A DNA stretch of 37,475 bases, taken from a virus (lineage: Duplodnaviria > Heunggongvirae > Uroviricota > Caudoviricetes). Location of the stretch: the IMG/VR virus record IMGVR_UViG_3300026512_000004, positions 84,653-122,127 of that record, one strand, 5' to 3'. Within the stretch, counting starts at the first letter, position 1. The number at the start of each line of letters is the position of its first letter. This document shows, one piece after another, positions 1-37,475 of the stretch. The position numbers were made by a program, and so were the translations under genes. The notes beneath the pieces were generated by a model. That model did not search any database. It worked only from the letters and a program-made list of their open reading frames with translations, and had not been told where the DNA came from.

Positions 1-337
1 TAACTATCTTCCTGAGACTGTCAACGGTCAAATTATTCGTCCTATATACCAACTGCGTCTCTATATATAAAGCTTCTTTAGGCAAATCAGTAGGATCCTC
101 ATCTAACTCATTGTAAACATCTTCCAATTTACTTCCAATTATATCTCCTGTTATTATATTGTCATCACTAAACCCCATCAGAGGTTGCAGATTGTCCCTG
201 AAATAGTCAACAGCTTCCTGTTCAGATTGCCAAGGTTGACCTGTAGTAGGATTCGTCGGTAAAAGTAGAAGTGTGTTACCATTTTCATCTGTAACAATTA
301 GTTCCTTCTCTTCTGTGAAAACTATATTATGAGTCAT
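1..337 (-). CDS. Hypothetical phage protein, partial (runs off the window start; missed by the ORF track)
   Basis: Manual translation from ATG at 337 gives MTHNIVFTEEKELIVTDENGNTLLLLPTNPTTGQPWQSEQEAVDYF..., open to base 1. GGGGG SD-like run upstream; start overlaps the stop of the preceding ORF. Confidence 0.7.
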   Translation of the reverse strand, partial: MTHNIVFTEEKELIVTDENGNTLLLLPTNPTTGQPWQSEQEAVDYFRDNLQPLMGFSDDNIITGDIIGSKLEDVYNELDEDPTDLPKEALYIETQLVYRTNNLTVDSLRKIV

Positions 338-2036
338 GTTTACCCCCACGTAACCAATTTATAAAACGTCTCCATATAGATGGTCTCGTTACATGTTCTG
401 TTATAACATTAAGTTGTTCTTGCAATTTGGATAGTGTCTGACCAAACTCATTAGCCTGTTCAGGCAAATGAGACAATTGTTCAGCCATATGTAGCTGTCT
501 ATTCTGGAGTTCAGTCATCTGCTCGTTACGGTATTCGATATATCTTTCTAAACATTCTAAACGACTATTAAATTCCCGCTTTAACTCATTCTGCTGTTCA
601 CAAAGTCTTGTTAACATTTTGCTTATTTGGTCCAATTGTTCCGTAACGTCAATTTGTGTTAGACTATCCGACAAATCATCCAATTGACTTTCAAAAACAG
701 CTTGTGTCGCATTTATCTCATCTACTTGGTTTAGTATGATATCAACAACTTGACTAATCTCAGAAAAGTTATTCTGTAAAGACTGGATGTTGTTATTGAT
801 AGTCTCAATTTGTTGTGAGAGGATGTTCAAACTGTCCTGTATGGGTGTAAGGTCAAGTGACACATGAGCAGGGATCTTCTTTATCGTACTAGAAAGTGTT
901 GTCAGACGACCATCCAATTGACGTTTTAAATCATCAATTGAGGATAGAATAGGTTGAATTTCTGGTATCTGATTTAGTTCTTTCCTTAGGTTCTTTATGG
1001 TTTGATTATAAGCATCCTTCAAATCATGTATTGACTGTGTGATAGAACTTTTGATCTCATTTAGACAACTGACTAACTGTTCTATCTGTTTCTTGTATTC
1101 GTCCTCTAATGTGCTATGAACAGACTTTAAGTCGACAACTGATTGTTCTATTGTGGACTTAAGGGTATTTTCTGTAGTCGTCAATTTGTCTAATAAAGTA
1201 TCAATAGTGGTGGTCATCTGAACTATATTAGAATTAACAGATTCAATCTGGGTAGAGAAAGAAGTCTTGTTATTCTCAATTCTCTCTACCAAATTAGATT
1301 CGACAGCTTTGAGGTGTTGATACAAATTAGCTAAACTGTCACCTACACGTGAAACATTAGAACTGATCGTATTAACAACTTCGCCTGTAGACTGAAATTC
1401 TTCCAAAGTAGTCTGAACATCGTTAATAGCATCTTCCAGCTTAACTAACTTATCCCGTAAATAGTGGACAACAATGTCTTCGACAACACTAGCAACTTTA
1501 TCAGTAAATTGAGTAACTTCTGTTTTTACGCTATCAATTTGCTTCTTAAGACTGGTCAATTGACAACTAGTTGTGTTGTCGTATTTTGACAATTTAGAGC
1601 ACAACTTATCCAGCTTATCAGTTAACGAGGAAAACTGTGTATGCAGTATATCTTGTAAATCCTGAAGTTCTTTCTGAACAGATGTAGAAATCTGTGTTAC
1701 ACTACTTAGAATACCGTCGAATTCTTGTTTCTGTACAAGTGTACCTAATTGTTTTTGTATGTGGTTCAGTCTATCTATTAGGCTAACAACATTCGTCTGT
1801 ATATTCTTAAGTGTACCTAGAACTTCAAGAACACTGCTAATCTGAACACCTAAATTACTGATATCTTGACCAATACTCTCAACGTCTCTTTTGACATCTA
1901 TATTGACGAATCGGTTACCCAATTCGTCTAATTTGTCTTTAATACTTTGTAAACACTTCCGTATATCGCTTAATTGAACATTTGGTGTAGACTGTCGTGT
2001 CCACTCTACTTGAAAGTCAAAATCCTGTGTTTGCAT
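327..2036 (-). CDS. Long coiled-coil protein of unknown function with an amphipathic C-terminal helix
   Basis: 569 aa with heptad-like L/I/V spacing and Q/S/D/K richness throughout; ends SIWRRFINWLRGG. Confidence 0.75.
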   Translation of the reverse strand: MQTQDFDFQVEWTRQSTPNVQLSDIRKCLQSIKDKLDELGNRFVNIDVKRDVESIGQDISNLGVQISSVLEVLGTLKNIQTNVVSLIDRLNHIQKQLGTLVQKQEFDGILSSVTQISTSVQKELQDLQDILHTQFSSLTDKLDKLCSKLSKYDNTTSCQLTSLKKQIDSVKTEVTQFTDKVASVVEDIVVHYLRDKLVKLEDAINDVQTTLEEFQSTGEVVNTISSNVSRVGDSLANLYQHLKAVESNLVERIENNKTSFSTQIESVNSNIVQMTTTIDTLLDKLTTTENTLKSTIEQSVVDLKSVHSTLEDEYKKQIEQLVSCLNEIKSSITQSIHDLKDAYNQTIKNLRKELNQIPEIQPILSSIDDLKRQLDGRLTTLSSTIKKIPAHVSLDLTPIQDSLNILSQQIETINNNIQSLQNNFSEISQVVDIILNQVDEINATQAVFESQLDDLSDSLTQIDVTEQLDQISKMLTRLCEQQNELKREFNSRLECLERYIEYRNEQMTELQNRQLHMAEQLSHLPEQANEFGQTLSKLQEQLNVITEHVTRPSIWRRFINWLRGGKHDS

Positions 2037-2037
2037 A

Positions 2038-2556
2038 TTAGCTGCGCACCATACTACCCGCTTTAGTTACTACATCTACTACACGTCTAATCCAACCTTT
2101 TAGGAACTTCTTCATACCTCTATTATACGCTAAGGCTATATAGTACTTGGCACGATGTTGCGCATAAAAAGAAAGCACCTCACAAGCATTACAGTCAAAT
2201 ATAGCTGACAGCGTTTTTGGACCTATTACACCGTCTACTTTGATAAGTTTACCACAATCTCTAACAGCCCTTTGGAGGAAGGCGGATGCCCTTCGTATAC
2301 CTATATTGACACAACTATCAAAATGAAAGATATCAATACCAGAAGGAAGCTTGTCACATTTAGCTTTCAACCAATAGTCTTTGTAGTAAATCTCTTTGGC
2401 TTGGTCTATAGTCAAATTCTTAATATCGAGATTAGGGTAAGCACGTGCACATATACCCCATTTAGTGGCTCCACCGGGATCATCTGGGTCGTTTACATAT
2501 CCGCCTTCCCATCTTACGATTGATACTTCAAATGCGTAGTCAAAATTGCTATTCAT
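2038..2556 (-). CDS. Glycoside hydrolase family 108 lysozyme (endolysin) with C-terminal peptidoglycan-binding region
   Basis: EGGYVNDPDDPGGATKWGI catalytic motif, FDSCVNIG, VDGVIGPKTL and FLKGWIRR. Confidence 0.92.
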   Translation of the reverse strand: MNSNFDYAFEVSIVRWEGGYVNDPDDPGGATKWGICARAYPNLDIKNLTIDQAKEIYYKDYWLKAKCDKLPSGIDIFHFDSCVNIGIRRASAFLQRAVRDCGKLIKVDGVIGPKTLSAIFDCNACEVLSFYAQHRAKYYIALAYNRGMKKFLKGWIRRVVDVVTKAGSMVRS

Positions 2557-2568
2557 GAGCCTTGTCTC

Positions 2569-3849
2569 CTAGAACGTATAACCCAATTTCTTAGCTTTGC
2601 TTAACACATCATTCAAATAGACTTCAAACTCCTTACCTTGACAATAGATGTTAGACGTTTCAACAGCACTAGCACGTTCTATTGCTTGTTTCATAGCAGT
2701 TTTTAGATCATCCGCTGCACTAATTCCAACTGCTACTACATAGTCTCCTGGAACAAACCAAATATCGTCATCCCGTTTGATAACACGACGATAAGCTATC
2801 CATTCTGTATCATCGCGGTTGTAATGTATAACACGCCAAGTATTTGGGTCATCTGTATAAACACCTATTTGAACACTATACTTACCAAGTGGTTCAGGTG
2901 TAATATCCGAACCCTTTGCAACACCTATCATGAATTCAGTGTAATTCTTGATAACTTTAGGATATGCGTAACTGCAGATATAACTAAATCTGGGAGTAAT
3001 ATCGGTGACATATATTGTTTTACCATCGTAAAATCCCTCTAAACAGAACATACCTACATAACCATTTTTCGCTAACCACGGTTCTAGTCTCTTCAACACA
3101 TCGTACCAAATACTATCCTGTAACTTAACAAACTTAGTCGTATTACCACACCCTTGGTATTCTATCGTTTCTGCTACAATTGGTATGAACTGTCGTCCAT
3201 TAAACCATGCATCAACACCTATTTCGACACCTTTTAACTCGTTTTCTACCACAAATGTAACATTATCACCTAATATCTTAAAGGCACCACGAGAAAGAAT
3301 GGCCTCCGCTTCAGCAGGGTCATCAGTACCAAAAGTTTCAACTGTACCACGGTACCTATTTATCTTCACAAACACCTTCCCTCTAGCATTCCTGACAGCT
3401 TCAACAACTTGTTTAACACCTCTCACCACTTTACCAGGAGGAACATCTATGCCAAGCTGTTGCAAAACCTTTCTAACATAAACTCTATCTAACTCTAACC
3501 TCTCAGACTTGCCATCTGCACCTATGACGTAATATCCCTCTTTTCTAAGCCAACTAGCCAAATGACCAAACCCGGAATCCGTGAAAACTATGATATTAGC
3601 GCCTTTTTCAAGACCTTCACCCCAGTCCCAAATCTTCCTTACGTCTGAAAATCCGTAACCACAAATTTCATCCTGCATTTTGGGATAGGGCTGTCCGTGA
3701 ACAACTGCGTAGTATGTAGTATAACCGTCTTGACCAAAACGTCTAGCATGTTCAAGTCCCAAATTAGTATCAACCACAAGGATAATGTCTTCGTTCTTAC
3801 TTGATTGCTCTGTAATTCCGGAGATTAGAAACTTATAGAGTTTAAGCAT
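2569..3849 (-). CDS. ATP-grasp ligase, PurD-like fold but probably not PurD
   Basis: LELDRVYVRKVLQQLGI, VFVKINRYRG, FVVENELKGVEIGVDAWFNG and FCLEGFYDGKTIYVTDITPRF follow the GARS/ATP-grasp layout. PurD signatures GxGGREHA and KADGLAAGKGV are absent. Confidence 0.75.
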   Translation of the reverse strand: MLKLYKFLISGITEQSSKNEDIILVVDTNLGLEHARRFGQDGYTTYYAVVHGQPYPKMQDEICGYGFSDVRKIWDWGEGLEKGANIIVFTDSGFGHLASWLRKEGYYVIGADGKSERLELDRVYVRKVLQQLGIDVPPGKVVRGVKQVVEAVRNARGKVFVKINRYRGTVETFGTDDPAEAEAILSRGAFKILGDNVTFVVENELKGVEIGVDAWFNGRQFIPIVAETIEYQGCGNTTKFVKLQDSIWYDVLKRLEPWLAKNGYVGMFCLEGFYDGKTIYVTDITPRFSYICSYAYPKVIKNYTEFMIGVAKGSDITPEPLGKYSVQIGVYTDDPNTWRVIHYNRDDTEWIAYRRVIKRDDDIWFVPGDYVVAVGISAADDLKTAMKQAIERASAVETSNIYCQGKEFEVYLNDVLSKAKKLGYTF

Positions 3850-3890
3850 AGAACATAATCCAGCTTAATTTTACTTTTATCCGAAATACA

Positions 3891-4283
3891 CTACTTATTC
3901 TTCTTCCTCTCTCCAAGCTTTAAGCCAAGGCGTTTAGCAATTGTACTCCCCAAGTATGCTGACCCAGCAGTTAAAGCTCCACCAGCTAATCCACCAGTCA
4001 GTCCGCCAAGCATTTCCTCAACGTCACCGCCGTGAGCCATTGCTGTACCGGCTGCTATACCATGTGCAGCACCTAGACCTATTGCTCCTCCAACATGACC
4101 TAAACGCGCTTCATCTGCTTTCTTTAAATACTTCTGCCTCTCTTTTTGACTTTTTGCCTCGCCTGCTTTCTTTGCATAATATCCAGTCGCCCAAGGACCA
4201 AAAAGGAGTCCCATTACTTTCTCTTTCGTTCCCTCTTGTAATACTTTACTCTCTACCAAAATAATACGTCTTACCTGATACAT
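3891..4283 (-). CDS. Glycine-zipper small protein, putative internal head or ejection protein
   Basis: 130 aa with GxxxG-rich hydrophobic stretches (GGAIGLGAAHGIAAG, GGLTGGLAGGALTAG), basic flanks and an N-terminal ILVE leader. Confidence 0.6.
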   Translation of the reverse strand: MYQVRRIILVESKVLQEGTKEKVMGLLFGPWATGYYAKKAGEAKSQKERQKYLKKADEARLGHVGGAIGLGAAHGIAAGTAMAHGGDVEEMLGGLTGGLAGGALTAGSAYLGSTIAKRLGLKLGERKKNK

Positions 4284-4295
4284 ATTGTCCCTCCG

Positions 4296-4733
4296 TTACA
4301 TCCTACTGGTCATAGGACGTTTAATCAAGATCACTCTACAAAACCCTGCATCACTAGGTTTAATTATCAAACGTTCAATAGCTTGTGGATTACGCAACGT
4401 TATCACATCGCCTGGTGATAATGGTAAACCTGGTGTATTGTCTTCGGAGTTAAAAAAGACTTCTATATCAACAGAAACGTCTGATATACGAATAACGTGT
4501 GTAGAAAATGGGTCGGGTATTTCTATTGTTTTAGTATCACCTGCACCTGCAAAGGACAAATCATAAACGCTATCAACTGGGTTATAATAAGGCTCATCAG
4601 AAACACGTGTTAATCCTTTTATATTATCAAGTAGATAGACAGTTTCAATGGTTTCACCAGGTTTCAAAGCACGGTCATAAAGACCAAGCGATACATGTAG
4701 GATATCATCAGTATCATTTCTGTAAGTCGGCAC
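4296..4733 (-). CDS. Hypothetical beta-rich protein, possibly virion-associated
   Basis: 145 aa from a GTG start with GGAG upstream; alternating hydrophobic pattern; structural-gene context. Confidence 0.55.
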   Translation of the reverse strand: MPTYRNDTDDILHVSLGLYDRALKPGETIETVYLLDNIKGLTRVSDEPYYNPVDSVYDLSFAGAGDTKTIEIPDPFSTHVIRISDVSVDIEVFFNSEDNTPGLPLSPGDVITLRNPQAIERLIIKPSDAGFCRVILIKRPMTSRM

Positions 4734-4746
4734 AATTCACTCCGAA

Positions 4747-4980
4747 CTACTTTGAAACGCGCAAACTCTTCTCACGTTCTTTATTAAACATTTCACGTAG
4801 TTTATTCTCAGTCCTTACAAACTCATCTATCAAATCAAAGGCAAAGTGAACAGGCATGTTCATCAAATCGGAAAACGTAACTTTCCCATCAAATAAATAC
4901 AAACTAGAAACAATCAAACGTAAATATTCCTTATAGGCCCTCTCTCGATTATCACTGAACGAGGCGCAGAAAAAACAACG
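4747..4980 (-). CDS. gp51-like tail/baseplate assembly ORF in the +1 frame, overlapping the end of the gp26-like gene (missed by the ORF track)
   Basis: 77 open codons: RCFFCASFSDNRERAYKEYLRLIVSSLYLFDGKVTFSDLMNMPVHFAFDLIDEFVRTENKLREMFNKEREKSLRVSK. The Y...TFSDLMNMP pattern recalls the YSLTEIENMMP motif of T4-like gp51. Confidence 0.55.
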   Translation of the reverse strand, partial: RCFFCASFSDNRERAYKEYLRLIVSSLYLFDGKVTFSDLMNMPVHFAFDLIDEFVRTENKLREMFNKEREKSLRVSK

Positions 4981-5812
4981 TCATTATAGATGGTACTTCA
5001 GTCTTAAACTGTTTACCACATTTAGAACACGTTTGAACAACATAAAACTTTGGGGTGTATTCCGCAAATACTTTATTGTACTCGTCAAGGATTTTGTCCT
5101 TGACGTCGGCGTCTATATGAGTATTGAGGAGTATTTGAATTTCTTGTAAATTGTCAACGGACGCAATAAACTCACCGTTCTCCTTCAATGACAACTCTTT
5201 CAGACACATAAGCAAGAATTCATATTCAGTCATAGAAATGCCTAGGTTTTCGAGATACCGAGCCGCACGTTCCTCTGGAATCATATCTAAGACGCGTATG
5301 ATACGACGCATAGATGGAAGTTGTATACCTGCTACTAACGTCAAATTAGATGTCAAAGGTATTTCTACACGGTGAACAAATTCGGTAAACGGGACCTCTC
5401 TATCCCACGCCTTAAAACTATCCTCATGAAGTAATTCATCTGGGTCGACATCTCTTGTCATAATGTTATCACAATGTTCACAAACAAGATTGAAATCGCG
5501 GAACTTACGATAAGTCGCTTTATAAAGTCCCCAAGTGAGTACCTCAGTATCAAAAGATGTAATACTGCTCACGAAATCGTTGAAATTTTGGTATGGAGGG
5601 TCAAAAACTGAACGTTCAAAAATGATTGCTAAGAGTGCTTTGAATTGTTCTTGAAGACGTGTTAAACGTGTACGAAGATTAACATCATCAAGAACTGTCA
5701 TTGGTGATATCGTAACACGCTGTTTAGCTATCGGTAAGTATACTTCTACTTTACGTGTAGAAAGTGCTTCAGAAAGTTTAGTAGTAAATGTCTGAAGTGA
5801 CATAAGTCGCAA
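4952..5812 (-). CDS. T4 gp26-like baseplate hub / tail assembly chaperone
   Basis: VYLPIAKQRVTISPM start, FDTEVLTWGLY, internal CEHC, and C-terminal CSKCG followed by FF match the gp26-like layout. AAGGAGG RBS. Confidence 0.6.
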   Translation of the reverse strand: MRLMSLQTFTTKLSEALSTRKVEVYLPIAKQRVTISPMTVLDDVNLRTRLTRLQEQFKALLAIIFERSVFDPPYQNFNDFVSSITSFDTEVLTWGLYKATYRKFRDFNLVCEHCDNIMTRDVDPDELLHEDSFKAWDREVPFTEFVHRVEIPLTSNLTLVAGIQLPSMRRIIRVLDMIPEERAARYLENLGISMTEYEFLLMCLKELSLKENGEFIASVDNLQEIQILLNTHIDADVKDKILDEYNKVFAEYTPKFYVVQTCSKCGKQFKTEVPSIMTLFFLRLVQ

Positions 5813-5836
5813 ACCTCCTTTTCAAAATTTAAGCCT

Positions 5837-5883
5837 AAAAACGTACCCGACCAGGCAGTCACGAAGACCACCTAGTCGGGTAC
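5837..5883 (-). terminator. Intrinsic terminator after the major capsid gene
   Basis: Minus strand GTACCCGACTAGGTGGTC-TTCGT-GACTGCCTGGTCGGGTAC is an 18-bp stem with 3 G-U pairs, followed by GTTTTT. Confidence 0.85.
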
Positions 5884-5893
5884 TAAAACTAGA

Positions 5894-7447
5894 TTAGATT
5901 AAACCGTCATAGTTCTGGAGGACCACATATCCACAAGCATCAGGCCTGGGCATTTCCACAGCAGTCCTGGATCTTACAAATGTACGACGAACACTGTCAG
6001 TGGTTTCCTCAATGATGTAAAGCGGTTTATAAATTACGTGAAGTAATGCAGTTCTGCTCATCTGACCTACAGGTGCTTTATAGACCACATAAATCTTGTT
6101 ATCAGGACATGCAGCAGAAGCAAGTATAGTAAACTTCTTAAACTCTTGACCCTTACCAAGAGAACCCATAGCACCCTGATTATCATTTAACATGGTGTAG
6201 AATTCCTGAAGTGACTCAAGAAGAGGAGCAGTATTCTGAGATGCAAGGATGTACTGCGGCATAGCATTGTATTTGCTTCTCACCTGTCTAGCTGCAGAAA
6301 GAACCTTAGGAACAATAGCAAACATAAGATCTCTTACGGAAGCAGGTGCATATCCACCAGACTTGAAGAGGTCATAATCAAGTGTCACAGAAGCTGCCAT
6401 GTCACCTTCATTGCCCTGAAGGAGAGAAACCACTTCGTAATCAATGTTGAGAAGTATCTGTGCCTTCACGGCTTGAGAAATATTCCTAATAGCATCTACA
6501 TTGTAGATATCTCTGAAGTTCTGAACATCTTCTTCGGTAAGATCAATCTCAAAGTCGTTATTGATATCTACATCTATATCCCATGCTTCATTAATCATTT
6601 TGACAATTACACGACCATTGTCAGTTTTGATAGGATTAAATCTTACTTCACAGACAAGATAATCTACATTATAGGTGTGTCCACTGGTTCCATTGATAAA
6701 ATCAGCAGTAAACTGTACAATACCTCTATTATAATCTACAGTTCCAGAGAGGAATATGTTAACTTCGTTACCTGCACTATCAGTAAAGCTAGTCTCGATT
6801 CTAAAAGCACCTCTAATATCAGGACGTACAAAAATACCAGAGATGTCAATGGTGTGGTCAGAAGAACCGTCGTTATCAATAACTCTAATGCCCTTAAAGA
6901 TTATAAATCTCCTGTTCACTTTGTAGGCACCAGAGTTAATACCAGCCTTTACAAAAAGATCATTCTGTGCACCAGGTACAAGCTGCAAAGAAACAGCAGG
7001 TGCAGCAATTAACTGTGTAGCAGTAGGTATAATCACTTCAGAACTTGACCCGTCATATCCCTTTATAATGGCTTTATACCTAATCCTAGGTACGGTGATT
7101 TTACCAGAATTTACGGTATGAACAGTACAGACTTTAGAAACTATAGGTTCTGCAAATATGTCGGCAAGAATAGGGAAGTAGTTTACAGCATAAGCAATAG
7201 CAGAGCCATCAGCCGCAACGTTTGCTTCCTCTAAAAGACATTCTCTCTGTCTCTGGCAAACAAGAGCAACGGCAGTCTTGGTCTCAGGATCAAGACTCTC
7301 GGTAAGCTGATCCACATAAGCGCGGAAATTATGCTCATTAGTAAGAAGAGAAAGAGTAGCTTTTACAGGAGACTCCTTGAACTCAGAATAGTGTTCTTTA
7401 AGATAGTTCTCGTGAGCTTCGAAAATGAGATCACCTGTGTTTATCAT
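5894..7447 (-). CDS. Major capsid protein, T4 gp23-like HK97 fold with propeptide
   Basis: Propeptide ending LLEEA, FPILADIFAEPIVSKVCTV, QILLNIDYEV, VYKAP and YKPLY, strong GGAGG RBS, directly downstream of the protease. Confidence 0.85.
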   Translation of the reverse strand: MINTGDLIFEAHENYLKEHYSEFKESPVKATLSLLTNEHNFRAYVDQLTESLDPETKTAVALVCQRQRECLLEEANVAADGSAIAYAVNYFPILADIFAEPIVSKVCTVHTVNSGKITVPRIRYKAIIKGYDGSSSEVIIPTATQLIAAPAVSLQLVPGAQNDLFVKAGINSGAYKVNRRFIIFKGIRVIDNDGSSDHTIDISGIFVRPDIRGAFRIETSFTDSAGNEVNIFLSGTVDYNRGIVQFTADFINGTSGHTYNVDYLVCEVRFNPIKTDNGRVIVKMINEAWDIDVDINNDFEIDLTEEDVQNFRDIYNVDAIRNISQAVKAQILLNIDYEVVSLLQGNEGDMAASVTLDYDLFKSGGYAPASVRDLMFAIVPKVLSAARQVRSKYNAMPQYILASQNTAPLLESLQEFYTMLNDNQGAMGSLGKGQEFKKFTILASAACPDNKIYVVYKAPVGQMSRTALLHVIYKPLYIIEETTDSVRRTFVRSRTAVEMPRPDACGYVVLQNYDGLI

Positions 7448-7523
7448 ATCTACACCCTCCTATTGATTGTTGTAGTTTTCTGATCAAATTAAGTGTCAAA
7501 AGCAAACGTTCATTCGTTCTCGT

Positions 7524-8276
7524 TTACAATATCTTCAATCCAGGAACTACTATCCTTAGTATTTCCTCCAATATTTCCTCTTTAAACACTTGAAAACACT
7601 TATTCTCAGTACAAATCGTTATTTTCTCATCATCTAACACTGCTTCATAATCTTCAGTTATCAACCGTGTATTGCCGTCATCGTCTATAAGATGAATTGC
7701 TTCCTCTGTAGTGACCTCCAATACTTTCGCCTTAGAATGTGACGGATTAATCACCACATCATAGGTTACAGGAACAAAGGGAGGCACTACTTTTAAATAA
7801 CCTTCAGGTGTGGGCTGTAACCCTCCTATTGCTCTCAACGAGTGACCAATATCAACTCTATCGATCATTATTGCCTTATATAAGTCCGGTCCTTTGGAAA
7901 AGGTAAGTGTTTCTGCTTCCCCAAGTATCAGATTACCATCACGCCAAATCTTAGTATACAAATTACAAGCAGACTTCAACTCATAACGAAGCATCCTGCG
8001 CTTTACAGATTGCATAGTTTTAGGATCAGAAGATTCGGGAACAAAAGGGTGGTCAAATTCACCTATCAACCCACGTGATTCAGCCATAGGAGCTAACTTT
8101 TGAACAATCTGATCACCTATACTGTCATCGTAAAATCTGGCATTATTATTCTTCTCGTTTAACGTCTGAAGAATTGTTCTGTATTTTATCTTGGGGAAAG
8201 AAAGAGACGTATTCTCCTCCAAAATCGTAACTGGCGATACGTGTGCGGATTCAACAAATACATAGAGAGGTTTCAT
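7524..8276 (-). CDS. Prohead core protease, T4 gp21-like
   Basis: NNNARFY, LIGEFDHP (His), GHSLRAIG (Ser), VTYDVVINPSHSKA. Confidence 0.9.
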   Translation of the reverse strand: MKPLYVFVESAHVSPVTILEENTSLSFPKIKYRTILQTLNEKNNNARFYDDSIGDQIVQKLAPMAESRGLIGEFDHPFVPESSDPKTMQSVKRRMLRYELKSACNLYTKIWRDGNLILGEAETLTFSKGPDLYKAIMIDRVDIGHSLRAIGGLQPTPEGYLKVVPPFVPVTYDVVINPSHSKAKVLEVTTEEAIHLIDDDGNTRLITEDYEAVLDDEKITICTENKCFQVFKEEILEEILRIVVPGLKIL

Positions 8277-8584
8277 TGTTTTTGCTCAGTTTGTAACTTG
8301 GCAACTAGATTCTGTAACAACTGTCCAACAACATCGTAAAAATCCTTACCCTGGAACAACGTATGCAACTTGATAAACATCTCTAGCATATCTGTGTTAT
8401 CGTCTTCAACACCACTACCCTTTAGCTGGTACAAAATGTCAATTAATTTGTTCAAAACGAAAAATCTGTTAAGTGTATCAAGAGGAGTTTCCTGTGGCGC
8501 AGTTTGTTGCCCTTCACCAGGTAAACTCTGTTCAAAAATGACGAGCATGTTATCAATATCGTAATCAAAGTAATCAACCGACAT
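8273..8584 (-). CDS. Hypothetical head-module protein
   Basis: 103 aa between portal and protease, with a 4-nt ATGA overlap with the protease gene. Confidence 0.6.
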   Translation of the reverse strand: MSVDYFDYDIDNMLVIFEQSLPGEGQQTAPQETPLDTLNRFFVLNKLIDILYQLKGSGVEDDNTDMLEMFIKLHTLFQGKDFYDVVGQLLQNLVAKLQTEQKQ

Positions 8585-8613
8585 TTATACCCCCGATGTA
8601 GAACTTAAAAAGT

Positions 8614-10512
8614 TTAATATCCAGCTCCTCCAGTACTACCAGTACCAGTTATATCGGTTTCAACTTGTGCCTTCATAGCATTCTTCTCAAACTCATCCCA
8701 ATCAACATAAGGCATGTATGTACGCATAAGATACATAGGATCAACAGATACACCAAGTCCACGAAACATCTGAACAAGGTTGCTAAGAGATCCCATCGTC
8801 TGTTCAAGAAACTGCAGCATTAAAACAACTGGTGGTATTAATCGTATCTCTATTAACTCGTCCAATCGTTGTGCTACTTCATCATCAGGCATGATGTATC
8901 TTGCAATTGTAGACACTAAATCCGTCAAGTAGTCGTTCACATGTTCCTGATAGTCAGAAATAGTGTTGGCGAATGTAACATTAGCATGTACCAACTGTTC
9001 ACGCAGTTCTACAACATCTACAAACCCAAGAAAAGGAGCTGGTACACCGGACGCTGCTATTAATTCACGTCGTAATTCCTCTAGATCAGCCGTTTTTATA
9101 TTAGGGTCGCCCATAGATTGAATTTCGACATCTATAAAACGCTGACCACCTTTACTCATCAAAATCATGTCTTTAAACTCAGTTAGAATACGTGGTAACG
9201 ACTTCAATGTAGCTATCTCATCTATAGTTAATTTGTTACGGGTCTCACGAACAACCTGTTGAACAATGTTCATGTGCTGTAGTTTAGCACCTACTTCGAC
9301 AATCCACTTACGTATAACAGCAGCTCTTGATGTCTTAATGACTAAATTGGCCAATAAAGTGAGAATGTACATACGACCAGGCAATACCATAGGATCCAAA
9401 ACAGATGCGCCAAAAGGCCAAAAATCATCCGAAACTAAACGACCCCACACCATGCGTTTAACCGGTATAAACCGGATTTTCCCTTGGGAAAGGCGCTGAT
9501 GTGATTGTAGGTCAAAATACATATTCTTGATAAAATCGGCAACTTGTACGGAAAACTCCCGCTGCAATATATCATCTAGAGATGTAACAGAAAAATCATA
9601 CTTCTGCGCAAGTGTGTTTAACAACCTTTGGGACAACCGCTTGGCAAGGTCTTCAAACGTATCCCTTACAATGCCTTTATCAACACTAACCCCGGCTAGA
9701 TTTAACAAAGTGGAAGCCATCCTTTGACCAACAGTACGAGACACCGACATAGACATAGGCATAACTTCTATGTAACCATAGACACTACCATACTTAGATA
9801 CCAAAGGAACAACACGTTCAGGTGGTATAGAGCGTAAAACCACATGGTGTTTAGAAGTTTCCTTTTGTTGAACTTCCTCTTCTTCAACAATGGTGAACAG
9901 TGTACGTAGTAACTCAGACTCAGCCTGTTGTCTAGAATGCTTGGACAAATTGGCCAACTGAGTTACTTCGGCTTCCGTCAAAACAACAGAATGATCAGAC
10001 TTCATCTTCAACTTGTAAACTGGAACAATCTCGGTAAAACAATCACCACGTTTCAAGAGAGTAGGCAAATCACGATTACGTAAACGGCGAAATATACGAT
10101 AACTCTCTATGATATTGCGCGCTATTGTTTCAGCGCGTCCTAAAACTTCCTTCTTCTCATCCTTGGCAAGTGGTGAAGTACGTATAATATAACGTGCACC
10201 AGTAATAGGATCACGTAATAACATCTGAGATCTGTAAACACGGAGAACTCGTTTACACAAAGGAACAAGAGAATACACATGGTCATACATTCTGTAACGA
10301 TCTAAACGAGATTGTTCGACCTGAAGACCAGAGAAGAGGTCCTGAATTAACTGCTCAAACTTATCTGTAGAACCAGAGGACAACCAGTTTAGCAACTCAG
10401 AAAAAGCCTCTTGTTCCTCCTTGGAGAACTGAACATCGAGTTCCCTTTTGGACAATCCACGTAGATACGTTGTTATACTGTCTGTTAACTTTAGGATGTC
10501 GTCTTTAGTCAT
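8614..10512 (-). CDS. Portal protein, T4 gp20-like
   Basis: RLDRYRMYD, LLKRGDCFTEI, FWPFGASVLDPM, KTSRAAVIRKWIVEVG, ELIAASGVPAPFLG; head-module position. Confidence 0.85.
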   Translation of the reverse strand: MTKDDILKLTDSITTYLRGLSKRELDVQFSKEEQEAFSELLNWLSSGSTDKFEQLIQDLFSGLQVEQSRLDRYRMYDHVYSLVPLCKRVLRVYRSQMLLRDPITGARYIIRTSPLAKDEKKEVLGRAETIARNIIESYRIFRRLRNRDLPTLLKRGDCFTEIVPVYKLKMKSDHSVVLTEAEVTQLANLSKHSRQQAESELLRTLFTIVEEEEVQQKETSKHHVVLRSIPPERVVPLVSKYGSVYGYIEVMPMSMSVSRTVGQRMASTLLNLAGVSVDKGIVRDTFEDLAKRLSQRLLNTLAQKYDFSVTSLDDILQREFSVQVADFIKNMYFDLQSHQRLSQGKIRFIPVKRMVWGRLVSDDFWPFGASVLDPMVLPGRMYILTLLANLVIKTSRAAVIRKWIVEVGAKLQHMNIVQQVVRETRNKLTIDEIATLKSLPRILTEFKDMILMSKGGQRFIDVEIQSMGDPNIKTADLEELRRELIAASGVPAPFLGFVDVVELREQLVHANVTFANTISDYQEHVNDYLTDLVSTIARYIMPDDEVAQRLDELIEIRLIPPVVLMLQFLEQTMGSLSNLVQMFRGLGVSVDPMYLMRTYMPYVDWDEFEKNAMKAQVETDITGTGSTGGAGY

Positions 10513-10553
10513 AAGCAGCCATATTGAAACTTATTTTGTGTGAGAGTTCGCTA

Positions 10554-10919
10554 TCACAATAACTCAGTAGGGTTGTACTCGTTAAGCGTTTTAACCGTTT
10601 CGTGGTAAAAATAGTGAAATATAGATGTGGTCAAATGGTACTTGCCATAAATACTTAATAGATACAACCGTAGTGGCAGATAGAGAGAATTGTAGAACTC
10701 AGAAGTACACCCTGTTAACGTCTTGTAAATGTCATCACGAAGCTTCTGTGTGGTACGCTTACCACGCAACTCGACAATCTTCAGAATACGTGGTCTAACA
10801 GTAATATCGTAGTACTCAGCTAGAATACGTTGATAAATTTGATGTACCCTTGAGTACCAAACATAGTGGGCAGTAATAAGTATCAACCATAGTAATATTA
10901 CGACAAAAACATAAAGCAT
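10554..10919 (-). CDS. Hypothetical membrane-anchored protein
   Basis: N-terminal hydrophobic segment MLYVFVVILLWLILITAHYVWY; coupled by a TAATG overlap to the upstream ORF. Confidence 0.6.
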   Translation of the reverse strand: MLYVFVVILLWLILITAHYVWYSRVHQIYQRILAEYYDITVRPRILKIVELRGKRTTQKLRDDIYKTLTGCTSEFYNSLYLPLRLYLLSIYGKYHLTTSIFHYFYHETVKTLNEYNPTELL

Positions 10920-11200
10920 TAGACGTCAGAGTCCTCTACGGATTCAACGTCATCCTCAAGTTCAGCCTCAAGTTCATCGAGGAGCTGATCAATAGCCTCC
11001 TCAGGAACATCTGCAAGATCAGACGCTTCAGCAGATTCAACTAAGGCCTCAAGATACTTATCGAGTCCACCCTGTTCCTGTATAGATTCAGAAATAGCAG
11101 AGGCAGCTTCTACACCACGATAAAATCCACGAATACCGTCTTCTACAGCGGACTCGAAAATAGAATCAACAAGCTGTTCAACAAAATTCTTTTCACTCAT
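10919..11200 (-). CDS. Acidic prohead core / scaffold-like protein
   Basis: 93 aa, very D/E-rich, several (I/L/F)-x-E sites, strong AAGGAGG RBS, first gene of the head cluster. Confidence 0.55.
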   Translation of the reverse strand: MSEKNFVEQLVDSIFESAVEDGIRGFYRGVEAASAISESIQEQGGLDKYLEALVESAEASDLADVPEEAIDQLLDELEAELEDDVESVEDSDV

Positions 11201-11375
11201 ACTGAAACCTCCTTTGTGTGTTTATTAGTTTGATAATAGTGTTCAGAAACGTTCAAATTGGTAACCGATACCTGGTCATTAGACCGTTGGTACATCTGAC
11301 CAATAATAGTTAAACTTGACGAAATAAAGTGATAATAAAAGACTATGTACATGTATCAACGTAGAGTCTCTGTAT

Positions 11376-12998
11376 TTAGATGATTAAGGATGTATCATGA
11401 GTAACAAGCAGATTCTCAGTAAGTGGATTAGAAGCTTCCTGAAGTATTGTCGTGTCCAAATCCTTGGTACGACGTAAATCAACAGTTAGTTCTGTCAAAT
11501 CGTTGTAAAAACGAAGATTCTCTTGATTGAAAAGTAAGTAGGAAGATATATTACGGGGAGCATCTTTTGCTTTGGTAATAGCTATTTCTACGGGTATAAT
11601 CGTACCGTGTAAATCTTGTACATCTGGAAGAGGATTGGTCTGGTCCTTATAAACATGTTCTAGAACACGTGGGTCTGTGAGTGGGAGCTGTTCGTTTTGA
11701 CGAATCATATAGACATAATCAGAATAACGTATTTTCTTATAGGAATCGCCGACAATACGATTAGAAAGAACAATGTTAGGGTCTTCTGCCAAACGTTGGT
11801 TCTGAGTAGCGGTTATAATAGGTACACCATTTTGTGCTGCAATTGCACGTAGTTCCTGAACCACGTAACCCTGTAAATTGTACTCTTTATCTTGTTGTTG
11901 ATGCTTAGATGGAAGAATTAGGTCTAAATAGTCTAAGAAAACAGCAACTGGTGTAAAACCCTGGGCACGAAGGAACTCTATAAAACGACGAATATCGTTA
12001 GTAGTCAGTGAATATTCGTCTGAATGTTTGAGTACAATACGAGGTATATATGCTGGGTCGTGATTTCCGATGATGTATGTGTAAAGTGTATTCGATAAAA
12101 TTGACTTAGCAGTATCAGGATTGATAGCACGCTGATGGATTAAATGTGCAAGTTGTTGGTAGAAATGACGGACTGATTTGGAACGTATATTTCCAAAAAT
12201 AGAAATAAGACGACGAATAAGTCGGTAAATAGAATCTTCGAGAGTTATCCAAACAAACACGTGTTTAGAAGTATAATTGTTATTGGTGATCATTTGACGC
12301 ATCATGTTTAACATAAAGAGAGACTTACCGTGGTTCGAAGCACCAGCAATGATGTGAAGAGTAGACGCTTCAATACCACCTGTAGTGTTGTCGAGAAAAG
12401 TAATGCCAGATTTGTAAAAACCAAAGTGTTGCGATAAATATTTGAGAAGTTGTGATGCAGTTTCTTCTAGTTCTTCTTGGTTAGGACCAATAATCAGATA
12501 ATCGGAAAGTTTGTCTAAATCAAGAGATTGTGTTGTAGATAATTCGTTGTAGATGTCAACGATGGTTTCACGGAAGTCTCGTAAAACACGAATAGCAGAA
12601 GTCGGTGTTAAGTTTTCTGCCTTGGAAAGAATATCTTGATAACGTTTCAAAGCAGTGTAATAGTGTTTTATATTGGTTAGACAATCAAATGCGAAGTTAA
12701 ATTTATCAACTAATTCACGTGTATCTTTTGATTTGACTGGTATTACGTACCGATAAATGTTGTGTAATTTTGCTATTTCAATTTTAGATGTCTGTGGTTT
12801 GTACCAATTGTCTAAAAGTAGTTCAATGGCTTCTAGTTCTTGTTGACGAATACGTGGTAGTGGTAATTGTTTTAGCTGATTAATGTACTCTTTGAGATTC
12901 TCTTTTAACCCTGGAACACTGCGTAACGTAAGTTCGATTATAACGCCAAGTATCTCGTCTGTAACAAATGACTGTATTAAAAGTCGCGACAAGCCCAT
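11376..12998 (-). CDS. DnaB-like (SF4) replicative helicase
   Basis: Walker A GASNHGKS, Walker B VFLDYLDL, IITATQNQR, DSYKKIRYSD. Confidence 0.9.
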   Translation of the reverse strand: MGLSRLLIQSFVTDEILGVIIELTLRSVPGLKENLKEYINQLKQLPLPRIRQQELEAIELLLDNWYKPQTSKIEIAKLHNIYRYVIPVKSKDTRELVDKFNFAFDCLTNIKHYYTALKRYQDILSKAENLTPTSAIRVLRDFRETIVDIYNELSTTQSLDLDKLSDYLIIGPNQEELEETASQLLKYLSQHFGFYKSGITFLDNTTGGIEASTLHIIAGASNHGKSLFMLNMMRQMITNNNYTSKHVFVWITLEDSIYRLIRRLISIFGNIRSKSVRHFYQQLAHLIHQRAINPDTAKSILSNTLYTYIIGNHDPAYIPRIVLKHSDEYSLTTNDIRRFIEFLRAQGFTPVAVFLDYLDLILPSKHQQQDKEYNLQGYVVQELRAIAAQNGVPIITATQNQRLAEDPNIVLSNRIVGDSYKKIRYSDYVYMIRQNEQLPLTDPRVLEHVYKDQTNPLPDVQDLHGTIIPVEIAITKAKDAPRNISSYLLFNQENLRFYNDLTELTVDLRRTKDLDTTILQEASNPLTENLLVTHDTSLII

Positions 12999-13006
12999 AG
13001 TTGGAT

Positions 13007-14509
13007 TTATCTATTGTTCGTCTGAACTGTAAAAGTAGATGCAGCATCAATGAAAATCTGACGATGAAGACAAGCCTTAAGTAGATAATTCACAAGAGAA
13101 TTAACAATATGAAGAGCAGATGGCGAATAGAAAAGACGAATAATAGTGCTTCGAACAGCAGACTCATTTAGTTCGGAAAAAGAATAAGAACGAATACAAG
13201 ATGTAACAGAAGATATGACAGGTTCAAAATCTGGTACGTAAGATGCGATAAGTAGTGGTAAAAGGTATCGTTTTACAGCAAGATAAGTAGAAATCTCTAG
13301 GATTTGCTGTGGTGGTACTTGTAACGAATGAGCTACAAGTACAGAAGAAACATTGTCAGTAATAGTAGGTAATTTAGTGGAGATAACCATTGTTAAATAA
13401 TTGTTAAGAGCTTCGGTACAAATAGACGTAATGTGTTCATATGGCGACGATGCAAGATAACCATACTTGATCAATTGTATAAAATATTGTGTGTATTTCG
13501 GTATTTCTTCTATATTTGAAACATCAATGTCTGGGGCGGGTAATTCCAGATTGTTCACCGCTTCCAAAAGTAGATTAATAAAAAAAGCAGGATCTTTTGT
13601 ATAAACACTGGTCGCTTGTACTACATCGTACACTAAAGGAAAACACGAATCGCGTAGGTTATTAAACGCAGATAACTCAATATCAAAAGGAGGTAACGGT
13701 TGATTCAGCAAAACTTCCTTAACGGCAAGTTTTGGACAAAGATTTAATAAGGTACGTTTTACATAAGGTTGATAATCTACTGAATATTCAAGTAATGGTG
13801 TAAAACAGGAAGATAAATCTGAAATTATAGCTTCGTACTTTTGAGAACTGATATCAGGTACAGCAAGATTGTCTTCATCATAATGCCAATAATAAACACA
13901 ATAAGGTGTAATACAACTGAAAAAGTATTTGGCAATTTCCAACCCGTTGAACAAGGAAGATACACGTGTTGAAAGATCAGTCTTCGAAAATAAAGTACCA
14001 ATATTAGATGTGAAAACACTACTAATACGACCTTGTATACGACAGGCAGAAAGAGATATAAAAATTAGAAGCGCGGTTAAAATACAGCTTTGGTCTATGT
14101 TAGACGGACCGAGTGACAAATACGTCGGTAGAAGAGTTAAATCAAGAAGTGAAATAGATAATCGTGATAAAGTGTTACAAGATGCTAAAATTAAAGTGAA
14201 GGGTATATAAGACCGTTCATCTATATGACGTATTGTCACCAACGTGTTCAAACTGTTAGATAAAAGTGTCAACTGCTGATATCCCAAATCAGAAAGATTA
14301 ACCGTTAAATTGCGTATAAAAGATGGATCAAAAGTAGTAGAATCTAACGATGTGAAAAACCGGGGTTCCGCCAAGATATTTGCTTTAATACTGGTAATGT
14401 GCGTTAGTTTATCCGAAAGGACATATAAACACTTTTGAGCAAGTTTAAATTGTGTCTCTAAATCATACGATTTCACTAAATTAGAAAAATAACTGTCAAC
14501 ACCATACAT
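13007..14509 (-). CDS. Hypothetical protein (500 aa, L/S/I-rich)
   Basis: Long ORF coupled to its neighbour by overlap; no motif recognised. Confidence 0.65.
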   Translation of the reverse strand: MYGVDSYFSNLVKSYDLETQFKLAQKCLYVLSDKLTHITSIKANILAEPRFFTSLDSTTFDPSFIRNLTVNLSDLGYQQLTLLSNSLNTLVTIRHIDERSYIPFTLILASCNTLSRLSISLLDLTLLPTYLSLGPSNIDQSCILTALLIFISLSACRIQGRISSVFTSNIGTLFSKTDLSTRVSSLFNGLEIAKYFFSCITPYCVYYWHYDEDNLAVPDISSQKYEAIISDLSSCFTPLLEYSVDYQPYVKRTLLNLCPKLAVKEVLLNQPLPPFDIELSAFNNLRDSCFPLVYDVVQATSVYTKDPAFFINLLLEAVNNLELPAPDIDVSNIEEIPKYTQYFIQLIKYGYLASSPYEHITSICTEALNNYLTMVISTKLPTITDNVSSVLVAHSLQVPPQQILEISTYLAVKRYLLPLLIASYVPDFEPVISSVTSCIRSYSFSELNESAVRSTIIRLFYSPSALHIVNSLVNYLLKACLHRQIFIDAASTFTVQTNNR

Positions 14510-15768
14510 TATGCAAGACCTGTGAATGTATCGTTGCGGTTAGATTGTCTAGTTGGTTGAGCGCTTGCTACTTGAGGTGTAGGTCGACGCTGTGGTTCAG
14601 CTAAAGGTGTAGAACGACGACCAGTAGGTGCGATTCGTCTTACACCACCGACAATAGAAGACGGAGCTGGACGAAAAGAATCAATAACAGCAGACACAGT
14701 TGGCATTAAAACGTTAAATTGCTCATCATATTTGTCCAAAAGTTCCAACTCTGTATCTTCTATATTAGCATAGTCATATGTACTTGTGTGTGAAGATGGC
14801 TTGACAACAGCAAATCCTGGCATTAATGGACGTATTGTAATGTTCAGGTAAACAGAAAGAGGTTGTTTGTAGAAATTGAAAACAGTATCTTGACCACCAC
14901 GATTAATAGAAATAGATTCTATACAACCAAGACGAATGTCTGTAATACCATAAGCACGAACACGCACCGGAATTACTTCACCATAAGTAACACCAGACGT
15001 GGTACTAGGACTACCGAGTAAAAGTAAATAGAGGAGAGGTTTAACTACAAACTCTTTAATTGCTTTAGGACATCCATAAGGAGAAACTAAACGAACAGTT
15101 AAATTAAAAGTGGACGAATAATCAGAATCCATCCATATACGAGGAAATGAAATACGGTATCCCTTGCCTAACCACTCAATCAAGGTACTTGCAATTGACT
15201 TTAATTGGTTACGCGTCTGATCGCTAAGAATAAGACTACCGAGTTTATCAATTACATTGCTAACAACATCTTCAGCCATTGCTTGAGCTTTATTTTCATA
15301 AACAGGACTACCGGAACGTAAAGTACGCATACCCGAAAGTACGGCTTGAATAGCACGTGTATTTGCTGCCATTGAATTCAACATACTGGCAATCTTATTT
15401 TCTTGCCAACTAATTGTTATATTTTCATTGGCAGTCATTTCGTCAGTAACGAAAAGGCGAACACCTAAAACAGGATCAAGCCCATAAATAGAACAACGAT
15501 CTTGATACTCCTTTGACGCGTCTTTGTAATCCAGAGTGTATTTGATAGGAAATGTTTCACCTGTATTATCGTAACTTACCTTATAGTAAACAGGAATAAG
15601 GTCAACAACATGCATTCTGGCACGGAAAATAGTGTTAATGATGCCAGTTGTATCTACAGAAGTAGGTAGTTTAATAGGACGACCAATTTCTACAAAAGAA
15701 GTCGAACTTGCTGGTGTTTGATGTGATTGTGGTTGTGTTGAAGATCGCATTGTTTGTGGTAAAGGCAT
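14509..15768 (-). CDS. Baseplate / tail-tube initiator, gp48/gp54-like
   Basis: FPRIWMDSDYSSTFNLTVRLVSPYG and GCIESISINRGG resemble tube-fold baseplate proteins of large myoviruses; follows the tape measure gene. Confidence 0.55.
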   Translation of the reverse strand: MPLPQTMRSSTQPQSHQTPASSTSFVEIGRPIKLPTSVDTTGIINTIFRARMHVVDLIPVYYKVSYDNTGETFPIKYTLDYKDASKEYQDRCSIYGLDPVLGVRLFVTDEMTANENITISWQENKIASMLNSMAANTRAIQAVLSGMRTLRSGSPVYENKAQAMAEDVVSNVIDKLGSLILSDQTRNQLKSIASTLIEWLGKGYRISFPRIWMDSDYSSTFNLTVRLVSPYGCPKAIKEFVVKPLLYLLLLGSPSTTSGVTYGEVIPVRVRAYGITDIRLGCIESISINRGGQDTVFNFYKQPLSVYLNITIRPLMPGFAVVKPSSHTSTYDYANIEDTELELLDKYDEQFNVLMPTVSAVIDSFRPAPSSIVGGVRRIAPTGRRSTPLAEPQRRPTPQVASAQPTRQSNRNDTFTGLA

Positions 15769-15771
15769 AGT

Positions 15772-18700
15772 CTAAGAAACAATATATGTCAAACTGCGTT
15801 GTACAAAGAGATTAGGATAAGTCTCAAGAAGTTCTCGGTCAAATTCGCTTAATTGTTCTTGTTCTGGTGCAATAGAGCTTGTGAGCGTGTTAGCTGTTGG
15901 TGGTAAAGGTGGTAAGATTTGTTCATTACGACGAACATCTTGTTCAAAACGACGATGTACAACACGTTCAACACGTGTAGCAGTAGTATCTAGTTCAACA
16001 GGTCTACGAACTGTTACTCTATATTCTTGTACAGGTACATCTGGCAACACTTTTTCCCAATTATGGACACGATCATAACGCTTACGAAGACGTATTGCAG
16101 CTTGAATAACACCAAAAGGAACACCTCTTAGACCACCGTATTGTTCATAGGCTGATTGAAGAATCTTTTGTGCCTCTTTAGACTTAGTGAGATAGATTTT
16201 TAAAACATCTTCGGGAATACCATAACGTTCTGCAATAGGAGATGCATGACGTAAGGCAATTGCAAGTATGTTCTCTGCACGCTGTTGTTCTCTGTGATGT
16301 GCAATTACACGTGCGTGCCATGCGTCAAGTGGTTCTTCAGGTTTACGTTTAAATACGCTGTTGTCTATGCTATGATAAGCTTGTTCTGCGCGTGTTAGCC
16401 ACCCATGTAAGTACTTTTTGGCACCGCGACGTACTTTAGCAATATACTCATAACGAGAAACACGGAGGTTGTGCAGATGCGTTAGAAATTTGCCCTCAAG
16501 ACCACGTTCACGTACTACTTGAAGACCTTCTTTTATATTCTCCTTTTTGACACCTAAAACGCCTAACGCTTTAGCAACTAAACGTTTAGCAGTAGGTATA
16601 CCCATATTGACAGCGGTGTCAAAGATATAAAGTCTGATACGAGAATTCGGTACTTTATCTAAGGATAGAGGCTTCCAAAACTTTTCATAGTAAAAACGTG
16701 GAACTAAAGAAGCGGCAGTTTTGAAATCATGTTTGTCAACAAACCGCCACCCTTCCCAATCAGGGTAACTACGACGTGAAATTCCCATAAAAGTCATACC
16801 ACCTGGATCATCAGAATCTGCAGATAGAAGTCCCTCTTTACTTATGACAAAAGAAAACGCTTTAGCAAAATCGGAACCATAATTGGACGCATTGTTCTGA
16901 GCAACTTCAACAATACCACTGACATCCTGACGTTTCAAATCGTGTGCAATAAGTGCTGCGTCTAAACCAATAGACGCAACAGTACCATAACCGGGAACTG
17001 TAGAAGCTAATCCAGAACCAAACTCCAATGCAGCACCCGAAAAATCACCGCTCAATAGCCGTTTTGCCGCAAAAATAGTGCCTGCTATGGCACTTAAAAT
17101 AGGTATTTTCTTAGCTAAAGACTTTAATCCTACTTTCGGTAAGTATTTGGCACCTTTCTCTAAAAGTTCGTCCAGACCAATTTTTGATAGAAGTTTGCGT
17201 CCTTTCTGTAACGCAGACTTAGCAAAATCGATAACACCACTGGGTTTGACAGATACTTTCGGTTTCTTTAAGAAATCTGGGACTTTAAATATTTTACCAA
17301 TAAATCCACCTAACTTACTAAAAACTTTGCCCAAAAGACCAGCAATCTGACTTGCAACTGCACCAGCAAAGAAAGAAAAAGCACCTTTAAACATGCCACC
17401 AAACTTGTCAGCTATAGAGGTAATTAAGTTTTTAACTTCTTTAGGTTTCTGACGTGCTTGTCTTTTCACTAAGGAGTTAAGTTTATCGAGTTCATCAACA
17501 ACACGTTCTAAAAGAGATAACTGTCTTTCACGATATTCTTCTGTCTTCTTTTCACGCTCCTCTTTTCGTTCTTCCTCAAGACGTGATAATAACGCTTGTT
17601 TGGCGCGACTAGTAACACGCTGTACAGTTAAAAGTGGTGCACGAGTATGTTGGAAAAGAGATAACGGGATTTCTTGTTGATGTGAAAGAGTGGAGTAAGC
17701 GAGTTGACTGATAAAAGTTTCGTTTATTTTAGGCCGACCACTAAAGAAACTGGTTAATTGACCTAACGGAGATGACCGAAATGCTTTCTGAAGTATGTTG
17801 TATAAACGTTCTTTCCTTTGCTGATAAACTTGTTGTACTTCTTTTTGTGTCAAGTAACGACCTGTCAGAGGATCCCAAACTAAGGATTTCTTCTCAACGA
17901 CACGTTCGTATCTTTCGCGTATACGTTCTCTTCTTTCGCGTAATCCTCTGTTTTTTAGCAAAAAATCAGCGACTTCTCCTGTTGACTCCGCTATCTCCTC
18001 AAGAAGTCCTACTTTACGATACTCTAACTGAACGATTTCCTGCATTATTTGAGGATAATACTTACCAAGAAAAGTAAACGCAGATTCGCGTACTTTTTCT
18101 TGTGTTAGCGCTAACCCTGCTTTCTCAAGAAGTAACTTCCGATCCTTAACAAGTACGGAAAACTCACCAAAAAGTTTATCGCGTAACTTGACCAGTCCCT
18201 CTCTAAGTATGTCACCTGTTCTGGGAATAGCTTGGATAGCTCTATGGATAGTTCTGACACCTTTTACCGCAACAGTAGCAACGTTAACTAAGGCAGACAA
18301 ACCAGGAATACTATCTATGATACTCTGAATACCACTTAACAGTCTGCCTAAAATAGATTTGCGTTCTTCAGGCTGATAAGCAATAGTGGAACGAAGACCA
18401 AACCCATAACGGCGTATAGATGTTAATTCTGCTAAAATAAAGCGCTGTAAATCGTAAGAAGCTGTGAGTAAAGTCAGCTGTTTTGCTGCATCAGGTACAG
18501 ATGCAACCAACTGAGGTCCAGACGTAGACATTAATCTAAATTGACTATAGGAAACACCTAGAGCAAGACGACGTTTTTCAAGTTCTTTCCTATCTTCACC
18601 ACGTATCTGACGGAGAATTTCTAAAGTTCTACGAGGTGTTCTACCAGTGAGAAGAAACGTCATTAATTGAGAAAAAGGATCAAATTTATTGATTAGTTCA

Positions 18701-19710
18701 GATAACTTAAACTGAATATTGTCAAAAACATCGTGTATCTTCTCATAAGTATCTTCAGATTTGTAGAAACCTTGTTTGTAATCGTAAGTAGTAGCCTTGT
18801 ATTTGTGATGCCACTCTTGATACCAGGCGGGAATAATACACGTATGACGCTCTATAGCCTTGAGCAATTCTAGTTGTATCTGGTCACCAATAGAAAGTTG
18901 ACCCTGTGAAGTTGCTTGTTGTATATACGGATCTAATTTGTTAGCTATAGAATAACGTGACACATCTACAGAATCTTGACCACGTAGTTTGGCAATCCTA
19001 CGTGCTTTCCAGATAGAAAGACCCATCTGCATAGCCATTATAGGTAACATAAAACCTAAGCTACTAGACATAAACGGACCAACATGAGGAATACGTGCAA
19101 TACCGCCTAAAAGACCCTTCCAGGCGCCACCAAGACCAACCATATTTAGAGCGTTGTTGAACAAAGACATCATAGGATTACCAATCCCAGCCATCCAAAT
19201 ACTGTGAGGACGATGAACACCAAACGTAGTTAAAAGATTGCCAATTGTGTGATGTCCTGTCGCCCTAAGTAAACCACCTAAGACCTGAGCTTGAAAAAAC
19301 GGTCCGCGCACCAAATAATCAAGTAAACTCACAGTATTCATGTATTTCTCAATAACACCTGGAGCACCCATCTGAGCCAATTCCTGACGCTGATAGATAG
19401 GCTTAAAAGTGCGGCGAACATTAGAGAACCCTTTAAGCACAAGATAAGGAGCAACAATAGAAGCGCCTAAAGCAGCCTCTTTGGTAGCATCTTGTGCAGA
19501 TTTAAGCATCGCCTCACCAAACCCACGCATATAACGAGCACCCATAGTTACCCAAGTGAATCCAGGAATACGGCGAGCAACAGCTGCATAACGACGCATA
19601 TATGTTTCATAAGCTTGTCTGGCTTCTTGTTGAGCAGCTACTCGTTCACCAGGAGTTAACGATTGTAAATATGTCATATTGCGGAGTTGTTGATATTGCT
19701 GAGGAAGCAT
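15772..19710 (-). CDS. Tape measure / hub-like protein with a GH108 muramidase domain
   Basis: 1312 aa, helical and Gly/Ala-hydrophobic. Contains the KKIPILSAIAG...GDFSGAALEFGSGLASTVPGYGTVASIGLDAAL motif, then KEGLLSADSDDPGGMTFMGI...FDTAVNMG...YLHGWLTR. Confidence 0.8.
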   Translation of the reverse strand: MLPQQYQQLRNMTYLQSLTPGERVAAQQEARQAYETYMRRYAAVARRIPGFTWVTMGARYMRGFGEAMLKSAQDATKEAALGASIVAPYLVLKGFSNVRRTFKPIYQRQELAQMGAPGVIEKYMNTVSLLDYLVRGPFFQAQVLGGLLRATGHHTIGNLLTTFGVHRPHSIWMAGIGNPMMSLFNNALNMVGLGGAWKGLLGGIARIPHVGPFMSSSLGFMLPIMAMQMGLSIWKARRIAKLRGQDSVDVSRYSIANKLDPYIQQATSQGQLSIGDQIQLELLKAIERHTCIIPAWYQEWHHKYKATTYDYKQGFYKSEDTYEKIHDVFDNIQFKLSELINKFDPFSQLMTFLLTGRTPRRTLEILRQIRGEDRKELEKRRLALGVSYSQFRLMSTSGPQLVASVPDAAKQLTLLTASYDLQRFILAELTSIRRYGFGLRSTIAYQPEERKSILGRLLSGIQSIIDSIPGLSALVNVATVAVKGVRTIHRAIQAIPRTGDILREGLVKLRDKLFGEFSVLVKDRKLLLEKAGLALTQEKVRESAFTFLGKYYPQIMQEIVQLEYRKVGLLEEIAESTGEVADFLLKNRGLRERRERIRERYERVVEKKSLVWDPLTGRYLTQKEVQQVYQQRKERLYNILQKAFRSSPLGQLTSFFSGRPKINETFISQLAYSTLSHQQEIPLSLFQHTRAPLLTVQRVTSRAKQALLSRLEEERKEEREKKTEEYRERQLSLLERVVDELDKLNSLVKRQARQKPKEVKNLITSIADKFGGMFKGAFSFFAGAVASQIAGLLGKVFSKLGGFIGKIFKVPDFLKKPKVSVKPSGVIDFAKSALQKGRKLLSKIGLDELLEKGAKYLPKVGLKSLAKKIPILSAIAGTIFAAKRLLSGDFSGAALEFGSGLASTVPGYGTVASIGLDAALIAHDLKRQDVSGIVEVAQNNASNYGSDFAKAFSFVISKEGLLSADSDDPGGMTFMGISRRSYPDWEGWRFVDKHDFKTAASLVPRFYYEKFWKPLSLDKVPNSRIRLYIFDTAVNMGIPTAKRLVAKALGVLGVKKENIKEGLQVVRERGLEGKFLTHLHNLRVSRYEYIAKVRRGAKKYLHGWLTRAEQAYHSIDNSVFKRKPEEPLDAWHARVIAHHREQQRAENILAIALRHASPIAERYGIPEDVLKIYLTKSKEAQKILQSAYEQYGGLRGVPFGVIQAAIRLRKRYDRVHNWEKVLPDVPVQEYRVTVRRPVELDTTATRVERVVHRRFEQDVRRNEQILPPLPPTANTLTSSIAPEQEQLSEFDRELLETYPNLFVQRSLTYIVS

Positions 19711-19713
19711 TGG

Positions 19714-20451
19714 TTACGTTACAATTATATAGCGCAAGTCTTGTTCATCATCAACATCATAAATAATCTCAGGTAAATCATGTAAATGTTGTTCACCAGT
19801 TTTTGGCTTATCTTTTACAACAACAGGTGTTCTAGATAACGTTTCAGCTAACTGGTTGGAAACGGTTACATCTACTACACTTATTAACTTACTATACCAC
19901 ATCTTACGAGCATATGCACAAAAACACGCTGCCATAAACAAGTCGGATTTATATCCTTTTGGTATTTCAATATTGCCCTGATTATTACGACGAGCATTAA
20001 GCAACTGATTTTTCAAGTCTTGAGAACGTATAATAGACGGGTTGTCACAAACGTGTTGGTAAAAGAGACTAGTCATAATGCCCTTTGTTTGACCGGTAGT
20101 TTGAACTCCATAGATACGTTCACCACGTTTCTCTTCGTAGTAAAGAAGAGGTTCAAATTCGGGGTCATCTTGAAACGACTCTACGACAGCTTGACCTATA
20201 GAATTACGCTCTATAGCTATTACAATATTGTCTCCAACTTGACTTCTTAGCCAAGAAACAGCATTCTTAGCAAGTTCTGCAAACTTGTGTAAAGATCCAA
20301 TACGTCCAAAAGCTTCTGCTACTTGTTTAAATTCACGGAAAGTAAACACTTCTATGGCACAAAGCGCACCGTTGACAGAAGCAGCTGTGTCAATACCGAC
20401 GATATAATAGTCAGTAGGATCAAAACTATCCTCAAAAACAGCTAAGCGCAT
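19714..20451 (-). CDS. Terminase large subunit, C-terminal RNase H-fold nuclease half
   Basis: YYIVGIDTA (first Asp), IAIERNSIGQAV, GVQTTGQTK, KSDLFMA. Confidence 0.9.
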   Translation of the reverse strand: MRLAVFEDSFDPTDYYIVGIDTAASVNGALCAIEVFTFREFKQVAEAFGRIGSLHKFAELAKNAVSWLRSQVGDNIVIAIERNSIGQAVVESFQDDPEFEPLLYYEEKRGERIYGVQTTGQTKGIMTSLFYQHVCDNPSIIRSQDLKNQLLNARRNNQGNIEIPKGYKSDLFMAACFCAYARKMWYSKLISVVDVTVSNQLAETLSRTPVVVKDKPKTGEQHLHDLPEIIYDVDDEQDLRYIIVT

Positions 20452-20477
20452 ACTATAGATATTTGTATCTAAATAAC

Positions 20478-20638
20478 ATCCCTGCGGCCCTCAAGACTGG
20501 TGGCCCGGCACCGGTCTGACCTGGAAAACCGGGATTCCAGGTCAAGAGGGTTACCCGTTACCACACCAACTATCTAAACACGTAGGGCGGTTGTAAAAAT
20601 CGTGTGGTAACGGGGGACGCAGGGATCTTTTTGTTTTT
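20478..20638 (+). ncRNA. Candidate structured non-coding RNA (149 nt plus U-rich tail) with kissing-loop potential
   Basis: Stems P1 20478-86/20618-26 (9 bp), P2 20487-92/20546-51, P3 20494-502/20509-17, P4 20518-26/20535-43 and P5 20554-66/20602-14 (13 bp). Non-Watson-Crick positions are G-U on the + strand; followed by CTTTTTGTTTTT. Confidence 0.75.
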
Positions 20639-20715
20639 ATAATCTGATGCTACTATAATTTCTTTTCGAAAAATATCGGTACAGAAATCGACCCAAACTA
20701 GTTAACTCTTTTTCG

Positions 20716-21702
20716 CTACGTTTCAACTTCACTCAAATTCACATAAAACTTCGGACTTTCGGGTTTTATTGCTTTCAAAACATCATCAGGAAATACACAC
20801 TCAGTAGACGCTCTAAACTCTAAATCTAACTCCTGAGCAATAGCACGCTCGTCCCAGTTTAACTCACGACACTGTTCTAAATACCACTGTTCGTCTTTCT
20901 CAGGATCTTCAGACCAATGATATTTAATGCGGATAAAACCATTCTTCAACTCAGAAGAAACAGCCTCCTGATACGCTTGCATGTAGTCAGGGCGTAATAA
21001 ATCACTATCACCTGCAAATACGTAAGAATCGTCAATTGCATTTTCCCACATCTGATAAAACCACTTACCAGTACCTTCTACACCATTAGGCGTTGAAGAC
21101 AAGAGAATAAAATAAGGATAGTTGTAATGTTTAGCTTGTTCTCTGGCACGAGAAAGTGCAGGTTGCGCCGCAGTATAAGCTTCATGAATTCCACGAATAA
21201 AAGCAGCCTCATCTATATAAAGAACAGTACCAGTTAAACCACGTGCTAATTGTTCAGGCGGTGTATTAGAAGAAGGGTAAAAAATGGAGAGACGTGATCC
21301 ATGAGCAAAATCAATATAGTGTTTGATGTTAGGGTCGGATTTTAGAGGTATCTTTAACCACGGCGGTAAGTGATTATAGGCAAATTTAACCTTCTCTATG
21401 TTGTCGTATGCAGTTGACTTACGGTAATTAATAATAACAGCAAGAGTACCAGGATAGAAAAGACATGCCCATAAGAGTAAACCCGCCGCTATAGTAGATT
21501 TGCCCAATTGACGTGAAGCCATTAGAATAACACGGTGAAAAATAAGACATGCTCGTACTGTTCGTCTAAGCTTAGTATGCATTAGAGACAAATCATAACG
21601 TCGTGGATGATAAAGTTCACTAAAGTGAAAGTAGTTGTTTATAAAGTAGAAAGGCGATTTGCGACACTTATACCACTCAAGAAGAATTTGCTTTTTGTCC
21701 AT
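20716..21702 (-). CDS. Terminase large subunit, N-terminal ATPase half
   Basis: EWYKCRKSPFYFINNY, Walker A ASRQLGKST, Walker B VLYIDEAAF, motif III LSSTPNG, AQELDLEF; stops at TAG before the nuclease domain. Confidence 0.92.
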   Translation of the reverse strand: MDKKQILLEWYKCRKSPFYFINNYFHFSELYHPRRYDLSLMHTKLRRTVRACLIFHRVILMASRQLGKSTIAAGLLLWACLFYPGTLAVIINYRKSTAYDNIEKVKFAYNHLPPWLKIPLKSDPNIKHYIDFAHGSRLSIFYPSSNTPPEQLARGLTGTVLYIDEAAFIRGIHEAYTAAQPALSRAREQAKHYNYPYFILLSSTPNGVEGTGKWFYQMWENAIDDSYVFAGDSDLLRPDYMQAYQEAVSSELKNGFIRIKYHWSEDPEKDEQWYLEQCRELNWDERAIAQELDLEFRASTECVFPDDVLKAIKPESPKFYVNLSEVET

Positions 21703-21767
21703 AAGTCTTAACCGTGTGACTTTTGTTCCACGGATATTTCTTCCTCATACAAGAATAGAAGTAGCAA

Positions 21768-22079
21768 CTAATCGTTAAACTCTTTCTCAAGGTCCTCAAG
21801 TTTGCGAATATTTTCAGCATACTTAGTCAATTCATCAGGATTAACGCCTTTTCTTTCCAACTCCTGATGTAGTTTACCAACTTCTTGTCTCAATTTTTCA
21901 TACTCACGAAACTTCTCTTTCATCTCCGCTTTACCAGCTCTATGACCAAAATAAGATCCGCCTAAGAATCCTGCAACACCGCCTAAAGTCATACCTGTTT
22001 TTAATGTAGAACCTTGTGGAGCATAAGTTATTGTTTGACCCGATGTCTGTTCAATAAGTAGCTTATAAACCTGAAACAT
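21768..22079 (-). CDS. Glycine-zipper small protein, putative internal head protein
   Basis: MFQVYKLLIE leader, TGMTLGGVAGFLGGSYFG segment, charged coiled-coil tail. Confidence 0.6.
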   Translation of the reverse strand: MFQVYKLLIEQTSGQTITYAPQGSTLKTGMTLGGVAGFLGGSYFGHRAGKAEMKEKFREYEKLRQEVGKLHQELERKGVNPDELTKYAENIRKLEDLEKEFND

Positions 22080-22103
22080 ACAGATATTTCCTTTAAAGGT
22101 CCT

Positions 22104-22688
22104 ATGTTTAGAAAAATTGTTCTTATTACACTTATAACGATAACAACTTTTCTATTAGGTGTTGGTACAGGCATTTTATACTACGTACATACATATAAGC
22201 CTAAAATTATCAGAACAGTATGTGCGACAAACAAAAAATCCAAAAAGGATGTGGAGGAAAAACTATACAAAACAGCACTAAAATACGCACATATATCAGT
22301 CACAGAAGACATGGTTAAACAAATAGTTCACGAATGTTTAAAATACCGAGAAGGTAAACTCTTGCTAGCAATGGCTATTGTGGAAACAAATCTACGACCT
22401 TGGATGATTAACGGTGCAAGAAAATACGAAAATCAAGCGTGGGGACTATTACAAATCAAACCGTATTTATGGAAAGACAAATTGATTAAACAAGGGATAA
22501 TTAGTAAACCAAGAGATTTATTCGACTTCAAAAAGAATATTGCTGCTGCTCATTATATATTAAAAGAAATGTACAATCGTGCTGGTAACTGGTACGACGC
22601 ATTGTACCTATACTGTGGAAAATCTAGAAAATATGCTAACAAAGTTTTACGTATCTATGGAGAATTAACCATAACACTGGACAATTAG
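22104..22688 (+). CDS. Lytic transglycosylase (SLT family) with N-terminal transmembrane anchor
   Basis: AMAIVETN (catalytic Glu), AWGLLQIKP, KKNIAAAHYIL, ALYLYCG; hydrophobic residues 5-26. Confidence 0.85.
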   Translation: MFRKIVLITLITITTFLLGVGTGILYYVHTYKPKIIRTVCATNKKSKKDVEEKLYKTALKYAHISVTEDMVKQIVHECLKYREGKLLLAMAIVETNLRPWMINGARKYENQAWGLLQIKPYLWKDKLIKQGIISKPRDLFDFKKNIAAAHYILKEMYNRAGNWYDALYLYCGKSRKYANKVLRIYGELTITLDN

Positions 22689-22696
22689 ACAGAAGA

Positions 22697-22726
22697 TGCG
22701 GGACCAAAACGTCCCGCACTCTTTTT
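22697..22726 (+). terminator. Intrinsic terminator after the transglycosylase gene
   Basis: TGCGGGAC-CAAAAC-GTCCCGCA perfect 8-bp stem followed by CTCTTTTT. Confidence 0.85.
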
Positions 22727-22729
22727 GGC

Positions 22730-22936
22730 TTATTGTTTACAACATTCCTCAAGTTGTAGTATATAATGTAACAGTTCAGCTGTATCTTCTTTATCCAAAC
22801 AAATACCGCCCTTATCGTTCTGCCAAGGGTGCAGAATAGGTTTAGCTGGAAGTACCGGTGTTGGTCTCGGTCTTGCGCAACTCACTACCAAAATACTCAG
22901 CAAACTCATGAGCAGGATCTTCACGTATCTGCTCAT
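22730..22936 (-). CDS. Outer-membrane spanin (Rz1-like lipoprotein)
   Basis: Revised start MSRYVKILLMSLLSILVVSC with GGAGG RBS, lipobox Cys, Pro-rich RPRPTPVLPAKP and extra cysteines; starts inside the upstream ORF. Confidence 0.8.
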   Translation of the reverse strand: MSRYVKILLMSLLSILVVSCARPRPTPVLPAKPILHPWQNDKGGICLDKEDTAELLHYILQLEECCKQ

Positions 22937-23039
22937 ATCGCTCCTCCAACTTGTGTTCCCTGTACCACTGGTACGCCTTCCCGAGAATATCACTTAATCT
23001 GATCAAAAGTGTCGCTATAGCAGAGATGTTGCTAAACAT
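22842..23039 (-). CDS. Putative inner-membrane spanin (Rz-like), very short
   Basis: Revised start MFSNISAIATLLIRLSDILG then a charged helix; overlaps the lipoprotein gene in another frame. Confidence 0.55.
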   Translation of the reverse strand: MFSNISAIATLLIRLSDILGKAYQWYREHKLEERYEQIREDPAHEFAEYFGSELRKTETNTGTSS

Positions 23040-23043
23040 CGCC

Positions 23044-23217
23044 TTACTTCTTAGAAAGGTCAACAACTACTTTATTCTCTATACCAAGTGACTTCACTAC
23101 TTCTTCGACGATTTCAAGTATTTCCTTAACTGTAATCTTTTTATCCTCCGTTACCATGCCCAACTTAGTAACTACCGCAGTTATAATAGCCATAATTGCA
23201 GTGATGTCATACCTCAT
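23044..23217 (-). CDS. 57-aa membrane-associated protein in the lysis cassette (missed by the ORF track)
   Basis: MRYDITAIMAIITAVVTKLGMVTEDKKITVKEILEIVEEVVKSLGIENKVVVDLSKK, with an AAAGGAGG RBS. Confidence 0.7.
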   Translation of the reverse strand: MRYDITAIMAIITAVVTKLGMVTEDKKITVKEILEIVEEVVKSLGIENKVVVDLSKK

Positions 23218-23226
23218 CGTCTACAC

Positions 23227-23707
23227 CTCCTTTAAACTAGTTGTTCTCGTATTATTACTTACTATTCTTTAAGTAGAGATTGTGGAAGAAAGGTTACGAA
23301 AGCGAACCCTAAATATCAAATACGAACTACTTTTAACAGATTACTCACTAAGTACGTCGCCTTCTGGAACTGATTCAGCTACCAAATTTTCAGCATCTTC
23401 AGGTACAGGTTCAACAACAGGTTCTACCTGCTCCTCAACATGTTCAGCAGTCAAATCTTCGGCTTTCTCAGGTACTGGTTCTGTCGTCAAATCTACTACT
23501 TTTTCTTTACGTTTTTTGTGATGCTTTCTACTATGATGTTTTTTATGATGATGTTTTTTCTTTTTAGATGTTTCAGATAACAACTGTTTCTCAGTAAAAT
23601 ACAGTACTCGATTACATGCTGTACAAATATACCTACCGTCTAACTGCTTTAATGGTCCAAAACAGAAAGGACACTTCATATAACCACTCCTTTAAACTAA
23701 TTGTTCT
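23227..23707 (-). repeat. Two 21-nt near-identical upstream elements (23227-23247 and 23687-23707)
   Basis: Minus strand AGAACAACTAGTTTAAAGGAG versus AGAACAATTAGTTTAAAGGAG, 20/21 identical, each ending in the RBS. Confidence 0.8.
23341..23679 (-). CDS. Zinc-ribbon protein with Lys/His-rich and acidic repeat tail
   Basis: CPFC...CTAC, KKKKHHHKKHHSRKHHKKRKEK, repeated EPVPE(K/D)AE(D/N)L(T/V)AE; AAAGGAG RBS. Confidence 0.75.
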   Translation of the reverse strand: MKCPFCFGPLKQLDGRYICTACNRVLYFTEKQLLSETSKKKKHHHKKHHSRKHHKKRKEKVVDLTTEPVPEKAEDLTAEHVEEQVEPVVEPVPEDAENLVAESVPEGDVLSE

Positions 23708-23709
23708 TC

Positions 23710-23928
23710 TTACTTAATTATTTTGTCCGCTTTCAATCTACCATAAATAGCAGTTATGGCACCAACTATAGCCACTACTGCTGACACTATGTTTTGCACA
23801 TTATTGACTACTACTTGCTGTGTCTCTGTAGAAACAGTATGGCCACTTATAATACTATAAAGAGTCGCAAGAATAGATATGATAGCACCCCAAATCGTCT
23901 TACTCTGATACCACTTTTTAGCATCCAT
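23710..23928 (-). CDS. Holin
   Basis: KKWYQSKTIWG start, two hydrophobic helices, IYGRLKA basic end; AAAGGAGG RBS. Confidence 0.8.
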   Translation of the reverse strand: MDAKKWYQSKTIWGAIISILATLYSIISGHTVSTETQQVVVNNVQNIVSAVVAIVGAITAIYGRLKADKIIK

Positions 23929-23945
23929 ATTATCACCTCCTTTTA

Positions 23946-26531
23946 CTACATAATATTCAACTGCAAATTATTAATATCCCAATACAATACAACTGGTATA
24001 TACCGTAAAACCTTCAGTTTATCTGACGTATTCGACCAAATACAGCGTAAAATGTCATCAACATTGTGAAGTTCAAATCCGTGTTTATATTCAGTACCAG
24101 CACTATCAGTAACAGATACACATACATCTTTAATCCATGCGTACTTGTCCTTAAAATAGTGGATAATATGTGAATCGTAATAGGTAACGGAAGTACCGGT
24201 ATAACGACTAACAAGCAACTTAGACAACTCAATAAGCAATTGTTCCGACATCTGTCTTAAGTCAATACCCTCCTGCACAACACGTTCACGATCAGCAACA
24301 ATATTAACTGTCATTTTTAACGGCAATACTAGGTCTGTAGTGTATTTTTGAATAAAAATACATGGCACATATTCAGAAGTAACTGAAACACTATTCAAAA
24401 ATGCAACTTTGACATTATCCGTAATCATTTGATTTACATCAACAGACATTTCAGTTAACTTCAATAACTGTTTACGAATATAATCTTTATTGACCAACCA
24501 AACACTTTTTTCTACAAATGGTACATCAACAACGTACGTAACATTATTTTGTGTGTATTTAGGTATAGAAACAAGAGTTGACATATCCAAACATTGTGTA
24601 ACCGTACTAACAATGCATGATATTTCATGACTCACATGTTGTATATAAGCTGGAGAAGAGGCATTTAAACTACCTGTGTATGCTTCTTGCAAAACTAACG
24701 TAACATCATCAATAATAGAATCCACCTTGACACGCTTAGTAATACCATCTACTTCAAGCCAAAACCAATCACCCGGTTGTACTTCACTTGTAAAAGATGT
24801 CCCATTGCCTATAACTTTAGTCGGATCCGAAGAATCAATAGTACATGTACCTGACAACTGTTTGTGCGGAGCATGGAATATGTGAAGTGTTACAGGAAAA
24901 TTTTGGTCAAGAATAAATGACTTGGTATCTGGATTCTCATAAGCCCAAACAAAACGATAATCAGAAATAGGTGACATCTGATAATTATTATTTTGAAAAT
25001 CTATTGTAAAATCATAATCGAGTAATTCTTCCTGAGACTCAACGTAGAAATAAGATTTATCAGTATACGTCAAAGTCCACTTAATGCTCGGTTGCCTGAC
25101 AGATTCATCGTAAATTCTAATTGTGTTCAGCGGTATTTCTATGTTGTCAAAAACAAGGTAACCTATGTATCTATCAAATGCTTCATCATATTTGTAGAGA
25201 AAAGGACTGACCATTTGGACACCAGAAGAAATAGTTCTTTCAGGCAGATAAATAAGCGTTTCATCATCTGGATTAAAATCTGTTTCAAGATATGTTTCAC
25301 TTGTCGTACGTACAATCGTCTGATACTTGTCATAAAGTGGTATTAGAAGAGTAATTGTATTATCGAAGACATGAATTTTACGAAAGATTAACTCAAAAGT
25401 AGTATAATACTTGGAGAAAACATTTCGGAAATCAGTACGTGAAACGAGATTATTACGTGTTACAATATAGTCTAACACTTGTTTACGTAAATCATCAGGC
25501 GAAAACGCAGCTTTGCCACCAATTGCCTCGACATCTAACTTTATAATATCGGTGTAAGTACGTGTTAAAGATGTAGTTTTGGCATTACCAGTATAAATAA
25601 CCGTTGCAGAAGTATTGTAAGCAACAGTAGTCGGTGAAATACGACCATTTTCACCATGTGTCACTTTGAGACAAATTACAACATCGCGATTTTGCACATG
25701 ACGACCACGTAAACCAGATCCAAATCGAATACGTACACCATTAGGTATTACGTGAAAGAAAACAACTGGAGCATTCGCATCAGCTGTAAACTCACTAAAT
25801 AAAACGTCATACTTTACCCAATTACCATCTTCGTTGACAAAAACTAAGATATCATAAATTTGGTCATAAGAAACCGTCGTGATATCATAGTCATAATAAG
25901 TGCCATAAGGATATACAGGTATTCTTGTTTTTTCTATGTGAAGGTCATATTGGTAAACACCTTTCAAAGGAATAATCCATTCAGAACCAGAAAGAGGAAG
26001 AACAGTAGTTTGACCCTGATTATCAATAATACGACAAAAATTATTGTTATGTGCAAAATTTGCTTCAATGTAGTAATCTGCTTCACTCGTAAACGTAATA
26101 TCATTAATTTTAATTTGATACGGTGATATGTCTTTATCAACAAGATCTGGAATCAGGCTGTCACGTAGACCACGTATTAAGTAAATCTGTCCCCTCTCAG
26201 AATTGTTAGGTATAGGCGTAAAAAGTACATTCGGACATGTAATACGAAGAACACCTGTCAAAGATGACGGTTCTGCAAATGAAATCGGTACTTTATAACG
26301 CGACGCATGAAAAAGTAGACTATTTAGATCTAAAGCAGTTTCCGGGAATACCTCCCGAAAAAGCTGATTATAGTAGTTAAAAACGTCGTATTGAGACCAA
26401 CCTATGAGATTAACAAGAAATCCAAAAAATCCTACTCTACTAACTCGAATACCAATATGTTCTAAATCCTGCTTTAAACGTCGATAAAGATTTTCGATAA
26501 TTTCAGCTGGAGTTTTACCTTGAAGATTCAT
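23946..26531 (-). CDS. Baseplate wedge protein, gp6 / baseplate-J-like
   Basis: FREVFPETALDLNSLLFHA, IRFGSGLRG, THGENG, IGGKAAFSPDDLRKQ, NLVSRTDF. Confidence 0.8.
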   Translation of the reverse strand: MNLQGKTPAEIIENLYRRLKQDLEHIGIRVSRVGFFGFLVNLIGWSQYDVFNYYNQLFREVFPETALDLNSLLFHASRYKVPISFAEPSSLTGVLRITCPNVLFTPIPNNSERGQIYLIRGLRDSLIPDLVDKDISPYQIKINDITFTSEADYYIEANFAHNNNFCRIIDNQGQTTVLPLSGSEWIIPLKGVYQYDLHIEKTRIPVYPYGTYYDYDITTVSYDQIYDILVFVNEDGNWVKYDVLFSEFTADANAPVVFFHVIPNGVRIRFGSGLRGRHVQNRDVVICLKVTHGENGRISPTTVAYNTSATVIYTGNAKTTSLTRTYTDIIKLDVEAIGGKAAFSPDDLRKQVLDYIVTRNNLVSRTDFRNVFSKYYTTFELIFRKIHVFDNTITLLIPLYDKYQTIVRTTSETYLETDFNPDDETLIYLPERTISSGVQMVSPFLYKYDEAFDRYIGYLVFDNIEIPLNTIRIYDESVRQPSIKWTLTYTDKSYFYVESQEELLDYDFTIDFQNNNYQMSPISDYRFVWAYENPDTKSFILDQNFPVTLHIFHAPHKQLSGTCTIDSSDPTKVIGNGTSFTSEVQPGDWFWLEVDGITKRVKVDSIIDDVTLVLQEAYTGSLNASSPAYIQHVSHEISCIVSTVTQCLDMSTLVSIPKYTQNNVTYVVDVPFVEKSVWLVNKDYIRKQLLKLTEMSVDVNQMITDNVKVAFLNSVSVTSEYVPCIFIQKYTTDLVLPLKMTVNIVADRERVVQEGIDLRQMSEQLLIELSKLLVSRYTGTSVTYYDSHIIHYFKDKYAWIKDVCVSVTDSAGTEYKHGFELHNVDDILRCIWSNTSDKLKVLRYIPVVLYWDINNLQLNIM

Positions 26532-26537
26532 AACGCC

Positions 26538-27290
26538 TTAAGAACCTAGACTTTGCATTAAGTGCAGCACTTCATCTACCACTTGTTTGTGCTCAGGAAA
26601 AATAGCAGAAGATTCCGGTGTTGCTTCAGTAAAATCAACAACCGAATAATTCACTGTAACTGTAGTTAACTGCGGCTGAGCTTTTCTACCAATAATATCT
26701 GATGACGGACGATTTAACGGGAAAACACCAGCAGCTCGTGCCGCATAAGTTAAATGGCCATTTGGTTGGAACTTAACTATGTAAAAAGCACCCATGTAGT
26801 CAATGGCACCGTAGTTATCACTGGAGGGATCTAAATATTCAGACGAAGGTTCAATAGTGCCCATAAGAACTTGATAAATATACTCAGTCCAAATAACGTG
26901 AAAATCGTAAATAGCTATATTGTATCCTTCTGTGTATATCACGGATAACTGATTTGAAGTAGTGACTTGAGTTGCAAAAGGGATGGCACCAGAAGTAGTC
27001 GCAACCTGGTCAGTATCAATCTGTTTTTCGGGTGGGTTAATCTCAGTAGCTAATAGAGGTACAATGCCCCGTATATTTGTTCGACTTAAAACTTCAGAAT
27101 ACCCGGGTAGACCAGAAAGAGTAGGTGGAACAAAAAGAACTATATAGTATCCAGAAAGATCTAGTTCTATATCATCAAATAAACGACCATAAATTGCTTG
27201 CAATGCAACTTTTAGGTTATCGTCAATTACATGCTTATCGATAGTATCCTTAACAAATTCTTTTAACGTGGGCACCATAATTAGTAGCAA
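26538..27290 (-). CDS. Tail tube-fold protein (gp19/gp54-like)
   Basis: LSVIYTE...IYDFHVIWTEYI, GVFPLN and VTVNYSV follow the tube-protein pattern. Confidence 0.6.
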   Translation of the reverse strand: MLLIMVPTLKEFVKDTIDKHVIDDNLKVALQAIYGRLFDDIELDLSGYYIVLFVPPTLSGLPGYSEVLSRTNIRGIVPLLATEINPPEKQIDTDQVATTSGAIPFATQVTTSNQLSVIYTEGYNIAIYDFHVIWTEYIYQVLMGTIEPSSEYLDPSSDNYGAIDYMGAFYIVKFQPNGHLTYAARAAGVFPLNRPSSDIIGRKAQPQLTTVTVNYSVVDFTEATPESSAIFPEHKQVVDEVLHLMQSLGS

Positions 27291-28477
27291 TAATGTTTTC
27301 TGGCATGATACATAATAAAGTAGAAAATGGCTACTCTAACTTGTGACTTTAGGTTAGCCGGCAGGTTAACTATGTCAGTACCGTGAAACAACATATTCAT
27401 CTTTTCATCAATTAAACGTTGTAAATCGAGAGCGGTTTTAGAACGAGACCTAGTTAATACATACTTACCTTTATCGTATACATCTTTGGTACAAAGATCC
27501 AGTTTATCCTCAATTTCCAAAGCACGAAATAGAGCTGCAGTAATTTCTTTCACAATATCGGTATATTGCGGATCATGTAATCTTTCAGCAATTTGTTTCA
27601 ACACAGACGGTTTAATAAGAGTTTCCTGACTGACAGTATTGTAAAAATGATCAGGATAATTCGGATAGTTGAAAACGAGAACATTAACAACTTCGTCTGC
27701 CATGCCACGAACTTTATCAGCAGTAAACGTCTGTTCAACAGTATCACCTGAAACTGCTTTAATAGATTTGCCTTCTTCATGGGCCTTATAATAAAGCGGA
27801 GCTAATCCACTTATATAACCCTTAGAACCACTTGACAGAGAAATAGAAGGCCTGCTGTAAAATACCTGACGCAACCTTGCCCAAGATTGGGCGAAAAGCC
27901 GTTTCAACCCGTGGTTGACGTCTTTAAGTATGTAAGACTTATACTTCTGGTAAATCGTTGGTACAAAATGATCTAAAAGAAGTGCTAACGGTGACTCATA
28001 TTTATAAACAAGTGACTGCTTACCTACCATATACTGTACAACATAAGCCATAATATCAGGATTACAATAGCGGATATAGGTGGTTAAACGACCATTCCAA
28101 AGTATAGCCAACAATAAGAAAAGACATTTCTGTACAAAACTATCATCATGTTCAAAAACACCATAAGCAATTAAAAGAAGCAATATCTGATAGGGTGGGT
28201 ATTGGGCCATAACAGTCTCTTTTGGAAACCCCCATGCTCCCTTGAAAAAGCTGTTTACATACTCAAAACGCCAATCTAACATCGTATAAATACTGGATAT
28301 CCGGTTAGCTGAAACCTTGAAACGTGTACAATAACCATCTGTAGAATGTGAAGCCTGCATTATTGTTTCGTTATAGACGTCATCAATTAAGTTGTAGATA
28401 TCACGCTTTATAGAAGGATGTTGACGAAGCTTCGATTGCAATTCTTTCAAAAGGTCAGCGATATTTGCCATCTGCAA
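27281..28477 (-). CDS. Hypothetical phage protein (398 aa)
   Basis: Long ORF coupled to its neighbours; no motif recognised with confidence. Confidence 0.7.
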   Translation of the reverse strand: MQMANIADLLKELQSKLRQHPSIKRDIYNLIDDVYNETIMQASHSTDGYCTRFKVSANRISSIYTMLDWRFEYVNSFFKGAWGFPKETVMAQYPPYQILLLLIAYGVFEHDDSFVQKCLFLLLAILWNGRLTTYIRYCNPDIMAYVVQYMVGKQSLVYKYESPLALLLDHFVPTIYQKYKSYILKDVNHGLKRLFAQSWARLRQVFYSRPSISLSSGSKGYISGLAPLYYKAHEEGKSIKAVSGDTVEQTFTADKVRGMADEVVNVLVFNYPNYPDHFYNTVSQETLIKPSVLKQIAERLHDPQYTDIVKEITAALFRALEIEDKLDLCTKDVYDKGKYVLTRSRSKTALDLQRLIDEKMNMLFHGTDIVNLPANLKSQVRVAIFYFIMYHARKHYCY

Positions 28478-28489
28478 TTATCCTTGACA

Positions 28490-29203
28490 TTACTTGTTAA
28501 GTGCGAGCAAAGTATTAGCAATACGTTCCAAAGTTGTATGTATCTTCTCGTAAGCCTCCTGAATTCTCTCTGTATCGAAGATGCTGTTACACACCTCGTC
28601 CTCTATGATGTAATCTATAGTGCTTTTAACAAAAGGTGGAAACACTACCTGTTCAAGAACTCTAGTCAATATAATGCCCCTGATAATCTGCTTAGTATCT
28701 TCATTAATATTCTTAGAAACTTCTGGAAGCTTTTCTTTGACTTCCTCTTTTAACTCCTGGATACGTTGGTCAACAGTTTTATCGTAATAAAGTGCATCCA
28801 AAACGTGTGTCAACCAATCCTTAATTGACTCCTCTTGTTCAAACAACGGTTTAGTCAATAAGTCTTTAGGAACTATAGTTCTAGGTTCAAGATTGACAGA
28901 CTCATAAAATACACGAATTGTTTTGTAGAGATTATCCCACACTTCCTCAAGTTTGTCCAAAATGTCATCCGTAGGTTTCTCAACGACTTCCTTGACAATC
29001 TGCTGAAAAACACGTTTATCAACTATCGCTTTCTTATCGAACTCTTCAGGGTCATAAGTACCACTCATCTCAAGAAGATGCTTAGTCTTATAAATTCTCT
29101 CCTGTTCTTCCTGAAGCGTTTTTACATTGTGTTTTCTGGAATCTAAATCAAATTTAGCTTTAGCGATTTCTTCAAGCAACTCAAACCTATCCAACATATA
29201 CAC
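28490..29203 (-). CDS. Hypothetical helical protein (237 aa)
   Basis: Strong AAAGGAGG RBS; K/E-rich. Confidence 0.7.
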   Translation of the reverse strand: MYMLDRFELLEEIAKAKFDLDSRKHNVKTLQEEQERIYKTKHLLEMSGTYDPEEFDKKAIVDKRVFQQIVKEVVEKPTDDILDKLEEVWDNLYKTIRVFYESVNLEPRTIVPKDLLTKPLFEQEESIKDWLTHVLDALYYDKTVDQRIQELKEEVKEKLPEVSKNINEDTKQIIRGIILTRVLEQVVFPPFVKSTIDYIIEDEVCNSIFDTERIQEAYEKIHTTLERIANTLLALNK

Positions 29204-29323
29204 TACCTCCTTTACTGTGTTGGTTTGTTATTTGTTAAAATCTTTTGGGCAGTGACTGTGTGACGTATTCCCCCTCTAAAAAGGAAAACATTAGTGCATA
29301 AATTTATTCCTAAAGAGCAGTTA

Positions 29324-31099
29324 TCAACACGTATGCTGTACAAATGTCATTATTTGACTTTCCTTAGTTCTCAAATGTCTCGTCATAGTTACAAATCTAT
29401 AGTACCACTGATCACCATCAACAGCTATTAAATTGACGAACGGCGTAGCCGCATGAGTACACATTGTGTTGTAAACGTATGTAAATGCCTTATCTGGACT
29501 AAGGTGAACATCTACGTTCTTCAAGTCCTCTTGAAAATTCTTGAATGTAGTTCGTATACCATGTGCCAAAAACATAACACTATTCATAGGAAGACCTAAA
29601 GTATAATTTGGGAACGAAAACGCCTGACTTTGCGACAAATCATAATGTTTCTTCACGAAGTTTAAATCAACACAAATAGTTCTTACAAAATTAGCTAAAA
29701 AGATAAAACAAAGTATCTGATATAAAACATCAGTTACACCGTGAAGAAACTTATCAGGCCTTACAACTACACCTTGATAATTAACAGGTTGGTTCGGTAA
29801 ACTTAACCGCCTAATAGTTGCTAAAACTGACTTAATAATGGGTATAAAAACGTCTATATAAACTACTTTCTCAAAATCTGGATACAAACTACTAATAATT
29901 CTAACAATACCTGAATTTGTACTGCCCAAATCACCTGTCATTTTATTTAACGCACTCAAAGTATCCGTAATTTGACTACCCATAGGAACATCAACAATTT
30001 CGTTTATCGTATCCCAAATACCATGTATACGTGAACACAGATTTTCACGTTTTTGCAATGCATTAGGTGTATTAAGAGTAAATGGTGCAAATAAGAAATC
30101 CTCAAGTGATGTCAAAACATTTTCACTAAATCCATTTTGACACTCATCAACAGCATCTTGTAATATCCGGTCTATTGGTATATGACCGACATAAGGAGCA
30201 AAAATATTGTAGATAAAAGATAAGTAATTGGAAACGACAGTACGTACAGCAGTAGTTACACGGTCAACAAATCTTGCTACTACATCATCGAGATTACCCT
30301 GAAATCGCATAATCGTAAAATTAGTATCAACAGGATTAAAACCAACATGTTTAGCATATTCTTCTGGAGAAAGAAAAACACGTAATGTCAAATAAGCTTG
30401 CTTTAGTTCATTGTCAACGACATCTACAACTTCTTTCACAGGTAATTCTTTACCACGTTCTAAACGTTGAATTAGCTTACTACCTCCAGGTAAATTAGAT
30501 AACCAACGACGTATCCACGTTGGATTACTTTGGGTACCTAAATATCGTTCAATCTTACCCTGTCTCCTCACTTCATTCACAGTATGAGCAATAACACGTT
30601 CTAAACGGTGTTGAACAGCCACACGATATACATAATCAAGATTTTCGACATTATAAAGAGGACGACTTGTTAAAATAGATACTAATAAGAGATGAGTAAG
30701 TCCAGTAGGTGGAAGTTCCCGGTAAAAAGTACCAACTACAACAGGTACATTAACAAGTGTCTCCGGAACCGTTATTACAGAAATCTTAGGTTGAAACTTG
30801 CGCAACACAGGATCGTTCTCAAGTATTTGACGAAGACGTTCAGCCTTCTCTTGTATTCTTTCCTGTACGTGATAATGTTCGAAGAATTTAGGCGTCTCTC
30901 CCAAACCAAGCCGTATTGTCCTTATAATATCCGAGGCTAAAATCTCCTTAAGAAAATAAGCGGAGACGAAATCACGTATTATAGGTTTACCAATAGTTGA
31001 TAAAACAGGGTAAATCAGAATTAACTGTGTAGTATCAGTACGATGACTTATCCGAGTGTGACTTGTTAACTTTCCGTAAACCAAACTTGATAATCGCAT
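29324..31099 (-). CDS. Hypothetical protein (591 aa)
   Basis: Long ORF directly after the gp25-like gene. Confidence 0.7.
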   Translation of the reverse strand: MRLSSLVYGKLTSHTRISHRTDTTQLILIYPVLSTIGKPIIRDFVSAYFLKEILASDIIRTIRLGLGETPKFFEHYHVQERIQEKAERLRQILENDPVLRKFQPKISVITVPETLVNVPVVVGTFYRELPPTGLTHLLLVSILTSRPLYNVENLDYVYRVAVQHRLERVIAHTVNEVRRQGKIERYLGTQSNPTWIRRWLSNLPGGSKLIQRLERGKELPVKEVVDVVDNELKQAYLTLRVFLSPEEYAKHVGFNPVDTNFTIMRFQGNLDDVVARFVDRVTTAVRTVVSNYLSFIYNIFAPYVGHIPIDRILQDAVDECQNGFSENVLTSLEDFLFAPFTLNTPNALQKRENLCSRIHGIWDTINEIVDVPMGSQITDTLSALNKMTGDLGSTNSGIVRIISSLYPDFEKVVYIDVFIPIIKSVLATIRRLSLPNQPVNYQGVVVRPDKFLHGVTDVLYQILCFIFLANFVRTICVDLNFVKKHYDLSQSQAFSFPNYTLGLPMNSVMFLAHGIRTTFKNFQEDLKNVDVHLSPDKAFTYVYNTMCTHAATPFVNLIAVDGDQWYYRFVTMTRHLRTKESQIMTFVQHTC

Positions 31100-31101
31100 T
31101 G

Positions 31102-31617
31102 TTAACTCGCAACGGTCAAACTTATTTCTTCACCTTGAACCATAAGGGTGATAGTAATGTACAATTCACTACCAATACTACTAGCTCGCAAGTCCTTTAT
31201 AGTGACTTGTGTACCCAATTGTCTAGAAACATAATTTACTGCGTCATGTACCTCTTTAGATATTAATTCACGCTTATGCACTTCGTCTTTTATTTGTAAA
31301 TATTTTCGCAAATCTGACCCAAAGGTTACGTCACCAGGATAACTACCTTTCGGTGTTAGAAGGTATGTTTTAACGTAATACGCAGCAAGCTCTTTTAGAC
31401 TGCGTATCTGATACACAGAAACACCAGAAACTTTAGGCATGACATCATAAAATGTAGGAGTTAATTCACTAGAACTAACTTGTTCCAACCAAGCTTTGAT
31501 TAAAGTTTGCACTTCTAAAGGCAACTCACTTAACTCGTATGTGTCTTTCTGAATACGGATTGAAAGCGGTATCTTTTTTTGGATATCGTATGGTAACGTA
31601 GAAATTTTAACTTGCAT
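31102..31617 (-). CDS. Baseplate wedge protein, gp25-like
   Basis: YLLTPKGSYPGDVTFGSDLRKYL matches the T.KGER...P.FG..L motif. Confidence 0.75.
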   Translation of the reverse strand: MQVKISTLPYDIQKKIPLSIRIQKDTYELSELPLEVQTLIKAWLEQVSSSELTPTFYDVMPKVSGVSVYQIRSLKELAAYYVKTYLLTPKGSYPGDVTFGSDLRKYLQIKDEVHKRELISKEVHDAVNYVSRQLGTQVTIKDLRASSIGSELYITITLMVQGEEISLTVAS

Positions 31618-32515
31618 TTTTACAATACTTCTCGTATAATGTCTTTAATTCACCTTTTAACTGCTCTGGATACTCATCTATAACAGTTTTAAGAACGTGA
31701 CAAATACGTTCTGTATTATTAGGGTGTGTATCAAATATTTGTTTAATCTTGTCCCAAACTTTACTGAAAAATCCTGTCTTTTTACCCTCTTGAAATTTAG
31801 CATAAACGGATAACTTCTGTAACGCAGTTGCTAATTCAGGTCCATATCCAAGTTCTACTACAAACTTATCCGCGTCCTTCTCAGATAAACGTGACAAAAG
31901 TCCAACACCTACTTCTAATTGCAGTGAAAGAGTTAATGTAGACAATAGAAGTGCAAAAATAGGTAAATGTGTTACAACTACTGTAATCATTGTACCTAAA
32001 TAAAGTAACCGTCGTATTGTACTTAACAACTGCTGAAACAAAGGTTTGCCTGAATAGAAAGTATGACCAACTTCATGTAACAAAACGGCAACTACCTCAC
32101 GCGTCGTCAACAAATCTAACAAACCTTTTGTAACATAAAATTGCACCGACATAGCAATATGTGGTCTCTTATCCTCTATCTTAGACCGAAAGGGGTTCGG
32201 TACATATAGTACAAAAGCATTGGGCGTGTGTTCATTATATAAAACACGAAATTTAACATCTAAATAACCAAACATAAGCTTAAGCGTCTTAGCTATCTCA
32301 CGGCAAACTTGTGTATCATGTGGGTTATCCTTAAGTTTACGTATTAGTCGCTCAAGACGGTTCAACTGATCAATACGATATTTAGCCTCGTCCAATACAG
32401 AGATCACGATAGGGACAAAATCCACATTGTTTGCGATCCACGAATTCATCTGACAGATCTGGTAAAACTCGTTTCCTGTGGTATTCGTTGATACGTGATA
32501 GTTTCTTAACGACAT
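31607..32515 (-). CDS. M48-like zinc metallopeptidase (true start may be downstream)
   Basis: PNAFV, AVLLHEVGH (HExxH), EKDADKF, ELATALQKL, THP...ERI. Confidence 0.85.
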   Translation of the reverse strand: MSLRNYHVSTNTTGNEFYQICQMNSWIANNVDFVPIVISVLDEAKYRIDQLNRLERLIRKLKDNPHDTQVCREIAKTLKLMFGYLDVKFRVLYNEHTPNAFVLYVPNPFRSKIEDKRPHIAMSVQFYVTKGLLDLLTTREVVAVLLHEVGHTFYSGKPLFQQLLSTIRRLLYLGTMITVVVTHLPIFALLLSTLTLSLQLEVGVGLLSRLSEKDADKFVVELGYGPELATALQKLSVYAKFQEGKKTGFFSKVWDKIKQIFDTHPNNTERICHVLKTVIDEYPEQLKGELKTLYEKYCKNAS

Positions 32516-33281
32516 AGTTCATTTCTTCCTGAACATTATTTCCATCCACCGTAACAACAAAAATAAAATCAAGACCTTTAGATCGTAGAAATCTACGAAC
32601 ACGTTTGGTTTCTTGTAATGCTTCACTAAGAGTAAGATCGGAAGCGACAATATCGTGTGCAACGTAAATGAATTGTATATATTCTATACAATAACGAGAT
32701 TGTTTCGGTATGCGACGATCAGTTGCTTTCTTAATTTCATCTAAATGGCTTTCTAATAAGTGCTTATAGAGAACAGTTTGTAGGAGATCGTGTTTTCTCG
32801 GCGTGTTACTGCGAACTATAGTCTCTAAATCTTTAAACGGTAAACTTTTAATCTCAACCAATACATTACTACCAATTAAAGCATCAAGTCTTACAGACAC
32901 GTTTAAAGAAGGAACGAAAAGTTCTACTTCAGTCTCAGTAAACGAATAGTGGCTCTGAATGAACTCGTGTATTGCGGAACCAATAGTACCACGTAATTGA
33001 AGACCTGGCCATAGATATCGAAAATCCGGCAAAGGATAACCTAATAAACGGTAAAGTGTTTTACGAATACAATCATGTGAAATGTCGTACGCAGAAATAT
33101 AACTACTATAACCAAAACGGACTAACTCACATTCATTAATACGTTTAACACACTCTTCCAGAAAACTTTCTATTGAAAATAGATGAGGTCGGTCGGTAAC
33201 TTGTTCATGTGTACTTTGTATACTAAACTGATTATCTGACTCACTGTCTTTACCAGGTATCTTGAGATCGAAGAAATCCAT
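32382..33281 (-). CDS. Cas4-like PD-(D/E)xK exonuclease
   Basis: HDCIRK, RLDAL...VEIKS, LLQTVLY and C-terminal CGFCPYRDLC give the 1+3 Cys Fe-S pattern. No CRISPR array in the window. Confidence 0.85.
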   Translation of the reverse strand: MDFFDLKIPGKDSESDNQFSIQSTHEQVTDRPHLFSIESFLEECVKRINECELVRFGYSSYISAYDISHDCIRKTLYRLLGYPLPDFRYLWPGLQLRGTIGSAIHEFIQSHYSFTETEVELFVPSLNVSVRLDALIGSNVLVEIKSLPFKDLETIVRSNTPRKHDLLQTVLYKHLLESHLDEIKKATDRRIPKQSRYCIEYIQFIYVAHDIVASDLTLSEALQETKRVRRFLRSKGLDFIFVVTVDGNNVQEEMNYVVKKLSRINEYHRKRVLPDLSDEFVDRKQCGFCPYRDLCIGRG

Positions 33282-33311
33282 GTTATCAAAACCACTGGAT
33301 AATTATTAGTG

Positions 33312-33360
33312 AAAACGGCGCGGAACTAACAATATTACAAAACTTATATAGCCCGCGCCG
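33312..33360 (-). terminator. GC-rich hairpin with large AT loop, probable terminator or processing site
   Basis: CGGCGCGG/CCGCGCCG 8-bp stem extendable by GCTA/TAG, with T-runs on both sides on the minus strand. Confidence 0.6.
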
Positions 33361-33381
33361 ACAAAAAACTATAACAATTAA

Positions 33382-33609
33382 TTACTTTTTCCTACCAGAC
33401 ATAAGTGCTTCTCTGGCCATTTTAGTGGCTTTTGCCCTGTACTTCTTAATTATCTGTTCCTGAAGCCTCTTCCAAAGACTCCTCGCTCTAACAAACCTAG
33501 CATAGAGGGGATCATTGGCCTCTTTAGCCAGTTTGATGGCCATAGTACCAATAAGAGCGTTGAGTTTAGCCTGTTTAGTACGTCTTACCACAGAAGTTGT
33601 TGCAGGCAT
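33382..33609 (-). CDS. Small basic helical protein, probably virion-associated (revised start)
   Basis: AAAGGAGG RBS before MPATTSVVRR; AIKLAKEANDPLY...IIKKYRAKA. Confidence 0.65.
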   Translation of the reverse strand: MPATTSVVRRTKQAKLNALIGTMAIKLAKEANDPLYARFVRARSLWKRLQEQIIKKYRAKATKMAREALMSGRKK

Positions 33610-33714
33610 GTTTACACCTCCTTTTATGATTTTTGAGATCTCCTGGTCTTGGAGCGTACGAAGTTGGTCCACATATGACTGTACTTGCAGCATACTGACA
33701 TCTCAAGATATACA

Positions 33715-34626
33715 CTAAGATTGAACACTATGTACGTTCTTTAGCCTCATCTCGGCTTCTTGCTTACTTCTGGGAGGATTCACGCGAGACAATGCATCGT
33801 ACAATTCTTTATGCCATTTGGCTTGCTCATCTACCTTCTTCAAACACGCTGAAACAACTTGTTCATACGTATCTATTAAATCGTTTAACATTGTCATATA
33901 AGGACGACACATCTGACCTAACTCAGACTCAGGTATCTTGAAATCAGAAGATCTACGTATTCTCTCAATCAAATCTATCTTATCTGTTACAGTCAGACAA
34001 TCGTATAAAGCACGTAATGTCTCAACTGCCAAATCTTTGTGGTAATTAAGATAACAATATGTCAAACACTTTTCCTGCTCTGGTGTTATGCCAGAAAAAT
34101 CAGTACAAGTAGGATCAATACCACATTGCTGATAACATTTAGTTACATTATGCTTAATGACCTCGTAGCGATATGCATAATAAGCATGTTTACGTAATGT
34201 TCTACTTACCTTGTTGAAAACTTTGGCAATACCTACTACCAAACGATGAGCCGCTGTTCTTAACAAATGGTGCAACGTATAACGTAGTGAGACAGCACCT
34301 GTTATCATTAGTAATAAAACAGGCAAAGACAATTCAACTTCTTGGAGCATCAACTCATTCTGGTCATCTGGTTCCAATTCAAATCGATAACATACAATGT
34401 CACCTTGGTCATTCATTTTACAAACATCTAAATAACCAGAAAGTACTTGATATTTAACTGTAGTAGGAAGTTGGTCAAATTGGTCATAATCACCTGTGGT
34501 ACGGAGGATAAACAACAAATCATTTAAACGTGACATAAGGTCTGCAACAATACGTTGATAATCTAATTCATTGTCGATATAATAGCGAGTATTGATGTAA
34601 CCATCAACTAGATTCCTCAGATCCAT
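33715..34626 (-). CDS. Hypothetical Cys-containing helical protein
   Basis: 303 aa ORF with KCYQQC and CLTYCY clusters. Confidence 0.65.
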   Translation of the reverse strand: MDLRNLVDGYINTRYYIDNELDYQRIVADLMSRLNDLLFILRTTGDYDQFDQLPTTVKYQVLSGYLDVCKMNDQGDIVCYRFELEPDDQNELMLQEVELSLPVLLLMITGAVSLRYTLHHLLRTAAHRLVVGIAKVFNKVSRTLRKHAYYAYRYEVIKHNVTKCYQQCGIDPTCTDFSGITPEQEKCLTYCYLNYHKDLAVETLRALYDCLTVTDKIDLIERIRRSSDFKIPESELGQMCRPYMTMLNDLIDTYEQVVSACLKKVDEQAKWHKELYDALSRVNPPRSKQEAEMRLKNVHSVQS

Positions 34627-35842
34627 TAGTGTCCTCAGTTTTATTGGTGTCGTTCAAACTATCAGCAATAGCAAACAGCGCATTACGTATGCGCATTTCT
34701 ATAGAAGCCTGAAGTGCAATATCAAACGCTTCTTTAAACTTGGAGTCAGTCTGGTAAAGATTGTATGCGTCGGCTTCACGAAAAGTAATTTCATCAAGAA
34801 CTGTTCCGTCCTTATCCAAAGCAACTAACTTTTTGTAGGCTCCGGCCTTGCGAATACAAAGGTCAAAATGCGGATTAGAATCGCCGTAGTATTTCTTCTC
34901 AGTAGTCGTCCATTCTTTTAGGAAGTGGTACTCAGACCAAAACGGATGTATGCCATAGCGCTTATCAAATATGTACTCCAAAGTTACACCAGAAGGAGCA
35001 TGCTTATTCTTTTCGGTTCTGATATGAAGTACCCACCCGTCAACCCCAGGGTATTTTATTTTCGAAGCAGGATTAATCTCTACTCCTTTACTGAAATGCA
35101 ACCAATGGGAAACAGCATGTTCTAAATAGGCGACTTTGGTGGCTGCACGAAACCCCTTGAATTCACCCACTGATTTTTCTGGTGTTGCTTGAAAACGTGA
35201 CTGCATTTGTATTTGTTGACGTACTTGGTCAATAGTGAACAGAACTAACTGTTCCATCTTGATGGTGCAAGAGTACTGACGAAAGAAATGAGTAATTTCA
35301 CGTGCACGACGTCCTATAACTTGATCAGGAGATTCGGCGTCCTGATCTTGAAGACCCGGTACAGAAGCAATAGAATCAATACAAACCGCAACACGTATAT
35401 CCTTTTCCTCCCCGGATTCTTGTGCCCTCTCCTGTACAGTACGTTTAATCTGACAAACCGTATTTATCATCGAAAAGAGTTCACGAATATTAGCAGCAAC
35501 AGATTTGTGAATAAAACGATTAGGATCTAGGACGAAAGAACGCCAACGTCCAGTCTGTTCATCATAACCACCAACAGTCTCGACATCTAAATAGAGAAAG
35601 ATAGAATCCGGAAAAAGACTGAGAAATCGTTGCGCCATCTGCATTACAAAGGTAGACTTACCTGTCTCAGGAGTGGCAGTTATGTGTGTCAAATGAGAGG
35701 AGTAAATACCACCCCCAAGTTGAGCATCTAGGGTACGAATACCAGTACTAAAATAATAAGCCGGCGGTGCTATAATGTTACCATACTGTGTGTCTAGAAT
35801 TTCTTTAACTGCTGCTGCAAACTGTTGTCCAAATTCACTCAT
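34604..35842 (-). CDS. RecA/UvsX-like recombinase ATPase
   Basis: Walker A ATPETGKST, LYLDVE, Walker B VAVCIDSIAS, FTIDQVR, EKNKHAP. Confidence 0.85.
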   Translation of the reverse strand: MSEFGQQFAAAVKEILDTQYGNIIAPPAYYFSTGIRTLDAQLGGGIYSSHLTHITATPETGKSTFVMQMAQRFLSLFPDSIFLYLDVETVGGYDEQTGRWRSFVLDPNRFIHKSVAANIRELFSMINTVCQIKRTVQERAQESGEEKDIRVAVCIDSIASVPGLQDQDAESPDQVIGRRAREITHFFRQYSCTIKMEQLVLFTIDQVRQQIQMQSRFQATPEKSVGEFKGFRAATKVAYLEHAVSHWLHFSKGVEINPASKIKYPGVDGWVLHIRTEKNKHAPSGVTLEYIFDKRYGIHPFWSEYHFLKEWTTTEKKYYGDSNPHFDLCIRKAGAYKKLVALDKDGTVLDEITFREADAYNLYQTDSKFKEAFDIALQASIEMRIRNALFAIADSLNDTNKTEDTNGSEESS

Positions 35843-35847
35843 AAGTA

Positions 35848-36033
35848 CTAACCCCCTAAACCGGGTAACACATATTCGTAACCAAGTTTATGCCCTTTCT
35901 TTGCGAGTTGATAAGCACGTCTTAAAGGATCAGCTATGATGGTTCCGGTTGAAAGTGTAGTGTACTTTCTGTTCTTAAAATTACGTGTAGTGTAAATGTG
36001 TTTACGAATACGTTTCACCTGTTTACCACGCAT
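35848..36033 (-). CDS. Small basic hypothetical protein
   Basis: MRGKQVKRIRK...RRAYQLAKK; tightly packed between neighbours. Confidence 0.6.
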   Translation of the reverse strand: MRGKQVKRIRKHIYTTRNFKNRKYTTLSTGTIIADPLRRAYQLAKKGHKLGYEYVLPGLGG

Positions 36034-36034
36034 A

Positions 36035-36694
36035 TTACGCTTCCCTTGTTGCTGCTTCAGATACTAAGTCGTTTATTACCTCTCTCCACTTTGGTACAAA
36101 CTCTGTGTCATGTACAACAAGTAATCTTGTTCGTGACTTAGAATTTACATACTGTAAACATTTGGCAAAAATAGAGTAACTGTAAAGGATGACCTTTTTA
36201 CAAGCACCCTTGAAAGTAGAATACCCTTTCTTTTCAACTAACGCAAATACCTGTTTCGGTTCTTTCACCTTGAAACAATCAGGTATTTGGGAAATGTTAG
36301 TAACCTTAGACATCTTATCTAAATCAATTACTTTGGAAATATAAGTGACATCCTTAGCGGCTAAAATATGACCACGATAACCACGTGATACTTTGTGGCC
36401 ACCAAAACAGAAAGAAGGACGGCCTTTACGTATTTTCTGGAAAATCATACCTGATTCACGTGTTATCGGAACCATATCATAAGCATGGAAAATAGCAGTT
36501 TCAAGTACAATTGCAGAATAGAAATCATAGTACCCTACTGGATCGCCTCCAGTATTATCAACTAACACATATACTCCAACAAGATAATCTGAACATTGTC
36601 TGTAAACATTGAATGCCTGTTTCCTAAGTTTTAACAACTCTTGCTCGATTCTACTTGTAGAAGCGGCTTCCTCAAATATCTGCTTAAGATTCAT
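36035..36694 (-). CDS. Hypothetical protein (219 aa)
   Basis: GAGG RBS; MNLKQIFEEA leader. Confidence 0.65.
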   Translation of the reverse strand: MNLKQIFEEAASTSRIEQELLKLRKQAFNVYRQCSDYLVGVYVLVDNTGGDPVGYYDFYSAIVLETAIFHAYDMVPITRESGMIFQKIRKGRPSFCFGGHKVSRGYRGHILAAKDVTYISKVIDLDKMSKVTNISQIPDCFKVKEPKQVFALVEKKGYSTFKGACKKVILYSYSIFAKCLQYVNSKSRTRLLVVHDTEFVPKWREVINDLVSEAATREA

Positions 36695-37133
36695 TTGCTA
36701 CTGCCTCTGGGTTTAAACTACTATCGTCAAATTTTACATCTTCCAAAGCGAAATCTGCTTGTTGTAGGAGATTAGTAATAATCGGTTCATCTGTACCTTT
36801 TTCTAGTCTTCTGTACTGGATAATGTAATGGTGTTTATCCGTAATCAAATTAGTAATCATCTTCTCGTACTCAACACGTGTAGCTTCAATCTCATTATAT
36901 AAACGAAGCAATGATGCATAAGAACGTGCTAACCCATTTAATCTGTCAATTAGTTTACTTCTCTGTTCCTTGTCCTTGGTCACTTGAAGTTGAGCTCTTA
37001 TGTCCGCCATGTGAGCGTCTATCTCTGCGAGAGACCTGTCTAGCTCTGCCTGTTTGGCGGATAGGCGATCTACATTGTGTTGAATGTCTTGTATTCTTTC
37101 TTGTATGTCCTGTTCCAAGGTTGAGTACTGCAT
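36684..37133 (-). CDS. Coiled-coil hypothetical protein (revised start MQYSTLEQ)
   Basis: Heptad pattern; the 20 codons upstream of this ATG look less protein-like. Confidence 0.6.
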   Translation of the reverse strand: MQYSTLEQDIQERIQDIQHNVDRLSAKQAELDRSLAEIDAHMADIRAQLQVTKDKEQRSKLIDRLNGLARSYASLLRLYNEIEATRVEYEKMITNLITDKHHYIIQYRRLEKGTDEPIITNLLQQADFALEDVKFDDSSLNPEAVANES

Positions 37134-37475
37134 CGTCAAGAAAGTGTAAGAGTTGGTTTGTGAAAAGTGGGTTGGTGATGTAGACTGTATCAAGTGTTAC
37201 TAAATCAATATATTCACCAGTACAAAATTGTTCGGCAAAACGATGTGAAAGTTTAGACGCTAAGTCATTTAAATTAACGGGATTAACATAGTGAAGGAAA
37301 CGTGTTTTAATCCAACGTTCAACTGCTTTTTGTATCTCTACTTCACTAATCTGAATTGATTTGACTTTACTGTATACTTGTACAGCACGAAGAATGCGGT
37401 AAATATCTGGGTATTTACGTTTCAAAGTGACAATAGTGTCTTTGTTGATAAAAACAGCCCAAAGAAACGTTAAAA
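36955..37475 (-). CDS. Partial hypothetical protein entering from beyond the window end
   Basis: The frame of the listed 156-aa ORF is open to the window edge. The last ~60 codons overlap the next gene and look non-native. Confidence 0.5.
   Translation of the reverse strand, partial: LTFLWAVFINKDTIVTLKRKYPDIYRILRAVQVYSKVKSIQISEVEIQKAVERWIKTRFLHYVNPVNLNDLASKLSHRFAEQFCTGEYIDLVTLDTVYITNPLFTNQLLHFLDDAVLNLGTGHTRKNTRHSTQCRSPIRQTGRARQVSRRDRRSHGGHKSSTSSDQGQGTEK

Follow-up and report, generated by a model that had tools for sequence, protein, structure and literature searches.

A two-gene T4 gp17-type large terminase, probably acting in trans, around a putative antisense RNA cassette in an uncultured hydrothermal-vent phage

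Is a large terminase whose ATPase and nuclease parts lie in two separate reading frames still made as one protein, rejoined at the level of the RNA or the ribosome, or do two proteins share the work of one enzyme? This question is raised by a 37,475-nt stretch of DNA (hereafter the window) taken from a 122-kb IMG/VR virus record, which represents an uncultured phage from a hydrothermal-vent metagenome and has an estimated completeness of 51%. On the minus strand, terL-N (20716..21702) encodes a 328-aa ATPase chain that ends, in the ORF translation, with ...VFPDDVLKAIKPESPKFYVNLSEVET in front of a TAG stop (20716-20718), while terL-C (19714..20451) encodes a 245-aa RNase H-like nuclease chain that begins at an ATG (20449-20451) and whose translation opens with MRLAVFEDSFDPTDYYIVGIDTA. 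The two genes are separated by a non-coding spacer of 264 nt (20452..20715), across which they stay in the same frame. Both ends, the distance and the shared frame agree with the preliminary description of this locus, which had also counted six in-frame stops beyond that of terL-N; translation of the gap in frame returned the same six (3 TAG, 1 TAA and 2 TGA), seven in total. Its account of the terL-C start, namely an ATG without a Shine-Dalgarno (SD) sequence, preceded by an AGATA/TATCT hairpin (20457-20470) and by a frame that is open for 13 codons (GPQGCYLDTNIYS-M), was likewise confirmed by the sequence. The missing SD is not unusual for this phage, since about half of the long ORFs in the record lack one at their first ATG, including terL-N itself and a tape-measure-like gene (1312 aa) whose ATG lies 3 nt after the terL-C stop. 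The only ORFs in the gap are of 30-31 aa, and there is thus no homing endonuclease gene between the halves; no target-site duplication or terminal inverted repeats were found flanking the insert. As a point against the two-protein reading set out below, the terL genes of the window phage lie 264 nt apart and without coupling, an arrangement that gives no account of balanced amounts of the two chains.

Judged by its sequence, the enzyme is a two-domain member of the T4 gp17-type terminase family that is encoded on two polypeptides. The N-terminal chain, an ASCE ATPase, carries a Walker A motif (SRQLGKST), a Walker B motif (VLYIDE) and an STPNG motif, and matched Terminase_6N in Pfam (E 6.5e-14) and the T4 gp17 structures 3ezk, 2o0h and 3cpe (E 1.9e-13). 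In the alignment of this half (A1), G67, K68, S69, D164, E165 and T204-G207 were invariant. Pfam on its own did not detect the C-terminal chain, which shares 33-39% identity with the nuclease portions of intact homologues (PF17289 is carried by some of these). Its catalytic residues are kept, namely D21 (in GIDTA), E81 (in IERN) and the Asp of DLFMA; in the alignment of the C half (A3), D21 and E81 were invariant and the DLFMA Asp was present in all rows that cover it (the row of P0090 ends before this motif). The A3 profile matched the nuclease domains of RB49 (3c6a) and T4 gp17 (3ezk), with D21 aligned to gp17 D401. Among the homologues, 40-52% identical, are intact terminases with lengths of 552-574 aa as well as numerous fragments. 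When the two window chains are joined, they are collinear with the intact homologues, with only ~5 extra residues at the break on the N half and ~2 on the C half, in keeping with the earlier remark that joining them gives a normal-looking linker. A split intein was considered and rejected on the grounds of this collinearity, with nothing beyond these few residues added at the break.

The split is not an assembly error, since Logan contigs from the sequencing runs of three studies (X1; X2 and X3; X4), 90-99% identical to the window, span the insert and both of its junctions. The possibility of a chimeric assembly, which the preliminary description had left to read-level data, is thereby answered. 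These strains further revealed how the two genes evolve. Among the listed substitutions, 16 of 17 in terL-C and 14 of 15 in terL-N fall at third codon positions (30 of 32 for both ORFs together), counts that are minima drawn from the variants listed, with codon positions worked out from the listed substitutions. Such a pattern indicates that both terL halves are under purifying selection. The gap behaves differently: among the variants listed, it carries indels of 1, 2 and 3 nt, with insertions or substitutions at 20648, 20652, 20663, 20668, 20675 and 20694, all within an AT-rich variable spacer (20641..20715) that reaches up to the terL-N stop, and one X2 haplotype jumps from 20632 to 20683 and thus lacks ~50 nt. 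Because of these indels and the ~50-nt skip, we regard the gap as non-coding and of no fixed length, and the frame shared by the two ORFs as accidental.

In support of two separate genes, a close relative appears to have its terminase divided at the same residue, but with no insert there. L091, a 625-nt metagenomic contig, encodes P0090, which is 75% identical to terL-C, and lacks the 264-nt spacer altogether. Its ATPase frame ends with ...AIKPVKPISYVNLGELDPADVQPRSTGG-TAA; 1 nt after this stop, and in another frame, GTG-AAA-CTG-GCC-GTA-TTT begins a nuclease chain reading (M)KLAVFEEN.... The GTG is preceded by a GGAGG ribosome-binding site at a spacing of 5 nt, and this start-capable codon stands at the same residue as the ATG of the window (M/V-K-LAVFE and M-R-LAVFE, respectively). 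The distance from the VNL to the LAVFE codons is 55 nt in L091 versus 15 nt in the intact homologues, which argues for a two-gene junction rather than a one-base error. The L091 junction thus reads as two genes with translational coupling, although L091 is a single short contig, which could carry a frameshift or an assembly error. Taken at face value, the junction means that the split either came before the insert or is unconnected with it, and that rejoining does not require the RNA element. The preliminary description had offered, as one of two alternatives, that this element takes part in rejoining the halves; its own ground for refuting such a role, close relatives split here without a structured insert, is present in one relative. 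Its other proposal, that two proteins work in trans, gains support from this insert-free split with its stop, SD and GTG, and from the selection acting on both halves, and we consider it probable that the large terminase is a true two-gene enzyme in which the spacer has no rejoining role. Searches for closer relatives yielded only L002 (52%) in IMG/VR and one distant match in a metagenome scan.

What, then, occupies the gap? It contains a GC-rich core of ~150 nt (20478..20626), predicted to form a structured RNA on the plus strand, opposite to the terL genes; the 122-kb record has just three other GC islands. The predicted core is closed by P1, in which 20478-20486 pairs with 20618-20626 to enclose a junction. 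Branch P2 comprises twin 9-bp hairpins with the mutually complementary loops CCCGG and CCGGG, and branch P5 is a 13-bp hairpin (20554-20566 with 20602-20614). Among the listed strain changes, those in the core affect loops and junctions only, sparing the stems. The 291-nt segment around it (20440-20730) folds with a z-score of -5.5 on the plus strand and -4.7 on the minus strand, and the core alone reaches -82.5 kcal/mol on the plus strand versus -73.8 on the minus strand; the plus-strand G-U pairs t20498-g20513 and g20487-t20551 become C-A mismatches on the minus strand, which is the terL sense. Upstream of the core, the promoter-like phage motif TATAGATATTT, an 11-mer on the plus strand (20454..20464), points into it, beginning 24 nt ahead of the core start with 13 nt between the two. 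The 122-kb record has six exact copies of this motif, every one of them plus-stranded and five intergenic as judged from the ORF list, against ~0.4 expected from a composition estimate, and one-mismatch variants stand upstream of plus-strand genes. A scan for the sigma-70 consensus did not call the motif. Directly 3' of P1 follows the T-run CTTTTTGTTTTTAT (20627..20640, repeat D1), which is terminator-like on the plus strand only; a simple terminator scan did not call it, because its stem closes a multi-branch structure. Since the motif, the better fold and the T-run all lie on the plus strand, the insert looks like a small-RNA cassette antisense to terL, from which we infer transcription of an antisense RNA.

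No Rfam family was found for the insert at E<=1 over 2.5 kb or at E<=10 over 341 nt, where matches were at chance level only, and ARAGORN detected no tRNA or tmRNA in the window. A second copy of the core is absent from the 122-kb record, and a degenerate 22-mer search of IMG/VR gave none. Of two scans of genome contigs, the first returned nothing and the second two unrelated palindromes.

An intron was the obvious first guess for the window, because the terL genes of its relatives are rich in introns, and the most serious rival reading takes it for an uncatalogued kind of self-splicing intron on the sense strand of terL, one that restores a single chain and makes the ATG and stop at its borders incidental. 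Phage terL genes are well known to harbour group I introns and inteins, with group I introns described in Campylobacter phage IBB_35 (PMC3322345) and in Jug phages (PMC12880540). Here, mapping an intact homologue onto the fetched loci placed the interruptions of the relatives and revealed Rfam-confirmed group I introns at three other terL positions, in L002 (111.8 bits), L092 (104 bits) and L014 (55.6 bits). The inserts of L004 and L006 carry an ORF and have the conserved group I core blocks of the clade, so that such introns occupy five or more other terL sites among these relatives; inteins interrupt Walker A in L092 and probably also in L013. All six of these loci are continuous at the window's break. 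P0091, P0099 and P0111, which an exhaustive protein search had offered as stand-alone nuclease halves, turned out to be the downstream exons of intron-containing genes rather than products of a split at this position.

Several features of the insert itself would suit an intron. The terL sense strand also folds well (the z of -4.7 given above), and the end of the exon can form 8 bp with the insert (GAAGUUGA with UCGAUUUC), including a U-G placed so as to allow an in-frame splice; this resembles a group I P1, though so short a pairing is weak evidence alone. Splices at GUU/CGC or GU/U-AUG (the slash marking the joint) would be in frame and exactly collinear, and an in-frame acceptor ending in G, as a group I intron would need, exists. 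Moreover, RF00028 does not cover every group I subtype, and the Jug-phage work used separate subtype models (PMC12880540). Against this reading, the insert gave no Rfam match even at E<=10 on 341 nt, whereas the introns of the relatives score 55.6-111.8 bits, and the clade's core block GTGCAACGACTATCC is missing from the window gap even with up to 3 mismatches allowed. The nested three-way junction could not be threaded by hand onto a P3-P8/P4-P6 scaffold and leaves no room for P7 or P3'. Antisense folding of the core is ~9 kcal/mol more stable, its G-U pairs turn into C-A mismatches on the sense strand, and the promoter-like motif and T-run are likewise antisense; L091, moreover, is split at the same residue, insert-free, with its own SD and GTG. 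Taken together, we consider an intron improbable.

Two separate proteins would also be made if the element acted in cis on the terL mRNA, compacting the spacer or recruiting ribosomes and so coupling the translation of terL-C. Any transcript spanning terL-N and terL-C would contain it, closure of P1 would cut the effective spacer from 264 to ~115 nt, and terL-C lacks an SD. Even ~115 nt, however, is far above known termination-reinitiation distances, and the asymmetry of the fold, like the motif and the T-run, points to the opposite strand. In addition, ~50 nt of the spacer are missing from one strain haplotype, X2 variants (among those listed) disrupt the hairpin that precedes the terL-C ATG, and L091 does without such an element; we therefore judge a role in cis decidedly improbable.

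Ribosomal bypass is familiar from T4 gene 60, where 50 nt are skipped. A bypass of this kind, or a recoding readthrough, would yield one chain in the window as well, and it could appeal to the frame that the ORFs share in this strain and to a stop that comes soon after the collinear point. The seven stops of all three kinds, on which the preliminary description had already discounted readthrough, speak strongly against recoding; the gap is 264 nt rather than the 50 nt of gene 60, no ACG lies near the ATG to serve as a landing site for the take-off codon ACG (ACG-TAG), and the strain indels break the shared frame, all of which leaves this mechanism very hard to credit. The suggestion that the halves are rejoined by splicing or bypass, with P1 shortening the gap, is thus not supported, given the missing Rfam match and group I core, the mismatched take-off and landing codons and the better antisense fold. 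Finally, the single metagenomic record of 51% estimated completeness might suggest that the split is an artefact of assembly or that the gene is decaying; either is highly implausible given the independent contigs from three studies across both junctions, the purifying selection on both halves and the intact catalytic motifs.

The preliminary description had placed the break at the inter-domain linker: the split is real, as described, but this position is imprecise. In an AF2 model of the intact homologue P0005 (residues 255-572), pLDDT is >90 for 61-80, and a helix is followed by a tight beta-hairpin (E63-68, a two-residue turn and E71-75), after which comes the strand with the catalytic Asp. 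On this model, the break maps to the turn of a beta-hairpin early in the C-terminal domain, ~25-30 residues past the hinge, with the window's KFYVNL as strand 1 and (R)LAVF as strand 2. The terL-N chain accordingly continues for ~30 residues past the hinge, through a helix and the KFYVNL beta-strand, and this tail belongs structurally to the C-terminal domain. Relative to T4 gp17, the break would lie near residue 380, ~20 residues past the N360/C360 hinge, as extrapolated from the profile alignment.

A model of the two window chains as a complex scored an ipSAE of 0.85, against 0.00 for the best control, passing a mark that is reached by 58 of 80 solved complexes and by 2 of 110 mismatched pairs. 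Contacts agreed between runs at a level of at least 94%, with a partner pLDDT of at least 78. The modelled interface is formed by the N-half tail (residues 296-326), whose helix 304-315 packs on C-half residues 131-155, and the tightest contacts join N-half 317-322 with C-half 3-6. Because one-chain TerL structures have already been solved, this pass shows likeness to them and locates the break in the fold, and is no proof of binding.

These models, together with the sequence evidence, suggest how a two-chain enzyme could be put together. The terL-N chain, holding the ATPase, the hinge, the helix and the beta-strand, and the terL-C chain would be translated separately, and the tail of terL-N (the KFYVN strand and the helix before it) would dock non-covalently on LAVF, the first strand of terL-C. 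Docking would re-form the first beta-hairpin of the C-terminal domain, such that strand complementation anchors the nuclease chain to the motor. The split would predate the divergence from the 75%-identical relative, and the 264-nt spacer would have been added secondarily, with no rejoining role. A working two-chain motor is not a given, since T4 gp17 cut at its linker or hinge lost DNA translocation (PMC3012670). That the window phage appears to keep the hinge, the helix and the strand on the ATPase chain could explain why the natural split works despite this loss in T4.

Whether the RNA has anything to do with the terminase is a separate matter. The RNA could be functionally tied to the two-chain enzyme, either by regulating, in antisense, how much of one half is made relative to the other or as a packaging component, and we regard such a tie as doubtful. 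The pRNA of phi29 is an RNA component of a phage packaging machine. If the window RNA were a packaging RNA of this kind, its complementary twin loops could link RNA copies to one another.

In current models of T4-type motors, the force-generating movement takes place at a covalent hinge between the ATPase and the nuclease. A natural, selected two-chain motor, broken one hairpin beyond that hinge and with the hinge on its ATPase chain, could therefore be used to test how much covalent continuity such a motor needs, and could serve as a template for engineered split terminases. A full-text literature search found no account of a natural T4-type terminase whose ATPase and nuclease are encoded by two genes. 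For annotation, the locus cautions against taking a split terL for an intron by default in clades where introns and inteins abound in this gene; annotation pipelines will miscall it. The antisense cassette, for its part, is a candidate phage small RNA from a vent community.

Compared with known systems, the insert is like phage morons and small-RNA cassettes in being a compact unit at an intergenic junction, with a structured product between a promoter-like motif and a T-run; it differs in that this predicted product is non-coding RNA, assigned to no known family and antisense to the flanking operon. With the group I introns of terL (L002, L014, L092, L004 and L006) it has in common the gene, the clade, a structured non-coding insert of a few hundred nt and in-frame stops, while it differs from them in having no RF00028 match and no common core blocks, in a fold that favours the opposite strand, and in a break that recurs insert-free in L091. 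Among T4-like phages, 'genes in pieces' include nrdA of Aeh1, split by a free-standing homing endonuclease, as well as split gp43 and gp39/60. As in these, an essential phage enzyme would be made as two chains that are translated separately and then reassemble, with a split created or occupied by inserted DNA; in contrast to them, the gap in the window holds an RNA-like cassette only and no homing endonuclease, the enzyme is a packaging motor, and L091 carries the split without an insert. The closest comparison remains the T4 gp17-type terminase itself (Terminase_6N/Terminase_6C; 3cpe, 3ezk, 2o0h and RB49 3c6a), whose Walker A, Walker B and coupling motifs, nuclease Asp/Glu/Asp and domain order are all found here, whereas the window enzyme is encoded as two polypeptides and its break appears to fall in the first beta-hairpin of the C-terminal domain rather than at the experimental hinge cut.

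The nuclease ORF terL-C (19714-20451, minus strand) and the gene downstream of it are tightly packed, since the terL-C stop codon ends 3 nt ahead of the ATG of a tape-measure-like gene of 1312 aa (window 19710-19714). Unlike this junction, the spacing between terL-C and the ATPase ORF terL-N is not tight. Within the GC-rich core of the intervening spacer, the loops of twin 9-bp hairpins are complementary, with CCCGG at window 20504-20508 and CCGGG at 20529-20533. Both loops were untouched by the strain changes listed, among which a G>A change at 20503 immediately adjoins them. In the public sequencing run X2, one abundant haplotype lacks some 50 nt of AT-rich spacer (window 20632-20683); the GC-rich core is retained, as is the first T5 of the T-run.

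Inspection of terL in related phages revealed group I introns at no fewer than five different sites (L002:3411-3656, L014:2538-2675, L092:2225-2484, L004:4066-5010 and L006:4330-5310); the core blocks AATTCAG, CTGAGC and GTGCAACGACTAT are common to all of them. Two of these introns contain an internal ORF, which probably encodes a homing endonuclease. In addition, in-frame inserts of about 1 kb were found in the Walker A region, between MASRQLGK and STIAA, in L092 (557-1780) and L013 (1047-2056), and the former carries LAGLIDADG-like sequence. The L092 insert is an intein, and the L013 insert, at the same site in a second relative, is probably one too. Separately, the ATPase ORF of P0012, a 43% identical protein of the related locus L003 (555-1568), stops at the same beta-hairpin as the break in the window, ending in DLPVLS-TGA, and the contig runs out 45 nt further; L003 may either represent a third lineage with the split or harbor an intron.

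Elsewhere in the record, outside the window, a GC-rich structured 5' leader precedes plus-strand genes in two copies of about 90% identity (L089:1040-1300, record positions 51339-51599; L090:1066-1312, record positions 61765-62011). Both copies start with the anti-SD-like AAAGGACCUCCUUC and end with AAAGGAGGU followed by ATG, and they differ as a pair, CGCAG/UUGCG in one and CGUAG/UUACG in the other, which looks like a compensatory change. The leaders had no Rfam match and could be SD-sequestering regulatory elements.

The motif TATAGATATTT occurs six times in the 122-kb record, at window 20454-20464 and at record positions 20729, 47631, 48724, 53190 and 61751, always on the plus strand, mostly between genes and often preceded by GAAC; a one-mismatch copy, TACAGATATTT, lies at window 22079-22089. 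TATAGATATTT likely represents a phage promoter class; compared with the T4 late promoter TATAAATA, its first eight positions contain one mismatch.

Follow-up and report, generated by a model that had tools for sequence, protein, structure and literature searches.

A candidate structured small RNA gene between the ATPase and nuclease cistrons of the large terminase in an uncultured giant phage

In lambdoid phages, neighbouring late genes can be separated by morons, which are independent promoter-gene-terminator units inserted between them (Hendrix, Juhala). A short cis-antisense RNA with its own promoter and terminator, OOP, is produced by phage lambda. Two further structured RNAs invite comparison with the locus treated here, namely the packaging RNA (pRNA) of phi29, whose family is included in Rfam (Phage_pRNA), and the Alu domain of SRP RNA, in which a conserved UGUNR U-turn linker lies between two small hairpins and the S domain is attached at the tip of helix 5. 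Jumbo phages are known to produce small RNAs that have start and stop sites of their own (PMC11512511), and those of the RNA polymerase-encoding phages 201phi2-1 (sRNA001-011) and phiKZ are mostly derived from 5' UTRs (PMC11512511, PMC8244752). Moreover, early promoters in each of the jumbo phages encoding RNA polymerases are marked by a conserved AT-rich box of ~10 nt near position -10 (reviewed in PMC7598289).

The locus under consideration belongs to an uncultured giant phage whose sample is labelled as a hydrothermal vent metagenome. The IMG/VR contig comprises 122 kb, which is estimated to be about half a genome, and the window, i.e., the whole stretch of DNA that was analysed, covers 37,475 nt of this record; coordinates refer to the window unless the contig is named. 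Two RNA polymerase beta paralogues (PF00562, 2.3e-37 and 7.6e-27) and a DFDGD catalytic motif are encoded in the contig. The large terminase is represented on the - strand by two cistrons, terL-N and terL-C, of which the former is colinear with residues 1 to ~330 of 564-574-aa homologues and the latter with their C-terminal part; joined end to end, both are colinear with the full-length TerL proteins. The enzyme is a T4-type TerL with a Terminase_6N ATPase and a separate nuclease half. The cistrons are separated by a spacer of 264 nt (20452-20715), which harbours the following features:

20716-21702, - strand: terL-N, large terminase ATPase half, 328 aa (PF03237 6.5e-14; phrog_2 1e-29)
19714-20451, - strand: terL-C, large terminase nuclease half, 245 aa (phrog_24361 terminase; homologue colinearity)
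20454-20464, + strand: promoter-like box TATAGATATTT, an exact 11-mer that ends 13 nt before P1
20465-20477, + strand: predicted 5' leader of ~13 nt, with its start put at ~20465-20469
20478-20626, + strand: folded body of 149 nt, in which P1 closes a three-way junction of P2 and P5
20478-20486 with 20618-20626, + strand: P1, 9 bp
20487-20492 with 20546-20551, + strand: P2, 6 bp with one G.U, bearing the hairpins P3 and P4
20494-20502 with 20509-20517, + strand: P3, 9 bp with one U.G; loop GCCCGG at 20503-20508
20518-20526 with 20535-20543, + strand: P4, 9 bp; loop AACCGGGA at 20527-20534
20494-20543, + strand: P3 and P4 together, twin 9-bp hairpins, directly abutting and with complementary loops
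20554-20566 with 20602-20614, + strand: P5, 13 bp
20567-20601, + strand: P5 tip, 35 nt, A-rich and variable (the earlier 'P6')
20627-20638, + strand: U-tract CUUUUUGUUUUU after P1, an intrinsic-terminator-like 3' end
20628-20632 and 20634-20638, + strand: T-run
20639-20715: AT-rich spacer from the RNA 3' end to the terL-N stop codon, variable and partly dispensable

A previous sequence-only reading of this DNA had described the element as a structured RNA lying antisense inside a split terminase. Its antisense orientation most likely stands, although its position inside a gene does not, as the spacer separates two distinct cistrons. A Shine-Dalgarno sequence is missing from terL-C and likewise from about half of the genes of this phage. 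The - strand of the spacer also contains a mini-ORF of 8 codons (20453-20479), which has the first two bases of its AUG within P1 and stops at a UAG 1 base ahead of the terL-C AUG; this could be a termination-reinitiation arrangement or chance.

With regard to the fold, the helices P1-P5 and the T-run were recovered at the coordinates originally proposed. Both strands fold strongly, the + strand more so: its minimum free energy amounts to -83 kcal/mol (z -7.79, equalled by 0 of 200 shuffles) versus -76 kcal/mol (z -6.40) for the - strand. The element constitutes the top GC peak of the 122-kb contig, reaching 57% compared to a mean of 37% (sd 3.7). The GC content is 63% in the stems and 47% at unpaired positions, which on the + strand consist of 37% A and 16% U. 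Since the stems are GC-rich and the unpaired parts lie nearer to the phage composition, the pattern fits in-place selection for stem stability and not the import of GC-rich DNA. The second-highest GC peak of the contig (3959-4108 of the window, 55%) falls within a 130-aa ORF at 3891-4283.

The loops of P3 and P4 proved complementary as claimed, with CCCGG (20504-20508) and CCGGG (20529-20533) allowing for five consecutive G-C pairs. Two random loops, 6 and 8 nt long, would offer a run of 5 or more contiguous Watson-Crick pairs with a P of 0.004-0.007 (~0.006), and the complementarity is unlikely to be due to chance. A coaxial kiss of 5 bp between both loops within one molecule appears sterically implausible, as the last base of P3 (20517) directly adjoins the first base of P4 (20518), leaving 0 nt between the hairpins. 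Intermolecular pairing or side-by-side tertiary contacts of the two loops are possible. Likewise, the weaker inner helix formerly termed P6 finds no support as a conserved helix, given that it sits in the most variable part of the element, with indels at 20581, 20585 and 20601.

Searches for known families gave no match, and the element is absent from Rfam. At the gathering threshold nothing was found in the window or in the other 92 kb of the contig, and at E<=10 a stretch of 501 nt (20300-20800) and one of 174 nt (20472-20645) yielded generic hairpin noise only, with no match to SRP, pRNA, group I/II or HEARO/RAGATH models. A tRNA/tmRNA scan found none, the gap had no blastn match among 50,697 phage records, and an exact 22-mer of P4 had none in IMG/VR. 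A covariance model built from the element as a single sequence (R1) recovered only the element itself when run over the entire contig, inclusive of the window, and over 60 related loci (394 kb), and nothing from a related 61-kb viral contig. The element is a real orphan structured RNA candidate, well delimited and located on the + strand, and would represent a new RNA family within a known kind, the small RNAs of jumbo phages (PMC11512511, PMC8244752).

The functional strand of the element is most likely the + strand, opposite to the terminase. This had been proposed on the basis of G.U pairs and the U-rich tail, and is corroborated by a strand-specific promoter-like box upstream. The non-canonical pairs in P1-P5 number two, both of which are G.U on the + strand and turn into A.C on the - strand, so that the G.U argument comprises 2 positions, or 4 if the unconserved tip is counted. 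The stronger fold of the + strand and the A-richness of its junction and loop bases point the same way. The box TATAGATATTT occurs in six exact copies on the + strand of the 122-kb contig and in none on the - strand, with ~0.2 expected per strand; when up to one mismatch is tolerated, 11 copies on + stand against 3 on -. The other copies and two TACAGATATTT variants are mostly intergenic and positioned just 5' of + strand genes. Most copies reside within the block of + strand non-structural genes, usually in the order terminator, box and gene start, while one is situated inside an ORF as called, 3 nt ahead of an internal ATG. The late - strand block contains just two + genes (contig 62009-62815; window 22104-22688), and these too have the box in front, one as an exact copy and the other as a TACAGATATTT variant. 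The strand-specific box, which reads aAC-TA(T/C)AGATATTT, is found on the + strand at contig positions 20729, 34730, 47631, 48724, 53190 and 61751 and at window positions 22079 and 20454. At three copies an ATG follows 0-3 nt after the box, which places the start of transcription just 3' of it. The box is probably a promoter class of the phage RNA polymerase that serves the + strand (non-structural) genes of this lineage. The short distance of 0-3 nt to the ATG at these three sites moreover suggests leaderless mRNAs. A sigma-70 scan detected no + strand promoter near the element, which is uninformative because the phage possesses its own RNA polymerases; counts of the T4-late-type motif TATAAATA revealed no enrichment.

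At the opposite end, P1 followed by CUUUUUGUUUUU fits the pattern of the phage's own terminators, which consist of a GC hairpin and a subsequent (G/C)UUUUU (5813-5893 on -, 33282-33381 on -, and 22689-22730 on +), and does so on the + strand only. A terminator arising from a long-range helix that closes 140 nt would be unusual, since the other terminators of the phage are simple hairpins. The predicted + strand transcript contains no ATG. Two further stretches of this genome deserve mention. In contig 53150-53400, a terminator and a promoter box are followed by ~190 nt up to the next gene, which has a ribosome-binding site; a long leader is one option for this stretch, a further small transcript the other. 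In addition, 652 nt of the window without a long ORF (22689-23340), located 3' of the + strand SLT-domain gene, open with the terminator of that gene and fold on the + strand with a z of ~-3.9.

Given the box, the terminator pattern and the ATG-less interval, the spacer is most economically read as an ncRNA gene with its own promoter and terminator. We regard it as somewhat probable that it constitutes a self-contained, non-coding transcription unit of the + strand, an 'RNA moron' composed of promoter box, leader with folded body, and intrinsic terminator. What is found at the locus is a promoter-like motif on the 5' side (motif evidence), a terminator-like 3' end and the absence of the element from the closest relative (L012, see below). 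The product would most likely be an ncRNA of ~165-170 nt without an ORF, antisense to the late operon. Transcription would proceed from the box at 20454-20464 through a leader of ~13 nt and the body at 20478-20626 to the terminator made of P1 and the U-tract, ending at ~20638. The unit would have been placed between the cistrons of a terminase gene already split in the lineage, and the RNA may accumulate as a stable folded particle, made along with the non-structural (+ strand) gene class.

In comparison with the systems introduced above, the element resembles morons in having its own promoter-like box and terminator, in lying between genes that are adjacent in L012 and in a composition unlike that of its flanks. 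It differs from them in that its cargo is a structured ncRNA and not a protein gene, and in that the box belongs to the phage's own class and not to a host type. Similar to lambda OOP, it is short, has its own promoter and terminator and is oriented against the mRNA next to it, with which it could pair and undergo double-strand cleavage; it is, however, twice as long, adopts a closed multi-branch fold and overlaps the intercistronic spacer only. With the sRNAs of 201phi2-1 and phiKZ it shares the format of a short unit whose start is closely followed by a terminator, and the setting of a giant phage equipped with its own RNA polymerases, a likeness by description and not by sequence comparison, whereas its antisense orientation and far more extensive structure set it apart.

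The relation of the element to the divided terminase is clarified by the relatives of this phage. The closest one found is L012, an ENA contig of 625 nt with 75% identity in the nuclease half. In its positions 60-110, the ATPase ORF ends with TAA and, after 1 base, a GTG opens the nuclease ORF, with GGGAGG located 5 nt upstream of this GTG. The GTG start aligns with the ATG of terL-C in the window (V-K-LAVFE versus M-R-LAVFE); hence ATPase and nuclease are split at the same residue in both phages, in L012 without promoter box and without element. These features indicate that the terminase of L012 is truly a two-gene, translationally coupled enzyme. Since the split occurs there without an insert, the lineage indeed encodes its terminase as two polypeptides and splicing is not required. 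The split neither needs nor results from the RNA, which weakens a necessary link between the RNA and a split motor. Accordingly, the functional tie to the split terminase motor that had been suggested is not upheld. The split would thus be older than, or at least independent of, the 264-nt insert, and the position of the RNA unit within the terminase region is probably incidental or opportunistic. A search of the literature on split terminases and pRNA homologues yielded nothing directly relevant.

Beyond L012, the comparison covered terL relatives at 50 metagenome loci, with identities of no more than 46%. In nearly all of them, ATPase and nuclease are contiguous and in one frame at this junction, with ~1-kb gaps near it in two (L051 and L052), and the element is absent from all 50. 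The terL family is an insertion hot spot, with recurrent sites at ATPase residues 69, 138 and 161 and at nuclease residues 26 and 161 (L002:3411-3656; L004:1641-1899 and 2443-2570; L003:4066-5010; and many of L015-L064). Those tested are group I introns: L002 carries one of 111.8 bits between ATPase residues 138 and 139, and in L003 and L004 an intron at nuclease residue 26 bears a 212-aa ORF, the group I match in L004 amounting to 51 bits. In terL of a further relative (L010:2600-2620), the conserved NQELDL motif has an in-frame TAA in place of its glutamate, which may reflect a pseudogene, a sequencing error or recoding.

Readings of the insert as a device that restores one continuous terminase were tried and rejected. 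The group I intron model (RF00028) gave no match at E<=10, with the introns of L002 and L004 serving as positive controls. Nor is there a fused gene in the insert-free relative L012, which has two separate ORFs at this point. Read-through with TAG recoded fails as the frame still stops at a TAA inside the element, and for translational bypass the take-off and landing codons do not match.

Information on natural variation was obtained from the contigs of four DNA runs of two further studies, compared over 19714-21702. The element is present in all runs covering the site, in the same lineage and mostly at 95-99% identity; no empty-site variant was seen in these four runs, and no contig joins across the element. 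In one haplotype, X2, the left 366 nt (353 coding plus the start of the spacer) show 12 substitutions and one deletion, and the first 100 nt of the element one substitution, G20503A. This exchange affects the first base of the P3 loop, leaves CCCGG intact and is the only substitution in the P3/P4 part among the other samples. Over its 161 nt, the element of X2 carries 1-2 substitutions, compared to 5 substitutions along with 2 indels over 103 nt of AT-rich spacers. The element is therefore marginally less variable than the flanking spacers (P ~0.03 as a rough estimate) and shows no difference to the coding flanks. The spacer at 20639-20715 shows 3 substitutions, insertions of 1-2 nt and a variant with a 50-nt deletion (20633-20682) in the other samples; the latter lacks most of the right spacer and keeps CUUUUU. 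The promoter core ATAGATAT is unchanged in the variants, with changes at 20463, 20464 and 20469 just after the core. For the tip of P5, the same samples yielded two alleles side by side, the second of which, contained in a contig piece of 62 nt, exhibits 6 substitutions and 6 gap letters over ~35 nt. This tip (20567-20601) differs ~ten times more than nearby synonymous sites. In summary, the variants demonstrate persistence and mild constraint, not covariation, and no homologue at intermediate divergence was found.

As for the function of such an RNA, our best guess is a cis-antisense or a protein-binding small RNA, the scaffold being about as likely as the antisense role. The predicted RNA is perfectly complementary to the intercistronic terL-N/terL-C mRNA, which itself folds into mirror-image hairpins. 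Owing to this complementarity, cis-antisense pairing would be the simplest mode of action, although the predicted RNA stops 18 nt short of the terL-C start codon. The mechanism, purely inferred, might start with pairing at the loops of P3, P4 and P5 and lead to duplex-dependent cleavage or to masking; as with lambda OOP RNA, the level or the timing of nuclease-half expression would be adjusted in this way. Alternatively, the RNA could act in trans as a protein-binding scaffold whose two equal hairpins present CCGG loops, a role that its closed multi-branch fold with GC-reinforced stems would suit about equally well.

The same structure might instead operate on the opposite strand, as a cis-acting element of the late - strand mRNA between the terminase cistrons, whether as a processing site, as a 5'/3' stabiliser or by partial termination that determines the nuclease:ATPase ratio. 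The strong fold of the - strand (-76 kcal/mol, z -6.4), the position exactly between cistrons that are translationally coupled in L012 and a terL-C devoid of a Shine-Dalgarno sequence are in line with such a role. It is nevertheless unlikely, since the two wobbles become A.C mismatches on the - strand, including one halfway along P3, the structure is not followed by a U-run there, about half of the phage's genes lack a Shine-Dalgarno sequence anyway, and the + promoter box and + U-tract are left unexplained. An even lower probability is assigned to a selfish miniature mobile element with terminal inverted repeats of 9 bp, for instance a gene-less derivative of the IS200/IS605 or IS607 type that has kept an omega-RNA scaffold. 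The arms of P1 are indeed perfect 9-bp inverted repeats at a sharp GC boundary, the element is missing from the nearest relative, L012, and miniature copies of the IS607 type have been noted in the same genome (contig 51337-51592 and 61774-62001). Yet the element shares no sequence similarity with these copies, it was found in a single copy by R1 across the 122-kb contig, the 60 related loci and the related 61-kb viral contig, no HEARO or RAGATH motif was matched in Rfam, an empty site is lacking among four other samples, and a resident gene is the more likely reading in view of the native phage promoter box on its 5' side.

The remaining alternatives draw on the shape of the RNA and on the packaging genes around it. 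Similar in size to phi29 pRNA, the element likewise combines a terminal helix and a three-way junction with two loops that are complementary to each other, and it might form dimers or rings by reciprocal intermolecular pairing of P3 and P4 loops as a motor part in a T4-type phage with separate ATPase and nuclease. The five G-C pairs between the loops (P ~0.006), the presumed inability to pair coaxially within one molecule, which favours the intermolecular mode, and the location of the gene between the terminase halves speak for this notion. It is scarcely probable all the same: there is no covariance-model match in Rfam at E<=10, L012 has the same split without the RNA, a T4-type TerL with a nuclease half is unlike phi29-type motors, and the loops are placed differently, on abutting hairpins of a sub-junction versus the bulge loop and hairpin loop of pRNA. 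Membership in the pRNA family is thus not supported, and the same holds for the SRP Alu domain, to which the element had also been likened. A stand-alone SRP-Alu-like RNA, considered jointly with a signal at the DNA level such as a pac site, an origin or a cruciform/ssDNA structure, is very improbable. The nesting order of five helices, P1[P2[P3][P4]][P5], corresponds to H1[H2[H3][H4]][H5] of archaeal/Bacillus SRP RNA, and the two small hairpins show loop-loop complementarity in both. In contrast to the Alu domain, both hairpins of the element have 9 bp, the potential loop pairs number 5 versus 2-3, the UGUNR U-turn linker expected between the hairpins has no room, with 0 nt separating P3 from P4, an S domain is absent, with the tip of P5 being a variable A-rich loop of 35 nt, and no SRP model matched at E<=10. 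Packaging genes are close by, as would suit a DNA-level signal; however, neither nested multi-branch pairing nor G.T pairs confined to one strand are needed by a dsDNA cruciform, and the ssDNA/cruciform option is unlikely.

If the + strand unit is transcribed as predicted, an uncultured giant vent phage with its own RNA polymerases would possess a small RNA gene that has clean borders and a high degree of structure and founds a new family. Very few small RNAs have been described from giant phages of this kind, and none is known to have an assigned function. Besides, the locus documents a terminase truly encoded as separate ATPase and nuclease genes and provides a candidate promoter consensus for this phage lineage, aAC-TAyAGATATTT. 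The complementary loops of the twin hairpins predict a Mg-dependent dimerisation that would be abolished by loop mutations and, should the pRNA-like reading be true, the RNA would represent a second, independent invention of a pRNA-like motor RNA.
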